This document shows positions 1 to 64,000 of a stretch of DNA of 64,000 nucleotides, in pieces. A program made the position numbers and the translations under genes. A model generated the notes under the pieces. That model had not been told where the DNA came from. It was given only the letters and a program-made list of their open reading frames with translations, and did not search any database. This DNA comes from Candidatus Undinarchaeales archaeon (GTDB lineage: Archaea > SpSt-1190 > JASMDC01), in the NCBI GenBank assembly GCA_030753015.1, contig JASMDC010000005.1:1-64000 (forward strand), in the 5' to 3' direction. Every line of letters begins with the position of its first letter. The stretch's first letter is position 1.

Positions 1-1
1 C

Positions 2-310
2 GACAAGCATGAAAGACATGTCGCGGTTGCTACGGCCAAAGATGTGCTTGAGAAGCAGCAGGATGACCTTCTGCTTGAGCGTGAGCTTCGGCTTCCGCCC
101 ACGCGGCTCGGCCCGGCGTATCTCGAGGAGCGAGATCGCCTCCTCCACGAGCGGCTCCAGACCGCGGATGGCGGTCTTGATACGCACCGCGAGCTGCTGC
201 TCGTACGTCCGCCAGTCCCGTTCTTTCTCGGGTTGGCTTTGCTTGTATTCCTTCACGATCTCGTCAAGGACGGACGTGAGCTCCCGCACCTCTTTCGTGG
301 TGACCTTCAC
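2..310 (-). CDS. ISA1214/ISNCY-type transposase, N-terminal part (continues beyond window)
   Basis: Manual translation from GTG at 310: VKVTTKEVRELTSVLDEIVKEYKQSQPEKERDWRTYEQQLAVRIKTA...RGRKPKLTLKQKVILLLLKHIFGRSNRDM. Open to the edge and absent from the ORF track. Confidence 0.65.
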   Translation of the reverse strand, partial: MKVTTKEVRELTSVLDEIVKEYKQSQPEKERDWRTYEQQLAVRIKTAIRGLEPLVEEAISLLEIRRAEPRGRKPKLTLKQKVILLLLKHIFGRSNRDMSFMLV

Positions 311-362
311 GCCGATATAATACACATAAAGTTATTTAAGTGTTTACATGTACACACATTAC

Positions 363-530
363 ATGCCTCGTCAGGTCAAAGCGATTGCCGGCGGAAAGCT
401 CGTCATCAAGGACGATGTGGAGGAGATCTTCGAAAAGAGGGTCACGCCTTATGGAAATGGTGCAAAGATCGATGCACAGAAAAAGTATATCGGACATCGT
501 GCGTTCGTGATCGTGATGAAAAAGGATTAG
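363..530 (+). CDS. DUF2080-family transposon-associated small protein
   Basis: EKRVTPYGNGAKIDAQKKYIGHRAFVIV is typical of DUF2080. TATTTAA at 334-340 favours the ATG at 363 over 348. Confidence 0.75.
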   Translation: MPRQVKAIAGGKLVIKDDVEEIFEKRVTPYGNGAKIDAQKKYIGHRAFVIVMKKD

Positions 531-609
531 TGGAAAGCTGTCACGATTTTATTTTGTCCCACAGCCGTCCCCTCCGAAATGTATATAAACGTCTAATGCC
601 ATATATTAC

Positions 610-624
610 TACTCGACGGGAGTA
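610..624. promoter_or_regulatory. Candidate TrmB operator TACT-N7-AGTA downstream of the TATA box of the GH15-like gene
   Basis: TACTCGACGGGAGTA is a palindrome (TACTC-N5-GAGTA). TATATAAA at about 582-589 places it over the expected transcription start. Confidence 0.5.
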
Positions 625-631
625 ACATCTT

Positions 632-2629
632 ATGGTCGAAATGCAGGTATCTGGAGATATTGCCGGCGGAGGTATGACCGGCAAGGGTGTAGAGGGTGGC
701 CCCCACTTCTTCTACACCGATATCAACGGTACCCGCGTAGAGAACTATCAGACCGACCTTGACGCCATCGTCGGCAACCTAGGCGGCGACTTCAAGTACG
801 GTGTGTCCCCCCAGGGCTATGTTGCGACCCTGCTCGATGGTGACGCTTCCTGCCATTCGCTGGAGTACGGCGGCAGGCAGGTGCACAACACCGTCAACGG
901 TATTCTGGAGCTGCGCCCGGTCAAGGGCGGTGAGGAGCTCAAGGCCACAGAGCTGGAGTACGCCCGAGCAGGCGATACCTACCTCCCCATCGTAGAAGCG
1001 ACCTACGGCGACACCGCCACCGGTGAGTTCTTCAGCACGACCGACGGCATAGGCGTTGCGCGCTACCACGGTAAGGACGTCGACACCGCCAAGGACCCCC
1101 GCGTCTTCATCCGCAACGAGTCCAGCCCCAACGTCTACCTGAAGCAGACAGACGCTCAGGCGCGAACGGGGACCGTCGACATCGACGGTGACTCCCAGTC
1201 GTACTTCGTCGAGATAAACCACATGAAGGGCGATACCTGGGGCGAGAACCGCGCGATCATCACGCTCACCTACGACAAGGACGGGGAGCACAACGTCCTC
1301 TTCGCCATGAGCCCGTACAAGGACGCGGACGCCATGGCCTCCCGCATGATCGAGAAGGTCGGCAAGATCGACCAGGAGCTGGACAAGGCTAAGGGCCAGT
1401 ATTCCAAAATCATGAAGGAGAAGGGTATCGACGTGTTCGGCACTTTCATCGACCATCTGGAGGATGTCGTCGACACCTACGGGGGCATCCCCCAGCGCAT
1501 CCGCATCGACGGCAAGCCCGCCTCGACCTGGGGCGAGCAGGTCGACCAGTTCGCGATCCCTCTCTCGACTATCCGCGAGGTAGGCGAGGGCATCGGCCGC
1601 ACCGCGCCCGCCCGCCGCACCGAGGAGCACGACCGCCTGTACAAGGTGGGCGAGCTCCTGGAGGTCATGCACTTCTTCCCCAAGCACGCCACATTCTCAG
1701 CGAGCCTGCCCTTCGACGCCACCGCAGTCCCCCTGGAGTCCACTGACGGGAAAATCAGGTACACTGCTTCCGGTGGCTACGGCGGCATGGAGTGGCCCGG
1801 CCGTGACGGCGCCCACATCGCCGGCGATCTGGCCCGGGACGGTTGGCACCGTTTCGACTCCAAGCAGAGCCTGTACAAGGAGGCCTGGCCCCTGGTGGAG
1901 AAGCTCGTTGGCAAGCTCGAGGAGAAGATGGGTCCCAATAACGAGGTCCCCTGGTCATTCTGTCCGTGGGAGCACTTCGCAGGCAAGCTCTCATACGTCG
2001 GTATCGAGGTGAGCCAGGGACTGAGAAACGCTGCCCACATTGCCGAGGAGCTCGGGTACAATGACAAGGCCCATGAATGGCTCAACAAGGCAGACATCCT
2101 CAAGCAGAAGACCATCGACCAGTTCTGGGACAACGACCAGGGCTACTTCATCCGCGAGGAGCACGATCGACACCTGGACGCCTCGCCCAACATGTCCGCC
2201 CTTCTCAACGGATTCCTGGACCTCTCCAAGGACAACGAGCGCCAGATGGCCGAGCGCATCCTCGCCGCAGTGGACCCGCGTTCCGCGGAGTTCGGCGGCA
2301 TCCTCCGTATGGAGGACGAGTACTACATCGGGCGCAACCCGTGGTTCGTGTGCACCGGCCAGTACGTCCAGGCCACCGAGAAGCTCGCCAATGCCGAGGA
2401 AGCGGTCGGTGACAAGGGCGCGGCCCAGGTTTACCGGGGAGTGGCCGACGGATTCATCTCCTGGATGGAGGAGCACCAGAACGACTCGGGTACGTACCCC
2501 GAGCAGAAGATGTTCCACCAGCCGCCCCGGACCGACGACGGCTCCAACATACCCCCTCTAAAAGGCTGGACCCTGCTCCCATGGTCCGAGGTAGAGGTCC
2601 GTAAGGCCCTCATCGCTCGGGACGAGTAG
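632..2629 (+). CDS. GH15-like (alpha/alpha)6 glycoside hydrolase (glucoamylase/trehalase-like), divergent
   Basis: Motifs WPGRDG, PWE, LDAS, GGILR..D.YY, NPWFVCT, YPEQ and LPWS occur in GH15 order. Codon bias is strong. Confidence 0.7.
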   Translation: MVEMQVSGDIAGGGMTGKGVEGGPHFFYTDINGTRVENYQTDLDAIVGNLGGDFKYGVSPQGYVATLLDGDASCHSLEYGGRQVHNTVNGILELRPVKGGEELKATELEYARAGDTYLPIVEATYGDTATGEFFSTTDGIGVARYHGKDVDTAKDPRVFIRNESSPNVYLKQTDAQARTGTVDIDGDSQSYFVEINHMKGDTWGENRAIITLTYDKDGEHNVLFAMSPYKDADAMASRMIEKVGKIDQELDKAKGQYSKIMKEKGIDVFGTFIDHLEDVVDTYGGIPQRIRIDGKPASTWGEQVDQFAIPLSTIREVGEGIGRTAPARRTEEHDRLYKVGELLEVMHFFPKHATFSASLPFDATAVPLESTDGKIRYTASGGYGGMEWPGRDGAHIAGDLARDGWHRFDSKQSLYKEAWPLVEKLVGKLEEKMGPNNEVPWSFCPWEHFAGKLSYVGIEVSQGLRNAAHIAEELGYNDKAHEWLNKADILKQKTIDQFWDNDQGYFIREEHDRHLDASPNMSALLNGFLDLSKDNERQMAERILAAVDPRSAEFGGILRMEDEYYIGRNPWFVCTGQYVQATEKLANAEEAVGDKGAAQVYRGVADGFISWMEEHQNDSGTYPEQKMFHQPPRTDDGSNIPPLKGWTLLPWSEVEVRKALIARDE

Positions 2630-2719
2630 CTCCGCAGGGCCTTTAGCGAACGAGTGCCCAGAGCAGGGAGCGTTGCTCTCTAAATAGGAGCCTCAGAAGT
2701 CGGGTGAACTTATCGGCGT

Positions 2720-3331
2720 CTATCCGCGTCGCGGCTCCCTATACCGCCGATGGGACACGATACGGGCCATCTTCTCGTTCTCGGCCTTGAGCTGGTCCCG
2801 CTCGGAGGAAAGCTTAGCTACCTTGTCCACGGTCAGGGACATGGTGAGGTCGGCCTCATGGACCTTCTTACAGGCCGAGGCAAGTTCGGTGACCTCGCGC
2901 CGCATTACTGCCATGTCCTTTGAGAGCCCTTCCATCTCCCCGCCCAGGCGCTGTGTGCGTTCGACGCCTTTAGCCAGGCGATTGACCTGATCCTCTACAG
3001 ACCGGACCACACGCTCCTCGATGGAACTGGCGACGGCCTCGCACAGACCTTCCCGCACCACACCGAGCTCGGCCAGCTCCCGTCGCAGACGGCGCATACC
3101 GTCCTCCACATCCTTGGACAGAGCGGCGGTACGTTCCAACTGAGCGGCCTCCTGCTCCAGGCCCTTGATGAGCCTCGTGTCCAGCTCATCGACTCGTTGC
3201 TCCATAGCCTCCACGCGATCGGTCATGCCACTGAGCTTCTGGTCGATGGATTGGACTGCCTTCAGCACCTTGGAGGCGGCCTCGTCGCTGTGACGCATTG
3301 CTTCAAGCGAATCCTTGAGAGTACCGTACAC
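2720..3331 (-). CDS. Hypothetical coiled-coil protein
   Basis: 203 aa of heptad-rich helical sequence, with GGAGG upstream and tandem to the next gene. Confidence 0.7.
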   Translation of the reverse strand: MYGTLKDSLEAMRHSDEAASKVLKAVQSIDQKLSGMTDRVEAMEQRVDELDTRLIKGLEQEAAQLERTAALSKDVEDGMRRLRRELAELGVVREGLCEAVASSIEERVVRSVEDQVNRLAKGVERTQRLGGEMEGLSKDMAVMRREVTELASACKKVHEADLTMSLTVDKVAKLSSERDQLKAENEKMARIVSHRRYREPRRG

Positions 3332-3347
3332 GTCGAAACGTCCCTCC

Positions 3348-3752
3348 TTATGAATAGGTCTTCTCCTTACGGAGCTTGGGGGTCGCCTTCTCGCGCCGGG
3401 ACTCCAGCGCGGCCTCGATGTTCACGATCTCGCCGCGAACGGTTCCAACGAAATGAGCAAGGTCTTGAAGGAATGAACGCTGTCGCTCGGTCTTGAGCTC
3501 GTCCCACCGCGTATCTTTAAGGCGGTCTAGCACCTCAAGGGCGGCATCTATCACTGGATCGAAGGCGACCGGCCTGCTCAGGAGCTCAACTCCTAGGTTC
3601 TCAAGCGTCTGGCTTCCCTGTCGGACGACCTCCAGGTTCCGTCGCAGCTCGTACTGGTCCGAATCGTCGATGCCTGCCGGGATCCGCTTGGCGGTGGCGT
3701 CGAAGGCGGCGATGGCCTTGGAAAGTACATCCAGAGCGTCTTTCCGTCCCAT
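3348..3752 (-). CDS. Hypothetical helical protein
   Basis: 134 aa ORF of normal composition, co-oriented with 2720-3331. Confidence 0.65.
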   Translation of the reverse strand: MGRKDALDVLSKAIAAFDATAKRIPAGIDDSDQYELRRNLEVVRQGSQTLENLGVELLSRPVAFDPVIDAALEVLDRLKDTRWDELKTERQRSFLQDLAHFVGTVRGEIVNIEAALESRREKATPKLRKEKTYS

Positions 3753-3919
3753 GCCACGTTACAGGCCGTGAGGAGATAAAAACGTTTTGGCTGCTGGGCG
3801 CGCCACACGACAACAAGCATCATGAAAGAGGTACTGCCAACCAATTATGAGGATTTCACTCGCACCCCTTGGAAAGCCATAAAAAGCCTATGCATTTGAC
3901 AGTCCACAGGTGCGAGATC

Positions 3920-4060
3920 GTGAAATTCTGCCTCTGTAAGGTCTGCTTTATGAGCCAGAGGTACTGTCTGTGCGACATCTGCCACAATTACCTGACCAAG
4001 AAGTGTTCCAATCGCATGCGCCGCATGAAATGCAAGGTCAAGCGGTTCTTGCTGAAGTGA
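3920..4060 (+). CDS. 46-aa basic, 8-Cys microprotein (putative zinc binder)
   Basis: MKFCLCKVCFMSQRYCLCDICHNYLTKKCSNRMRRMKCKVKRFLLK. GTG start preceded by AGGTG SD and CATAAAAA TATA-like box; third positions are mostly G/C. Confidence 0.6.
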   Translation: MKFCLCKVCFMSQRYCLCDICHNYLTKKCSNRMRRMKCKVKRFLLK

Positions 4061-4207
4061 CACCCGGTCAAGCTCGCCACGTCAAGCGGCAATGGCGGGA
4101 GGTCGCACTCAAATACACACATATCGCTGTAAGAACGTGCCTTCCATGGGCCGCCCTCTCCGAAACGTTTAAAAAATGACCTCCCGTCGGAGATAGTTAC
4201 CCGACGC

Positions 4208-4227
4208 ACTGCTTCGGCAGGAGGGTC
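4208..4227 (+). promoter_or_regulatory. cUUCGg hairpin abutting the rpl1 Shine-Dalgarno
   Basis: CTGC-TTCG-GCAG is followed directly by GAGGGTC and the ATG at 4231. TTTAAAAA TATA at about 4168-4175. Confidence 0.4.
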
Positions 4228-4230
4228 ACT

Positions 4231-4881
4231 ATGGAAAAGGCACACTACATCGAGGCGATCAAGAAGGCCCGTGAGGCCAAGAAGCGCCGTTTCTCACAAT
4301 CTTTCGACCTTGCTGTTTCTCTTCGGCACATCGACCTGAAGAAACCCCAGAATAAGATCGATACGGAGCTCACGCTCCCGCACGGTCGTGGCAAGGGCGT
4401 TACTGTTGCCATGATCGCTGATGGTGAACTGGCCAAGAAGGCCTCGGAGTTCGTCCAGCAGGTAATTTCCCCCGACGAACTGAACAAGCTCGGTAAGGAT
4501 CGCAAGAATGCCAAGAAGATTGCCGGACAGTTCGATTTCTTCGTTGTCCAGGTCAACCTCATGCAGAACTTCGCCAAGAGTCTTGGCCCCGTGCTCGGCC
4601 CCCGGGGAAAGATGCCCAAGCCGGGCCAGATCATACCGCCACAGGGGGATCCCGAGGCTGTCGTCAAGGGCCTCAAGAGCAAGATCAGGCTCACCATGAA
4701 GAGCCAACCAGTCCTTCACGCTTTTGTGGGCCACGAGTCCCAGAATGACGAGGACATCGCCGAAAACGTCCTTGCTGTGGTCAACTTCCTTGAACACAAG
4801 CTGGAGAATCCCATCCACCAGATCCACTCAATCTATATCAAGATGACCATGGGTCCGGCTATCCGGATTGGTGGTGAGTGA
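4231..4881 (+). CDS. rpl1: 50S ribosomal protein uL1
   Basis: KKRRFSQSFDL, LPHGRGK, LGPVLGPRGKMP, IKMTMGP. Confidence 0.97.
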   Translation: MEKAHYIEAIKKAREAKKRRFSQSFDLAVSLRHIDLKKPQNKIDTELTLPHGRGKGVTVAMIADGELAKKASEFVQQVISPDELNKLGKDRKNAKKIAGQFDFFVVQVNLMQNFAKSLGPVLGPRGKMPKPGQIIPPQGDPEAVVKGLKSKIRLTMKSQPVLHAFVGHESQNDEDIAENVLAVVNFLEHKLENPIHQIHSIYIKMTMGPAIRIGGE

Positions 4882-5899
4882 AATGGTCAAGCAGTGGAAG
4901 CTCGAGAAGGCGGACGAACTCCAGAAGGCTTTTATCAACAGCCCCACCACCGCAATCGTGAACGTGCACGGTATCCCTGCCCCTCAGATGCAGGGCATCC
5001 GGGCCGGTCTCAAGGACAAGGTCACCATCACAATGACGCGCAAGCGCATCATTGCGCGCGCGCTCAGGAACATACCGGGCAAGGAGAAGCTCGCGGAGCT
5101 CGCCGACCACATGAATGGTGAGACTGCGATTATTTTCACCGCCCTCAATCCATTCAAGCTCTATAAGGCGTTGGAGACCAGCAAGGTCAAATCTCCCGCC
5201 AAGCCCGGACAGACGGCGCCGTGTGACATCTTCGTCCCCGCGGGCGATACGGGCTACCCCCCCGGCCCCATGATCGGTGAGCTAGGGAAGCACGGTATCA
5301 AGTCGGGTGTGCAGAAAGGAACGATCCACATCACGAAAGAGAAGCTCATGGTCAAGGAGGGTGAGGTCGTCGCCGAGGACATGGCGGACCTTCTCTCCAA
5401 GCTCCATGTCGAGCCTATGGAGCTCGGGCTCGACCTCAGGGCCGCGTTCGAGGACGGGATCATCTTCCTCCGCAACGCCCTCATTATCGATGAGGCCGCA
5501 TTCCTCAACGACATCATGATGGCCCAGACATGGGCCATGAACCTGGCCATCAACAAGGGCATCATGACCCGTGAGACGACCGCCCCGCTGCTCTCCAAGG
5601 CATACCGGGACGCAATCGCTCTCGCGTCACACATCGCATTCCTTACGCCGGAAACGGCGGAGGCTATCCTCCAGAAGGCGAACGCCCAGTGCCTCTCCCT
5701 TGCCAGCGAGATCGCTAGTAAGGATCCTGCGGCACTGAGCGAAGAGGTGACGGCCGCCCTGTCGGCCCAGCCCGCCGCCCCGGCAAGTGCCGGGACCTCC
5801 CCCGAGGAGACCGCGGAAAAGACCGAGGCCCCCCCGGAAGAGGATGAGGAGAAAAAGGAAGAAGAGGCCGTTAGTGGCCTAGGAGCATTATTCGGGTGA
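4868..5899 (+). CDS. rplP0: 50S ribosomal protein uL10 (acidic P0)
   Basis: WK..., [28 protein letters not shown], acidic hinge and C-terminal GLGALFG. Exact start uncertain (4868-4883). Confidence 0.96.
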
Positions 5900-5903
5900 T
5901 ACT

Positions 5904-6215
5904 ATGGAATACGTCTACGCTGCCATGTTGCTGCATAAGGCGGGAAAGGATATCAACGAGGCCAACCTGAAGAAGGTCGTTACCTCGACCGGTACGAAGG
6001 CCGACGAGACGAGGATCAAGGCGCTCGTGTCCGCCCTCGAGGGCGTCGACATCGCTGAGGTCATCGACAAGGCTGCCATCATGCCTACGGCCGCTACCGC
6101 GGCCCCCGCTGCCGCCGAGGCCGCTCCCGCTGCGGAGAAGGCTGAGGAGAAAGAAGAAGACACAGAAGCTAAGGCTGAAGAGGCCGTCGCTGGCCTGGGC
6201 GCCCTGTTCGGGTAA
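5904..6215 (+). CDS. rpl12: 50S ribosomal stalk protein P1/aL12
   Basis: [11 protein letters not shown]..., Ala-rich hinge, C-terminal AGLGALFG. Confidence 0.97.
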
Positions 6216-6238
6216 GCCCTTCGTCTAGGGATGCACTC

Positions 6239-7444
6239 TTGGATATCGGTAGTCTCAAGAACAGGATTGGCGAACTGGAGAAGCAGCGGAACGACTGCTC
6301 GAAAGAGATTGACGAGTCGAAAGGTCGTCGCGATCTCCTTAATCAGAAGATTCGTGAATCTGCCGGGAGTATCAAGGAACTGCGCAAGCTTCGTGATGAG
6401 GCTAACGCACAGGTGCGGGAACAAAAACATGAGCGCGCTCGCATCCAGAAGTTCGTGAACGAGCAACGGAAGGTCATGCGGGAAAAGCGCGAGCTGTTCC
6501 AAAAGATGATGAAGGACGCGCCCACGCGCATGGCCCCGCATGAGATCAAGGACACCATCGAGAAGATGGAGTTCGAATTCCAGACGAATGCCATGACCCT
6601 CGACCAAGAAAAGCGGTTCCTTGAGAAGATCAAGAAGCTGGAGCGAACATATCAGGTCAGGATGAAGGCCGAAGACGTCCATCAGGATATGATGAAGGCC
6701 GGTGATGAGCTGGACACGTTCCGGGAGCAAGTGGAGGCCGCTCACAAGAAGGTTGTCGAGTCCTCCGAGCTCTCGCAACAGCACCATGAAGCTCTCATCG
6801 GCCTCTCCCGCCAGATGGATCCCATGCGCCGGGACGCTGACCAAGCACATCGTTCCATGGTCGTTTCCCTGGAACGCAAGAAAGAAATCAATGGCCAGCT
6901 CGCCGAGGTCAGAAAACAGCTGCTTGAGGTCAAGGCGGAACGTCAGGCCCATGATCTGGCCGAACGCGAGGCCGCCCTCAAGCATAAGGCCGATGGTATC
7001 AAGGAGACGCTGAAGGGTAAGAAGCGCTTCGACCTTCGCCAGCTCCAGATTCTTGCTCAGACCGGTGAGGGCTTCTCCTTCGGAGGCGAGGACGGCGATG
7101 CCGTGAACATCGAGGGTAAGAGGGCCATCAAGAAGAGGAAGGCCGCCGAGAAGGCGGAATCTAAGGCTAAGGATATTCCCAAGAAGGCTGAACCGAAGAA
7201 GAAGGCCCCAGCCAAGAAGGAGGAACCCAAGGCCGAGGAAACACCCAAGAAGGCTAAACCGAAGAAGAAGGAACCCAAGGCCGAGGAAACACCCAAGAAG
7301 GCTGAACCGAAGAAGAAGGCCCCGGCCAAGAAGAAGGTCGTCGTTAAGGATGAACCTCCTACCGAGGCCACGTCAATCGAGACGCCGTTAGCTATATCAG
7401 AGGACGCGCAGCTTGAGGAAGCCCTCAAGGTCGAGGACATCTAG
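6239..7444 (+). CDS. Archaeal coiled-coil protein (COG1340-like) with Lys/Ala/Pro-rich C-terminal tail
   Basis: Long coiled coil, IEKMEFEFQT..MTLDQEK motif, KKRFDLRQLQIL, then K/A/P repeats. Confidence 0.75.
   Translation: MDIGSLKNRIGELEKQRNDCSKEIDESKGRRDLLNQKIRESAGSIKELRKLRDEANAQVREQKHERARIQKFVNEQRKVMREKRELFQKMMKDAPTRMAPHEIKDTIEKMEFEFQTNAMTLDQEKRFLEKIKKLERTYQVRMKAEDVHQDMMKAGDELDTFREQVEAAHKKVVESSELSQQHHEALIGLSRQMDPMRRDADQAHRSMVVSLERKKEINGQLAEVRKQLLEVKAERQAHDLAEREAALKHKADGIKETLKGKKRFDLRQLQILAQTGEGFSFGGEDGDAVNIEGKRAIKKRKAAEKAESKAKDIPKKAEPKKKAPAKKEEPKAEETPKKAKPKKKEPKAEETPKKAEPKKKAPAKKKVVVKDEPPTEATSIETPLAISEDAQLEEALKVEDI
7178..7337 (+). repeat. Intragenic imperfect tandem repeats encoding PKKAEPKKKAPAKK / EPKAEETPKK
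   Basis: CCCAAGAAGGCT(G/A)AACCGAAGAAGAAGG occurs 3 times and GGAACCCAAGGCCGAGGAAACA twice. Confidence 0.85.
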
Positions 7445-7510
7445 GTCCATCGGACCAGTCCTGTGACTATCCTTAGGAACCATTATTCGAGAAGTGGATA
7501 CGTTCTTGGA

Positions 7511-7873
7511 CTATGCCTCGTCCTTATCCTCATTCTCCGCTTGCCGCCGTCTCTCCTCGATCATCTGCTCGATCTTGGAGCCACCGATCTTTCCAGAGAT
7601 GTAACCCACTCCGAGACCCGTAACTATACCGGCGGAGCCTCCGACGAACCGGTAGTTCTTGAGGACCTCTTCGTCCTCGATCCCCTTGTACGCGGCGTAT
7701 TTGTCAGAGAGGAAGTTGCCCAGATGGTAGCCGCCATACACGAACAGGGTGGATGTACCAGCTATGGTGGCCATCTGAGTACCTGTAAGGTCTTCTGTGA
7801 TGGCATACCCCTCCAGTGCGTCACAGGCCCCCTGGCCCGCGGTTTCAAGATCATCAAGGTCAATATCATACAT
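7511..7873 (-). CDS. Hypothetical protein with two Gly-rich hydrophobic segments
   Basis: 120 aa ORF with a BRE-TATA (GAAAGGTATAAATAC, 7912-7926) upstream. Confidence 0.65.
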   Translation of the reverse strand: MYDIDLDDLETAGQGACDALEGYAITEDLTGTQMATIAGTSTLFVYGGYHLGNFLSDKYAAYKGIEDEEVLKNYRFVGGSAGIVTGLGVGYISGKIGGSKIEQMIEERRRQAENEDKDEA

Positions 7874-8006
7874 CGCGCTGTCCCCTGTGATGGACGATGG
7901 CAGGAGAGGCGGTATTTATACCTTTCGGCAAGGGCAGTTCTAGTCCGATGGGAGTCCGCGGAGGGCTGTCGACACGCTTAAGAACCTAATCCCCCTACCG
8001 ACCGGT

Positions 8007-9221
8007 ATGACGGATATCAAGCGTATCGGTATCATCACGAGCGGCGGTGACTGTGGCGGGCTCAACGCCGTCATCAAGGGAGCTGCCCGTATGGCCAATG
8101 CCCTTGACATCGAGACCTATGTCATTCCCAACGGCTACGCAGGCCTCTACAACCTCGTGGAGTTCGAGAGCCTGACGCGGCTCACATCCGACCGTATCGA
8201 CAATGTGGACGCCGCACTCGCTGGTTCGGAGGCAGGCCACTCGCGCGTCAAGATCAAGAAGATCAAGGACGAGGGCAAGTACGAGCGGATAAAGAAAGGC
8301 CTTGCCAAGTTCGGTATCGACGCCCTGGTCATCTCCGGCGGGGACGACTCGGGGTCCGTGATGGTCGACCTGGACGGCCAGGGCATACCCTGTGTCCACG
8401 TCCCCAAGACCATGGACCTCGACCTCCAGACCTACAGTGTGGGGGCAGATTCTACTATCAACCGCATCGCTAACTTCACAGTGGACCTCAAGACCACCGG
8501 TCGTACCCACAACCGGATCATCGTGCTCGAGGTGTTCGGCCGATATGCCGGGCATACTGCTCTTCGCGGTGGCATCGGCGCCGACGCGGACTGCATCCTC
8601 ATCCCCGAGATCCCGGCCGATTTCGACGTCGTGTACGAGCACGTGAAGAAGGTGTACATGGACCGGATCCGTGCCAGCGATGTCAACGCCGGTACTTACA
8701 TCCTCATCGTTGCCGAGGGGCTGCGGGACGCCGGTGGCAAGGAGCTGGTGGACGAGAGTGCCGGTGTCGATGCCTTCGGTCATAAAAGGCTGGCCGGCGC
8801 GGGCAAGTTCGTCCGTCAGGAGTTGTCCCGACGCTTTGCGGCCGATCCCGAGATCCCCGTGTTCATGAAGGAGCAGGGGCTCTTCGTGGAGGAGCTCTAT
8901 ATGGCCCCTGAGGTACGTGAGGTGCGTCCCGGCCACCTTGTACGCTGCGGACGGTCCTCTGCGTTCGATGTGAACTTCGGCAAGGAGGGTGGGGCCGCGG
9001 CCATCTTCCTCCTCCTCGAAGGCCTGTCAGGCATCACCGTGGTGGAGGTCGACGGCAGCAACATCCTCTACAAGCCAACAGCGGAGGTCATCGAGCAGCG
9101 TCTCGTGGACATGGACATTGTCTCGCTCTACGAGACCCAGGGCGTGTGCTTCGGCCGCGAACCGCAACAGTTCAGTCCTGTTATCACAAGGCACGAAGGA
9201 AAGGTCTGTCGCCACCTCTGA
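8007..9221 (+). CDS. pfp: PfkA-family phosphofructokinase, PPi-dependent signature
   Basis: TSGGDCGGLNAVI, GGDDS, PKTMD, EVFGRYAGH, VAEG, DAFGH. Confidence 0.9.
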   Translation: MTDIKRIGIITSGGDCGGLNAVIKGAARMANALDIETYVIPNGYAGLYNLVEFESLTRLTSDRIDNVDAALAGSEAGHSRVKIKKIKDEGKYERIKKGLAKFGIDALVISGGDDSGSVMVDLDGQGIPCVHVPKTMDLDLQTYSVGADSTINRIANFTVDLKTTGRTHNRIIVLEVFGRYAGHTALRGGIGADADCILIPEIPADFDVVYEHVKKVYMDRIRASDVNAGTYILIVAEGLRDAGGKELVDESAGVDAFGHKRLAGAGKFVRQELSRRFAADPEIPVFMKEQGLFVEELYMAPEVREVRPGHLVRCGRSSAFDVNFGKEGGAAAIFLLLEGLSGITVVEVDGSNILYKPTAEVIEQRLVDMDIVSLYETQGVCFGREPQQFSPVITRHEGKVCRHL

Positions 9222-9266
9222 GACAAATGAATCTACGTCACTGAACTCGTGGTGCTGCGCTCAAGG

Positions 9267-10415
9267 TCACTTGGCCAGTTCCCGGTAGACCGCAAGCGTT
9301 CCCTCGCACATGGCTGTGCGGTCGAACCGTCCTGCCCGCTCCAGTGCTGCCTTCCCGAACGCTATCCCGCGCTCCCGGTTGGCCAATAGCTCGGTAAGGG
9401 ACTCACCGAAGACGTACCGGTCACGGGGATCACGCACCAGCCCGCTTACCTCGTCCTCTACGAGCTCTGCACACCCTCCCAGGGACGATACTAGGACCGG
9501 TCGACCCCGGGCCATGGCTTCCAAGGCGACCACACCGAAGGGTTCGTAGATGGATGGGAGGACCACGACGTCGGCAGCATCCATCAAACCCCACTTGTGT
9601 GGCAGGTCCAGTGTCTGTTGTATGAAGTGGATCCGAGAGGCCAGGCCCTTGGCCTTGGCGTTGGCCTTCAGGTTCTCGGCATCCGGACCGCTCCCGGCGA
9701 ACACCAGCTGACAGTCGTCCACCTTGCGCGCTGCGAGCGAGAAGGCGGATAGGAGCTCACGACAGCCCTTAGGCTTAGCAATACGGCCGATGAACACTGC
9801 CAATGGCGCGTCCCCAAGGCCCATCGAATGCCTGATATCCTTGGTCGACATTGCCGGCGCGGACGCGATGTCCCTGATCGGGAGGCCATGTGCCACGTGG
9901 CGTATCTTCTCTCCAGGGCACCCTTGATCCCGGGCCTCCTGTGCCATGAACTCGGATGCGACGACCACGAGGTCCGCTGCCTCCACGGCACGTCGCTCCA
10001 GCTTCGCGAGCTGGGGACTGCCTGCTCCCAGGGATCGTCCCTGTTCGGTCGAATGGAGCGTGAGAAGAAATGGGACGCTCTTGGCCTCGGCAAGAGCGGG
10101 AGCAGCGATGGCACCAAGCCAATCATGGGCATGGACAAGGTCGGTGGGCTCCTCCAGTGCCGCGTGATAGGCCGCGAGGTTGTACGCCGTGATGTTTGCC
10201 ATGAACCGTGCTGTGCGGTCACCGCCGAGAAGCTCGGCCAAGTAGGGCCCGACCGGGGCGGGCGCCACGGCATGGATCCGCGGATCATCTACCTTCGAGC
10301 GGGCATAGATAGTGACATCGGCGTCCTTGATCCCCTCTAGCAGGCCTTCCACATGCACCATGAGCCCAGAGGGTGCACCGGGTACGTACTCGGGCACGAG
10401 CATCGATGCCTTCAC
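9267..10415 (-). CDS. GT4 glycosyltransferase
   Basis: VHAHDW, TLHSTEQGR, FIGR..PKG, PSIYEPFGVVALEAMA. Confidence 0.92.
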   Translation of the reverse strand: MKASMLVPEYVPGAPSGLMVHVEGLLEGIKDADVTIYARSKVDDPRIHAVAPAPVGPYLAELLGGDRTARFMANITAYNLAAYHAALEEPTDLVHAHDWLGAIAAPALAEAKSVPFLLTLHSTEQGRSLGAGSPQLAKLERRAVEAADLVVVASEFMAQEARDQGCPGEKIRHVAHGLPIRDIASAPAMSTKDIRHSMGLGDAPLAVFIGRIAKPKGCRELLSAFSLAARKVDDCQLVFAGSGPDAENLKANAKAKGLASRIHFIQQTLDLPHKWGLMDAADVVVLPSIYEPFGVVALEAMARGRPVLVSSLGGCAELVEDEVSGLVRDPRDRYVFGESLTELLANRERGIAFGKAALERAGRFDRTAMCEGTLAVYRELAK

Positions 10416-11191
10416 TCACCTTCACCCCCATCGAAGAGGTACGGGTAAAAGGACTCCTGGAACCGTTCTGTGTGCCTTCCAGACCACCAGTAGTCAGTGT
10501 ACCCCCGTCCGAAGGCCAGGAATCCGGCGAGACGGGTTCCCAGTGACATGGGGGGCTCGTCCACGCCCAGGAAGAGGAGCTTATCGTCCACAAGAAGAAG
10601 AGTGAGGGCAAGACCCTCCCCTCCGATGAACCTGATCATGGCCTCTGCATCGGGGAACCGGCCTTGAGCCTCCTCGCACGCTACGATCCGCACGTCGATC
10701 CCCCGTGACCTTGCTTCTGAGAGTGCGGGCCCGATTCCCGACATTAGCTCGAGCCGTGGATCAATCGCGTGGACCGTTGCCGATGCTGCTCCTACGGCGT
10801 CTCGGGCGGCTGTCACCAGGGCTTTTCTGTTCGGGAGGAACCATAGCTCTCCGGCATCCTGAGGCCCCCCTCTGGAAGCGAACTTCTGTCCCAGCTCGGT
10901 GATGCGCTTCTCGGCCTCCTCCAACTGCTCCCGCTGCTTTGTTACCCGGGGACCGAGGCGATCGGGAGGTAGAGCTGCATACCGTTTAGGACGCTCGGGT
11001 ATGACGCGGGCGAGCCCCGCATCAACGAGACGGTTGAGCACATCGTACACCTTGGACTGAGGTATACCGCTCTCCCGTGTCACAGCACTCGGTTTCGCCT
11101 CACCAAGTCGCACCAATGCCTCGTAGGCCTTGGCCTCGTACTCACTTAGACCCAGAAGGGCGAGCGCGCCCATCACCGACAGTCCGGACAT
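10412..11191 (-). CDS. trmB: TrmB-family transcriptional regulator
   Basis: LGLSEYEAKAYEAL...SGIPQSKVYDVLNRL wHTH plus a PLD-like C-terminal domain. Start trimmed to the ATG at 11191 (or 11173). Confidence 0.9.
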   Translation of the reverse strand: MSGLSVMGALALLGLSEYEAKAYEALVRLGEAKPSAVTRESGIPQSKVYDVLNRLVDAGLARVIPERPKRYAALPPDRLGPRVTKQREQLEEAEKRITELGQKFASRGGPQDAGELWFLPNRKALVTAARDAVGAASATVHAIDPRLELMSGIGPALSEARSRGIDVRIVACEEAQGRFPDAEAMIRFIGGEGLALTLLLVDDKLLFLGVDEPPMSLGTRLAGFLAFGRGYTDYWWSGRHTERFQESFYPYLFDGGEGE

Positions 11192-11239
11192 GTTTTTTCC
11201 ATCGCCATGCAACTTTTTATGTAAGGATATCGAGTTTGT

Positions 11240-11254
11240 TACTACTCTATAGTA
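11240..11254. promoter_or_regulatory. Candidate TrmB operator TACT-N7-AGTA between divergent trmB and GH15
   Basis: TACTACTCTATAGTA. It shares TTACTACTC with the site at 606-614. Confidence 0.55.
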
Positions 11255-11312
11255 GTTAGAACCCTTGCGGTGGTTCCAATCCCCTATATATACAGCCTGA
11301 CTATAATATATC

Positions 11313-13184
11313 GTGGATGGGGCGCCGATATTCGCATATCGTGACACCGGTAGCGAGCACGTCACTCCAGCCACTGCGGGCACCCTCGAGGATTACGGGA
11401 TGGTCGGCAACGGCGAGACCGTATCTCTCATCAGCCCGTACGCCTCCGTGGATTGGCTGTGCACGAACCGGTTCGACGAGGATCCGGTATTCGCCCGCCG
11501 TATCGGAGGGGGCTACCTGGACATGTCCGTACGGTACAATGGTCGGACCGTGGCTCTCAAGAACCTGGGTGATGCTGAACAGGAATACATCAAGGACACC
11601 AACGTGCTCCACACCACCGTGGAGAACGACGATCTCCGGGTCGACGTGTACGACGCCATGCCCTGGGGTCGAAAATACCTAGGCCGCCGTGTCGTCGTGA
11701 CCTCCAAGGGCGAGGACCGTGACGTGGCGATCAAGCTCACGTCTGAACAAAGCCACTACCCCGGTCTGGCCGAGAAGTCGGTGTACGACCGGGCAAACGA
11801 TATCACCCTCTACGAGAACAAGATCTCGTCTCTGGCCATCGCTGCGGACCGCAAGGCCCGCCGGGGATTGTACGACCTCGGGACGATCGAGCATGACAAG
11901 ACCTCGACCTTCGACCTGGTCGTCGCCTACGGCAGGGACAGGAACACCGCAACCCAAGAGGCCAAGCGCGGTCAGCAGCTTGACATGAAGACCGTTATCG
12001 AGCAGGAGGCCACCTACTGGCGCGACTGGCTCGGGGACACCAAGTCCCACACTCATGACGTCCGGCGGGGCCTGCTCGCCATGAAGCTCCTTACCTACGA
12101 GGAGACGGGAGCCATGGTGGCCGCACCCACAGCGTCCTTCCCGGCCGTGCCCGGGGGCGAGGACAACTGGGACTACCGGTTCTGCTGGCTCCGCGACGGC
12201 TTCCTTGGCGCCGAGGCATTCGACCGGGCCGGCAAGCACAAGGAGGCCGGGGCGTTCTACAACTGGGCCTTCAAGCTCCAGGGGAAGGATGGCCACTGGG
12301 CCCACCCCCTCTACGGCATCGACGGCAAGGCCGCCAAGGAGGAGTTCTCCGTCCACGCCCTCCAGGGGCCCAAGGGGGAGAAGCCCATCAGGTTCGGCAA
12401 TGCCGCCAAGGACCAGCTCCAGCTCGACAGCGAGGGGAGCATCCTGGACGGTGTGCTCACCCACTACAAGACGAGCGGCGACAAGGCGTTCCTCGAGCAG
12501 CACTACACCGGTATCAAAAAGGCCGCGAACTGGATCGAGAAGAACTGGCATCGCAAGGAGAACGGCATTTGGGAGGTGCGCGACGACGACAACGAGGGCG
12601 GTGACGTCTGGTGGCGCACGGGCAAGTCCAACTGGGCGTACGGCAAGACGATGTGCTACGCTGGGCTCCAGGCGGCAGCCGAGATCGCCGACATTCTCGG
12701 CAAGGACAAGCAGAGCGCCACACGGTGGCGCGGCACCGCTGACACCGTGAAGGAGGACGTCCTCCAGAAGGTGTGGTCCGATGACAAGGGCGCCTTCACT
12801 CAGGGCTACGAACGGGACGTCATCGACATCTCGGTCCTCCCCATGGTGTTCTATGGGATGGTCGACGCCAAGGATCCCAGAATGGTCCAGACGGTGGAGG
12901 TCATGGAGAAGGCCCTTCTCAAGCGGGGCGGGATCGCTCGACATGAGGATGCCGACCTCCCCTTCTACCTGCCCACCCTCTGGCTGGCCCGCTACTACAC
13001 CCGCGCTGGTGACATCGACCGCGCGGACGAGCTCATCGAGACCTGTCGCGAGGCATCCACCACCCTCGGCCTCATGGCCGAGCACTACGACGGTGTCACC
13101 GGCGGTCAGTGGGGCAACTTCCCCCAGCTATTCTCCCATGAGGAGATGGTCAAGGCCTCGATGGAACTCCACGGGAAGAAGTAG
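11313..13184 (+). CDS. GH15 glycoside hydrolase (trehalase/glucoamylase)
   Basis: YGMVGNGET, GAMVAAPTAS.P, NWDYRFCWLRD, QLD, GIWEVR, MAEH, GNFPQLFSH. Confidence 0.95.
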   Translation: MDGAPIFAYRDTGSEHVTPATAGTLEDYGMVGNGETVSLISPYASVDWLCTNRFDEDPVFARRIGGGYLDMSVRYNGRTVALKNLGDAEQEYIKDTNVLHTTVENDDLRVDVYDAMPWGRKYLGRRVVVTSKGEDRDVAIKLTSEQSHYPGLAEKSVYDRANDITLYENKISSLAIAADRKARRGLYDLGTIEHDKTSTFDLVVAYGRDRNTATQEAKRGQQLDMKTVIEQEATYWRDWLGDTKSHTHDVRRGLLAMKLLTYEETGAMVAAPTASFPAVPGGEDNWDYRFCWLRDGFLGAEAFDRAGKHKEAGAFYNWAFKLQGKDGHWAHPLYGIDGKAAKEEFSVHALQGPKGEKPIRFGNAAKDQLQLDSEGSILDGVLTHYKTSGDKAFLEQHYTGIKKAANWIEKNWHRKENGIWEVRDDDNEGGDVWWRTGKSNWAYGKTMCYAGLQAAAEIADILGKDKQSATRWRGTADTVKEDVLQKVWSDDKGAFTQGYERDVIDISVLPMVFYGMVDAKDPRMVQTVEVMEKALLKRGGIARHEDADLPFYLPTLWLARYYTRAGDIDRADELIETCREASTTLGLMAEHYDGVTGGQWGNFPQLFSHEEMVKASMELHGKK

Positions 13185-13202
13185 CAGGGGCGAAGTCCGT
13201 CC

Positions 13203-15506
13203 CTAGATCCCCGCGGGGTACCGCTTCCGGTCGGCGAGCTCAGCGACCTTGCCCGCATTCCAGCCCGAGACCTTCTGGTAGTAGCCGGTGATACGGGAGT
13301 AACCGTCCACGTTCTTTGATGTGCACTTCACGCACGAGGGCACTAGCTCCGGGTGGACCGAGTCACAGTCACCGCAGAGGGTGAAGTCCTTTGTGTAGGC
13401 GAAGTAGCCCGTCAGCGTGTTGCTGAGGATGCGTTCGGTAAGGCTGTTCAGGGCGTCAGGGGAGGGGTGGGCCTCGCCCAGCCAGATGTGGGTCATAGCG
13501 CCGCCCGAGAGCAGCGGGTGGAATGCAGCCTCACGCTTGATGCGCTCGAAGAGGGGCAGATCGGCCGAGGGCCTGATATGGGTAGAGTTGGTGTAGTAGG
13601 CCCCGCCCTTCTCGGGTTCGCCCTGATAGAAGGCGCGTGTGCCGTGTCGCTTGATGTCCAAGGTTGCCAAGCGATTGGCAGTACTCTCCGCGGGGGTACG
13701 GGAAAGGCCGAACATCAGTCCCATCTCCTCCGAAAGCTCGTTACAGACGCTGGACATCTCTTTTACGGTATTGAGGCCGAAGGCCCATGCTCCGGTCGAC
13801 TCATGCAGTTCCTCGCCGGTGTGGAGCTTGACCATCTCGTTGAGACCGACCAGGCCGATCTCCAAGGCCTGCTTGTCCACCTCGAGGTACAGGGTTCCCG
13901 TGTCGTCTATCGGTTGTGAGAGGAAGGGGAGCGAGCCCTGTTCAATGCGCTTGTTGATAATGTCGCGCTTCACCACGTGGACGTCGCGTGCGATGTTCAT
14001 GCGCTCGTGCAGTAGCTCCATGAGCACCTCGTCGCTCCCCTTGGCCTCCAGGGCCAGGTTAGGGAGGTTGAGAGTGACCACCTGGAGCGCGCCGCCACGG
14101 ACAGTACCACGTAAGAGGTCAGCATCATTGTTCTGCTCCGAGAGGGGCATCATGAACGAGCAGCACTGGTAGCAGGCGTACTCGGGCATGTAGTCCTGCT
14201 GGAGGAAGTAGTACGGAGTGCCGAACTTCGCCGCAAGGGCGTCCACTGCCTTGATGTCATCGGGGCGCTCCTTGAGGTCCTCCTTGGTGACCTTCACCTC
14301 GCATTTCGGGAAGTTGAAGGGCTTGCCCTTGTAGTCGCCCTCGGAGAATACATCGATAATGGCCTTGAAGAACTGGTTGGTCTCCTTCTGGAAGTCACCA
14401 TAGGTGATGTTCTTATCGACCTTCCCTCCAGGGAGCACGGCGGGGACGTCGAGCAGCTGCTTGGGTACCGAGGGCTCGATGTCGATGGACGAGAACACGG
14501 TCTGGCCGCCTCGTGCGACATAGATCTGGCTCATTTCGTAGATGAACATCTGGGCCAGCTGCTTCATCTCTTTGTAGGACTTCCCCTTCATGTAGGGTGC
14601 CAGGAGGGTGTTGAACCAGTTGTAGCCCTGGCCTCCGGCACAGTTCGTCTGGGCCGAGGCAAGCACCTTGGTCGCATGGAGGATGGCCACCGCCGCGTGA
14701 TTGGCTGGCCCGGCAGATGCAGAGTGGATGCCGGAGCCATCAGCGTTGTAGCCGTTGCGCAGGAAGAAGCGCAGGTCATGTGAGAAGCAGAAAGGTCTGA
14801 GAACGAAGTAGTCCAGGTCGTGGATGTGGATCTTGCCCTGGAGGTGGGCGTCGGCCGCGTACTGGGGGAGGGCATTGAGCAGGGCGTACTCCTTGAACAG
14901 GTGGTCGCCGGCCAGCTTGTGGATGGTCTCCGAGTTGTACTGGAGGTTCGCGTTCTCCCGGGATCGGTTCTCCACGAGGCGCGTGAGGTCGAACACCGGC
15001 ATCCCCACCCGGGTATACACCGACCGCTCGGTCTCATGGCCCCGCTTCAGTAGCTCGAAGTTGACTATCTCACGGATCATGGGTGCTGATACGAAGGCCA
15101 GCTTGTTCTTCTTCAGGAAGCGTTCCACGTCACAGCCGATATCGTGAGCGTCCGAGCGCTTGATCCCCGTCTCCTTCACGAGCGAATCCTCCACCCGATA
15201 GCGGGCGAACCGCTCGTAGGATTCGCGGGATGTGCGAACGTAGATGGGGGACACCTTCATGAACTTGGAAGCGGCCTTCCGGTCCCTCTTGCGCAGCGCC
15301 TCGAAGATGAGAGGCTTGATGTCGCTCATCTTCATGTGGGGCTTGATCATGTACTCCACCTCCCGAGTGACCTCCTCAGCGACCTCATAGGTGGCGCCCG
15401 CGGACATGCACAGGGTAGCGATCTTATCGGGCTCGACCATCTCGGCCTCGATGAACCAGTAGGTCAGTTTATTGGGATTGTGCATGGATGGATCGGGGGG
15501 GACCAC
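13203..15506 (-). CDS. nrdD: Anaerobic (class III) ribonucleoside-triphosphate reductase with N-terminal ATP-cone region
   Basis: IHIHDLD, TPAEST, YYTNS, CxxC...CxxC zinc site and YSRITGYY glycyl-radical motif. Start uncertain. Confidence 0.95.
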   Translation of the reverse strand: MVPPDPSMHNPNKLTYWFIEAEMVEPDKIATLCMSAGATYEVAEEVTREVEYMIKPHMKMSDIKPLIFEALRKRDRKAASKFMKVSPIYVRTSRESYERFARYRVEDSLVKETGIKRSDAHDIGCDVERFLKKNKLAFVSAPMIREIVNFELLKRGHETERSVYTRVGMPVFDLTRLVENRSRENANLQYNSETIHKLAGDHLFKEYALLNALPQYAADAHLQGKIHIHDLDYFVLRPFCFSHDLRFFLRNGYNADGSGIHSASAGPANHAAVAILHATKVLASAQTNCAGGQGYNWFNTLLAPYMKGKSYKEMKQLAQMFIYEMSQIYVARGGQTVFSSIDIEPSVPKQLLDVPAVLPGGKVDKNITYGDFQKETNQFFKAIIDVFSEGDYKGKPFNFPKCEVKVTKEDLKERPDDIKAVDALAAKFGTPYYFLQQDYMPEYACYQCCSFMMPLSEQNNDADLLRGTVRGGALQVVTLNLPNLALEAKGSDEVLMELLHERMNIARDVHVVKRDIINKRIEQGSLPFLSQPIDDTGTLYLEVDKQALEIGLVGLNEMVKLHTGEELHESTGAWAFGLNTVKEMSSVCNELSEEMGLMFGLSRTPAESTANRLATLDIKRHGTRAFYQGEPEKGGAYYTNSTHIRPSADLPLFERIKREAAFHPLLSGGAMTHIWLGEAHPSPDALNSLTERILSNTLTGYFAYTKDFTLCGDCDSVHPELVPSCVKCTSKNVDGYSRITGYYQKVSGWNAGKVAELADRKRYPAGI

Positions 15507-15821
15507 AATAATCTTACTCCTGTCCCTAGGATTCTGGGATGGGTTCCGCCCGGGGGTGGGGGTGGGTGGAAATACCTTTCTTCGAAGGGGATAAAGATAG
15601 AATAAATGATTCTTTATATTTCCATCCTTGGGCGGTGCCGTACCGGTATTCCCGATCCGCGGATATCGTGCAGGATTGGGCTCAGGGACATCGTTTTTCG
15701 AAGTCTTTATAAACGCAGAGGCCGATTGTTAAGGTATCCCCCCAGATAGTGTTTAATTAAGACTGTTCAGGCGTGATCGGTAGACCACACACTTTTAAGC
15801 ATCACACCCGAGCTTACGGTC

Positions 15822-16391
15822 GTGCTCGATGACATATCCGGGTGCACGAGATGTGCCTTGGCTGAGCGACGTGCCCGCATCGTCGTCGGTGACGGGGATG
15901 CCAGCGCCCGTGTCATGCTCATCGGCGAGGCCCCCGGCGCCAAGGAGGACCGCACCGGCAAGCCCTTCGTGGGAGCTGCAGGACGGTTCCTGAACGAGCT
16001 CCTGGACGTGGCCGGGCTGCGACGTGATGAGGTCTACATCACGAACGTGGTCAAGTGCAGACCCCCGGGGAACCGCGATCCAAAGCCCGGGGAGATCAGC
16101 GCCTGTCGCCCCTTCCTGGAGCGCCAGCTCTCCGAGGTCCGCCCCGATATGGTGATCACCCTTGGGAGGGTCGCCGCCAAGGACTTCCTGGGAAGGAAGG
16201 TATCGATCACCCATGAGCACGGGACGGTGGTCGAGCACGGCGCCCTCAGAGTGTTCCTTTCGTTCCACCCAGCGGCCGCTCTCTACAATCCAAAGCTCCG
16301 TGACGTGCTGGTCGAGGACTTCGGCCAACTTCGAGAAGCGCTGGAGAACCGCGGCGGCACCCTGGCAACGACACTGGACCAGTTCTTTTGA
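15822..16391 (+). CDS. udg: Family 4 uracil-DNA glycosylase
   Basis: CTRC, IGEAPG..ED..GKPFVG, NVVKCRPP.NR, FHPAA. Confidence 0.95.
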   Translation: MLDDISGCTRCALAERRARIVVGDGDASARVMLIGEAPGAKEDRTGKPFVGAAGRFLNELLDVAGLRRDEVYITNVVKCRPPGNRDPKPGEISACRPFLERQLSEVRPDMVITLGRVAAKDFLGRKVSITHEHGTVVEHGALRVFLSFHPAAALYNPKLRDVLVEDFGQLREALENRGGTLATTLDQFF

Positions 16392-16415
16392 TCGTGAGCT
16401 AGAGAGAGAGCGTCC

Positions 16416-17180
16416 CTATCTGAACATCACATCGGACGGCGAGATCGAGGACGCTCCCGGGGCTAGCTCTTCTGCACGCTCCTTCACCTGACGGACCTCG
16501 GCCTCGATGAGTTCTGCCTGTTGGAGGAGCGGTTCAGCATCGACGCGGAGCTCAGGTAGAAGGGTCGATAGGGCCTGGATCAGGTTTGCCGCCGCTCGAG
16601 CGTCCGGGTATTCCTGGTGTGCTTCCGATATCAAGCAGAACATGTCCTGGGAGCTGTGCTCGGCGAGATATAGCAGCACGCCGGAGAGCCCGCCAACAAC
16701 CCCGTTCTCCATGGTGGAGACCTCATAGTCCTTGAGCAGCTGTTTCATATTATCCGTGGAAGTGACGCCGATGGTGTTCAGCGGCTCTTCCTTGACAGGC
16801 ATCGACTCTAGAGAGACCACGACGGGCGCGCCCTTATCCTTGGCCCAGTCGAGGATCTTGGCAGCGAGCGGCTTGACAAGCGGGGCTGGGGGAACGAACT
16901 CGGACATGACCACGATGAAGCTAGAGCAGATCCGCTCGCCCTTGTACACACGCTTACCCCCATAGATACGCACAGGAGGAAGTGGTACACCGTCATGCAC
17001 CACGGCCGCTGGCTGGAACGCTGTCGCGTCCATACCCCCGATGCGCTTGAGCTTGAGGGTCGTCGCGATGAAGTTGGCCGCGATGGAGCTTACCACACCC
17101 ATGGTAGGGAAGCATACGAGGACAAGGGGGTTCTTGAGCTCTTTCATTTTCTTCTGGTAGATCGTGATCTCGTCGGTCAT
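16416..17180 (-). CDS. PAC2-family proteasome assembly chaperone-like protein
   Basis: FPTMGVVSSIAA, PPVRIY, GGLSGVLL, YPDARAAA. Confidence 0.88.
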   Translation of the reverse strand: MTDEITIYQKKMKELKNPLVLVCFPTMGVVSSIAANFIATTLKLKRIGGMDATAFQPAAVVHDGVPLPPVRIYGGKRVYKGERICSSFIVVMSEFVPPAPLVKPLAAKILDWAKDKGAPVVVSLESMPVKEEPLNTIGVTSTDNMKQLLKDYEVSTMENGVVGGLSGVLLYLAEHSSQDMFCLISEAHQEYPDARAAANLIQALSTLLPELRVDAEPLLQQAELIEAEVRQVKERAEELAPGASSISPSDVMFR

Positions 17181-17245
17181 CCCGTCTCTCACCGCTATAG
17201 GGTATGCAGCACAGCAATAAAAAGATTGTCAGCCGGGGATACACC

Positions 17246-17764
17246 ATGTCCCTCAACGTCATGCTCCTCGCCCAGGAGCTCGGCCGCCTCAAGCGTGTTC
17301 CCCGGACGGGTTGGGCACTACGCGGCGTCCCTGAGCCCGAGTCTGTCGCGGACCATACGTACCGCACGGCCGTTCTCGCCATGGTCCTCGGTGACCGCCT
17401 TGGGCTCGATACGGATCGCATGGTGCGCATGGCGCTCCTTCACGAGCTGTCCGAATGCCGGACGGGCGACATCCCGTCGGGGGCCATCCCGACCGAGCAG
17501 AAGACCGCGCTCGAGCGTAACTTGGCAAGGGACCTGCTCACCGCCGCCGGCGACGAGGGACCGTACCGGGAGCTCATCGAGGACTTCCTTGAAGGGAGGA
17601 GCCGGGAGGCGCGGCTCGTCCGTGACCTGGACAGGTTTGAGATGCTCCTTCAGGCGCTGGAGTACCAGGACGCGGGATTCCCGGTGTTCGAGGAGTTCTA
17701 CGCCAACACGATCGAGTCCATCCGTGAGCCCGAGGTACGGGCGCTTGCGGAGGCCCTGCGGTGA
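17246..17764 (+). CDS. HD-domain 5'-deoxynucleotidase (YfbR/HDDC2-like)
   Basis: LKRVPRTGW, ESVADH, LLHELSE..TGD, RDLDRFEM. Confidence 0.9.
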   Translation: MSLNVMLLAQELGRLKRVPRTGWALRGVPEPESVADHTYRTAVLAMVLGDRLGLDTDRMVRMALLHELSECRTGDIPSGAIPTEQKTALERNLARDLLTAAGDEGPYRELIEDFLEGRSREARLVRDLDRFEMLLQALEYQDAGFPVFEEFYANTIESIREPEVRALAEALR

Positions 17765-18183
17765 GGTCCTACGAGTTCCTCCCCCACACGGCGGACATCA
17801 AGGTCCTGGCCCGAGGCGACACTCTGGCCGAGGCCGTAATGGCAGCAGCCGACGCACTACTGGCATCCATAACCGATCTCAGCAAGGTCCAGGACAACGA
17901 AGTGATCGATATCACCATACGCCAGCCCGACCTCGAAACGCTGCTGGTCTCGGCATTGGAGGAGCTGTTGTTCTATCACGAGACCGAGGGGATGGTGTTC
18001 AAACAACTCGCAGTAGCACGTGTGGAGGAAGGTCCCGACGGGTGGCTCCTCCATGGAAAGGCCCACGGCCAGTTCATCTCCGGCCATCTCATCGAGACCG
18101 AGATCAAGGCCATCACGTACAACGATATCCGCGTGGAGCGCGAAGGGAGCGGCTGGATCGTCCAGATCGTGTTCGATATCTGA
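17761..18183 (+). CDS. Archease
   Basis: YEFLPHTAD, EIKAITY, C-terminal FDI. Confidence 0.95.
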   Translation: MRSYEFLPHTADIKVLARGDTLAEAVMAAADALLASITDLSKVQDNEVIDITIRQPDLETLLVSALEELLFYHETEGMVFKQLAVARVEEGPDGWLLHGKAHGQFISGHLIETEIKAITYNDIRVEREGSGWIVQIVFDI

Positions 18184-18370
18184 AGAGGGCGGCGTACCGC
18201 AGGATATTTACACCGGGTTTGAGACAGAAAGCTCATCCGATTCATGGGTGGGATGAATGGTGTGTTCCCCGAGGGGGACCAAACCCGAAAAATACTATGA
18301 CCACACGAATACCGGCACCTTTTAGAATTTTACCCCTGAGCTGAACGGCCTCGTTCTTGAAAACGCATAA

Positions 18371-18386
18371 CGGAAACGTATATATT
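18371..18386 (+). promoter_or_regulatory. BRE-TATA for the putative antisense RNA
   Basis: CGGAAAC-GTATATAT, with an expected transcription start near 18402-18406. No plus-strand gene follows. Confidence 0.55.
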
Positions 18387-18401
18387 GTTGTCGAGAAATA
18401 G

Positions 18402-18501
18402 TCGTATAGCTGCTCCAACCCCCCTCGAGGGGGGTCGGCGGCTCGGGGCGCAGCCCCGTGCCGCCGGGGGGGTGGCTTCATTGCATCAACTCCCTTTTTT
18501 T
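18402..18501 (+). ncRNA. Putative split-antisense sRNA to the transposase translation-initiation region
   Basis: Arms 18403-18417 and 18481-18493 match 19657-19684 (27/28 nt) around two GC hairpins. TATA upstream and T7 tract at 18495-18501. Confidence 0.6.
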
Positions 18502-18513
18502 CCTTCTCACATC

Positions 18514-18681
18514 GGGACAGGATGTATACCGCACGCACCTTTCGAGGCTCTGGGCCTATGCTGGTTAGGGGTTGAGGAGCTCACCAGTCACGCCGTGAGG
18601 ATTCCCCCGGTCCATTGAGGCATAGTCGAAGATCGGACCGAGCTCATCTCCTTAGCCGGTATTTGGTGATGTTCCTGTCCC
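18514..18681 (-). ncRNA. Putative bridge RNA / seekRNA
   Basis: 9-bp closing stem GGGACAGGA/TCCTGTCCC. An internal loop closed by TCACCA/TGGTGA carries AATACCGGC and GGCGTG, matching the two flanks of the element. AAAGGTG matches the element right end plus core. Confidence 0.75.
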
Positions 18682-18694
18682 TTCAGATGAAGGA

Positions 18695-19672
18695 CTATGA
18701 TGGCCTGAACGGTTCCTCCTTGGTGAGCATGTGCCAGACGTCGGTCAGCATCTTCCGTGCGATGCTCCTTCTTGCGGTTTTGTAATCGTTCCTCCGGTTG
18801 ACCCGGGAGAAGTGACCCGTGTATCGATCGTCCTTCATGATGGCCCTGCCAGAGCATTGGTACATGATCCACTTGAGCCACTTGTTACACGCCTTTATGC
18901 GCACCGAGTGGCTCGTATTCCCGGACTGCTTGATGCCGCGGCAGAGACCTGCGTAGCTCACAAGGCTCTTCGGCCTCTTGAACCTTCTGATGTCGCCGAT
19001 CTCGCCCAGGATCATCAGCGAGCCGAAGCTACCGATACCGGGGACCGTCTGTAGAAGGCCGGCCCGATAGTTGGTGCGGGCGATTATGTCGATCTCCTTT
19101 TTGACTGGCTTGATTTCCCCCTCGATCGCTTCCAGGATATGCACGAGGTTCGCGATCTTAGGGTCGAGGCTCTTGAGATGCTCAAGGTCCTTCTTGTTCC
19201 ACGTTATCCTGAAGATATTCCCATCCATGGCGAGGAAGGCCTTGATCCTGGACTTGAGCGAGGTCTGTTGCCGGACCATACGGGCGCGGTGCCGGGTAAG
19301 GTCACGCAGCATCAGGATTTCCTCGTCCGGAATGTAGACCCGGGGGAGGAAGTTTTTACTGAGAAGCTCAGAAAGGAGCCTGGCGTCGACCTTGTCCGTG
19401 CTCCTGGCATCGGCGATCCGGCGGACCTTGAGAGGATTGGCAAGGGCCACCTCGTAGCCCATATCTTTCAGGATCCTGTATACTCCACGCCAGAGACCAC
19501 AGGCCTCGATGGCTATCGTCAGGGATGGGCTTGGTATCCCTTCGAAGAACTTCTCGATGGCCTTCCTTGTGTAAGGGATCGTCTTCTCCCGTTCAATGGT
19601 CCCGTCCCCGTGGCGCACTATTCCACGAAGTGTTTCTTTATGGATGTCCATAGCTCCGTATAGCTGTTCCAT
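18695..19672 (-). CDS. IS110-family transposase (DEDD RuvC-like plus Tnp domain)
   Basis: AMDIHK, IEACG, STDKVDA, TVPGIG, IGDIRRF, SYAGL...QSG. GGAG SD. Confidence 0.95.
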   Translation of the reverse strand: MEQLYGAMDIHKETLRGIVRHGDGTIEREKTIPYTRKAIEKFFEGIPSPSLTIAIEACGLWRGVYRILKDMGYEVALANPLKVRRIADARSTDKVDARLLSELLSKNFLPRVYIPDEEILMLRDLTRHRARMVRQQTSLKSRIKAFLAMDGNIFRITWNKKDLEHLKSLDPKIANLVHILEAIEGEIKPVKKEIDIIARTNYRAGLLQTVPGIGSFGSLMILGEIGDIRRFKRPKSLVSYAGLCRGIKQSGNTSHSVRIKACNKWLKWIMYQCSGRAIMKDDRYTGHFSRVNRRNDYKTARRSIARKMLTDVWHMLTKEEPFRPS

Positions 19673-19854
19673 TGCATCAACTCCAGTTCCGATAAGCTGG
19701 TTATCGGAACGGGTCTACTCTCCATTGTAAAATTCTATAGACAGTCACGCCACCCTCCGGTTCTATTTAATGCTGAAATGTCTACTACAGTTAGGAGGGA
19801 TGTTCAAGGGATTTCAAGTGAAATGAAGAGGCGACGGTCATCTGTGATCATCCA

Positions 19855-20010
19855 TTGGATGCCTTCATCAGCATGCTCCGCTACCAGGCTGTAATGGCCG
19901 GGACGGAGCTGGTCGAGATCGATAGGGACGTGAACGCTGCACTGAACATACTCGCAAGAGCTAGGGCTGGACGAGCCCGAAGTCACGCCTGCGGAGATCC
20001 CGCCTCTACT
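19855..20010 (+). pseudogene. tnpB: tnpB C-terminal remnant with the zinc finger deleted
   Basis: DAFISMLRYQAVMAGTELVEI is joined directly to DRDVNAALNILARARAGRARSHACGD. Confidence 0.75.
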
Positions 20011-20123
20011 CCTGCCATAAACGCGGGAGCAAGTGGGATTGTCGAACCAGGAACTATACGTGGTGAGCCCTTCGGGGCGATAGACGCTGGAAGACTGAGG
20101 CTTTGGCCTCAGGAGGATGTCAC
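20000..20123 (+). ncRNA. omegaRNA-like scaffold / IS605 right end, copy 1
   Basis: Overlaps the 3' end of the tnpB remnant, contains a GCCC-TTCG-GGGC hairpin and ends in TCAC. Homologous to 53385-53496. Confidence 0.55.
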
Positions 20124-20244
20124 ACAAGGTATTTAGTGCTCTGGTGCCTTATTGTGTATAGAAGAGAGGCGTCCAACTCGTTGAGATACGTCCCGAAGTC
20201 GTTCCCCCGCCACCAACGACCAGAAATCACAGACACCGACCACT

Positions 20245-21477
20245 ATGGCGACTCCACGACCCGAGACCACAAAGACGGTACTTGGGGAAGGCGACGGCAG
20301 TCATACGAGCATGGGCCTTTCACGAGGAGCCTCGCGGCCGGCCATCCTGTCCTTGACGGCCATCCTCATCCTTATAGCGATGGTCACCACGGCCGCCGCC
20401 CCGGAAAGTGCGGGCCCCGAGGCCACTTGCACGTGCCCCGGTACGGTGAACGTCTCCACGCTCACCTGTTCATACCACGAGGACGCCGTGATGGATGGCG
20501 GTAATGTCCCGTACGGACGAACGACCTGTGGGCCGGACATCTGCCCTGTGTACACCGCGCACCTCGGGTACGAGCGGGAACTGTGTCATCCACGCGACGG
20601 TCCAATGCCAGCTATCGGGATCACGAACATACGCATTCGCTCCCATCGGATCCCAGAGGGCGGAATGGTCGGGCGTGTCACGTTCAAGGTTATCCACTCG
20701 CCATACCTCCAATCCGCAGAGAATGCGAACAAGGGCTGTGACCACTGTCGAGCGACCGTATCCTACAGGAACATCATCAAGAGCTGTACGCACCTTGTAG
20801 ATGGCCTGTTCAGCTGTGACGTCCCCGGGCCCGTGACTACCGTACAGCGCCCTGTTGTCACGATCATCGCCATGGACCCTTTGTGCCATCACTGTACAAA
20901 GGCCGATGCACCGCATCTGTGCGATTACGAGGGCAGCCCCTCCCCTGAGACAGGTACATGCATGCTCCACATCGACGCCCACGTCCAGACCGCGTTCTCC
21001 CTTGAACGCTTTGTCGAGCTCGAAGTGCGGAAGATGACGGGGACAGCTGACATCGTGGGCGACTCGATGAAAGCGTACGTGGGTGAACGGTTCGTGCTAG
21101 GTGCACGTGTTACCAACTACTGGACCATTCCGGTGAACGTCGTGCTCATACTGGATAGAAAGGGGATCTGGTCGACCTTCCAGGAACGATCGTTCCCCCT
21201 CCTTCCGGGTGAGACAAGGACCGTGCCTATCGAACTGTTCCCCTACACGCGGGTCCCTGATGCCCGCATCTCGCTCTCCGTTGAGGAAGCAGGAATCCGC
21301 AGTCTGCTCGACGAGAGCTCGTTCCACGTCCAGGTGATACATCCGGGTGGTAGCTCGTTCATGACCCATGCTCCGGGTGTGGGCCCTGTGGACACGGCAC
21401 TCCTGTTCGTGTTCGCATCATTATTCCTAGTACACCGGAGCGCACGGCCGTTCACCCGCAAGGGAACGTATAAATAG
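20245..21477 (+). CDS. Secreted Cys-rich protein with Ig-like region and C-terminal membrane anchor
   Basis: Hydrophobic signal-like segment, many Cys in the N-half, APGVG plus TM helix plus basic tail. Start may be 20311. Confidence 0.7.
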   Translation: MATPRPETTKTVLGEGDGSHTSMGLSRGASRPAILSLTAILILIAMVTTAAAPESAGPEATCTCPGTVNVSTLTCSYHEDAVMDGGNVPYGRTTCGPDICPVYTAHLGYERELCHPRDGPMPAIGITNIRIRSHRIPEGGMVGRVTFKVIHSPYLQSAENANKGCDHCRATVSYRNIIKSCTHLVDGLFSCDVPGPVTTVQRPVVTIIAMDPLCHHCTKADAPHLCDYEGSPSPETGTCMLHIDAHVQTAFSLERFVELEVRKMTGTADIVGDSMKAYVGERFVLGARVTNYWTIPVNVVLILDRKGIWSTFQERSFPLLPGETRTVPIELFPYTRVPDARISLSVEEAGIRSLLDESSFHVQVIHPGGSSFMTHAPGVGPVDTALLFVFASLFLVHRSARPFTRKGTYK

Positions 21478-21514
21478 GGTCCGCGGACCCGTTCTCACTT
21501 AGCAGTGGTCACTC

Positions 21515-22297
21515 ATGTACATACTTGACGCCCTCCTGCACCGGGAACGCGACGGGGAACCACTCCGTATCGCAACGCTCATGCACCATGCCAAGGGCTT
21601 CAATGCAACGCTGGCCGTCTCATACTTGGAGAAGGCGGGCGTGGAGGTGCACCCGTACAGGGCGTACATGGGCGAGTTCCCCGATCCGGAGGCGTATGAT
21701 GGCTTCATCGGCGTGGGATCGTCCTTCAATGTGCGCGATAAGCGTGGGCTGCGGTGGCTCGAGCTCGAAAAGGAGTTCTATCGCGATGTCGAACGACCGA
21801 CATTAGGCATCTGCTTTTCACATCAAGTGATGGCAGAGGCCTATGGTGGCCTGAGCGACAAGGCGGCCGGCTACGAGCTATGTAGGGGCGCCGTCAAGGT
21901 CCACGTCGACACCACCTGTCCCCTCTACGAGGGGCTCGACGATGAGGTCTTCGTATCGGCGGTGCACGGCGACGAGATCGTCGAGGTGCCCGCGGAGTTC
22001 GAGGTGGACGCCTACTCCGACATCTGCGCTGTGGAAGGGATGCACCACCGGGAGAAACCCATGTATGCGGTCCAGTTCCATCCTGAGCGGGCCAGTCTGG
22101 TCGAGCAAGCAGGTCACTCCAATGACGACGGTTATCGCATGTTGGAGAACTTCCTGGGGATCGTGCGTGAAAATAAAATGGAGAGGGAAGGGACCGATAC
22201 CCCCGAGGTAGAGGTGCCGGACCAAGGACCCAGGGGCATGTCGCGGATCGGCCATGCCATCGGGAGCTACCTTAAGGACATCTTTGGTAGTGGATGA
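21515..22297 (+). CDS. Type 1 glutamine amidotransferase (GuaA-N-like)
   Basis: LGICFSHQ nucleophile elbow, HGDEI, VQFHPE. Confidence 0.9.
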   Translation: MYILDALLHRERDGEPLRIATLMHHAKGFNATLAVSYLEKAGVEVHPYRAYMGEFPDPEAYDGFIGVGSSFNVRDKRGLRWLELEKEFYRDVERPTLGICFSHQVMAEAYGGLSDKAAGYELCRGAVKVHVDTTCPLYEGLDDEVFVSAVHGDEIVEVPAEFEVDAYSDICAVEGMHHREKPMYAVQFHPERASLVEQAGHSNDDGYRMLENFLGIVRENKMEREGTDTPEVEVPDQGPRGMSRIGHAIGSYLKDIFGSG

Positions 22298-22314
22298 TTA
22301 CGCCCCGACCACTG

Positions 22315-22905
22315 TCAGGTATGAATTACTTCGAATGGACTGACACCGACCTTTGCCAGCATCTCCAATACGAGAGCTAGAGGAAGCCCGATGATATTGG
22401 AATAACATCCATCGATCCGTTCGACCAGTGCAGCACCCCGCCCCTGGATGGCGTATGCTCCAGCCTTCCCCATCCCATCCCCGGAGCCAACGTAGGACTG
22501 GAGCGTCTCCTTGGAATGGTTCCTGAACCGGACGACCGTTCGTTCATGACCGACCTGGAGCATACCTGTGACACAGTCCATTACCGCTATACCGGTGAGC
22601 ACCTCGTGCTGTCTACCGTTCAGGGCCAGAAGGGTCGCCAACGCGTCCTGGGAATGCGCGGGTTTGCCTAGTATACTATCGTCCAGAAGTATCATGGTAT
22701 CGGCCCCGAGCACGATCGCGTCCTCCAGTTCGAAGGCCACGAATCCAGCTTTACGTCGGGCGAGCGTTTCCACATACTCCACAGCATCGGTAACATCGGG
22801 AAGCGACTCGTCCACGTGTGGTGGGATTACCTCTGGATTGAGCCCCACCTGCTGCAACAACGCGAGGCGCTGTTGTGAACCGGAAGCGAGCACTAGACGC
22901 CGCAT
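22315..22905 (-). CDS. maf: Maf-family nucleoside triphosphate pyrophosphatase
   Basis: LVLASGS, GADT, ILGKP, KAGAYAIQG, NIIGLP. Confidence 0.93.
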   Translation of the reverse strand: MRRLVLASGSQQRLALLQQVGLNPEVIPPHVDESLPDVTDAVEYVETLARRKAGFVAFELEDAIVLGADTMILLDDSILGKPAHSQDALATLLALNGRQHEVLTGIAVMDCVTGMLQVGHERTVVRFRNHSKETLQSYVGSGDGMGKAGAYAIQGRGAALVERIDGCYSNIIGLPLALVLEMLAKVGVSPFEVIHT

Positions 22906-22909
22906 ATGC

Positions 22910-24277
22910 CTATGAGGAGCCGTCCGGTTCCTCGCGGAGACTCTCAGCCACGTGCTCAGCGATCTCACGGCCCTTGGCCTTCACGGCATCCTCGTTCATG
23001 GTAAGGATCTCGCGGTCACGCATGACCACCTGGCCGTTGATAATGCTGGTCTCGACATCGTTGTGGTCGGCAGCGTACACGATGTGCGAGTACACGTTAT
23101 ACATCGGAGTCATGTTCGCGCTGTCGGTACCGATCACGATGAGGTCCGCCTTCTTTCCGGTCTCAAGGGATCCGATCTTGTCCTCCATGTGCAGGGCCTG
23201 TGCCCCACCGATAGTGGCCATCTCGACCACTCGCTGAGCTGGCATGGCTGTGCAGTCCATGGAGTGGATCTTGTGGAGCTTCGCGGTCGTGTCCATCTCA
23301 CCGAACATGTCAAGGTCGTTGTTTGATGCGGCACCATCGGTACCAAGACCGACGTACCCGCCCTTATCCATGAGGTCAGGGATCGGTGCAACTCCCGAGG
23401 CGAGCTTCATATTGCTCTCGGGATTGTGGGCAATACCAGTTCCGGTATTGACCAGCAGGTCCTTCTCGTTCTCTGTGAGCCAGACACAATGGGCAGCGAC
23501 CACGTTGTCGCCCAGGATACCCAGTGAGTTCAGGTACTCAGTAGGCGTCTTTCCGTGCTTCTCCTTGATCTGCTCGACCTCGCTCTGGGTCTCTGATAGA
23601 TGGATGATGTAGGGTACGCCCTCTTTATCGGCAAGGTCCTTGGCCGCTTTGAGGCTCTGTGGGCCCACGGTGTAAGGGGCGTGAGGAGCAACAGCGGGCG
23701 TGATTAGGTCATCGCCCTTCCAGTCCTTAATGAACGTCTCAGCGTACTTGATGCCACCGGCCGGGTCCACCGAATCCGGCGACGGGAAGTCCAGGACGGT
23801 CTCTCCCAGAACGGCACGCATGCCCGCTTCCTTGGTGGCCTTTGCAGCTTGGTCCTCGAAGTAGTACATGTCGCAGAACGTGGTCGTCCCGCCCTTGATC
23901 ATCTCTGCGCATGCCAGCTTGGTCCCGTGGTAGACCATGTCGGCGTTCGTGTTCTTCGCTTCTGCCGGGAATATATAGTCCTGAAGCCACTCCATGAGAG
24001 GCAGGTCGTCGGCCATTCCGCGGTAAACGCTCATTGCCGCATGGGTGTGAGCGTTCACCAACCCGGGCATCACGATCTTGCCCGAGGCATCGACATCCTC
24101 TTTGGCGTCATAGAGGGTACGAGCCTCCTCGGCCGTCCCCACATACACGATCTCATCACCCTTCATAGCTACCGCTCCGTCCTGATAGACGTTTCGGTCG
24201 CCGTCCATGGTGACGACTGTCCCACCAGTGACCAGGACATCCACGTCTTCCCGGTCTGTGGCTTCATATTCGAGCAT
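22910..24277 (-). CDS. mtaD: 5'-methylthioadenosine/S-adenosylhomocysteine deaminase-like amidohydrolase
   Basis: PGLVNAHTH, APHAPYT, IHLSET, AHCV, HNPESNMKLASG, GTDGAASNN. Confidence 0.9.
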   Translation of the reverse strand: MLEYEATDREDVDVLVTGGTVVTMDGDRNVYQDGAVAMKGDEIVYVGTAEEARTLYDAKEDVDASGKIVMPGLVNAHTHAAMSVYRGMADDLPLMEWLQDYIFPAEAKNTNADMVYHGTKLACAEMIKGGTTTFCDMYYFEDQAAKATKEAGMRAVLGETVLDFPSPDSVDPAGGIKYAETFIKDWKGDDLITPAVAPHAPYTVGPQSLKAAKDLADKEGVPYIIHLSETQSEVEQIKEKHGKTPTEYLNSLGILGDNVVAAHCVWLTENEKDLLVNTGTGIAHNPESNMKLASGVAPIPDLMDKGGYVGLGTDGAASNNDLDMFGEMDTTAKLHKIHSMDCTAMPAQRVVEMATIGGAQALHMEDKIGSLETGKKADLIVIGTDSANMTPMYNVYSHIVYAADHNDVETSIINGQVVMRDREILTMNEDAVKAKGREIAEHVAESLREEPDGSS

Positions 24278-24421
24278 AATGACTCACCTTTATGTCGCTA
24301 CTGCATAGTAGTGTCATTTGTTGTATATAAATGTTTCGTCTCCGTGTCCCGTTATGGAGCACGAGGAGCGAGTGGTCCAGTATATGAAGCTTGCGTTTGG
24401 GGTCTATTTCGCCGCAGGCAT

Positions 24422-25378
24422 CTACTTCATGCTCAGCGAGCTGTGTACCATTTCGCGCAGGTTGGAAGAGCTCGATCGGCACCTTTCAGACCAGTAGGCC
24501 GTCACGGGGCGATGTATCTGATAGGGTCCCGTGTCCAAGTGCACTGTTTCAAATCCTGCCGATGAGGTGCGAACCGCGACCTCACGCAGGCCGAAGATGA
24601 GCGATCCGCCGACATACGGATCCGGAGCGGCATGGAGTACAGGACCATCAAGCATCCCATGAGATTCGAGCTCCCCTGTCTCGAGGTCCGCAGTGAACAC
24701 GCCCCCACCTTCGGTCCCGATTATCGCTTCGGTTCCAGAAGGCCAGATCGCCGTGATGCGTCCATCGAGCCTACTGAGCGCTCGCGGGCCCTTATCATCC
24801 ACCGCGACAAGGACGCTTGTCCCACGCATCGTCTCATGGACCGTTACTAGAGCATTTCTCCCCCATCCCGTCACCAGGTCCGCCACACCTTGGTTCAGGG
24901 GATGGGTGATCGCTGGTTCACCCGGATCCGGATCGACGAAATGGAGTGCTCGTCCGCACACCGAAAGGATGCATCGTTCAAGGGGCATGACCGCTCGTAC
25001 GTCCTCAGTGAAACGATACCCGTGGGGCTCGAGCCCTTCCCCCCTGCGCCACCAGACAAGGCTGTCGTCAACGGGCACTATGACCGCATCACCATGGCAG
25101 GCAGGGATCCCTACGTGTCGTGCAGACAGTATCGTCCGCCAGCGAGCGTCCAGGTCCGGCCTCTCCAGGTCCAGAAGTATGCTCTTTGGCCCTTTGAGAA
25201 CGATCACCAGAGGTCCTTCCGGTTCAAGGGGGCGGATATAGATGATGGCGTGCTCATGGTCGTTGAACGAGAACACTGTGGACGATACAAGATTACCATC
25301 GTCCATCGGTATCAGGGCCCCGAGCGTTCCCGTGGCGGTCCCGTAGAACGTCAAAGGACACGTACCCCGCGTCCCCAT
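24422..25378 (-). CDS. Hypothetical protein, beta-propeller-like
   Basis: 318 aa beta-rich ORF with ITAIW...IIGTEGGGV-type blades. Confidence 0.55.
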   Translation of the reverse strand: MGTRGTCPLTFYGTATGTLGALIPMDDGNLVSSTVFSFNDHEHAIIYIRPLEPEGPLVIVLKGPKSILLDLERPDLDARWRTILSARHVGIPACHGDAVIVPVDDSLVWWRRGEGLEPHGYRFTEDVRAVMPLERCILSVCGRALHFVDPDPGEPAITHPLNQGVADLVTGWGRNALVTVHETMRGTSVLVAVDDKGPRALSRLDGRITAIWPSGTEAIIGTEGGGVFTADLETGELESHGMLDGPVLHAAPDPYVGGSLIFGLREVAVRTSSAGFETVHLDTGPYQIHRPVTAYWSERCRSSSSNLREMVHSSLSMK

Positions 25379-25662
25379 GTATGGTCATGCAGGCGCACAG
25401 TAATTTAAATTGGACCATAATACGAGCGAATTTGTCAATCGTCCATTATTTCGATTGAAACTCGTGTGACAAACCCACTCTGAGCCCGTGCGAACGTTGC
25501 GTGATTGTCCCGACCCATGTATTCACACACATTGCGGGATCGTCCTTGGGTGAAAACACATGAAATATCCGCCTTAATTGTTTACTTTTCGTTGAGTGAA
25601 CGTTGCGCAACCGTTTCAGGAAATCATTTTAAACCAGGATGAACTAAGCCCATTTCGTTTAG

Positions 25663-26256
25663 GTGAACACCATGCCGTCCAACAAGAAAGCTGCAAGGGG
25701 CCAAGCCGCGCTTGAGTTCCTCATGACGTACGGGTGGGTTCTAGTGATTATCGTTATCGCTGGTGCCGCCCTGTATTCGATGGGTATCTTGAATCCCTCT
25801 ACCTATATGAAGAAGGGCTGTGTAGGGTTCGAGAAGATACACTACAAAGACCATCTCTTCAAGGCGAGCCCCGATAATATCGGGCTGTGGACCGTCTGGT
25901 CCTCAGAGACCGAGCGCGAGAGCGTTTTCCAGCTCCGCCTCCAGAACGGTGCTGGCGAGACGCTTCGCATCAGGAACGCTGACGTGGAGTACCCTGACGG
26001 TATTCACGTGACCTGGTCCGAGCGCGGATACGACTGTGACTACTACAACACCGCAGGCGACACCGACTCGGGCTGCCAGGAGCAGAACGTGTCAGAGGCC
26101 GAGGTCACCACCCTCAAGATGGAGGATGTGGGCCGCGGAACTCTGGACCTCCGCTTCGGAACGGTCTACAGGTCCAAGGTGAAGATCACCTTCGACGTGT
26201 TCAACGCCCTGTCGGACCACACTGAGACCGCTATCTGCTCAGGTAAGATCGAGTAG
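25663..26256 (+). CDS. Class III signal-peptide (type IV pilin-like) protein
   Basis: KKAARG/QAALEFLMTYGWVLVIIVIAGAALY. Start may be 25672. Confidence 0.88.
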   Translation: MNTMPSNKKAARGQAALEFLMTYGWVLVIIVIAGAALYSMGILNPSTYMKKGCVGFEKIHYKDHLFKASPDNIGLWTVWSSETERESVFQLRLQNGAGETLRIRNADVEYPDGIHVTWSERGYDCDYYNTAGDTDSGCQEQNVSEAEVTTLKMEDVGRGTLDLRFGTVYRSKVKITFDVFNALSDHTETAICSGKIE

Positions 26257-26268
26257 ATCTGTCGGAAA

Positions 26269-26320
26269 GAAGGGGTCCTCCGGGACCCCTTCATTTTTCT
26301 CTTTTTCTGTTCTTCTTTTG
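26269..26320 (+). terminator. Hairpin plus pyrimidine/T tract after the pilin gene
   Basis: GAAGGGGTCC-TCCG-GGACCCCTTC followed by ATTTTTCTCTTTTTC. Confidence 0.75.
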
Positions 26321-26322
26321 GT

Positions 26323-26733
26323 ATGGAGAAGACCGAACGGAAATATCCACTTCCAGTTCGGCCCCAGACGCTAATCCTTCTGCTCATCCTTTCCCAGGCG
26401 TTTGACGTCATCACGACCTACATAGGCATCCAGGTCGGGCTAACCGAGGGGAACACACTAATCGCACCGATCGCCGACGACCTCCTCAGCCTCATCGAAT
26501 TCAAGCTCATCTTCTTCTTCCCCATCATACTCCTCCCTGTCGCCCTCCTGTACATCACATACGTAGCGTCGATGACCACGAAACGGCCCAAGGAAAAGGA
26601 AATCGTCCCTCGTCAAGAGAGCTACCTCTTTAACAATCTCCTTCAGGGCCTGCTCTTCTTCCTGCTTGTCTGGAGCTGGGCCGTCATAGTCAACAACCTC
26701 ATCGGTATCGCGCACATAACGATGACCGGTTGA
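26323..26733 (+). CDS. DUF5658-like small membrane protein
   Basis: DVITTYIG..G..EGN motif and three hydrophobic helices. Confidence 0.7.
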   Translation: MEKTERKYPLPVRPQTLILLLILSQAFDVITTYIGIQVGLTEGNTLIAPIADDLLSLIEFKLIFFFPIILLPVALLYITYVASMTTKRPKEKEIVPRQESYLFNNLLQGLLFFLLVWSWAVIVNNLIGIAHITMTG

Positions 26734-26797
26734 GCGCGATGACCGAGGTCGGAGTGTCCCCTGAATTGTATAGCATCCCTCTCGTACTGCAGGGATG

Positions 26798-28237
26798 TTA
26801 TCCCGAGGTAGCCTGAGCCCGGTTCAGCTCCTCGGCAGAGATCATATCCCTGTTCTCAAAGAGCGTTACCGCATCGTACTTGCCGTAGTGGAGGACAGGT
26901 GCTCGTAACACGTATCCGTCCAGTACGTACTTCCGGAAAGCAGGATCGTTACCAATACCGGAAAAATGGAGCTCGTTATCCCCGTCAGATTGGGGAGTGC
27001 GTTTAGCCACGAGCACGATGTAACGCGTACGATGAATTGAGACCGCCTCGATGAGACGCTCGGGAGCCATTACGCCACTAGTGACACGGACGTAGTTGGA
27101 ATCCAGTTCATTACCACTTATCTCGAGACCTGACAAGAACGCGAGCGTTGGAGCAGCAATAGCATGCCCGAACACACGCTCGTCGGGATTAGAATGTGTG
27201 CTGACGTACTGCGAGTACTTCAAGAGGGCAAGTCCAAAGGGATGGCCAGTGCGTGCAGCCGAATAATGGGGTGCGTTCCAGAAAAAGGCTGCTACGAGCA
27301 TGGCCACGATGAGGACTTCAGCACTCTTCCCCCAGGAGCTCCACCGGTCCAGTGTTCCGCCGGCGAACACGGCGAGAGGGACGAGCGGGAAGATCAAGTA
27401 CTGTAGGAATATGCGCTTCTGGATGAGGATGAGCAAGGTAACCAGAGTAAAAAATCCCAGAAAGGCCCGTGGGCGTTCCCGCCCACGCTCAATGAGGGAA
27501 GGAATTGCCGCAATGACGATTAGTGCTTCGGTAAGAAGAAAGTTCTTGAGCACGCGAGTACGGACCTCAAGAGGGAAGGGCTCCTTCTGCATGTGGAAGA
27601 GCACCATCTGCTCAACCATCTGATGAGGGCCGGCGATATATGCGAGCGCGCACCCGACAGGGACCGTCACTGCCAGGAAAGCAAGGAGGAAGGTGGTAGC
27701 AGCTCCCCTCCGCTTCCGCAGGTCGAAGAGGATGACAGGAATGGTCACCACGGTGAAGAGCTTGGTGAGCACAGCGATCCCGCAAAGGATCCCGGCCGGA
27801 AGCGGTCGTCGAGCATTATGCCGTTCTATGGCAGCTATCGCGAACAACAGAGCAAGGACGTTCCCATCGGTCTGCCCAGACATCAGGAAGCCTTGTGAAC
27901 TGAGGAGCAGTGCGCAGGACATCAGCGCAGCACGGTCGTTATAGTATCGGCGAGCGAGGCGAAAGCAGACAGCCAGGAGCGACACGTTCACCACCATGGC
28001 CACTGCGGTCCCAGTCATCCACGTCGTCCCCAGGAGCATGAAGAAGGTCGTGAGGATAATGAGCATGACAGGTGGATGGGCGAAGAAGAAATCCTGGTAG
28101 GGCACTCTCCCCCGAAGCGTGTCCCGGGCCATGAGGAAGTAGATGTTCTCATCACTCGGTCGGGGGATTGTAGTAGGAGCATTGATCCAAGCACAGATAA
28201 CGAGGAGGACGATAAAGAGCTTGGTGTATGTGTTCAT
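26798..28237 (-). CDS. GT-C fold membrane glycosyltransferase (ArnT/PMT-like), paralog A1
   Basis: DENIYFLMAR...PYQDFFFAHPP, QTDGN, TKLF, multi-TM. Confidence 0.85.
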   Translation of the reverse strand: MNTYTKLFIVLLVICAWINAPTTIPRPSDENIYFLMARDTLRGRVPYQDFFFAHPPVMLIILTTFFMLLGTTWMTGTAVAMVVNVSLLAVCFRLARRYYNDRAALMSCALLLSSQGFLMSGQTDGNVLALLFAIAAIERHNARRPLPAGILCGIAVLTKLFTVVTIPVILFDLRKRRGAATTFLLAFLAVTVPVGCALAYIAGPHQMVEQMVLFHMQKEPFPLEVRTRVLKNFLLTEALIVIAAIPSLIERGRERPRAFLGFFTLVTLLILIQKRIFLQYLIFPLVPLAVFAGGTLDRWSSWGKSAEVLIVAMLVAAFFWNAPHYSAARTGHPFGLALLKYSQYVSTHSNPDERVFGHAIAAPTLAFLSGLEISGNELDSNYVRVTSGVMAPERLIEAVSIHRTRYIVLVAKRTPQSDGDNELHFSGIGNDPAFRKYVLDGYVLRAPVLHYGKYDAVTLFENRDMISAEELNRAQATSG

Positions 28238-28294
28238 CTCCGAACCAAGGGATGCGGGGGGAGTTAAATCCTTTTGGGCCCGAGCAGGCCTGAT

Positions 28295-29722
28295 CTATCC
28301 GGCACCCACATTCTCAAAGAGCACAAGGGACTGCCCTTCCGTCCACCGGAGAACTCGTCCTCGTAGTGTCCATTCGTCGATCATGTACCGAGTGAACACC
28401 CGATCGTCCCCCAGACCCGAGAACGTGTAGTCAGTCCCTTCCGAATTGTTCTGACGATTCCCCACGAGTACGATGAATCGGGGTCGGTCGGTCTTTATCC
28501 GTTCAACGAGCTCCGCTACGTCCATCTGCCCACTCGTTACACGAGCGTAGTTCAGGTCGAGCACATCAGCGCTCATACGTCGATTAGCGAGGAACGCCAA
28601 GGTGGGCGCCGCCACTGCATGACCGAGCACCGTGTCTTCGGGTGACGAGGTCGAGGCGACCGTCTGTGCCATGTGGAGGAGGGCCCGACCGAAGGGGGCG
28701 TCCGTCTTCGAAGAGAGATTGCCGGCGGCCGACCAGATCAGGTTGACGGTCAGGACTAGAATGGTCAGGGCAGCGAGCCCCCGGCTACGCGAGAAGGCCC
28801 CATCGAGCGTTGCTCCCGCGAACACGATCAAGGGCAGCAGGGGATAGATCAGGTATTGGATGTAGATTCGTCGCTGTACAAGGATCAGAAGGGTGGCGAG
28901 GACGAGCAGACCGAAGAGCGTACGGTTGCGCAATCTGAATCCTGTGCGAAGCGCTGGGAGGGCCGCAACTACAGCAAGTGCATTCAGGGACAGGAACCGT
29001 ACGATCACCGACATCCTCGCCTGTATCGAGAGTGGGTCCTTGGTGAGATGGTAGAGCACAACGGGATTGGCCACCCGTTCAACTCCTGAGACCGCGAGGA
29101 ACGCACCCATGACGCCTATCAGAACTGCCACTAGTGTGATAAGGAAGCGTCGTGCATCGCTCCGGTCCCCGGACCTTGTCAACAGGTCGAGCAAGATCGG
29201 TGGGATGGCCACGAGGGCGAAAAGCTTCGTGAGTGCAGCGAATCCGCAAAGGAGGCCTGCCAGACCAGGCCGCTCGCCCTGGTAGGCGACAAGTGCCGTC
29301 ATGACGAACATGAGCGAGAGGGCGTTCCCGTCCGTCTGTGCGGACATCAGGAAACCCTGTGAGCCAAGGAGGAGTGCACAGGACAGCAGTGCTGGACGTT
29401 CACCGATTAGACGGCGCGTGAGGGCGAAACAGCCGATCAGGAGCCCTAGTGAGACCGCTGTGGCCACAAGTGTCCCCACCTGCCACGTCGTACCTGCGGC
29501 GGCGAACGTCGCCGTGAGAAGGACGAGCATCACGGGGGGATGGGCGAAGAAGAAATCGCGATAGGGCACGAGCCCGCGCCCCACCTCCCGGGCCATGAGG
29601 AAATAGATGTTCTCGTCATGGGGCCGGGGGACGGAGGTTGGCGCGTTCAGCACAGCGCAGACGATGAGAAGGGCGAGCAGGAGCCTCGTTGGAGTTCCCA
29701 TTTCCGTTAGGCTGGATGGCAC
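28295..29722 (-). CDS. GT-C membrane glycosyltransferase, paralog A2
   Basis: Same motifs as A1. Start may be 29701. Confidence 0.85.
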   Translation of the reverse strand: MPSSLTEMGTPTRLLLALLIVCAVLNAPTSVPRPHDENIYFLMAREVGRGLVPYRDFFFAHPPVMLVLLTATFAAAGTTWQVGTLVATAVSLGLLIGCFALTRRLIGERPALLSCALLLGSQGFLMSAQTDGNALSLMFVMTALVAYQGERPGLAGLLCGFAALTKLFALVAIPPILLDLLTRSGDRSDARRFLITLVAVLIGVMGAFLAVSGVERVANPVVLYHLTKDPLSIQARMSVIVRFLSLNALAVVAALPALRTGFRLRNRTLFGLLVLATLLILVQRRIYIQYLIYPLLPLIVFAGATLDGAFSRSRGLAALTILVLTVNLIWSAAGNLSSKTDAPFGRALLHMAQTVASTSSPEDTVLGHAVAAPTLAFLANRRMSADVLDLNYARVTSGQMDVAELVERIKTDRPRFIVLVGNRQNNSEGTDYTFSGLGDDRVFTRYMIDEWTLRGRVLRWTEGQSLVLFENVGAG

Positions 29723-29746
29723 TGGTGAGTTATATCTTTATTGCGC

Positions 29747-31162
29747 TCAGGTCGGACCCGAACCAGCCCTCCGCTCAAGGAGCAGAAGGACGTCGTATTG
29801 ACCAAGAGGGCGTTCGAGCACTCCCACGTACTGCTCGAGAGCGAACTGTCGGAAGTCCTCGTCCAGTGCGATCCCAGCGAATGAGTAGCGGGGACGACCG
29901 TCAATTGGTATCCGACTTGCCTTGAGCACGAGGTAGCGCGCCCGGTCGGCCTCGACGGCTCGAACTAGGTCATTACCACTGAGGACACCGCTCGCGATCC
30001 GCTCATAGTTCGTGTCCATCACATTACCGCTCATCCGACGGTCGGCGATGAAGGCAACAGCAGTGGTCGCAGTACTGTGCCCCGATATACGTTCGTCCGG
30101 GACCGTGGACTCGCGTACCTCCCGGGCGATATCGAGTATGGCGCGTGAATACACCGGCTGGCCCTGTCTGGCCAGATTGTAAGCGACCGACGACCACGCA
30201 ATGCTTGCGATAAGGGCCACGATGACGATCGTTCGGAGCGCTCCGCCCCGTTCCACGACCATTTCCAGAAGCCCGCCCCCCAGTGCGGCGCAAGCGAGGA
30301 GCGGGTAGATCAGATAGGGGTATACAAGACGGCGCTGGCCGAGCACGAGCACGGTGGCCAGGATGAGAAAGGCGACCAGAGTTCGCGGCCGGTCAGGAAG
30401 TCTCCATAGGGCGATAGCTCCAGCTACCACGACAAGGGTGTTCGTACCAAGGAACGTCGCCAGGACCGCAGCACGGGCCTCGAACGTGAAGGGCTCTTTT
30501 TGGAGGTGATAGAACACAACGGAATCGAGCACAGGGCCGTAACCGGCAATGGTGGCGAACGTCAGGGACACGGGAAGCACCACTGCAGCGATACCAAGGA
30601 CGAACCTCTGAGCATCACGCCGCCTTTCAGGTGAGAGATACAGATCGATAAGTATCGCCGGTACGGCGACTACGGCGAAGAGCTTGGTCAGCACGGCAGT
30701 ACCACAGAGAGCACCGGCCGTGAACGGTCGTTTCGCCATGTGCCGCTCCAGGGCGAGCACACAGAACAGCAGCGAGAGGGCGTTCCCATCGGTCTGTCCC
30801 ACCTCCAGAAGAACCCTGGAGCCAAGGAGAAGGGCCGTCGCCAGAAGCCCACCTCGGACCCCGTAGCATCTGCGGGCAATACTGAAGCAACCAAGGAGAA
30901 GGCCGACGTTCACCACTGTCGCGACAAGGGTCCCGACCCACCACGTTGTGCCCAGGACCATGAAGGCGCCAGCGAGCACGTAGAGCATGACGGGTGGATG
31001 GGCAAAGAAGAAGTCGCGATAGGGTACGGAACCACGGAGCACCTCCCGCCCCATGAGGAAGTAGATGTTCTCGTCACGGGGAAGGGGGACCGATGACGGT
31101 GCGGCTGCCACCGCGCACAGGGCGAGCATCGTGAGGAGGATGAGCTTGGAGGTAGTATCCAT
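29747..31162 (-). CDS. GT-C membrane glycosyltransferase, paralog A3
   Basis: Same motifs as A1. Confidence 0.85.
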   Translation of the reverse strand: MDTTSKLILLTMLALCAVAAAPSSVPLPRDENIYFLMGREVLRGSVPYRDFFFAHPPVMLYVLAGAFMVLGTTWWVGTLVATVVNVGLLLGCFSIARRCYGVRGGLLATALLLGSRVLLEVGQTDGNALSLLFCVLALERHMAKRPFTAGALCGTAVLTKLFAVVAVPAILIDLYLSPERRRDAQRFVLGIAAVVLPVSLTFATIAGYGPVLDSVVFYHLQKEPFTFEARAAVLATFLGTNTLVVVAGAIALWRLPDRPRTLVAFLILATVLVLGQRRLVYPYLIYPLLACAALGGGLLEMVVERGGALRTIVIVALIASIAWSSVAYNLARQGQPVYSRAILDIAREVRESTVPDERISGHSTATTAVAFIADRRMSGNVMDTNYERIASGVLSGNDLVRAVEADRARYLVLKASRIPIDGRPRYSFAGIALDEDFRQFALEQYVGVLERPLGQYDVLLLLERRAGSGPT

Positions 31163-31224
31163 GTCCGCAGGTAGTGTTGTTGGGCTGATTCAATAAATGT
31201 TTGCCGGAGGGGCCCCAATGCCCT

Positions 31225-32646
31225 CTACGAAGCGGTTAGCGGTGGAACACTACCACTGTCACGAGGCTCGAGGAGGACTAGAATGCCGTCCGCGTCCATA
31301 GGACGGACATCGATCGTACGCCAGCGCTCCTGTACGGATGCAGCGAACTCGGGATCACCACCTATACCGGGGATGAAGAAATCTTCGCCCTGAGCGGAAC
31401 GCCGCCCCTTGAGCACAAGGTAACGCGTCCGGCCTCCTTCGATCGTACCAATCAGGTCCGAACTGTCCATCATCCCGCTAGTGATACGGGCGTAGAAGAC
31501 GTCCATGACGTTCGAGCTCATGCTCCGATCTGCGAGGAAGGCGACTGTCGCTGCCGCCACGCTATGTCCGAACACGGTCTCCTCGGGCGTCGTCGTCGCC
31601 CGGACACGGTCCGCAAAGACGGTAACCGCATCACCGAACTGGCTGGACGCGAACCGGGCCCATTGCCACTGGACCGTCCAGACGAGATTGAGGCAGAGGA
31701 CGAGCACTAACACGACCGCAGCAAGGTCCCCACGTTCTGTCACCTCATCGAGGGCGCGGCCTGCAAGCACGGTAAGGAGGGCGAGGGGGTACACAAGGTA
31801 CTGGATGAGGATGTTCTTCTGGACGAGGATGAAGAGGGACAGGAGAAGGAAAAGGAGCATGACCGGTCCTGGCCGGGTGCGACCGTGAAGACGGATGGCC
31901 GCCAATCCCGCCACGAGTGCTAGCGGGTGGGACGAAAGGAAACCGACGATCACACCGAGACGCTCGTTCAGCGGGATCGGCTCCTTTTGTAGATGGTAGA
32001 TGACCACGGGCCCGGTCACAGCGTCCATTCCTGCGAGGTGGACGAAGAGCACCGTCACAGGCAGGGTCAAGGCCACGAACGCAGCGATGAAGCGGGAGAC
32101 TGAGCGTCTGCTGCGGCCGGTCGCGAGCATGTCGAAGAGGATGACCGGGACGACCATGACGGCGAAGAGCTTGGTAAGCACCGCCACTCCGCAGAGCAGC
32201 CCTGCAGAGAGGTCTTTTCGGGCCAAGTGGCGTTCCAGGGCGAGGACCACGAACAGTAGGGAGAGGGCGTTCCCATCGGTCTGGGCGGCGAACATGAAGC
32301 TCCGTGAGCCGAGCAGGAGCGCGCTCGCGAGCACCGCTGCACGCGGTCCATGGAGCCGGGCGCACAACCTGTAGCAGCCTACAAGGAGCCCGAGGTTCAC
32401 CAGTGCGGCCACAAGCGTTCCCGCTCGCCACGTCGTGCCAAGGAGCATGAAGGAGCTGGCGAGCACATAGAGCATGGCCGGTGGATGGGCGAAGAAGAAG
32501 TCTCTGTAGGGCACCGAGCCACGGAGCACCTCCCGCCCCATGAGGAAGTACACGTTCTCGTCCCCGGCGAGCCGGACGTCCATGGGAGGGTTCACTACCA
32601 TGTATATGACGAGGAGGATTATGAGGAGGGTTTGGGCCCGGTCCAT
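31225..32646 (-). CDS. GT-C membrane glycosyltransferase, paralog A4
   Basis: Same motifs as A1. Start trimmed to MDRAQTLL by alignment with the paralogs, with GGAG SD. Confidence 0.85.
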   Translation of the reverse strand: MDRAQTLLIILLVIYMVVNPPMDVRLAGDENVYFLMGREVLRGSVPYRDFFFAHPPAMLYVLASSFMLLGTTWRAGTLVAALVNLGLLVGCYRLCARLHGPRAAVLASALLLGSRSFMFAAQTDGNALSLLFVVLALERHLARKDLSAGLLCGVAVLTKLFAVMVVPVILFDMLATGRSRRSVSRFIAAFVALTLPVTVLFVHLAGMDAVTGPVVIYHLQKEPIPLNERLGVIVGFLSSHPLALVAGLAAIRLHGRTRPGPVMLLFLLLSLFILVQKNILIQYLVYPLALLTVLAGRALDEVTERGDLAAVVLVLVLCLNLVWTVQWQWARFASSQFGDAVTVFADRVRATTTPEETVFGHSVAAATVAFLADRSMSSNVMDVFYARITSGMMDSSDLIGTIEGGRTRYLVLKGRRSAQGEDFFIPGIGGDPEFAASVQERWRTIDVRPMDADGILVLLEPRDSGSVPPLTAS

Positions 32647-32706
32647 GTCCGCTCCTTCCCTCCACGGACCAGAGTAATAAATAATTACCCGCACTGGCCC
32701 TCCTCG

Positions 32707-34107
32707 ATGACGGATGTGGACGAACGTACTCTCGTTGTTGGTCTCGTCCTCGCACTCGGCCTTCTGACGACCGGCTTCCTCTTCACCAATGAGGCGCCGC
32801 GGTTCAGCCTTGCTCTCGCTCTCGGGATGCGTGGCGAGGTCACGATCGACCGTTTCCTCCCCCAGGCCATCCACCCCACCTACAAGCCCATCGATTTCGC
32901 TGTCAAGGACGGACGATACGTCAGCGATAAGGGTCCGCTCCAGTCCATGCTCGCGGTCCCCTTGGTATGGCTGCTCCTGAAAGTGAATGCCCCTATGATC
33001 ATGGGCGTATATCTCACGACGTTCCTCCTCGCTGCGCTCCCCACCGCACTCACGGCCCTTCTCATCTTCAGGTTCGGTCAACGCGTCCACCGCACCGGGA
33101 CGGTCTCTCCCGCGCTCCCGGCGCTCGTGTACGCCCTCGCGACCCATGCGTTCTTCTACGGCACCTTGTTCTTTGCGTACGCCCTGACGACCTTCCTCGC
33201 GTTCGCGAGCTTCTACCTGTTGTTCACCGCTGACCGTGAACAGGACCGAGCGTGGGCAATCGCTGCAGGCGTGCTTGTAGGACTCGCCGGCACCAACGAC
33301 TACCCCGCAATACTGCTCACCCCCTGCCTCCTACTCTACTGTCGTATGAAGGCCCCTCGCCTCGTGCCCGGATTCCTCGTCGGATCGCTGGCGGCCCTGT
33401 CCCTTCTTCCTATCTACCATTACGCGCTGTTCGGTGAGCCTTTTTCACCCCCTCACAGATACCATAACATGAGCGGTACCCACCAACAGGGAGTGTACAT
33501 GGGCGTGGGCAAGTTCACTCCCGAGGCCTTCTTCGGGGTCACCGTGGGCCCCTCACGGGGTCTTTTCGTCATTTCCCCCGTGCTCATCATCGCCATTGTG
33601 CTCCTCGGACGGCTCCACAGGCGCCATCCTGCTGAGACCATGCTCATCGTCGCGGTCTCTATTGCCCTCTTCCTGTTCCAGACCTCTTTCATCGACTGGA
33701 GGGGTGGTAACTCGTTCGGGCCCCGCTATCTCGTACCCACACTTCCCTTCCTCGTCCTCCCACTCCTCACTCTTCGCCGTCACGGGCCCATCTGGCCGGT
33801 CTTCCTCGCTCTCCTGGCCGTCTCGTTCCTGGTCAACCTCGTGTGCGCGGCATCCCACCTACCGAAGACCAAGGACAGGTATCCTGCAGAGGGCGCGTTC
33901 CTCCGCTGGGCTACAGGAACACAGCTCTTCAGGTTGATCCCTGAGACCGGCGAACCCTACGAGGACGTCACCCTTCGGCCGAAGGTCCACCCGCTCATCT
34001 ACTGGGCGGATCTCGACGACAACGAGCAGCTCGTCCGGGTACCCACACTGTTGTCAGGCCTCATCGGTGCTCTGCTGCTCCGCCGGGCCCTGGACGGCGG
34101 CGGATAG
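32707..34107 (+). CDS. GT-C-like membrane glycosyltransferase, paralog B1
   Basis: DERTLVVG, NEAPRF, SDKGP, RGLF..SP, FGPRYL, multi-TM. Start trimmed by alignment with the paralogs. Confidence 0.8.
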   Translation: MTDVDERTLVVGLVLALGLLTTGFLFTNEAPRFSLALALGMRGEVTIDRFLPQAIHPTYKPIDFAVKDGRYVSDKGPLQSMLAVPLVWLLLKVNAPMIMGVYLTTFLLAALPTALTALLIFRFGQRVHRTGTVSPALPALVYALATHAFFYGTLFFAYALTTFLAFASFYLLFTADREQDRAWAIAAGVLVGLAGTNDYPAILLTPCLLLYCRMKAPRLVPGFLVGSLAALSLLPIYHYALFGEPFSPPHRYHNMSGTHQQGVYMGVGKFTPEAFFGVTVGPSRGLFVISPVLIIAIVLLGRLHRRHPAETMLIVAVSIALFLFQTSFIDWRGGNSFGPRYLVPTLPFLVLPLLTLRRHGPIWPVFLALLAVSFLVNLVCAASHLPKTKDRYPAEGAFLRWATGTQLFRLIPETGEPYEDVTLRPKVHPLIYWADLDDNEQLVRVPTLLSGLIGALLLRRALDGGG

Positions 34108-34152
34108 CCCCCGACCATTTTTTTAAACAATGACCGGCATTTGAGTGCCTGC

Positions 34153-34902
34153 ATGAAGGCGGTCGGCGAGAAGGTTGTGATGGTCGTCCCCGTGTACAAC
34201 GAGCGGGAGAACATCGCTCCTTTCCTCCTCGACATGGAGAAGGTCGCCTCCTCACTACCTGCAGTCTTTACCATCCTCTTCGTCGAGGGAGGCTCCTCCG
34301 ACGGTACCGGGGATGCCGTGGACGAAGCTGCCGTACGCCTCCCCAACCTGGTGAGCGTGCTCCACGAGGAGAAAAAGGAGGGTCTCGGTGCTGCCTACCT
34401 CAAGGGATTCGCCCGGGCCCTGGATGACCCTGACGCCCTCTTCATCGGCGAGATGGACGTGGACGGCTCCCATGATCCTGACGTGCTCCCAAAGCTCCTG
34501 AAGGCTGTTCAGAAGGGGTATGGGATGGCCCTGGGCTCACGGGCCGTGGAGGGCGGTGGGACACCGGACTGGCCCATCCACCGACGCATGATCAGCGGAG
34601 GCGCGAACCTCCTCGGACGGGCCGGTTCGGCGTTCTCCATCGGCGACGTCACGACAGGCTACCGGCTCTACCGCCGGGAGGTGCTGGACGATATCGACCT
34701 CGGTGCCATCGAGACCCGTGGCTATGCGTTCCAGCTCGAGATGGTGGCAGCCGTGCTCAATGCTGAATTCACCGTGGCCGAGATACCCCTGGTGTTCCAC
34801 GACCGCGAACGAGGGGCCTCCAAGCTCCGCTCCAATGACATCATCGAGTACTTCCTCCTCTCCCTCCGGCTCATAGTCCGGCGGATATTGGGCAGAAAGT
34901 GA
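34153..34902 (+). CDS. Polyprenol-phosphate mannose synthase-like GT2 (DPM1 family)
   Basis: PVYNERENI, SSDGTG, GLGAAYLKGF, EMDVDGSHDP, GYAFQLEM, DRERGASK. Confidence 0.92.
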   Translation: MKAVGEKVVMVVPVYNERENIAPFLLDMEKVASSLPAVFTILFVEGGSSDGTGDAVDEAAVRLPNLVSVLHEEKKEGLGAAYLKGFARALDDPDALFIGEMDVDGSHDPDVLPKLLKAVQKGYGMALGSRAVEGGGTPDWPIHRRMISGGANLLGRAGSAFSIGDVTTGYRLYRREVLDDIDLGAIETRGYAFQLEMVAAVLNAEFTVAEIPLVFHDRERGASKLRSNDIIEYFLLSLRLIVRRILGRK

Positions 34903-34923
34903 CGAGCACGTCGTTATCAGATT

Positions 34924-35592
34924 TCACCGCCGCCGCTGGAAGCGCGGTCGCACTTCCCGTGCTACCACCTCGACGCTCTCGTCGGGTGCCAGCTCCCGTC
35001 GAAGGAAAACACCCGTGCGGCCGATAGCATCCCGTCGAACGAGCACGGACACACGTTCCTCGACGACCGCCAGGGGGACTTCGAGGGCACGGGCCACCTG
35101 GGACGGACCGACCTCCTGTGCAGCCTCCTCCGTATGGCCCTTGGATGTGGGCGTCACCAGAACGAGCCGCTTGTCCACACCGGGCACGCGCATATCGGTG
35201 CGGAGCCCGGGGAGGTCCAGAGCGCCGCCGAACCGGTGGAACCCCTCCTCCGCAGGTGTTGGATGCCACAAGGGATGGGTAACGGTGACCTCGGGATCCA
35301 GGTGGTAGTGGGCCTTGGGAGTGAGCCAGGGTGTTGCGGCCACCACCTCGCGCCGGGTTACATCGAGCCGCGACTCCACTTCGAGCGAAGGTATGTGGCG
35401 GGGGACGATTATGTCAATGTCGCTGCCCCGATGGACGTCACCCCGGGCCACCGAACCATATACCTGCGGGGCCAGGTCCCCAAGCCGCTCCATGACGGCC
35501 AGTGCGACGCTCCGCTTCGCCGCCAAGAGCTCCCAGTGCTCGGTATCGTACACGACATCGGCGCGATGATGGTGGAGGACCTTCTCACGCAA
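34924..35592 (-). CDS. Archaeal nucleotidyltransferase-domain protein (COG2413-like)
   Basis: YGSVARGDV...SDIDI, RVPGVDKRL, GRTGVF. Confidence 0.85.
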   Translation of the reverse strand: MREKVLHHHRADVVYDTEHWELLAAKRSVALAVMERLGDLAPQVYGSVARGDVHRGSDIDIIVPRHIPSLEVESRLDVTRREVVAATPWLTPKAHYHLDPEVTVTHPLWHPTPAEEGFHRFGGALDLPGLRTDMRVPGVDKRLVLVTPTSKGHTEEAAQEVGPSQVARALEVPLAVVEERVSVLVRRDAIGRTGVFLRRELAPDESVEVVAREVRPRFQRRR

Positions 35593-35599
35593 CGGGCCC

Positions 35600-37741
35600 T
35601 CACCGGTGGCGGATGAATGCGTCCATCCACTGGGACCAGTACTGCACCGGGTTCTTCACAGGCACGGGATCGTTGTTGTTCCCGTTGGGCGAGGGATTGC
35701 GGCCTTCCGGTAGCGAAAAGAGCTCGTTGTTATAGAACACCGCCTGCTCCTCCACCATATGGGCCAGATTGCTGTCAAGGACATCGCGGATGACGTCCTC
35801 CTCCCCCACTGACTCCAGGAGGCCGATGAGGTACGGGGTGTCCCGAGGCCACACCACGGCCTCGTGGTACTGCTCGTCTCCGTAGTAGATACGCTCGTCA
35901 GAGTCCTTGACCAGGATACCGAAGGCCTTGCCCCCTCGCTCGATGAGCAGGTTGTCACGGGTGGTGTCCCATACCCTGCGCAGTTCGTCCTTCGAGAAGA
36001 CGTCCGTACCGAGCATGGAGGCGGCAACGACCGCGGGTGAGCCCCGGGTGGCGTCCTTCCGGCCATTAGCGTCCACCATATTGTAGAGGAATCCTTCCTG
36101 GTCGTTCCAGAACACGTCCTTGTAGCTAGCGGCCCCCAGGGTGTGAAGGATCTCGCATCGCTCGGCGAGCTTGTCGTCACCGGCCTTGCGCGCCACCTCG
36201 GCGCCATGGGAGAGCATGGTCAGCCACTGTGCGTTGACCTCTGGCAGGAAATAGGAGGGCAGGTAGAACTCGTGTCGCGCCTGGTCGCCGCCGACCTCGC
36301 GCACGCGCTCCTCCTCCCATCCGCGCGGGATCCGCTCGGGCAACATATGGCCACCAACCTCGCGCTTGGAGTCGGTCCAGGTGTGCCAGGCAACGGAACG
36401 GATGAGACCGTTGTCCGTTACTACGGGAGCCCCGTCCTCGGTCCCGGGATCGGCGGCGGAGAATCCGTCAAGGGTGCGTCGGAGGCTTCCAAGAACCTCC
36501 TGTGAAAATGATCGGTCACCACTGTCCGTAGCGATACGCAGGCCCGTGTCGATGCACAGGAGCGTGGCGTCCACGGCATTGTAGCTCACAGGCTCACCAG
36601 CACGCTCGGGGAGCTTGTTGGGGATGCGACCTGTATCGTCCTGGAGCTTGAGCCCGGCGCGGACCAGGTCCTTGACGAAGTCATCGCCCTTGATCGTCCG
36701 GTAGGTCTCGTAGCTCGAGCGGACGCCTTCGTAGGCGTCGCGGAACCAGGCGTTCCTGAACCACCAGCCACCCGCCTCAGGTACCGTTGTATCGCCTACG
36801 CGTATGCCGAAGTTGGCCAGCGTTACTGCGCGGTTGAGCACGAGGCCCTCGCGCTCGTCACTCGGGTCCAGTCCGAGCTTCTGTGCCATGGAGGTGATGC
36901 GATACTCCTCGGCTCGCTCGTTGGCCGCATGTGTCATTGTCGCGTCCTGGTAGGCATCGCGCACGGCACCCTCGCCGCGCCCGGCCGCGAACACGACATC
37001 CAGGGCATCTCCGCCAGCCACATCGGCCTCTAGCTTGCCAGCGAATGTCGGGTGTTTCCACTCCTCGCGGAACAAGATGCCTTCAGGCCCCTCTGTCCGG
37101 GACCCCGATCCGAGCTTGTAGCCCCAGGGCATGGTCCGACGGAAGTCCTCGGCGCGTGCGTCCCGCGCTCCTATGAGGAGATACCTGTCGCCGCGGGCCG
37201 CGAACAGTGCGCCGGTGCCAGAGTCCACCCACGAACCGATCTCGTTGGGTGAGGAGCCGTCGTACATATGGCGGATGTCCACGAGCGGGCTCACCGAGAG
37301 ATGGAGCCCATTCTCCTGGCTGTCGACGTTGTACCGGACACGACCGGTGATACCGTCGGCGTCGCCTCCGTCGAGGAGGAAGTAGTCAACATCGACCGAA
37401 CCAACGTTCTCGCCATCGCGTATCATATCGTAATGATAGACGGCCTTATGCGCGTGAGCGGTGACCGATGTGGGCTTGAGGTCGAGCCACTGATCGCCCT
37501 GGCGCACACCGAACGCCATGGAGTCGAGATACTTCCAGTTCTCGCCCTCGGAGTGAACGTTCAGGCCCTCATAGGAAAAGTCACGGTTGGGCGCCATATA
37601 GATGCCCTGGTCCGGGAGGACCGAAGCGGAGAACACCGAGAGCGACATCTCGGCCTGGGGACGCCTGAGCACTACCCGTTGGTTGCGGGCGAATCCCCAG
37701 TCAGGATTCTCGTCACAATCCACGGAGTATCCTGTCTCCAT
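35600..37741 (-). CDS. Amylo-alpha-1,6-glucosidase / glycogen debranching enzyme-like hydrolase
   Basis: AGGWWF..WFRD, GRIPN, YNAVDATL, TWTDS, EVNAQW, YHEAVVWP, VQYWS. Start trimmed to the ATG downstream of the TATA at 37767-37781. Confidence 0.85.
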   Translation of the reverse strand: METGYSVDCDENPDWGFARNQRVVLRRPQAEMSLSVFSASVLPDQGIYMAPNRDFSYEGLNVHSEGENWKYLDSMAFGVRQGDQWLDLKPTSVTAHAHKAVYHYDMIRDGENVGSVDVDYFLLDGGDADGITGRVRYNVDSQENGLHLSVSPLVDIRHMYDGSSPNEIGSWVDSGTGALFAARGDRYLLIGARDARAEDFRRTMPWGYKLGSGSRTEGPEGILFREEWKHPTFAGKLEADVAGGDALDVVFAAGRGEGAVRDAYQDATMTHAANERAEEYRITSMAQKLGLDPSDEREGLVLNRAVTLANFGIRVGDTTVPEAGGWWFRNAWFRDAYEGVRSSYETYRTIKGDDFVKDLVRAGLKLQDDTGRIPNKLPERAGEPVSYNAVDATLLCIDTGLRIATDSGDRSFSQEVLGSLRRTLDGFSAADPGTEDGAPVVTDNGLIRSVAWHTWTDSKREVGGHMLPERIPRGWEEERVREVGGDQARHEFYLPSYFLPEVNAQWLTMLSHGAEVARKAGDDKLAERCEILHTLGAASYKDVFWNDQEGFLYNMVDANGRKDATRGSPAVVAASMLGTDVFSKDELRRVWDTTRDNLLIERGGKAFGILVKDSDERIYYGDEQYHEAVVWPRDTPYLIGLLESVGEEDVIRDVLDSNLAHMVEEQAVFYNNELFSLPEGRNPSPNGNNNDPVPVKNPVQYWSQWMDAFIRHR

Positions 37742-37850
37742 CTGGCACGGTTTCGCTAGACCGCCGGTATTTATACCTTTCCCAGCAGCGTGCCGTGTCA
37801 CTCGGACAAGGGCGCGTGTGGTGACCGTCACCACCGCGGGAACGCCGGGC

Positions 37851-38903
37851 CTACTCCAGATCCTCAGCGATCTTTGCGTAGATCGTGAGATACTGGTCGG
37901 CAATGGCGTCCCAGGTGAATCTTTCTTCGACTCTTTGTCGCGCATGCTTCCCGAACTCCTGGCGCAGCCCCTCGTCCTCCTTGAGAGTGCGCCCGTACTT
38001 TACCAGCCCCTCGTAGTCCTTGGCGAGGAGGCCGGTGCTCCCATCGACAACTACGTCCCGGTTGCTCACGACGTCGTAGGCGAGCACGGGCTTGCCGCAG
38101 GCACAGGCCTCCAGGATGGTGAGGGTCATCCCTTCCCATCCACTGGCCGTAGCGTAGAACGCAGCGCGGCGGTAGGTATCGATCAGGTCCTCTTCGCTCA
38201 GCCCCGTCATGATGTCCAGCTCGACACCGAGCTTGGACGCCAGGAGCATGAGCTCGTCCTTCTGGGGCCCCCGGCCGATTATCTTGAGGGGCATGTCGAT
38301 GTCAGCTGCCAGCTGTACGAGCTGCTCGACCCGTTTCTGTCCGATGAGCCGGCCTACGAAGAGCATGTAGCCCTCGTCCTCCCCCGTGGGGCTGAACGAG
38401 CTTGTGTCCACACCATTGGGGATGTAGGTCGCATCCTTGACCCTGTACGTCCCCTCCAGCTCCTCCTTCTGGGTGAGGGACACGGTAGTGACCCGGTGCA
38501 TTCGGCGATAGAGCGCCGTCGTGCCTCCCAGGAATCCGGCCCTGGCGATCTTCTTCGGTGCCATGGCCGGGTCCAGGGCCATGCTGTACCACCCGTGATA
38601 CGTGCACAGGTAGTTGCGTCGGCCGTTACCCAGAGCCGCCCAGTTGAGCACGGCATGATGGAGGTGGAAGATACCGGTCTCGTTCAGCATGCGGTTGCGA
38701 ACGGTCGTGAGCATCCAGAGCACCTTGTGACGGGTGTCCTTGGTCTTGACCACTTCGATCTCAAGGTTCCGCAGATCGGGATAGTCCACCTCGAACCCGC
38801 TCTCGGCGACCAGGACCTTGACGGGGTGGACCTTCCTGACCCGATCGATGAGGCCGAACATCACTCGGTCGATGCCCCCGCCCTCGATGAAGGTGTTGTT
38901 CAC
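37851..38903 (-). CDS. GT4 glycosyltransferase (start ambiguous)
   Basis: IPNGVD, FVGRL..QK, EGMTLTILEACACGKPV. Confidence 0.9.
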   Translation of the reverse strand: MNNTFIEGGGIDRVMFGLIDRVRKVHPVKVLVAESGFEVDYPDLRNLEIEVVKTKDTRHKVLWMLTTVRNRMLNETGIFHLHHAVLNWAALGNGRRNYLCTYHGWYSMALDPAMAPKKIARAGFLGGTTALYRRMHRVTTVSLTQKEELEGTYRVKDATYIPNGVDTSSFSPTGEDEGYMLFVGRLIGQKRVEQLVQLAADIDMPLKIIGRGPQKDELMLLASKLGVELDIMTGLSEEDLIDTYRRAAFYATASGWEGMTLTILEACACGKPVLAYDVVSNRDVVVDGSTGLLAKDYEGLVKYGRTLKEDEGLRQEFGKHARQRVEERFTWDAIADQYLTIYAKIAEDLE

Positions 38904-38924
38904 GTGGATTATCTCGGCGACCGT

Positions 38925-39830
38925 TCAGACCACCCCCCGCAGGAAACCCGAAGCGTACGTTATGAAGCGCACAAGTGCCAGAGGCAGGAACGCGATGGCC
39001 GCGAGACCATGATCATTGAGCCCTTGGAAGAGCACAGGCAGCCCGTCCACCATCAGGAAGGCGACCAATAGGAGCGTCAGCGCCAATCCCCCGGCCGGAA
39101 CGAAAGGCGCAGCGATCGCAAGAGGGATGAGCACAAGGCCGCCCAGGCAGTAGAGGGTGTTGCCCGGATTGTGAAGGCCGTGCTTGCGCACGAGCCGCCC
39201 CTGGCCGACGCCGTAGCCGAACTGCTGACGGAGCCAGGGACCGATCGAGGCGCGGTGGTGATGGCGGGCCTTTGCTTTGGGGACGTAGACCGCTTCGAAT
39301 CCGGCCGCCTCCGCCCTGATGAGCAGGTCCAGGTCCTCGCCGGTGGGCAGCTGCGTGTCGAACCCGTCCAGATCGTCAAGGAGCTTTCGTGTGTATGCGG
39401 TGCACCAGGATGGCGCTCGCGCCGGTGCGCGGTGGAAGTGGAGCTCCGTGCGTGAACCCTCGAACCGCTCCACCAGTGTAAGAGCGCCTGCGGCCCCTAC
39501 CCTTCCGGTGGCGATGGCGATGTTGTCCTTCAGTGCAGGGAGGAGGGCGGACAGGAATCCTTTCTCGAGGTTTATGTCCGCATCCACGAAGAGGACCACA
39601 TTACCGCTCGTCTCTGCGATGCCGCGATTGCGAGCGCGGGCGATGCCGCGTGTCCCCTCGATGACCACCCGGGCGCCATGCTCGGCCGCGAGCTCCCGCG
39701 TGCCATCAGTGGAACCTCCATCGACCACGACGACCTCTGCTGGCGGGGGCTCTTGGGCAGCGAGGCTATCCAGCGTCGCAGCAACGGTGTCCACGTTGTC
39801 CAGGGTGAGCACGACCGCGCTGACCTCCAC
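38925..39830 (-). CDS. GT2 glycosyltransferase with C-terminal TM helices
   Basis: VVVDGGSTDGT, ARNRG, FVDAD, GEDLDL, QQFGYG. Start trimmed to GTG 39830. Confidence 0.9.
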   Translation of the reverse strand: MEVSAVVLTLDNVDTVAATLDSLAAQEPPPAEVVVVDGGSTDGTRELAAEHGARVVIEGTRGIARARNRGIAETSGNVVLFVDADINLEKGFLSALLPALKDNIAIATGRVGAAGALTLVERFEGSRTELHFHRAPARAPSWCTAYTRKLLDDLDGFDTQLPTGEDLDLLIRAEAAGFEAVYVPKAKARHHHRASIGPWLRQQFGYGVGQGRLVRKHGLHNPGNTLYCLGGLVLIPLAIAAPFVPAGGLALTLLLVAFLMVDGLPVLFQGLNDHGLAAIAFLPLALVRFITYASGFLRGVV

Positions 39831-39883
39831 GGTGTGGGGGGGTGGCTGCACCCTTTTAATGCTTATCCACCACATAGCATCCC

Positions 39884-41014
39884 ATGCGCCTGTGCCTCTA
39901 CAGCCCGTCGCTCGGTGAGGTTGTCGCCGGGGGTGCCGAGACCTTCGGTCGGGAGATCGCACGCCGGCTCTCAAGGCGCCATGAGGTCCATGTAGTGTGC
40001 GGCGGCACCGTAGCGCCCGAACTCGCAGCGATAAAGGACATCACGTTCCATACATTCCCATACGTGCGGCGCAATTCAGCCCCGGCGGACGCCTTCCGCA
40101 GTCTCACCCGTTACCATCTGGACGCCTTCTGGCTGGAATCGGTGTCCTTCTTCCCGGCGGCAAAGCGACACTTCACAGAGAACGAGTACGACCTCGTGGC
40201 CGTGCTCTATCCACCGGATTCCATGGTGCGCTCCGTGGCCAAAGGGAAGCTCGCCGTCCATTTCCAGGGCTATCCCGTGGGGAGTATCAAGCGGCGGATC
40301 TACAAGCGCATCCTCGACAGGTACGATCCAGAGGTATCCGCGTCGTGCAGCCGATTCGTGGCTGAGCGTGTCCGCGAGTCGCTGGGGATCGAGAGCGCGG
40401 TGGTTTACAACGGCGTTGACACGAAACGTTTTGCACCAGGTAAGCGTGATCCCGAACTCATGGAGGCCTTCCTGCTGGAAGATCGCCAGGCAGTGCTCTT
40501 CGTCGGCCGGTTCACCAAACAGAAGGGTGTGGACACCCTCCTGCGCGCCATTGCCCGGATGCCCGACGACACGGTGCTCCTCTTGGCAGGTGGAGGACCG
40601 CTTGAAGAACGGCTACGTGCGTTGGCCAAGGAACTGGGCATAGAGGAGCGGATCCGGTTCCTGGGCGTCGTGGCCCACCATGAGCTTCCCCGGCTCTACA
40701 AAGCGGCCAACGTCGTGGCCGTTCCCTCGAACATGGAACCACTGGGGATCGTCTGCCTCGAGGCCATGGCCTGTGGTGCTCCCGTGGTAGCATCGGACGT
40801 GGGAGGGCTGCCCGAGCTCGTGGGAGAGGACGCTGGACAGCTCATAGAGCCCGGTGACCCGGAGGGTCTGGCCCAGGGGCTCACAACGGTGCTTGAGGAC
40901 GATAAGCTGGCACGTCGCATGGGCGCCGCGGGGAGAAAACGGGCCGAGAAGATGGACTGGGACGCAATCTCTGCCCAGGTAGAGGACCTCTACCTCGCCG
41001 GGTTAAAAGAGTGA
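39884..41014 (+). CDS. GT4 glycosyltransferase
   Basis: GGAE, YNGVD, FVGR..QKG, EPLGIVCLEAMACG. Confidence 0.93.
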   Translation: MRLCLYSPSLGEVVAGGAETFGREIARRLSRRHEVHVVCGGTVAPELAAIKDITFHTFPYVRRNSAPADAFRSLTRYHLDAFWLESVSFFPAAKRHFTENEYDLVAVLYPPDSMVRSVAKGKLAVHFQGYPVGSIKRRIYKRILDRYDPEVSASCSRFVAERVRESLGIESAVVYNGVDTKRFAPGKRDPELMEAFLLEDRQAVLFVGRFTKQKGVDTLLRAIARMPDDTVLLLAGGGPLEERLRALAKELGIEERIRFLGVVAHHELPRLYKAANVVAVPSNMEPLGIVCLEAMACGAPVVASDVGGLPELVGEDAGQLIEPGDPEGLAQGLTTVLEDDKLARRMGAAGRKRAEKMDWDAISAQVEDLYLAGLKE

Positions 41015-41050
41015 GTCTTTTTAATGGAGGAATGCACTTAGTAGTGCTGT

Positions 41051-41539
41051 ATGGTCCTACATATGGACTTCTCCTTGATGGACGGGACCTCTAAGGCCAT
41101 CTTCATCATCCTCGTTTTCATCGTCACCTACATCTTCGCCCTCATCCCCCTTGGCATGATGCTCTCGCCCGAGACCACGCTTGCATACAATATGATGAAC
41201 GGTGACACTCCGCAGCTGCGCCTGCTCAACATGCTGGCGGTTGTCGTTGCGCTCGCGGTGGGCTTCCTGGTCTCCTACAACATCGCATTGGCCCAGCGAG
41301 ATGAGCCCGAGCACCAGCTGGAGATCATCAAGAAAGCATTGAGCGATGATGAGCGACTCATCATCGAGGAGGTGGAGCGCTCCGGCGAGATCACGCAGGA
41401 CTCACTGCGCTTCCGCCTGGACTGGAGCAAGGCCAAGGTATCCACGGTGCTCAGCAATCTGGATCGGATGGGCGTCATCCAGCGTGAGCGGATGGGTAAG
41501 ACCTACAAGGTGTTCCTCGACTCGTCCCGAGTATCCTGA
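41051..41539 (+). CDS. Membrane protein with C-terminal winged HTH (COG2512-like)
   Basis: Two TM segments then LSDDER...ITQDSL...WSKAKVSTVLSNL. Confidence 0.8.
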   Translation: MVLHMDFSLMDGTSKAIFIILVFIVTYIFALIPLGMMLSPETTLAYNMMNGDTPQLRLLNMLAVVVALAVGFLVSYNIALAQRDEPEHQLEIIKKALSDDERLIIEEVERSGEITQDSLRFRLDWSKAKVSTVLSNLDRMGVIQRERMGKTYKVFLDSSRVS

Positions 41540-41627
41540 GACCGGCCGGCGAGCGCAAAGTCATCCATTTATCCTTTTCCCCACGAATCCCCTTTATACC
41601 TACGTTAACGGTAAAGGACGAAGCATC

Positions 41628-42491
41628 ATGGAAGGCGTGAGAGAGGTCGGATGGGCTGTCAAGCCCAGCGTGCTTGGATTCGAGGGAGACTGGGGGAGCG
41701 GAATCGCCAGCGCTCGCGACGTGGCCACGGCCGCAGGGATGGATTACCTGGTCGTGGACGCAGAGTTCGAACAACATTACCCGCCGCCAACGGTCGTGCA
41801 GGACCTCCTTTCCACATTCGACCAAGTGCGCCTCATGCTCACCATCCAGGCGCTCTCCAACGCCGGGCTGCGGCTCCTCACCGCTCTTGGTAAGCGGAAA
41901 GTGCTGAATGATGACAACCTCATCATCAACCTCGTACGTGGCAATGACGCCTACCTCTCCCCTGCGGAGAAGGCACAGAACTCCATCACTGCCCTGCGTC
42001 GCACCCTTGGAGTGCTGGACAAGTACCATGCCAAGGTGTGGGTGGGCGGGGAGGGCCCCCGTATCACCGGGTGGGCGATGCCCAACCATAATGCCGGCCG
42101 CTTCACGTTCTTCGCCCTCATGAACACGGGGCTCAACGAACGCCTGACCGCCATGGAGCACCCCGGTGCACTCTACACCCTCGCTCTCCACGCAGAGGGT
42201 GATGGGTACCAGGCGCTTGCTGACAAGATGGGGACCGGGTACTTCCTCCGCCGCCCTTGGATCGTGGAGGACCTGAAGGCCCGGGGTATCGATCCCCAAA
42301 AGGCCACTAGCTCCGACATGGCCCTTTACGCCAAGGAAGTTGGCATCGCAGGTGCGGGTGATGCGCTCAGGGAGCAGGTGGACCGGCTCCCCCCCATGGA
42401 CAAGGTCGTTTTCTACGTGCCCGAGACCGACACATCGGTGTTGGAAACACAGTTGACGGACCTGGGCAACGCCCTTCGCGGCCAAGAGTGA
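41628..42491 (+). CDS. Hypothetical protein, possibly a divergent luciferase-like (LLM) TIM barrel
   Basis: AAGMDYL, VWVGGEGPR and IAG..D.LREQVDRL resemble LLM motifs. Overlaps the proB start. Confidence 0.5.
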   Translation: MEGVREVGWAVKPSVLGFEGDWGSGIASARDVATAAGMDYLVVDAEFEQHYPPPTVVQDLLSTFDQVRLMLTIQALSNAGLRLLTALGKRKVLNDDNLIINLVRGNDAYLSPAEKAQNSITALRRTLGVLDKYHAKVWVGGEGPRITGWAMPNHNAGRFTFFALMNTGLNERLTAMEHPGALYTLALHAEGDGYQALADKMGTGYFLRRPWIVEDLKARGIDPQKATSSDMALYAKEVGIAGAGDALREQVDRLPPMDKVVFYVPETDTSVLETQLTDLGNALRGQE

Positions 42492-43615
42492 ACCATATAA
42501 AGCCTGCCAATGGATTCCCCCTCGTGGACCGAAAGGACCTCGCCAATGCTCGCCGTGTGGTCGTGAAGGTCGGTACATCCGCCTTCGTTGACCGACAAGG
42601 CCTGGCATCCGAGCGCGTACGGACGCTGGTGGACGATATCGTGTCCCTCGTATGGCGGGGGATCGACGTTATCGTGGTCAGTTCGGGTGCCATCCCCTTC
42701 GGGATGGAGGCACTTAGGTTGAAAGAGCGTCCTCGTGACCTGAACACGCTCCAGGCGATCGCTGCTGTTGGCCAGAGCCTGCTCATGAAGGGATACGAGG
42801 AGGGATTCGGCGCCCACAATATCAACGTGGCCCAGGTGCTCCTGACCGCCGACGATGTCACAGACCGGCGACGTTACGTTAACGTGCGCAACACGGTACT
42901 TACGCTCTTCAACCTGGGCGTTGTCCCGGTCGTGAACGAGAACGATACCATCGCCGTGGACGAGATCAGGTATGGCGACAACGACAAGCTCTCCGCGCAC
43001 GTGGCCGTCGCTGTCGAGGCCGACCTCCTCATCCTCCTGTCAGGATCGGACGGGCTCCTCGGACCGGGCCGTGATGGTGCGCGTGTGCCGGTTGTCGAGG
43101 AGGTCACACCGGTCGTGGAGCGTCAGGCCCGCCGGCATCCCAAGGCGAAGCTGGCGAGCAAGGTGAAGGCATCCCGCATCGCCACTCATGCCGGCATCCC
43201 CGTGGTGATGCTCCACCACTCCACCGAACGGGCGTGCGAAATGGTGGTCGATGGCGAGGACCTCGGGACGCTCTTCAAACCACAGAAACCCCTGGAGGGT
43301 CGGTTCACATGGCTCCTGTTCTCCAGCCGTCCCAAGGGAGTGCTGCGTGTTGACGCTGGCGCCAAAAGTGCTCTCACGAGCCGCCAGTGCAGCCTGCTCC
43401 CCTCTGGTGTCATCGAGGTGGAAGGCACCTTCCGCAAGGGCGATACGGTCTCTCTTGCAGGGCCCGACGGGGAGGAGTTCGCCCGGGGGATCGTCAACTA
43501 CACGAGCCGTGATGCGGCAAAGATCGCTGGGCTCCAGACCGACGAGATAGCTGGTGTCCTGGGGAAGGAGAGCTACAAGGAGCTCGTTAACTCCCACAAC
43601 CTCGTCGTCCTCTGA
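42488..43615 (+). CDS. proB: Glutamate 5-kinase with PUA domain
   Basis: VVVKVGTS, VSSGAI, AAVGQ, VNEND, YGDNDKLSA, VDAGA...SLLPSGV. Confidence 0.95.
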   Translation: MNHIKPANGFPLVDRKDLANARRVVVKVGTSAFVDRQGLASERVRTLVDDIVSLVWRGIDVIVVSSGAIPFGMEALRLKERPRDLNTLQAIAAVGQSLLMKGYEEGFGAHNINVAQVLLTADDVTDRRRYVNVRNTVLTLFNLGVVPVVNENDTIAVDEIRYGDNDKLSAHVAVAVEADLLILLSGSDGLLGPGRDGARVPVVEEVTPVVERQARRHPKAKLASKVKASRIATHAGIPVVMLHHSTERACEMVVDGEDLGTLFKPQKPLEGRFTWLLFSSRPKGVLRVDAGAKSALTSRQCSLLPSGVIEVEGTFRKGDTVSLAGPDGEEFARGIVNYTSRDAAKIAGLQTDEIAGVLGKESYKELVNSHNLVVL

Positions 43616-43680
43616 ACTGTGAGCTGGTCTAGCACGATTCCGAAAGGTATAAATACGGCGTTACCTGCCAGTAGTGACCA

Positions 43681-44661
43681 GTGGGGTACCTGGGTGTAAT
43701 CAACTCATGTGGAGGTATAGGAGCACCTCTCTCCGTCAAGGCGCAGATCTGCGGCTATGGCGAGAAGGAGGACCTTGCAAAAGAGATGCTCCGCGAGGTA
43801 GTGGACGCTCTCGATGCCGCGGGGTACGAGTCTATGTACTTCGCCGCGGCCGGCATGGCCAACGCCAATGGTGCGACCTACGCCGACGACGACCAGGCGA
43901 ACGATCCCGAGACGATCGCGCACGAGGAATGGCACGTCGAGCTCGCCCGCGGTCACTACACCGACAACCAGGAGCTCACCAACATCCTCAACGAGTCCTC
44001 GGCCCATGCAGTGGGCCTGTACAACGCACGCGAGGTCTACCGGGAGTCAGGTGACAAGGAGAAGCTCGCCAAGGTAGAGAAGCAGATCGAGCACTCCAAG
44101 GAGTACTCCGCGCACATGCTCGAGACCTACACCCTCGTCAAGGAAGCCGAGGAAAATGGAGAGGACCTCGAGAAGCTCCGTAGCAAGGTGTGGAAGACCG
44201 CCCACGAGACCCGATGGAGCTACGATCGCAAGAACTGGACCTCCCTGCTCGTCGACATGTCCTACTTCGGTGCCTTCGGCCCGGCGTTCGACGTGCTCGA
44301 GACGCACGGCCTTGAGCGTGGGAAGGACATCCTCAAGGAAGCCTTCGAGACCACGAACGAGTCTGTCGACATCACCGCTGGCAAGGACCACCTCCTCGAG
44401 TACCTCTCCGATGAGGAGCGGGAGCGGTACGATGGTGAGCTCGAGATCGTGGAGTCAAAGGCCCCCAACCAGTTCCACATCTCCGGCGAGGACTTCAACA
44501 TCGGCCTCTGGACCCAGGACGAGCGTGCCGTGCACATAATCGAAGAGGTCTACGAGAAGTACAGGGACCGGTTCGAATCAAAGGCGAAGGTCATCCCGTC
44601 CCCCGCCCAGACCGTGGACGACGAGCTCCTCGACGCGACCGAGATCCGGAAGGCCGCGTGA
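43681..44661 (+). CDS. Putative gluzincin-type zinc metallopeptidase
   Basis: IAHEEWH followed by LNESSA. BRE-TATA at 43642-43656. Confidence 0.55.
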   Translation: MGYLGVINSCGGIGAPLSVKAQICGYGEKEDLAKEMLREVVDALDAAGYESMYFAAAGMANANGATYADDDQANDPETIAHEEWHVELARGHYTDNQELTNILNESSAHAVGLYNAREVYRESGDKEKLAKVEKQIEHSKEYSAHMLETYTLVKEAEENGEDLEKLRSKVWKTAHETRWSYDRKNWTSLLVDMSYFGAFGPAFDVLETHGLERGKDILKEAFETTNESVDITAGKDHLLEYLSDEERERYDGELEIVESKAPNQFHISGEDFNIGLWTQDERAVHIIEEVYEKYRDRFESKAKVIPSPAQTVDDELLDATEIRKAA

Positions 44662-44866
44662 GAAGCGCAACCCTCACAGACCGTCCATGGTCCGGCTTGA
44701 TTTACTGGAGGAGTATCAGGACAGCTCCAAGATCTTGTCAAACGTCCTCACTCCGCGGAGGCCCGTATGGCCCAAGTCCCACAGAAAAGGTTTTAGTAGC
44801 TACGCCCAGACAAGATTCTACCTTGAAATTGAGTACCCATGAACACGGTCAAGGGATGATACCAAG

Positions 44867-45559
44867 ATGAGCTTGTCAGTCATTATCCCCGCCTATAATG
44901 AAGAAGAGTGCATCTCAAAATGTATCGTTGATACTCAACGAGTACTCTCAGATATCGAACATGAGATCATTCTTGTCAATGACGGAAGCACGGACGGTAC
45001 GGATCCTATCATCCGTCAGGACATTCAGAACAAGGACAAGGTCGTATATCTTTCCTATACACCTAATAGAGGGTATTCCCATGCCATCAGGAAGGGCCTG
45101 GAAAAAGCAACAAAGAAGTATGTTTCAATCATTGATGCCGATCTTCAATATCACCCCCAAGAACTCCTTAGAATGTACCATTACGTGACCGAACGAAATA
45201 TTTCTTTTTTGATCGGAGAACCCGAGATCAAATACTATTCCCACATCAGGTCCGGTATTTCACGCGTTTACAACACGTTCATCTCATATTTATTCAACAT
45301 TTCCATTGCTGATGTGAACTCATTGAAGATCATGGAAAGAAAATACGTGGAACGCATCAATTTTATCCAGGATCATGAAGTGATAAACCTCGAACTATTG
45401 CTAGGATTCATTCTACAGGGCATCCCCATTGATAAAACTCCGATAACTGTAGAAAAAAGAGTGGCTGGACACTCAAAATGTTCACTTGGTTTGATCTATC
45501 GTACCATTTACGGCAGCCTGGTGTTCAGATCCTCGATGCATAGGCTATTGAAAAAATAG
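44867..45559 (+). CDS. GT2 glycosyltransferase (AT-rich islet)
   Basis: IIPAYNEE, NDGSTDGT, NRGY, DADLQY. Confidence 0.9.
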   Translation: MSLSVIIPAYNEEECISKCIVDTQRVLSDIEHEIILVNDGSTDGTDPIIRQDIQNKDKVVYLSYTPNRGYSHAIRKGLEKATKKYVSIIDADLQYHPQELLRMYHYVTERNISFLIGEPEIKYYSHIRSGISRVYNTFISYLFNISIADVNSLKIMERKYVERINFIQDHEVINLELLLGFILQGIPIDKTPITVEKRVAGHSKCSLGLIYRTIYGSLVFRSSMHRLLKK

Positions 45560-45572
45560 AATTCACCAGGGA

Positions 45573-46394
45573 TCACGACGAAATACCGTGCTTTTTCTCT
45601 GTTAGATCAGATAACGTTGTGAAACCTTCGGATCGAAAGTGCTCGATAAGATTGGTAAAGTCCTCTACAAAGGGTTTCCCCGTCCGATAATTGTAATAGA
45701 ACGGCACATGCGCGCTTTTCATCCCGATAAACTCCCATGAATGAACGTATAGGACGGGCGTTATCCCCTTTCTCATGAGATACTTGAACGAAGAGATGAC
45801 CCTATTGACCCCGAACAACCTCATGAAAAGCCATGATACCGGGAATCTGTAACTACTGACAGCCACCGGAACCTCCAGTATGTTGCTGCCCTCCAGTGGC
45901 CGAAAGATGTCCAAGGGCATTCTGCTATTGTTGTAATAACCCGGCAATATCGCCGGATGCAGAGAACTATCGTATTCAAAACCGAGCTCATCCAATATCC
46001 TTAGAAGTCGTTGTGAGTACTGCATCTGAGGTGCCCTGAAGCCCTTGATGCTCGTTACCTCTTCAAGGATCCCCTTTGCCCGCATGATATCTTCCTTTAG
46101 ATCCAGGGATGGATTGCCCCGATAGAAATGATCATGGCCATGGCAGGCGATCTCATGACCGTTCTTATTAATCCGCTTGACCTGCCCGAGCTCCTCTTCC
46201 GCGAAAGCACCCGTGATAAAGAACGTCGCTTTGATGTCGTGTTCGTCGAGGATATCCAGTAGGACCTCGTTCCCATCCCTGCTGAAAGATGTGTCCCCGT
46301 TCTCCTCCACTCGTTTCCCTTCCAATAACGGGCAGTTCCATTGTTCACTGTCAATTGTTAGTGCAATCAAACCATTCCACTGGTCGATGGACAA
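45573..46394 (-). CDS. Polysaccharide deacetylase (CE4 / DUF3473-like)
   Basis: TIDSE, ATFF, HEIACHGHDH, GFRAP, YDSS, YVHSWEF. Confidence 0.9.
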   Translation of the reverse strand: MSIDQWNGLIALTIDSEQWNCPLLEGKRVEENGDTSFSRDGNEVLLDILDEHDIKATFFITGAFAEEELGQVKRINKNGHEIACHGHDHFYRGNPSLDLKEDIMRAKGILEEVTSIKGFRAPQMQYSQRLLRILDELGFEYDSSLHPAILPGYYNNSRMPLDIFRPLEGSNILEVPVAVSSYRFPVSWLFMRLFGVNRVISSFKYLMRKGITPVLYVHSWEFIGMKSAHVPFYYNYRTGKPFVEDFTNLIEHFRSEGFTTLSDLTEKKHGISS

Positions 46395-46472
46395 GTTTAT
46401 ACATGAATCCCGCGGGACGTCCCAATCACGTTCCGGAGGTCCCCTCCAACGGGTCGTTAACAGAGCGCCGTC

Positions 46473-47867
46473 TCAGGCCTGATGACGTGAGGTCGCTCGT
46501 CCGAACAGTGCAAGCCCCACAACAAAAGCCAGTGCGGTGGGAACCCTGATGAGGAGCTCATCCGCCACTCCTCCAATGCGATAGAACAGGATGTGTACCT
46601 TTGGCCTGTTCGTAATGATCTCGTACGGGGGCCTATTACTTCGTTGCATCACTTGATAATGACCCCCTATCCATTCTTCGACAAGACCGCCGACGGGATT
46701 AGCATCGCTCTCGGGGTAGAACGACGCTGCACCCAGCAGGTTGATGAGGAAGGAGGAGAGGAGCAGGAACGTGAACACGAGCCAAAGCCGACCCTCGCGT
46801 CGGACGGTGAAGAGCGGGAGCACGAAGAAGGGCATAGCGGCCACCAGATAACGCGGGCCGAAGGCGGTGCCCGCCCACCAGCTGGCGTTCGCGGCGTTCA
46901 CCACGATCACAAGAACAGAGAGCGACACGATGAAGAGGACCTCGTCGCTCAGCCGCCGCCTGAGCCTTGACAGGAGCACGGCCGCCACGATCAACACCGG
47001 CGAGTAGAAGAACAATCCACGAGAAGGGCCGAGGGTAAGCCCGAGCAGTGCTGTCGGAGTGGGAGGGCCCAGCGTGTAGTAGAACCCATGATCGCTGCCC
47101 GCAAAGGGTCCGTGGTACTTGAAAGGCAGGCCGAAAGGATCGCCGAGCAGCAACCATGAATAGACGAGCAGCAGGGAAAGGATCGTACCTCCTGCGACCA
47201 GGAACGGGAACGTCCATCCAGGACGTTTCAGATAGCAGTAAAGGAGCAATCCGGGGAAGAACAGAACGGTGACATAGTCAGCGAGCCCAACAAGACCCGC
47301 GAGCGCCCCCGCCACAACGGCATCCTGCATCCCCCCCCAGCGCGGTCTATGGACGAGCATGAAGCTGGCGAAGGCCAAGAGCGCGGCAATGCTGTATGAA
47401 TAGAAGACGGTGGAATAGAAGAACGCGGGTGTGCAGAGAGCGTACGCAAGGGCGACCACTGAAGGGTCCACGTCCCCCGACCGGTGTATGCTCCGCCCGA
47501 ACCGGACCATGAGCAGAGCCGTGAGCGCGGTGGGGAGGCCTACGAGCAGGATCGTCGTGAGGTACACCGAGAGCTGCAGGTCGGCCCCGATCGACCAGAG
47601 CGCGTATACGATGGGCGCGCCCAGGATCGAGAGGAGCGGGCCTTTACCGTTGTAGATATGATCGTCCTTTCCGACGAAATCCATTGACGGGAAGAGGGGA
47701 TAGATCACATCGGGGAAGAAGCGCTCGATATGCCATTCCCCATGGATGCCCAGGGAGAGCGAGAGGGCGAACCGCGGTCCCTCGTTCGTACCGAGGAAGC
47801 AGGTGGTGAGGAGGGCGAAGCACACCAAGAGCCCCACTACCAGCGTGCGTTCGTCCAGAGAGCCCAT
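46473..47867 (-). CDS. GT-C-like membrane glycosyltransferase, paralog B2
   Basis: LDERTLVVG, NEGPRF, GKGP, RGLFFYSP, FGPRYL. Confidence 0.8.
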   Translation of the reverse strand: MGSLDERTLVVGLLVCFALLTTCFLGTNEGPRFALSLSLGIHGEWHIERFFPDVIYPLFPSMDFVGKDDHIYNGKGPLLSILGAPIVYALWSIGADLQLSVYLTTILLVGLPTALTALLMVRFGRSIHRSGDVDPSVVALAYALCTPAFFYSTVFYSYSIAALLAFASFMLVHRPRWGGMQDAVVAGALAGLVGLADYVTVLFFPGLLLYCYLKRPGWTFPFLVAGGTILSLLLVYSWLLLGDPFGLPFKYHGPFAGSDHGFYYTLGPPTPTALLGLTLGPSRGLFFYSPVLIVAAVLLSRLRRRLSDEVLFIVSLSVLVIVVNAANASWWAGTAFGPRYLVAAMPFFVLPLFTVRREGRLWLVFTFLLLSSFLINLLGAASFYPESDANPVGGLVEEWIGGHYQVMQRSNRPPYEIITNRPKVHILFYRIGGVADELLIRVPTALAFVVGLALFGRATSRHQA

Positions 47868-47873
47868 CCGTAG

Positions 47874-47910
47874 CATCATCCAGGAGGTAAAGAGTTTTAT
47901 TTCCCCCGGC
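47874..47910 (-). repeat. Duplicated upstream/promoter block, copy 1 (copy 2 at 50079-50115)
   Basis: CATCATC(C/T)AGGA(G/C)GTAAAGAGTTTTATTTCCCCCGGC, 35/37 identical. Confidence 0.9.
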
Positions 47911-47962
47911 GTGAGGGGCGCCACGCGAAAGTCTTTAAACCTCATCGTCCAAGCTGGGAGCG

Positions 47963-48667
47963 ATGGAGGAGACGCTGTCCGTATCCGTCATCTTCCCCTG
48001 CTACAACGAGGAGCGTAACGTCGAGAAGGCCGTGTCCGAGACCCTCGATACACTTGGCGACCTTGAGCTAGAGGTCATCATGGAGGAGGACGGTAGCAGC
48101 GACCGGACGGCCGAGATAGCACGCTCACTGGCCGATGGCGATCCCCGGGTCCGTGCCCTATCCTTCCCCGGAGCGCGCCTTGGCAGGGGAGGCGGTTTCC
48201 TCAAGGGCGCGGAGGTGGCGTCAAAGGACGTCATCGTGCTCATGGACGCCGATCTGGCCATCCACCCGCGGCACGTACGGGACGCTCTCGAGCGGATCGC
48301 GGCCGGGGCGGACCTCGTCATCGGTTCACGGAACGCTCACGGGGGGCGCCGTATCGTGAACCAGACCTGGGCCCGGGTCCTGACCGGCGTTGTCTACAGG
48401 ACCCTCGTCCGCCTGCTCTTCTTCCTGCCCCACAGCGACTTCCAATGCGGGTTCAAGGTGATGCGCCGCCGCATCCTCGACGACATCGACCTAACCCACT
48501 GGGACTGGGAGTTCGACACCGAGCTCATCTGGAAGGTCCACCGCGCAGGGCTCGTGATCGAAGAGATGGGCATCGTCTGGACCGAACGCGGCGACTCCCG
48601 CCTCCACATCTTCCCTGACGCGCTCCGGATGCTACGGGGGCTCATTCTCCTACGGTTGGGAAGGTGA
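47963..48667 (+). CDS. GT2 dolichol-phosphate glycosyltransferase-like protein
   Basis: PCYNEE, EDGSSDRT, MDADL, IGSR, DFQCGFK, FDTEL. Confidence 0.9.
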   Translation: MEETLSVSVIFPCYNEERNVEKAVSETLDTLGDLELEVIMEEDGSSDRTAEIARSLADGDPRVRALSFPGARLGRGGGFLKGAEVASKDVIVLMDADLAIHPRHVRDALERIAAGADLVIGSRNAHGGRRIVNQTWARVLTGVVYRTLVRLLFFLPHSDFQCGFKVMRRRILDDIDLTHWDWEFDTELIWKVHRAGLVIEEMGIVWTERGDSRLHIFPDALRMLRGLILLRLGR

Positions 48668-48683
48668 GTGTGCGCTGGAGCGC

Positions 48684-50072
48684 TCAGACCATAGCACGCC
48701 TCAACAGGACCAGACCCGCCGCGCAGACCAGGAGCGACGGTAGCCTGACAAGGGCCTCGTTGCCGTCCAATCCCAAGTGGTAGAGCACGAGGTGCACCTT
48801 GGGCCGCGCCACGATGATCTCGTAGGGCTCGCCCTCACCCGCGTCCATCATGAGGCGTCGACCGCTATACCATTTGGCGAGTAGGCCCGCCACGGGATTC
48901 TCTTTGTCCCCGGGGTAGTGGGAAACGGCGCCCACGAGGTTCACCAGGAACGAGATGAGAAGCAGCATCATGAACACGGGCCAGACGGCACCCATCCTGC
49001 GCACGGCAAGGAGCGGAAGAACGAAGAATGGCATGGCAGCCGTCATGTACCGGGGGCCGAAGGAAATGCCGGCACGCCAGTTCGAATGGGTGATGTGGAA
49101 TCCCATAAGGACGATGAACATGGCCATGACCAGGTATGCCTCGTGTGGATGAAGAGCACGGAACCGGAACCAGAGCACAGCGGCCACAATGAGGACCGGG
49201 CTATAGAAGAAGAGGCCCCGCTCGGATGAGAGCGTCACGCCAAAGGGCGCCTGCGGATCAGGGATCCCCCATTGGTACCACACGCCCTGCTCACGCGTGT
49301 TAGCAAAGGTAGCGTGGTACTTGTACGGGAGGCCGAAGGGATCCCCGAGCATGGCATAGGCATAGAGCGGAAGGAGGGAGAGCATCAAGCCGCCCGATAC
49401 GAGGAACGGAACGGTCCAGCGGGGGCGTCTCAGCACACAATAGAGAAGGAGACCGGGGAAGAGCAGGAGGGTCGCGAAGTCCGCAAGACCCGAGAGGCCG
49501 GCGAGCGCCCCTGCGGCCAATCCACCACGGACATCCCCATACCGGTCTCCCGCATGCACGACCCAGAAGCTCGCGACGGCGAGGAAGGATGCCATGCTGT
49601 ACGGGAAAAAGACGGTGCCGTAGTAGAAGGCGTTCGTGCACAATGCATAGGCCAAGGCCACGAGCGTCGGATCGATGTCCCCCGGCCTGTGGACCGAGCG
49701 GCCGAACCAGAAGATCAGCAGGGCGGTGAGGGCCGTGGGGAGACCCGCAAGCAGGAGCGTTGTCACGTAAACCGTTGTACGGAGGTCAGCACCGGCCATC
49801 TGAAGGATTCGCACGATGGGAGCGGCCAGTACGGACAGGAGCGGGCCCTTGTCACTGTAGATATGACCGTCCTTTTTGACGTAGTCGATAGGAGGGAACA
49901 GGGGATGGAGTACCTCGGGGAAGAAACTGTCGATGTGCCATTCCCCTTGGATCCCCAGGGAGAGCGAGAGGGCGAACCGCGGTGCCTCATTTGTCGAAAG
50001 GAAGCATGTGGTCAGGAGGGCGAAGCACACCAGAAGCCCCACTACCAGCGTTCGTTCGTCCAGGTGGGCCAT
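48684..50072 (-). CDS. GT-C-like membrane glycosyltransferase, paralog B3
   Basis: LDERTLVVG, NEAPRF, SDKGP, RGLFFYSP, FGPRYM. Confidence 0.8.
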   Translation of the reverse strand: MAHLDERTLVVGLLVCFALLTTCFLSTNEAPRFALSLSLGIQGEWHIDSFFPEVLHPLFPPIDYVKKDGHIYSDKGPLLSVLAAPIVRILQMAGADLRTTVYVTTLLLAGLPTALTALLIFWFGRSVHRPGDIDPTLVALAYALCTNAFYYGTVFFPYSMASFLAVASFWVVHAGDRYGDVRGGLAAGALAGLSGLADFATLLLFPGLLLYCVLRRPRWTVPFLVSGGLMLSLLPLYAYAMLGDPFGLPYKYHATFANTREQGVWYQWGIPDPQAPFGVTLSSERGLFFYSPVLIVAAVLWFRFRALHPHEAYLVMAMFIVLMGFHITHSNWRAGISFGPRYMTAAMPFFVLPLLAVRRMGAVWPVFMMLLLISFLVNLVGAVSHYPGDKENPVAGLLAKWYSGRRLMMDAGEGEPYEIIVARPKVHLVLYHLGLDGNEALVRLPSLLVCAAGLVLLRRAMV

Positions 50073-50078
50073 CCGTGA

Positions 50079-50115
50079 CATCATCTAGGACGTAAAGAGT
50101 TTTATTTCCCCCGGC
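50079..50115 (-). repeat. Duplicated upstream/promoter block, copy 2
   Basis: Matches 47874-47910. Confidence 0.9.
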
Positions 50116-50124
50116 CCGGCCGTC

Positions 50125-52086
50125 CTACTTCTCAATCTTCCAGAAATGATCGAGGGTCGCTTTCAGGGCCTTGGTGTTGTAGACGCGGATCATCTCGTCT
50201 TTAAGGGAGTCGGGGACCAGTTTGAGGTACCGGTCGTTGAGGATGCGGTTGTCGATGAGATAGACCACGCCCCGGTCACGCATCGTACGGATGAGGCGGC
50301 CTTTTGCCTGCATGATGCGTGCCAGCGCCGGGTAGGTGAACACGTAGTTGTAGCCATCACCGAAACTGCGCTGCAGGTAGCGCTGGAGCCGCTTGTTCTC
50401 CTCCGAGGGGACCGGGATGCCCATCCCGACGACGATGACACCGATGACGCCCTCCTCCTTGAGGTCGATACCCTCCGAGAAGGAACCGCCCAGTACACCG
50501 AGCAGGACGGTCGGCATCTTCATCAGCCCGCGTGTGCGCATGTCGGACATCATTCGGTCCCTCTCGCGCTGGTTTAGCGAGCGCTTCTCCTCGAGCATCT
50601 TGATCCCCCGTGGGAGGTCGAGCCGCTTGGAGTACTTGGCGAGCTCGCGGTAGGACGAGAAGAACACCAGATAGTTGCCCGGATAGGTCGTCACCATGGT
50701 CTCTAGGCGTTCAGTCACACCGTTCAAGGTGTCGGGGAGGTCCCGGTAGCGCATGGAGTTGTTCATTCGCGCGTCGACCAGCACCAGGCGGTTCTCGGGG
50801 GGGAAGGGTGACGGGTATGTTGCGGCCATGCAGCCATCGCCCAGGCCCAGGATGCGCCGGTAGTAGGGCTGCGGGCTGAGCGTGGCGCTCTGGATGATCG
50901 CGGCACGGAAGGCGTCCACCTGCCGGCGCACCTCCATCGAGACGTCGAGCTTCTTGAGCCGGAGGAGATGGTCCTTCTGACCGTCCCGCCATGATACCAC
51001 GATGTAGTTCTCGTTGAACGAGGGGTCCTTGGCGAAGCGGAGGATGGCCGCGCAGTTATCGGCAAAGCGGGAGAGAGAGCGCTCGGACCGTTCCTGGTGG
51101 TCCTTGTTTGGGATCTGGGCCAGTCCGCGGGCGAGATCGGATTTGAATTCCTTGTCCTCCATGCTCCGCACGACAGCGGATGCGGGCTCCGCCAGCTCCT
51201 TGATCTCTACAGCAGAAGTGGGGACGACCGTGTCCAGGCCGTCACCCCTGTTCGTACGCTGACAAACATCCTTGACCGTGTCGGCAAGGGCGCCCACCTC
51301 CTCGGTCAGGGCAGTGAAGGGACCGGCCGTCCGGCTGTCCAGGGTCGCAAGTGTCGTGGAGACGATGTCCAATGCCTTCTGGGTTAGAGTCGCCGAGTAG
51401 AACGCCAGCACACGGTCGTACAGGTTGTGTCCCTCGTCCACGACGAGCATGCGCTTGCTGTAGTCCAGCTCGTAATGAGAGGTCATCACCTCGGCGATGC
51501 CCGGTGAGAACACGTAGTTATAGTCGCACACCACGATATCGGCGGTCTTCGCCAACCGCATCGCGGTGCGATGAGGACAGTACTCCGCGCTCCGTCCGAA
51601 CGAGATGAGCGACGGTACGTCCAGATAGACCGTGCTCCTCCTAAAACGCTTGATCTCCTTGTTCACGTCCCGGGGGTTGTCGTACTGGGCGATGTTCTTC
51701 TGGCCGTCACGGCGCTTCTCCTGGAGGTAGGGGCACCGTTTGACGGCACACTGGAGACGGCGGCGGTTGATGCACAGGTCCCCCTTCGACACCAGATCGA
51801 GCACCCTGAACTCGTGGCCCTGCTTGTTAATCCGGCGCACATCATCGAACACCACAGCGTGCTGGGTCTTGCGTGGTGTGACGAACACGATGCCCTCGAT
51901 CTCGCCACGCTCAACCGCCTCCAGTCCCGGTACGATGGCGTTGAGGGTCTTTCCGGTCCCCGTCGGGCTCTCTACGAGGGCGATACCACGGTCACGGATG
52001 GTGCTCCGATTGGCCTCGATGATATCCTCTTGGCCTGCGCGGAAGGAGGAGTAGGGAAAGTACTTCGCTCCCGGGGGCGTGGCCAT
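50125..52086 (-). CDS. xpd: XPD/Rad3/DinG-family Fe-S DNA helicase
   Basis: PTGTGKT, four-Cys cluster (DLC..C..CPY..CPH), DEGHN, SATL, SEGID, Q..GRLIR. Confidence 0.9.
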   Translation of the reverse strand: MATPPGAKYFPYSSFRAGQEDIIEANRSTIRDRGIALVESPTGTGKTLNAIVPGLEAVERGEIEGIVFVTPRKTQHAVVFDDVRRINKQGHEFRVLDLVSKGDLCINRRRLQCAVKRCPYLQEKRRDGQKNIAQYDNPRDVNKEIKRFRRSTVYLDVPSLISFGRSAEYCPHRTAMRLAKTADIVVCDYNYVFSPGIAEVMTSHYELDYSKRMLVVDEGHNLYDRVLAFYSATLTQKALDIVSTTLATLDSRTAGPFTALTEEVGALADTVKDVCQRTNRGDGLDTVVPTSAVEIKELAEPASAVVRSMEDKEFKSDLARGLAQIPNKDHQERSERSLSRFADNCAAILRFAKDPSFNENYIVVSWRDGQKDHLLRLKKLDVSMEVRRQVDAFRAAIIQSATLSPQPYYRRILGLGDGCMAATYPSPFPPENRLVLVDARMNNSMRYRDLPDTLNGVTERLETMVTTYPGNYLVFFSSYRELAKYSKRLDLPRGIKMLEEKRSLNQRERDRMMSDMRTRGLMKMPTVLLGVLGGSFSEGIDLKEEGVIGVIVVGMGIPVPSEENKRLQRYLQRSFGDGYNYVFTYPALARIMQAKGRLIRTMRDRGVVYLIDNRILNDRYLKLVPDSLKDEMIRVYNTKALKATLDHFWKIEK

Positions 52087-52491
52087 GTCGGGAGCGCCGG
52101 GGGCATAGGATAAATATGTTCGCTCGGGACCGCCGGGGGGCCTGAGCCCATTGCACCGTAGGCACCGAGGCAGTGACCTCGGTCGGGGGGTGTGAGCATC
52201 TTTTATCCAGGACCTGTGATATCCGAAGCGCATCTCGGATACATGACGAGGACCAGTCCGGTCCGCACAGACTCTCGGGTAAAGGTACGACAGTAACTTA
52301 TATTGGAAATCGTTCTCGCTATACAGACACGAGAAGGGGATTCTCTGCCTGTAAGTTTGTGACGGTTCTTTCGTATACTAGTGCGCATTAGGGGCGATAT
52401 CCGAATACGAAGGAGGGTCACTTTTTCTGAAAGAAAATTGCAGATATAGGTAGTTGCACGCCATCGTCGACTGTCCCGTAAGCAGGACTGA

Positions 52492-52758
52492 TCAAGTCTT
52501 GTAGATGTTATCGTGATGATCGTAATCTTCGATGATGACGGTTTTCGTTCTTTCATTGACAGAGAAGACCATTACGAAATTACTATCGATGTGAACTCTT
52601 TTCAGATGTTGTAGTGGTTTTCGCAGGTTCTTGTACCTGTGAGGATTGATTACGATCTCGTCGATTTTCTTGAAAATGATTTCCAACTGGCCCGGATCCT
52701 TCTTCGCCAGCTTGAAGAAGACCTTCTCGACTGATTTCCTGAGCTCGTAATTATACAT
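52492..52758 (-). CDS. RelE/ParE/YafQ-superfamily toxin
   Basis: NPHRYKNLRKPL..LKRVHID..FV..F and C-terminal DHHDNIY. Confidence 0.85.
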   Translation of the reverse strand: MYNYELRKSVEKVFFKLAKKDPGQLEIIFKKIDEIVINPHRYKNLRKPLQHLKRVHIDSNFVMVFSVNERTKTVIIEDYDHHDNIYKT

Positions 52759-53000
52759 CACTTATTTAGCCCGAAATGCTTTCTGAAATCCTTGACCTTG
52801 ACGGTCCTCTCCTGTTGCCTCGCGTTCATCTTCTCGATGAATTCGGGCCTGAGCTCCGGTTCGAAGAGTTCGTCTTCATAGACATGGATGATGTACTCGA
52901 TCGCTTGCGACTTGTTACGAAAGCCATGCAATCCTTTTACAACGTTGACCACTCTGTCCTCTTCCGCAGTCAACGTGACTAGTGCCTGGACCATGATCAT
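52758..53000 (-). CDS. DUF2683-like antitoxin
   Basis: MVQALV...RVVNVVK...NKSQAIE...EPELRPEF, translationally coupled to the toxin. Confidence 0.8.
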   Translation of the reverse strand: MIMVQALVTLTAEEDRVVNVVKGLHGFRNKSQAIEYIIHVYEDELFEPELRPEFIEKMNARQQERTVKVKDFRKHFGLNK

Positions 53001-53384
53001 TCACCTTTGATACTAACTATATATTATGCTTCGTAACTATTTATTACTTTTCATTATGTTTTATAACGGAACGAAAACCGACGGTTACGACGGCGTACAA
53101 CAGTGGGTTATCCGACCCAGCTTCTTCCTCCATATAACTGTAAGAGGCACACCTACGTTGTCGCCCCCTCAGCCTGAATAACACCCATGTGGATATCCGA
53201 ATTACTGATTTTTCCCAACGACGCGATAATAGTGGTTATGCGACGTCATTTCTAGCGTTCAGAATGTTGACGAATTCTAAATGATAGAGTAATCAGTTTA
53301 CCTGCTCTAACTGCTTACTATATCATTATGAAATGCATGCGCATAAGCCATGAGTCCATTTCTCCACGCCAACACCACCCTCAC

Positions 53385-53496
53385 CGCTACGAAGGCAGAG
53401 GCAAGTGAAGTCGTCTAAGCAGGCACCAAACGCAGTGAGCCCTTCCGGGCGATGGACGCTGGAAATCCACGGATCCTATCCTCGGGAGAATGTCAC
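53385..53496 (+). ncRNA. omegaRNA-like scaffold / IS605 right end, copy 2 (no tnpB adjacent)
   Basis: GCAAGTG...GTGAGCCCTTCCGGGCGATGGACGCTGGAA...ATGTCAC aligns with 20029-20123. Confidence 0.6.
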
Positions 53497-54473
53497 CGCA
53501 TCCACTCGTGCAACGAATGGTAGCGGGGCGCCGGGTGGTCGTCCTCGCCATCCAACTGGGCGCGTAACAGGCCGAGGGTCGCTGTACACTCGGCAACGGC
53601 GTTGTGGCGATGTATGCTCTCCATGCTCTCCATCCTCGCGACCACGAGTGCTTGATCGGATAGCTCGGGGAAATGTGTCGTCACACCGCCCACCATGGAA
53701 CGCACCGCGTCCTCGACGAACCGCGGTCGCTTGTGAGCGCGGGACACGACATGGGCCTCGTCGGGGCGCTTGAGCACCTCGAACACCGGCGAGGAGAATG
53801 CGTCCTCGACGATATCGATGAGCATGTCCGCCTCCACTCTGAGCCGTGGATCAGCGAGCCCGACGGTGAGCTCGGCACGGCCTCGCTGGTTGTGCGTGGC
53901 GATGGGGAGCCTGCCAAGGACCTTGTCGATCGCAGCATCGTCCATCCCTGCCTCGACCAGCACCTCACGCGACGTCTCCCGCATCATCTCCTGCGCGCAG
54001 GGACAGGCGAGCATCCCTTCCACCTCGACCCCTATCGTGCGTCGCGTGGAGATATCGCCGTTCTTGCGCCTGGCCACGGCCCTGCCCACAAGTGTGTACA
54101 TCTCCTGGCTCCGTCGCCCGCTCACGGGGCTTTTGCGGTCAAGAGGGTACTCCGCGGCGAGGTGCACCTCGGTGCGGGTCGCTTCAGGATGCCGTTCCAA
54201 GAGCCGAGAGGCCACCTCGGTGCAGAACTGCTCGACGTCCGCGACCTCATGCTCGACACCCTCCTCGATGACCTCGTTGATCGTGTCCGTGCACCGGGAC
54301 ATGTGGATCCCTTTCTTCATCGGATTGAGGTCGATATACACCTCGATATGGGCAGCGAGCGCATTATCCTTCCCTCCGCGTCGGCGAACGATGAGCTTGC
54401 GGATGCCCGTGACCCCTACCCTGTTGAGGGTGATACGGTGGTCGGGCGCCAGTTCCTGCACATCGGCAGTCAT
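53493..54473 (-). CDS. mptA: GTP cyclohydrolase MptA (FolE2 family)
   Basis: DVQ, RVGVTG, KGIHMSR, CPCA, HNQRG, LKRPDE, FVED, ESIHRH. Confidence 0.93.
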   Translation of the reverse strand: MTADVQELAPDHRITLNRVGVTGIRKLIVRRRGGKDNALAAHIEVYIDLNPMKKGIHMSRCTDTINEVIEEGVEHEVADVEQFCTEVASRLLERHPEATRTEVHLAAEYPLDRKSPVSGRRSQEMYTLVGRAVARRKNGDISTRRTIGVEVEGMLACPCAQEMMRETSREVLVEAGMDDAAIDKVLGRLPIATHNQRGRAELTVGLADPRLRVEADMLIDIVEDAFSSPVFEVLKRPDEAHVVSRAHKRPRFVEDAVRSMVGGVTTHFPELSDQALVVARMESMESIHRHNAVAECTATLGLLRAQLDGEDDHPAPRYHSLHEWMR

Positions 54474-54485
54474 GGTTCTAGCACC

Positions 54486-55262
54486 TCAGGGAAATCCGGC
54501 CTGGCGGTGCCCCTGGACCGAGAGCGAGACCGCCTCGACGGGCAGACGCTCGCAGGCAGCGTCGGCGAAGCTGAGCAGGAGGCGGAGCGACGGGGGGAGG
54601 GCATCTCCCAGAGGGGTCACCGGCTGGATGGCCAGTGGGACATCGGTCTCGGCCAGGAGCCCGGCCACATACCCAACGTCCTGCTCACGAGTACGCCCCG
54701 TGACGACGAGCTTGGCATAGGTCGCGCACCCTTCCTTCTTGAAGGTCACTGCACTGGCCACTTCACGTGCAACGAGCTCCTTCCAATCTTTATCTCCGTG
54801 TGCCCCGGCCGTGCGGTCCTTGATATCCACGCTGGCCACGTCCACTAGTTTCGCTACCTTCTTCGCGGCCTTGGGATCGTTGCCGTTCGTTTCCAGAAAG
54901 ACGGGCAGCTTCTTCTTCTTGAGGATCGTGAACACCTTCTTGAGAAAAGGGACGTGGAGCAGAGGCTCGCCCCCGGTGAACGATACCGAATGGAACGACG
55001 GGGTACGTAGAGCAAGCACTGCGTCGACGACCTGGGTGGGCGTCATGGGATTCTCGATCTCGCGCCGGCGGGAACCGGGAGTCGCCTCCACGAGGGCAGG
55101 TTGTCCCGAGGGGCCAAGGAGATGGGCCGTGTCGCACCAGTCACACCGGACATCGCATCCTCGGAGTCGGACGAACACCTGGCGGCAGCCTGCGCACGAG
55201 CCGGACACGGTCCCACCCTCCCCTTGGAAGGAGGTGAATATCTCGTGCACCTCGGTATCCAT
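54486..55262 (-). CDS. queE: 7-carboxy-7-deazaguanine synthase-like radical SAM protein
   Basis: EIFTSFQGEG, FVRLRGCDVRCDWCDT, TGGEPLL, ETNG, IQPVT. Confidence 0.88.
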   Translation of the reverse strand: MDTEVHEIFTSFQGEGGTVSGSCAGCRQVFVRLRGCDVRCDWCDTAHLLGPSGQPALVEATPGSRRREIENPMTPTQVVDAVLALRTPSFHSVSFTGGEPLLHVPFLKKVFTILKKKKLPVFLETNGNDPKAAKKVAKLVDVASVDIKDRTAGAHGDKDWKELVAREVASAVTFKKEGCATYAKLVVTGRTREQDVGYVAGLLAETDVPLAIQPVTPLGDALPPSLRLLLSFADAACERLPVEAVSLSVQGHRQAGFP

Positions 55263-55316
55263 TGCGGGTGCCAGCAGCGGAGGATTTATAAATGCCTCGG
55301 ACAGAGCGGCAGCGGC

Positions 55317-56867
55317 TCACATGACCTCGAACATGGGAGTCTCGTCAAGCAGACGCTTGACGCGCCTGAGCTTGTCCTCGCTACCCGCGTACACCGTAGC
55401 GAGCACGTCGCCACGATTGACGAACTCGTTGAACTTCCGGTTGAGGTAGACTCCCGCGCTCTTGTTCTGGGGGGAACCCGCCATGCGTGCTACCTTGGCG
55501 ACGACCGCGTTCACGGTATCGAGCATCTTTCCGGATCGCTCCGCCACTATGTCGTACGTGTGGGGCGCCAGCTTCAGGTCCTTGAGAGATACCTTTGGAT
55601 CTCCGCCCTGGGCCTTGATGATCTTCTGCATCTGCTTCCAGGCCTTGCCAGAGCGGAGCACCTTCTCCGCGACCTTGATGCCATCGCCTCTTCGTCCACC
55701 ATCCTTGAAGCGCTCGATGCCGATTAGCTCGATGAGGCGGCCTGCTATCCGCAGAGACTTCTCCTCCAGGTCCTTGGGGGCATCGGGCTTGTTCTGCAGG
55801 ACCTTGAGCACATCCCGTACCTCGAGCACGGGGCCGATACCATTGCCGATCGGCTCGTCCCCATAGCTGATGAGCACGTCGACCTTCATGCCCAGCATCC
55901 GGCCGAGCCTGATGATGATGCTCTTCAGGTGCTTGACCTCGCCGATGGAACTTATCTTCGCCTCATAGCCCAGTGGCAGGTCGAAGAGGACATGGGTCGA
56001 GCCCATGGAATATTTCTTGGCGAGGATGGAGGGGAGGAACAGCCCGATAGGGTCCAGTCCCATGGGCTTTCTCACCCTGATTAGCTTGTCGTCGGCAGGG
56101 GCCAGGTTGAGCCCGCCGCCCCAGGCGATGCAGCCGTTTGCCTTCTTCACGACATCGATAACCTTCTCCTTCGGTAGGATGACATCGGCCAGGACCTCCA
56201 TGGCATCCGCTGTCCCGGCAGCGGAGGAGATAGCACGGGACGAGCTCTTGGGCATGCACACGCCCAGCGCTGTAATGATAGGGACCACGATGAGGGTGGT
56301 GCGGTTGCCCGGGACGCCACCGGAGCAGTGCTTGTCAGCCACCACATCGTGGGGGAACGACATGGTCTCGCCCGTGTTCACCAGTGCCCGGGTAAGGCTG
56401 GTGATCTCGTTGAGGGTCATGTCCGACATGGCCACGGCCGAGATGAAGGAGGCGAGCTCTACCCCGGTGAGCCGGTCGTCAACCACGTCGGCGATGATGG
56501 CGTTGAGATCGTGCTCGGAAAGCTCCTCACCGGCCATCTTCTTCTTGATGTATTCGATGGAGGGGGGTTTCCCCAGGGGCGTGAGGGAGATCTCCTGCCC
56601 GTCCTCGATGCCAAGGCTGATGAACGTGTCCTCGAACAGGGCGACCTCGTAACCGGAACGCGACTCGGTCCAGAAATCGACGGTGGCCACGCACGAAACC
56701 CGTTTCTTGTCGTCCTCCAGGTACGGTGCGTCCTCGCCGTTCTCGGGCACGGTCAGCCGCACGCGGTCCATGGGATGGAGGTCAAGGTCCTGGGCGACCT
56801 TGGGCCCCACGGCCACGACGTTGGTACCGCCTGTAAGTATATCGATCTTGTGAGCGATAACGCGCAT
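55317..56867 (-). CDS. deoA: AMP phosphorylase (archaeal thymidine phosphorylase family)
   Basis: N-terminal extension, DKHCSGGVPGNRTT, PKSSSRAISSAAGTAD, LAPADD, PIGNGIGPVLE. Confidence 0.93.
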   Translation of the reverse strand: MRVIAHKIDILTGGTNVVAVGPKVAQDLDLHPMDRVRLTVPENGEDAPYLEDDKKRVSCVATVDFWTESRSGYEVALFEDTFISLGIEDGQEISLTPLGKPPSIEYIKKKMAGEELSEHDLNAIIADVVDDRLTGVELASFISAVAMSDMTLNEITSLTRALVNTGETMSFPHDVVADKHCSGGVPGNRTTLIVVPIITALGVCMPKSSSRAISSAAGTADAMEVLADVILPKEKVIDVVKKANGCIAWGGGLNLAPADDKLIRVRKPMGLDPIGLFLPSILAKKYSMGSTHVLFDLPLGYEAKISSIGEVKHLKSIIIRLGRMLGMKVDVLISYGDEPIGNGIGPVLEVRDVLKVLQNKPDAPKDLEEKSLRIAGRLIELIGIERFKDGGRRGDGIKVAEKVLRSGKAWKQMQKIIKAQGGDPKVSLKDLKLAPHTYDIVAERSGKMLDTVNAVVAKVARMAGSPQNKSAGVYLNRKFNEFVNRGDVLATVYAGSEDKLRRVKRLLDETPMFEVM

Positions 56868-57020
56868 GGTGACCCACCCCTCGGGACGCCAAGCTTAATA
56901 AAGGCAGGTAATATCAGCCCGGGCGTGCGCCGATGAGCCACGTGTGCGCTGTCATGACACGCGCCGCTTTGGGCGCTACATATAAAAGCCACATAACGCA
57001 GGTTAGCCTCGGGTGATATC

Positions 57021-58265
57021 ATGAAGACCCTCGAGACCCTTTTCTCGCGCTCGGCAAAGATGATGAAGGCATCCGAGATCAGAGAGCTCCTGAAGCTCAC
57101 CCGGCAGCCGGAGATCATCTCTTTTGCCGGAGGCCTTCCGAACCCCGACGCCTTCCCCGTCGGGAACATCAAGAAGATGGTGGACCACGTCATGGAGCGC
57201 CACGCCCGTGATGCTCTCCAGTACGGCACCACTGAGGGCCACAACAAGCTGCGAGCTGCTATCGTCCATGGGATGAAGCAGATCGACGATGTTACAACGG
57301 ACATACACAACATCATCATCACCACCGGCTCCCAGGAGGCCCTCTACCTCCTGAGCAAGGTGCTCCTCGACCCGGGTGACACCGTGCTCACCGCAGCTCC
57401 CACCTACATCGGCGCCACCTCGACCTTCCTTGCTCATCAGGCGAACATCGAGTGCATACCTATTGACGAGAACGGCATCAGGGTCGACCTTCTGGAGGGC
57501 GAGCTTGAGCGGATGTCCCGTCGTAAGAAGCTGCCCAAGTTCTTGTACCTCGTCCCCAGCTTCCAGAACCCGACCGGGGTCACCATCCCCCCCGACCACC
57601 GAAGTAAGATCTATGATCTCGTCTGCCAGTACGATCTGCTGCTGGTGGAGGACAACCCCTACGGCCTCCTGTGCTACGACGGTGACCGCGTGCTGCCCAT
57701 AAAGGCCCAGGACACCGAGGACCGGGTGCTCTTCCTCGGTACGTTCTCCAAGATCCTCGCCCCCGGGTTCCGTGTCGCGTGGTCCTGCGGCCCCGCCGAG
57801 CTGGTCAACAAGATGTCGCTCGCCAAGCAGGCTGTGGACCTGTGCTCCAACACCTTTGGCCAGTACGTGGTATACGAGGCCATACACCACAACCTCCTGT
57901 TCCCCCACGTCGATGTGATCAAGCGCCTCTACAAGGAGAAGCGCGACGCCATGCTGGACGCCATGGAGCGGTACTTCCCCAAGGAGGCCAAGTGGAACAT
58001 CCCCCAGGGCGGCCTCTTCATCTGGGTCCGATTGCCCTACTCGATCAACACCAAGGACATGTTCCCGCGGGCGGTGGCGAACAACGTTGCCTACGTGGTG
58101 GGCCAGGCGTTCTACCCTGACGGATCGGGCTCGAACACCATGCGTCTGAACTTCTCGCACTCGACAAACGAGCAGATCGAGGAGGGCATCAAGCGCCTCG
58201 GTATGGTGATCAATGACCAGCTCCACAAGGAGGGGCTCGAGCCAGAGTTCATCACCTCCGTGTAG
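57021..58265 (+). CDS. Class I PLP aminotransferase (LysN/ARO8-like)
   Basis: SEIRELLK, ISFAGGLP, FQNPTG, EDNPY, TFSKILAPGFR. Confidence 0.93.
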   Translation: MKTLETLFSRSAKMMKASEIRELLKLTRQPEIISFAGGLPNPDAFPVGNIKKMVDHVMERHARDALQYGTTEGHNKLRAAIVHGMKQIDDVTTDIHNIIITTGSQEALYLLSKVLLDPGDTVLTAAPTYIGATSTFLAHQANIECIPIDENGIRVDLLEGELERMSRRKKLPKFLYLVPSFQNPTGVTIPPDHRSKIYDLVCQYDLLLVEDNPYGLLCYDGDRVLPIKAQDTEDRVLFLGTFSKILAPGFRVAWSCGPAELVNKMSLAKQAVDLCSNTFGQYVVYEAIHHNLLFPHVDVIKRLYKEKRDAMLDAMERYFPKEAKWNIPQGGLFIWVRLPYSINTKDMFPRAVANNVAYVVGQAFYPDGSGSNTMRLNFSHSTNEQIEEGIKRLGMVINDQLHKEGLEPEFITSV

Positions 58266-58347
58266 CCGCCGCGTAAATCCACAAGCAGTCGGCTCGTGGG
58301 TGAAAGAGCAGTATAAGTATGATCCGGGATCGGCGATGATACCGTTC

Positions 58348-58875
58348 CTAGAACTCGATACCCTTCCTTGCCTTCATGCCCATAGTGGAGAAGGGGTGTT
58401 TAACCATCTTCATCTCGGTCACGAGGTCCGCCATCTCGAGGATCCTTGGATGCATGGTACGCCCGGTCAGGACGACCTCGACGTTCTCGCCCCTTCCATC
58501 CAGGGCCGAGATGAGGTCCTCGACATCCACGACGCCCATGTCCACAGCGACCCCTACCTCATCCAGTATGACTATGTCGTGATCACCGGACGAAAGACGT
58601 TCTGCGGCCATTTCCATGGCCCTCCTGCCCTCGGACAGGTCGGTCTCGTCGGGGTCGGCTATCAGGTCCGGTCTTCCGAACTGGTAGATGGAAAGAGCAT
58701 CTAGCTGTTTGGCCGATCTGAGCTCCCCGTATTTTGTATCGCCCTTCATGAACTGGATCATGCATACCCTGAACCCATGACCCGCCGCCCTGAGACCGAG
58801 ACCGAGCGCACACGTCGTCTTGCCCTTACCACTACCAAAGTAGACCTGTACCAGACCAAGATCGGACCTGCTCAA
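58348..58875 (-). CDS. cobO: Cob(I)alamin adenosyltransferase (CobO/BtuR type)
   Basis: GSGKGKTTCALG, QFMK, ILDE, LTGR, KHPF..G..ARKGIEF. Confidence 0.95.
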   Translation of the reverse strand: MSRSDLGLVQVYFGSGKGKTTCALGLGLRAAGHGFRVCMIQFMKGDTKYGELRSAKQLDALSIYQFGRPDLIADPDETDLSEGRRAMEMAAERLSSGDHDIVILDEVGVAVDMGVVDVEDLISALDGRGENVEVVLTGRTMHPRILEMADLVTEMKMVKHPFSTMGMKARKGIEF

Positions 58876-59870
58876 CCCTCATCATCCCCGCGTACCCTAT
58901 CAATGACATGGTCCTTTATCTCGTCTGCAGCCGAGTAGGGATCGATCCCACCGGAGTGGACCTTGTCAACGAGCTTTCCGAAGCCTTCAAAACCACCGAT
59001 GCTCTCAACGATGAAATCCCGGGCCAGGTCCTCGACGATGTCCTGCAGCCGCTGGGCGATCCTGTCCTTCTTCTTTCTTTCCAGGATACCTGAGAGCTCG
59101 ATATGATTTCTATGTCGCAGGACCTCATCAAGGAACTCCTCGATGCCCTCATCATCCTTGGCACTCGTCAGGACGACCGGTGGCCTCCAACCGGTCTGCC
59201 TGGTGTACGAGTCTAGCATCTGCTCCAATAGAACGGCGAGCGAATCGGCCCCCTCGAGGTCGGCCTTGTTCACGACCAAGACATCGCCTATCTCCACGAT
59301 GCCTGCCTTCTGTGCCTGTATCGAGTCGCCGAGCCCGGGCACGAAGACGACCACGGTGGTATTCGCTATGTTCGATATCCCGACCTCGGACTGACCCGCG
59401 CCCACGGTCTCGATGATCACGAAATCCTTGCCGAACGCGTCGAAGACTATCACCATGTCATCCGTTGCCTTGGACATCCCACCGATCCTGCCTCGTGCGG
59501 AGCTGCTGCGTATGAAGACACCAGAGTCAAGGAAGAGCTCCTTCATCCTGACCCTGTCGCCAAGGAACGCGCCTCCTGAGAAGGGGCTTGCAGGATCTAT
59601 GGAGATTATCCCTACCGTCTTCCCTCTCGCCCTGATCCTCTGGGTCAATTTAGTAACAAGGCTGCTCTTCCCGGACCCAAGAACCCCGGTGATCCCGATG
59701 ACGTACGTGTTGCCTCTATGAGCATGTATCTTCCTGATGATCTCTCGGGCCTTGTCCGGGAAGTCCTCGACTAGGGTTATCACGCGAGCCAGGGCCTTCT
59801 TGTCACCATCAAAGAAGCGGGTGATCAGATCGTCCAGATCATCCCTGCCCGGTTTCTCATGGTCACTCAC
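58872..59870 (-). CDS. meaB: MeaB/ArgK GTPase chaperone of B12 mutases
   Basis: [41 protein letters not shown]. Confidence 0.95.
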
Positions 59871-60279
59871 CCGACTGACCTCTTGCGAAAAAGTCAAAGA
59901 TGAAGTCGACGATCTCTTTAGTGGGCGTGCCCGGACCGTAGATGTTCGCGACCCCCAGCTCCTTCAGCGCGTCTATGTCCTTCTTCAACACGATGGTACC
60001 GCCCGCAAGAAAGAGCACCTGGTCGAATATCCCCTCCTTCTTCGCGATCTCAAGAACTCGCGGGACAAGGGTCATGTGCGCTCCGGAGAGGATGGACATC
60101 CCGACGCAATCGACATCCTCTTGAATGGCCGCCTCCACGATCTGCTCGGGTGTCTGGTGCAGTCCCGTGTAGATCACTTCCATCCCCGCGTCCCGAAGTG
60201 CCATGGAGACAACCTTCGCCCCTCGGTCGTGCCCGTCGAGCCCGGGCTTCGCCATCAGGAACCTCTTGCCTCGTGCCAT
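59863..60279 (-). CDS. Acyl-CoA mutase small, B12-binding subunit
   Basis: [25 protein letters not shown]. Confidence 0.95.
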
Positions 60280-60418
60280 TGCATGTCCTGCCGTCCAGTG
60301 ATAGCCGGTCGAAAACGGAGCCCGTAAAGGTTTTTAAACATAGGGACGTGGGAAAACAGTCCTCCGATTGCGGGATGTCAATAGGAGAATCAGCACGCCC
60401 GCATCTCTTGGTGGTGTC

Positions 60419-62035
<1,617 letters not shown>

Positions 62036-62098
62036 AGGATGGTTTTTTATTTTGATTCCATTTCATCCGGAACACACATTTGAAGGTGGGATGCGGAT

Positions 62099-62950
62099 AT
62101 GGAGATGAACGAAGTCAGTGTTATCGGTGCAGGAACGATGGGCCACGGTATCGCCCAGGTCATCGCCCAAGCAGGTTACAACGTAGTTCTCATAGACACA
62201 ACCGAGGACTTTGTTCAGGCAGGGATCGGTAGGATCACAAAGAACCTCAAGCGCAGGGTGGACAAGGGGAAGATGGCCCCCGAGAAGATGGACGAGGTCA
62301 TGGGCAGGATCAAGGGTTCTGTTGATATCTCGGATGCCTCCGGCTCCCAGCTCGTTGTCGAGGCGGTCGTCGAGAACCCTGCGGTCAAGAAGGAGATTTT
62401 TAGCAAGCTCAGCAACGTGACGAACAAGAACACGATCCTGGCGACGAACACCTCCTCCATCCCGATAACCGAGATCGCATCCTCGGCACTCCACCCGGAG
62501 AGGGTGGTAGGGATGCACTTCTTCAACCCCGTTCCTGTCATGAAGCTCGTGGAGGTTGTGAGGGGGGAGGCAACTGAGGATTGGGTCGTCGATGAGGTCA
62601 TCAAGGTAGTGGAGAATATGAACAAGGGGCCTGTTGAGGTGCTCGACTTCCCCGGATTCATCTCGAACCGGCTTCTCATGCCAATGATCAACGAGGCAGC
62701 CTTCGCGCTCATGGAGGGTGCCGCCAAGAAGGAAGCGATCGACAGTGTGATGAAGCTCGGCATGAACCACCCGATGGGACCTCTTGAGCTCGCGGACCTG
62801 ATCGGTCTTGATGTCTGCCTGTCCATCATGGAGGTGCTCCAAAATGGCTTCGGTGATCCGAAGTACAGGCCATGTCCCCTCCTGAGGAAGATGGTCGCGG
62901 CCGGCTACCTCGGCAGGAAGACGAAGAGAGGGTTCTATGAGTATGAATAG
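62099..62950 (+). CDS. hbd: 3-hydroxybutyryl-CoA dehydrogenase
   Basis: GAGTMGHGIA, ATNTSS, GMHFFNP, PGFISNR, HPMGPL.LAD.IGLD. Confidence 0.95.
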   Translation: MEMNEVSVIGAGTMGHGIAQVIAQAGYNVVLIDTTEDFVQAGIGRITKNLKRRVDKGKMAPEKMDEVMGRIKGSVDISDASGSQLVVEAVVENPAVKKEIFSKLSNVTNKNTILATNTSSIPITEIASSALHPERVVGMHFFNPVPVMKLVEVVRGEATEDWVVDEVIKVVENMNKGPVEVLDFPGFISNRLLMPMINEAAFALMEGAAKKEAIDSVMKLGMNHPMGPLELADLIGLDVCLSIMEVLQNGFGDPKYRPCPLLRKMVAAGYLGRKTKRGFYEYE

Positions 62951-62982
62951 GTTAGTAGGCTGAATTACGAAAGGTGATGATT

Positions 62983-64000
62983 ATGAAGGATATCGAAAAG
63001 ACCCTGAGGGCGATGAATTTCTCGAAGGACGAGCTTGAGACATTCGAAATGGTCCTGGAGCTTGCCAAAGACTTTCATGATGAGATAGTGCCAAAGGCGG
63101 CCGGGTTCGAGGAAGAAGGGCTCAAGCTCGTCGATGGCAAGGTCATCATACCAAAGGGGATGGAGGAGATCTACAAGAAGATGGCCGAGTCAGGGATATT
63201 CGGTCTCTTCATAGATGAGAAGTACGGCGGGACCGGCCTGCCCTATCCCTTATACACCGCTGTCGTTGAGATCATCTCGAGAGCATGCCCTTGTATGGGT
63301 GTTGCCCTGGCCGTCCACGGCACCGCCATCGACTCCATCGTCGAGCTCGGCACCCAGACTGCAAAGGACCTGTACCTGCCCAAGATGGCGACCGGCGAAA
63401 TGGTGGGTGCGATAGCCTTCACCGAGGCCAATGCAGGATCGGATATCGGATCGATACGGATGAGCGCGGACCTCCAGGGCGACCACTATCTTCTGAACGG
63501 GTCCAAGCTGTTCATCACTAACGCCGGTATATCCGACGTATACACCATCCTTGCGGTGACGGACAAGGAGAAGGGCAAGAAAGGGCTCTCCGCCTTCGTG
63601 ATCGACATGGGGATCGAGGGCTTCAGTGTGTCGAGGCTGGAGCACAAGCTCGGTCTCACTGCTTCGCCCACCGGCGAGATCGTCCTCGAGAACTACAAGG
63701 TCCCGAAGGAGAACCTGCTCGGTGAGGAGGGCAGGGGCCTGAGCTACGTCCTGAGGGGTCTTTCCGGCGGCAGGATAGAGATCGCGGCACAGGCCGTCGG
63801 GATCGCCGAGGCAGCGCTTCGGGAATCAATCGCTTATACCAAGGAGCGCAAGCAGTTCGGGCAACCCATCTGCAAGTTCCAGGCCATCCAGTTCAAGCTC
63901 GCCGACATGGCGACGAGGATCTCCGCGGCTAGGAAGATGTACCTCCATGCAGCCTTCCTGAAGGACAGGAAGGAGGATTTCTTCACCGAGGCCTCAATGG
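62983..64000 (+). CDS. Acyl-CoA dehydrogenase, truncated by the window edge
   Basis: Manual translation from ATG 62983 (GGTGA SD): MKDIEK...EKYGGTG...FTEANAGSD...NGSKLFITN...RKQFGQPI..FQAIQFKLADM. Confidence 0.93.
   Translation, partial: MKDIEKTLRAMNFSKDELETFEMVLELAKDFHDEIVPKAAGFEEEGLKLVDGKVIIPKGMEEIYKKMAESGIFGLFIDEKYGGTGLPYPLYTAVVEIISRACPCMGVALAVHGTAIDSIVELGTQTAKDLYLPKMATGEMVGAIAFTEANAGSDIGSIRMSADLQGDHYLLNGSKLFITNAGISDVYTILAVTDKEKGKKGLSAFVIDMGIEGFSVSRLEHKLGLTASPTGEIVLENYKVPKENLLGEEGRGLSYVLRGLSGGRIEIAAQAVGIAEAALRESIAYTKERKQFGQPICKFQAIQFKLADMATRISAARKMYLHAAFLKDRKEDFFTEASM

Follow-up and report, generated by a model that had tools for sequence, protein, structure and literature searches.

The non-coding right end of an IS1111-type element in an archaeal genome was found to carry a second copy of the start region of the element's own transposase gene, split into two arms by a GC-rich insert. 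The element lies in the 64,000-nt stretch of DNA analysed here (the window). The layout of this module suggests, with confidence a little short of even, that it may be a small gene on the plus strand whose RNA would act as an antisense repressor of the transposase. Bridge recombinases are being developed as programmable genome-editing tools, and little is known about how they restrain themselves in nature. If the repressor reading is true, the bridge-recombinase family would have a natural off-switch that also senses copy number, in the form of a compact RNA with its own promoter that silences the recombinase in trans. It would also add, to the trans-acting small RNAs of archaea, a case whose target is clear.

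The element and its bridge RNA

The element had been annotated as IS1111-type from its sequence, and the Pfam domains, the ends and the bridge RNA agreed with this. Its features are as follows.

18316..18318: core/target CAC on the right-end side, with a second copy at 19746-19748; empty sites read ...ACCGG-CAC-GCCACC...
18319..19745 (minus): IS1111-type IS110-family element, about 1427 bp, the ends being ambiguous by the shared CAC
18323..18333, partner 19727-19737: subterminal inverted repeat, 11/11, 4-8 nt from the ends
18511..18684 (minus): bridge RNA, by a covariance model from 10 relatives
18535..18542 (minus): left donor guide and core AAAGGUGC, equal to the right end plus core
18585..18594 (minus): left target guide, core and handshake-like GGCGUGACUG, equal to the left junction
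18655..18663 (minus): right target guide AAUACCGGC, reverse complement of the target right flank
18695..19672 (minus): transposase (bridge recombinase), 325 aa, with Pfam domains
19657..19684 (minus): translation initiation region, the unsplit 28-nt copy (GGAG, 8 nt, ATG, codons 2-5)
19683..19713 (minus): 13-bp hairpin (inverted pair) directly 5ʹ of the SD, in the left end

The transposase matched DEDD_Tnp_IS110 (1.1e-17) and Transposase_20 (2.3e-18), and its N-terminal pattern M-x-K/Q-L-Y-x-G-x-D-I-H was kept across 31 sequences. Together with the subterminal inverted repeats, site-specific insertion and a bridge RNA in the right end, these DEDD-type domains place the element in the IS1111 group of the IS110 family. 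The borders were set by comparison with eight uninterrupted target repeats and with three further IS ends at the termini of contigs C58, C20 and C80. Right-end junctions were identical in the window, C58 and C20, and left-end junctions in the window and C80. The sequence ACCGG-CAC-GCC was common to the eight empty sites, indicating site-specific insertion with a shared core, the core dinucleotide of which is probably TG on the transposase strand. The place of insertion is the left end of TnpB elements. The left end of the IS is short (73 nt) and the right end long (376 nt). Relatives have a hairpin at the equivalent place of the left end, with a different sequence.

The only match of the bridge RNA model in the window was 18684-18511 on the minus strand (22 bits, E 0.0013, full length), and the closing stem GGGACAGGA/UCCUGUCCC was present in the fold. 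The bridge RNA is thus on the transposase strand, convergent with the proposed small RNA as the first-pass annotation had described it. In another copy of the element (locus L018), the right target guide is AGUACCGG and the flank is CCGGTACT, a compensating change relative to the window. An Rfam search of 17500-20500 gave no match.

The split copy of the transposase start region

L018 was the sole other copy with the module among the matches listed, and is 96% identical to the element in the window. The parts of the split repeat are as follows.

18403..18417 (plus): 5ʹ arm CGTATAGCTGCTCCA, complement of ATG and codons 2-5; matches 19657-19671, 14/15
18418..18435 (plus): hairpin 1, ACCCCCC-TCGA-GGGGGGT, identical in L018
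18436..18466 (plus): hairpin 2, one half of which is variable together with the adjoining G-run
18479..18493 (plus): 3ʹ arm CATTGCATCAACTCC, complement of SD, spacer and ATG; matches 19670-19684, 15/15

The recurrence of the start region in the right end was found at every position at which it had been annotated, including the 5ʹ arm with its single mismatch. The match of the 3ʹ arm, which had been given as 13/13 from 18481, was also present but extends further, over 15 of 15 positions from 18479. Both arms have the dinucleotide CA at their inner end (on the transposase strand this is TG, from the ATG), and the repeat has the layout 13 + CA + 13 with a net insert of 63 nt. The arms together complement the start region at 27 of 28 positions, centred on the AUG. 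The module is separated from the start region by 1164-1281 nt.

The whole 3.85-Mb genome was searched for these sequences. The 15-mers were confined to the present element; outside it, the 13-mer was found only in a further copy of the IS, at the end of contig C80. A probe made of the 65-nt insert gave only chance matches of at most 17 nt elsewhere in the genome, and both hairpin sequences were unique in it even when up to two mismatches were allowed. A dispersed MITE or REP, which had been feared as the origin of the insert, was therefore not seen, as dispersed genome copies are lacking. The 13+TG+13 shape suggests an origin in three steps: duplication of the start region, interruption of the copy by an insertion, and later co-option.

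Both GC hairpins described between the arms were present, and both appeared in the minimum free energy (MFE) fold of the plus strand, in which they are accompanied by a closing helix, AGCUGCUCC/GGGGUGGCU. The plus strand folded at -57.5 kcal/mol (z -5.0; 0 of 200 shuffles as good), whereas the minus strand was weaker (-48.3 kcal/mol, z -2.9), owing to a helix whose three G-U pairs become C-A on the opposite strand. The anti-SD/anti-AUG tail, that is, the 3ʹ arm, was predicted to be unpaired in the plus-strand folds of both the window and the L018 alleles. It had been proposed that closure of the junction leaves the anti-SD arm free. This is what the MFE fold of the window allele predicts, but in L018 the closing helix is lost and the tail is predicted to be free all the same.

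Cofolding with the 5ʹ region of the mRNA was favourable (ddG -21.4 kcal/mol), so that both the stable fold and the interaction expected in the annotation were borne out by computation. With 27 of 28 positions complementary, the module has the complementarity to a ribosome-binding site that is expected of a trans-encoded base-pairing small RNA. The duplexfold energy of -62.4, compared with -58 +/- 5 for shuffled GC-rich RNAs, was uninformative. In the antisense model, the one mismatch common to the window and L018 is a C-A pair. Other trans targets of the tail were looked for, and the two near-matches (on contigs C37 and C35) were discarded as they are not gene starts.

Promoter-like motif, T7 tract and the predicted RNA

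The signals on either side of the module and the transcript data are as follows.

18373..18384 (plus): BRE/TATA-like GAAA-CG-TATATA, pointing inward, with a predicted start at about 18409; identical in L018
18409..18499 (plus): predicted small RNA of about 90 nt, from promoter geometry, fold and T7 tract
18495..18501 (plus): T7 tract (A7 on the transposase strand), starting 2 nt after the 3ʹ arm
18472..18687 (strand unknown): 216-nt metatranscriptome contig (run X20, record 14)

A BRE-TATA motif had been proposed to start transcription at the 5ʹ arm, and CGGAAAC-GTATATAT is indeed present at 18371-18385. To judge it by the standards of its own genome, the BRE/TATA consensus was read from the regions upstream of the tRNAs, giving GAAA-NN-TTTAWA, and the motif at 18373-18384 fits this consensus. 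The motif GAAANNTWTAWA occurred at 86 sites on both strands of the genome, with an ORF start in the forward direction at 52 of the 86 and in the reverse direction at 22, compared with 11.5% of random positions (n=3000). For the TATATA subtype, an ORF start was found forward of 17 of 28 sites (61%) and in reverse of 5 of 28, and for TATATA lacking GAAA, 246 of 754 sites had an ORF start. The motif therefore predicts direction. No ORF of at least 100 aa is present downstream of the motif at 18373-18384, which suggests that it is an orphan promoter aimed at the module. The predicted start differs from what had been proposed: at about 18409, it leaves 18403-18408 (about 6 nt) outside the RNA and only about 9 nt of the 5ʹ arm inside. 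Because of this, a function of the RNA does not account for the full 13-nt identity of the 5ʹ arm. A scan with sigma-70 and terminator models was set aside because the host is an archaeon.

The T7 tract, proposed as the end of the RNA, is present after the 3ʹ arm, but the genome gave no validation of oligo-T as a terminator. Runs of seven or more T are rare (55 on one strand of 3.85 Mb). In a crude test they lacked orientation after ORF ends (26%, compared with 23% for A-runs), and T4 or more lay within 40 nt downstream of 6 of 36 tRNAs.

A single contig from an RNA library spans the 3ʹ arm, the T7 tract and the region of the bridge RNA in one piece. It fits a transposase-strand read-through transcript at least as well as the proposed plus-strand RNA. 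Its end at 18472 was not read as the end of an RNA, because it coincides with the break of DNA contigs of run X19, which lies at 18460-18474 within the module. No contig of X20 fell on 18371-18471 or on the transposase gene, which is not evidence that RNA is absent there. A DNA contaminant in X20 would be expected to cover the transposase gene too.

From these features we propose how a repressor could work. The right-end tail would hold a small gene of opposite orientation to the transposase, and the inward BRE/TATA motif at 18373-18384 would direct transcription from near 18409. The product would be an RNA of about 90 nt with a GC-rich body formed by hairpins 1 and 2, closed in the window allele by the helix mentioned above; a single-stranded tail, UCAUUGCAUCAACUCCC, and then U's would complete it. 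This tail would be the exact complement of the SD, spacer and AUG of the transposase mRNA, and the 5ʹ part could add pairing to codons 1-3 once the body opens. Such pairing would hide the ribosome-binding site and may lower transposase translation, in trans and on all copies.

The read-through transcript of transposase and bridge RNA would be a perfect complement of the small RNA and could titrate it. This would make a circuit of three parts, in which the distal small RNA masks the ribosome-binding site in trans and bridge read-through soaks the small RNA up. We consider the complete circuit improbable. If it exists, the transposase would be translated only under strong transcription of the element, for example from the circular junction, and together with the guide RNA, and the small RNA would be without precedent, as a trans-encoded bipartite antisense regulator, both within the IS110/IS1111 family and among archaeal IS.

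Relatives, alternative explanations and known systems

If the arms act by pairing, they would be expected to covary with the SD and first codons of each homologous element, and the annotation had predicted this. The comparison lent it no support. Among 47 related IS110-family loci, none repeated its own start region downstream, except for one tandem IS, and the sole other copy with arms is the 96% identical L018. The 10 nearest relatives with a right end among the matches listed (43-53% protein identity) have a right-end tail of about 60 nt that lacks the arms. In all 10 of them, an A-rich tract follows the bridge RNA, and in 9 of the 10, the corresponding position has an SD-like box and an ATG with a stop directly after it, independent of the start region of the element concerned. 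As the A-run and the SD-ATG-like box are thus also present in relatives, there may be another reason for the inheritance of the T7 tract and of part of the 3ʹ arm.

Between L018 and the window, the promoter, the T7 tract and the 3ʹ arm are identical, and the 5ʹ arm differs at one base, which makes a G-U pair under the antisense model. The insert is the most variable part, with changes at 11 of 61 positions, compared with 34 of 962 in the gene. Changes in the arms (0/15 and 1/15) are fewer, but the difference is not significant with so few sites. With one shared and one private change, the module is no older than about the split between the two copies, and long-term selection on it cannot be shown because of its youth.

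Searches for further copies covered the family, class and phylum (2, 17 and 17 genomes), in which the transposase was found only in the window's own genome, and the sister genome (G001) and the genome of L018, which held no further copy. Homologues in the protein database were at most 60% identical, apart from the element itself. Scans of genome and metagenome contigs gave at most 53% identity besides L018 among the matches listed, and plasmids gave no match. A 15-mer scan of viral contigs returned at least 118 single chance matches, none of which was used.

The youth of the module and its absence from all relatives (the 47 loci, and the 10 nearest among the matches listed) would also be expected of a functionless rearrangement scar, which we regard as somewhat unlikely. 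A 28-nt piece of the start region would have been copied into the tail, for example by template switching onto an ancestral SD-ATG-like box; a GC-rich hairpin sequence of 61 nt, inserted with duplication of the 2-bp CA/TG, would have divided it, and the result would have been carried along in the trailer of the bridge RNA transcript. The 13+2+13 symmetry, with a dinucleotide doubled around the insert, resembles an insertion event, and identity ends sharply on both sides and reaches about 6 nt past the predicted RNA start. The insert is hypervariable, assemblies break within it, and a box that could have seeded the copy lies at the same place in 9 of the 10 relatives. A scar does not explain why a promoter-like motif with forward predictive value (61%) is oriented toward the module at the right distance, nor why the plus strand folds better. 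No mobile source of the insert is known either, as it is absent elsewhere in the genome. The arms were kept (0/15 and 1/15) while 11/61 positions of the insert changed, which also disfavours a scar, within the limit that so few sites give no significance. Should a scar be all that it is, the locus would remain a record of an active archaeal IS1111-type element, of a bridge RNA with guide/target co-variation, and of the habit of insertion at the left end of TnpB elements.

The same SD-like box with ATG and stop in 9 of 10 relatives could instead point to a role on the sense strand, to which we give a small chance. The module would then be a 3ʹ domain of the transposase/bridge-RNA transcript that looks like a ribosome-binding site (SD and AUG with a structured block), acting by ribosome loading or trapping, by competition with the true start for a common binder, or by protection of the bridge RNA at its 3ʹ end. 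The module could alternatively soak up an antisense RNA, the sponge role that has been proposed for Ssr9 of ISPpu9. The bridge RNA is on this strand, and the RNA-library contig runs unbroken from it across A7 and the SD-AUG copy; distal Ssr9 likewise shares its sense with the 5ʹ region in the available part of the ISPpu9 report (PMC12288879). However, the minus-strand fold is weaker (z -2.9), no decoy partner is known, the inward-facing promoter is left unexplained, and the ORF from the copied ATG is out of frame in L018 by a 4-nt insertion. The promoter evidence, by contrast, would serve equally for a plus-strand RNA that acts only in cis, by pairing with the bridge trailer or by interfering with convergent transcription, and so sets the 3ʹ end or level of the bridge RNA. 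Its complementarity to the trailer is perfect by construction, and the match to the transposase start would be a by-product of the module's origin. The available portion of the ISPpu9 report suggests a processing role for its antisense RNA (PMC12288879), and abundant cis-antisense RNAs to IS110-family transposase genes appear in what is accessible of a study of Haloferax volcanii (PMC5892119). We think this quite unlikely, because it leaves the start-region content of the module and its exact anti-SD/anti-AUG free tail unexplained.

The antisense repressor draws on the fit of the promoter, the fold, the pairing and the lack of a MITE, and is weakened by the comparison with relatives, by the loss of the closing helix in L018, by the predicted start, by the test of oligo-T and by the RNA-library contig. 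A small protein from the copied ATG was rejected, as the frame is not kept in L018. A bulge-helix-bulge intron was rejected for lack of flanking helices, judged by eye, and a C/D-box RNA for lack of a D box.

Antisense control of transposase translation is exerted by RNA-OUT of IS10 and art200 of IS200, which are transcribed opposite their own target region. The proposed repressor resembles these in that it would target the ribosome-binding site and initial codons of its own transposase mRNA by pairing, in trans on all copies. It differs in that its gene would be placed at the far end of the element, 1.2 kb from the target region and not opposite it, in that the complementarity stems from a copied stretch that a structured insert interrupts, and in its archaeal host.

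That IS110/IS1111 elements lack any known distal RNA can be said only with a qualification. For ISPpu9, an IS110-family element of Pseudomonas putida, the accessible text describes two small RNAs, Asr9 and Ssr9, beside the bridge RNA (PMC12288879). Asr9 overlaps the 5ʹ UTR in cis and activates translation, while Ssr9 is encoded beyond the 3ʹ end of the transposase gene and has sequence in common with the 5ʹ region; a role in the control of translation has been proposed in this system. According to the same part of that report, Ssr9 pairs with Asr9 and not with the mRNA, has copies of the IS end boxes on both sides, and also occurs as independent MITE-like copies (PMC12288879). The arms described here copy the start-codon region and not the ends, and no independent genome copy exists; ISPpu9 is a partial precedent. 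Archaeal small RNAs against transposase mRNAs, including those of the IS110 family, were seen by RNA-seq in Haloferax volcanii; these are overlapping antisense RNAs, and a distal or bipartite form is not described in the available part of that study (PMC5892119).

The module also resembles the bridge RNA of IS621/IS1111 elements, in which arms placed around a stem-loop, each with a central dinucleotide, are encoded in the non-coding right end, as far as the available text describes them (PMC11208160). Arms of a bridge RNA loop pair with the bottom and the top DNA strand, respectively, according to the same text (PMC11208160), whereas both arms of the module run in one sense and correspond to neither the target nor the donor of the element. 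The module was for this reason not taken as a third loop of bridge-RNA type; the true bridge RNA adjoins it at 18511-18684.

The IS element and its bridge RNA

When the genome was searched with 18200-19900, the IS flanks were found to be part of another repeat family, and three contigs terminated within further IS copies. The borders follow from an alignment of eight target repeats without an insertion and the junctions seen in the window and in C58, C20 and C80, contigs of the same genome. The features were as follows.

about 18319-19745, minus strand: IS element, CAC at either side
18695-19672, minus strand: transposase gene, 325 aa, two Pfam domains of the IS110 family
18684-18511, minus strand: bridge RNA, single full-length match in the window of a covariance model from 10 relatives (22 bits, E 0.0013)

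Because the transposase N-terminus (M-E-Q-L-Y-G-A-M-D-I-H) matches the conserved start of 30 homologues (M-x-K-L-Y-x-G-x-D-I-H), the ATG at 19672-19670 is, judged by this alignment, the true start. The IS has 11-nt subterminal inverted repeats, a left end of 73 nt and a right end of 376 nt, which agrees with the IS1111 group, whose features, as given in PMC11208160, include subterminal inverted repeats, a short left end and a long right end.

On the transposase strand of the right end, AAUACCGGC is the reverse complement of the right flank, GGCGUGACUG corresponds to the left flank, the core and the first element bases, and AAAGGUGC to the last element bases and the core. In the window the right target guide (18655-18663) reads AAUACCGG and the right flank (18306-18315) CCGGTATT. 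In L018, a second copy of the IS from another assembly (96% protein identity), the guide is AGUACCGG and the right flank is CCGGTACT, a compensating change relative to the window. This joint change of guide and flank is a natural example of bridge-RNA re-programming. Ten relatives (43-53% protein identity, among the matches listed) have a conserved two-loop RNA straight after the stop codon, one loop of which co-varies with their left flanks, and the covariance model also matched at the equivalent place in L018. Given the guide matches, the compensating change and the covariance-model match, the identity of the bridge RNA is settled. It ends 18 nt from the 3ʹ arm described below, and its minus-strand position bears out the earlier claim that it is convergent with the proposed plus-strand RNA.

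A strong hairpin (19683-19713) lies directly 5ʹ of the transposase SD, with arms GUUCCGAUAA...UUAUCGGAAC; at the same place L019, L020, L022, L023, L097 and L098, related loci, have GUGCUUAU...AUAAGCAC, so that the structure is retained and the sequence swapped. The same genome has a second, distant IS110-family transposase gene (C28:13627-14616; 27% identity).

A split copy of the transposase start region

The first-pass annotation described a copy of the transposase start region in the right end, split into two arms, and this was exact. The 5ʹ arm (18403-18417) matches 19657-19671 at 14 of 15 positions, and the 3ʹ arm (18479-18493) matches 19670-19684 at all 15. The CA shared by both arms in the unsplit copy (TG of ATG on the gene strand) stands at the inner end of each arm, giving an anatomy of 13 + 2 + 13 with a net insert of 63 nt. 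Within the 3.85-Mb genome the arms were found solely in this element. The insert occurs nowhere else in the genome either, and is thus not the dispersed MITE or REP considered earlier.

In the G/C homopolymer part of the insert (18452-18477), L018 departs from the window by substitutions and by an indel of 4 nt, and metagenome contigs break within this part at 18460-18474. Either it is a mutational hot spot or the GC hairpins gave rise to an assembly problem.

The first-pass annotation proposed checking whether the arms covary with each element's own start region in homologous elements. We ran this check on 47 IS110-family loci, out of 58 with a full-length match and enough flank, and found no support. 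For each locus, the start region was compared with the 450 nt past the stop of the same locus, and the longest exact match was recorded. The longest match averaged 7.9 nt direct and 6.6 nt reverse, with 6.9 and 6.5 nt in the coding control. Only L045 stood out among the 47 loci for a start-region repeat downstream of the stop: in this Thermoplasmata MAG an identical start region (43/43) lies 256 nt past the stop of a related IS110-family element, forming a tandem pair.

The 10 nearest right ends, among the matches listed, have a tail of about 60 nt consisting of an A-rich or TATA-like stretch, an SD-like box with ATG, and then the end.

about 35-50 nt before the right end, behind the bridge RNA: SD-like box and ATG-stop (9 of 10 loci: L019-L024, L097-L099, L101)

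The box is GAGGTGA or a variant, followed by a 4-8-nt spacer and an ATG with an immediate stop codon in 9 of the 10 relatives. It does not track the element's own start region, as the boxes of L097 and L098 are identical and their starts differ. It may be a mini-ORF of start and stop, may belong to an outward promoter as a promoter-proximal element, or may be an anti-SD when read on the opposite strand. Because the A7 tract and 3ʹ arm of the window align with the ancestral A-run and box of these relatives, they may have been inherited and have seeded the duplication.

The proposed plus-strand RNA and its alternatives

We derived a promoter consensus from the 60 nt upstream of the genome's 36 predicted tRNA genes. 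Many of these contain GAAA, two bases and TTTAWA at a distance of roughly 30-38 nt from the mature 5ʹ end. The BRE-TATA proposed earlier (18371-18385) matches this consensus: 18373-18384 on the plus strand reads GAAA-CG-TATATA, and the opposite strand lacks GAAA at that spacing. Counting both strands, the genome has 86 sites with the motif GAAANNTWTAWA. An ORF of at least 100 aa starts 24-90 nt after the motif in its own direction at 52 of the 86 sites, compared with 22 of 86 in the opposite direction and 11.5% of 3000 random positions. The TATATA subtype scored 17/28 forward and 5/28 reverse, and TATATA without GAAA scored 246/754. On these counts, the motif is a good, oriented promoter predictor in this genome. 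The putative promoter at 18373-18384 faces inward at the split repeat, with no ORF downstream, and transcription would start near 18409 if it begins about 30 nt past the first T. Because 18403-18408 would then fall outside the RNA, origin accounts for the full 5ʹ-arm identity better than function does.

The predicted plus-strand fold of 18398-18501 contains the two GC hairpins and the closing helix AGCUGCUCC/GGGGUGGCU expected for the window allele (-57.5 kcal/mol, z -5.0). On the minus strand (-48.3 kcal/mol, z -2.9) the closing helix is missing because three G-U pairs turn into C-A. The 17 nt that lead up to the T7 tract are complementary to the SD, spacer and AUG and are predicted to be unpaired for the most part; a cofold with the 5ʹ-most 146 nt of the mRNA gave a predicted gain of 21.4 kcal/mol. 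Oligo-T stops archaeal RNA polymerase, and the T7 tract begins 2 nt past the 3ʹ arm; one strand of the genome has 55 T runs of at least seven. In a crude test oligo-T was not validated as a terminator, with 26% of T6+ runs following a long ORF end versus 23% of A6+ runs, and T4 or more lies downstream of 6 of the 36 tRNAs.

The promoter motif, T7 tract and 3ʹ arm are identical in L018. Its predicted tail is still free, but it has lost the closing helix, and its body is predicted to fold in another way.

Differences between the window and L018
Start region: 0/28
3ʹ arm: 0/15
5ʹ arm: 1/15
Insert (4-nt indel counted): 11/61
Bridge RNA region: 4/175
Rest of transposase gene: 34/962

By this comparison the split repeat is young, and the differences do not demonstrate purifying selection on the arms. 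They do not decide its strand either, because the shared arm mismatch (C-A under an antisense model, G-T under a sense-RNA/DNA model) and the private L018 change point opposite ways.

The element was present in 19 DNA runs from metagenomes of marine or seawater origin, which belong to 12 studies and may include the source, and partly present in one metatranscriptome library. That library, which may include DNA and whose contigs show neither strand nor ends, gave one 216-nt contig for 18200-19900, matching exactly 18472-18687; it takes in the bridge RNA, 7 nt of the insert and, between them, the A7/T7 tract and 3ʹ arm. Of its letters, 31 lie below 18503, so the contig links the T7 tract and arm with the bridge RNA region. 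Most simply, it is read as a transcript of the transposase strand that continues past the bridge RNA, and RNA probably contains the 3ʹ arm in sense orientation too. The contig neither shows nor excludes the plus-strand RNA. We rejected its low end, 18472, as an RNA end, as it coincides with a DNA-contig break in another run (18460-18474) and with the variable G-run.

Four independent properties needed by a trans-acting antisense RNA gene line up at the split repeat: the complementarity has the AUG at its centre, a promoter motif is suitably oriented and spaced, the predicted fold is specific to the plus strand and leaves the seed tail free, and a rare T-run lies past the seed. Of the new evidence, the promoter statistics speak most strongly for such a gene. 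A trans-acting antisense repressor on the plus strand is a serious candidate that falls somewhat short of being probable. Against it are the lack of conservation outside a single near-identical copy, an anatomy that resembles an insertion, the variability of the body and the ambiguity of the RNA contig. The first three of these fit a functionless rearrangement scar, which we consider somewhat less likely than the repressor. A role on the transposase strand, as a start-site look-alike, 3ʹ structure or sponge, is improbable; there is likewise little chance that a plus-strand RNA acts in cis alone, on the bridge RNA trailer.

Control of transposase translation by antisense RNA is a classical mechanism (IS10 RNA-OUT, IS200 art200), and the repressor, if real, would be a variant of this familiar control and no new principle. 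In the IS110-family element ISPpu9, translation is activated by a cis-antisense RNA, Asr9; a distal RNA downstream of the gene, Ssr9, pairs with Asr9 and lies in a MITE-like unit flanked by IS-end copies (PMC12288879). The earlier statement on distal RNAs in IS110/IS1111 elements is to be qualified in view of Ssr9; for a distal split antisense RNA in these elements, no description was found in titles and abstract openings, with most subscription journals outside this scope. Abundant cis-antisense RNAs to IS110-family transposase genes are described for Haloferax volcanii (PMC5892119). A bridge-RNA loop was ruled out for the split repeat: loop arms pair with opposite DNA strands according to PMC11208160, whereas both arms here have the same sense and match neither target nor donor.

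Insertion into TnpB elements

The IS is inserted at the left end of a TnpB element of the IS605 family (window 18208-18318 and 19746-20136; 531-1850 in L014). Full copies, for example on contig C29, encode a 439-aa protein with HTH_OrfB_IS605, OrfB_IS605 and Cas12f1-like TNB domains. The TnpB start codon follows the IS target, ACCGG-CAC-GCC, at a distance of about 45 nt, and the genome has at least eight uninterrupted copies of this target. The IS in TnpB is one RNA-guided element homing into another. The TnpB copy in the window is cut down to a 93-aa C-terminal piece, and an archease gene (17761-18183; Pfam PF01951, E 1.9e-38) stops 25 nt before the TnpB-type repeat.

No further IS copy was found in the genome of L018. 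The L018 / L177 record is a 2841-nt contig labelled as a Kiritimatiellia (bacterial) MAG, and its IS flanks are the same TnpB-type repeat as in the archaeal genome of the window; this contig is probably mis-binned.
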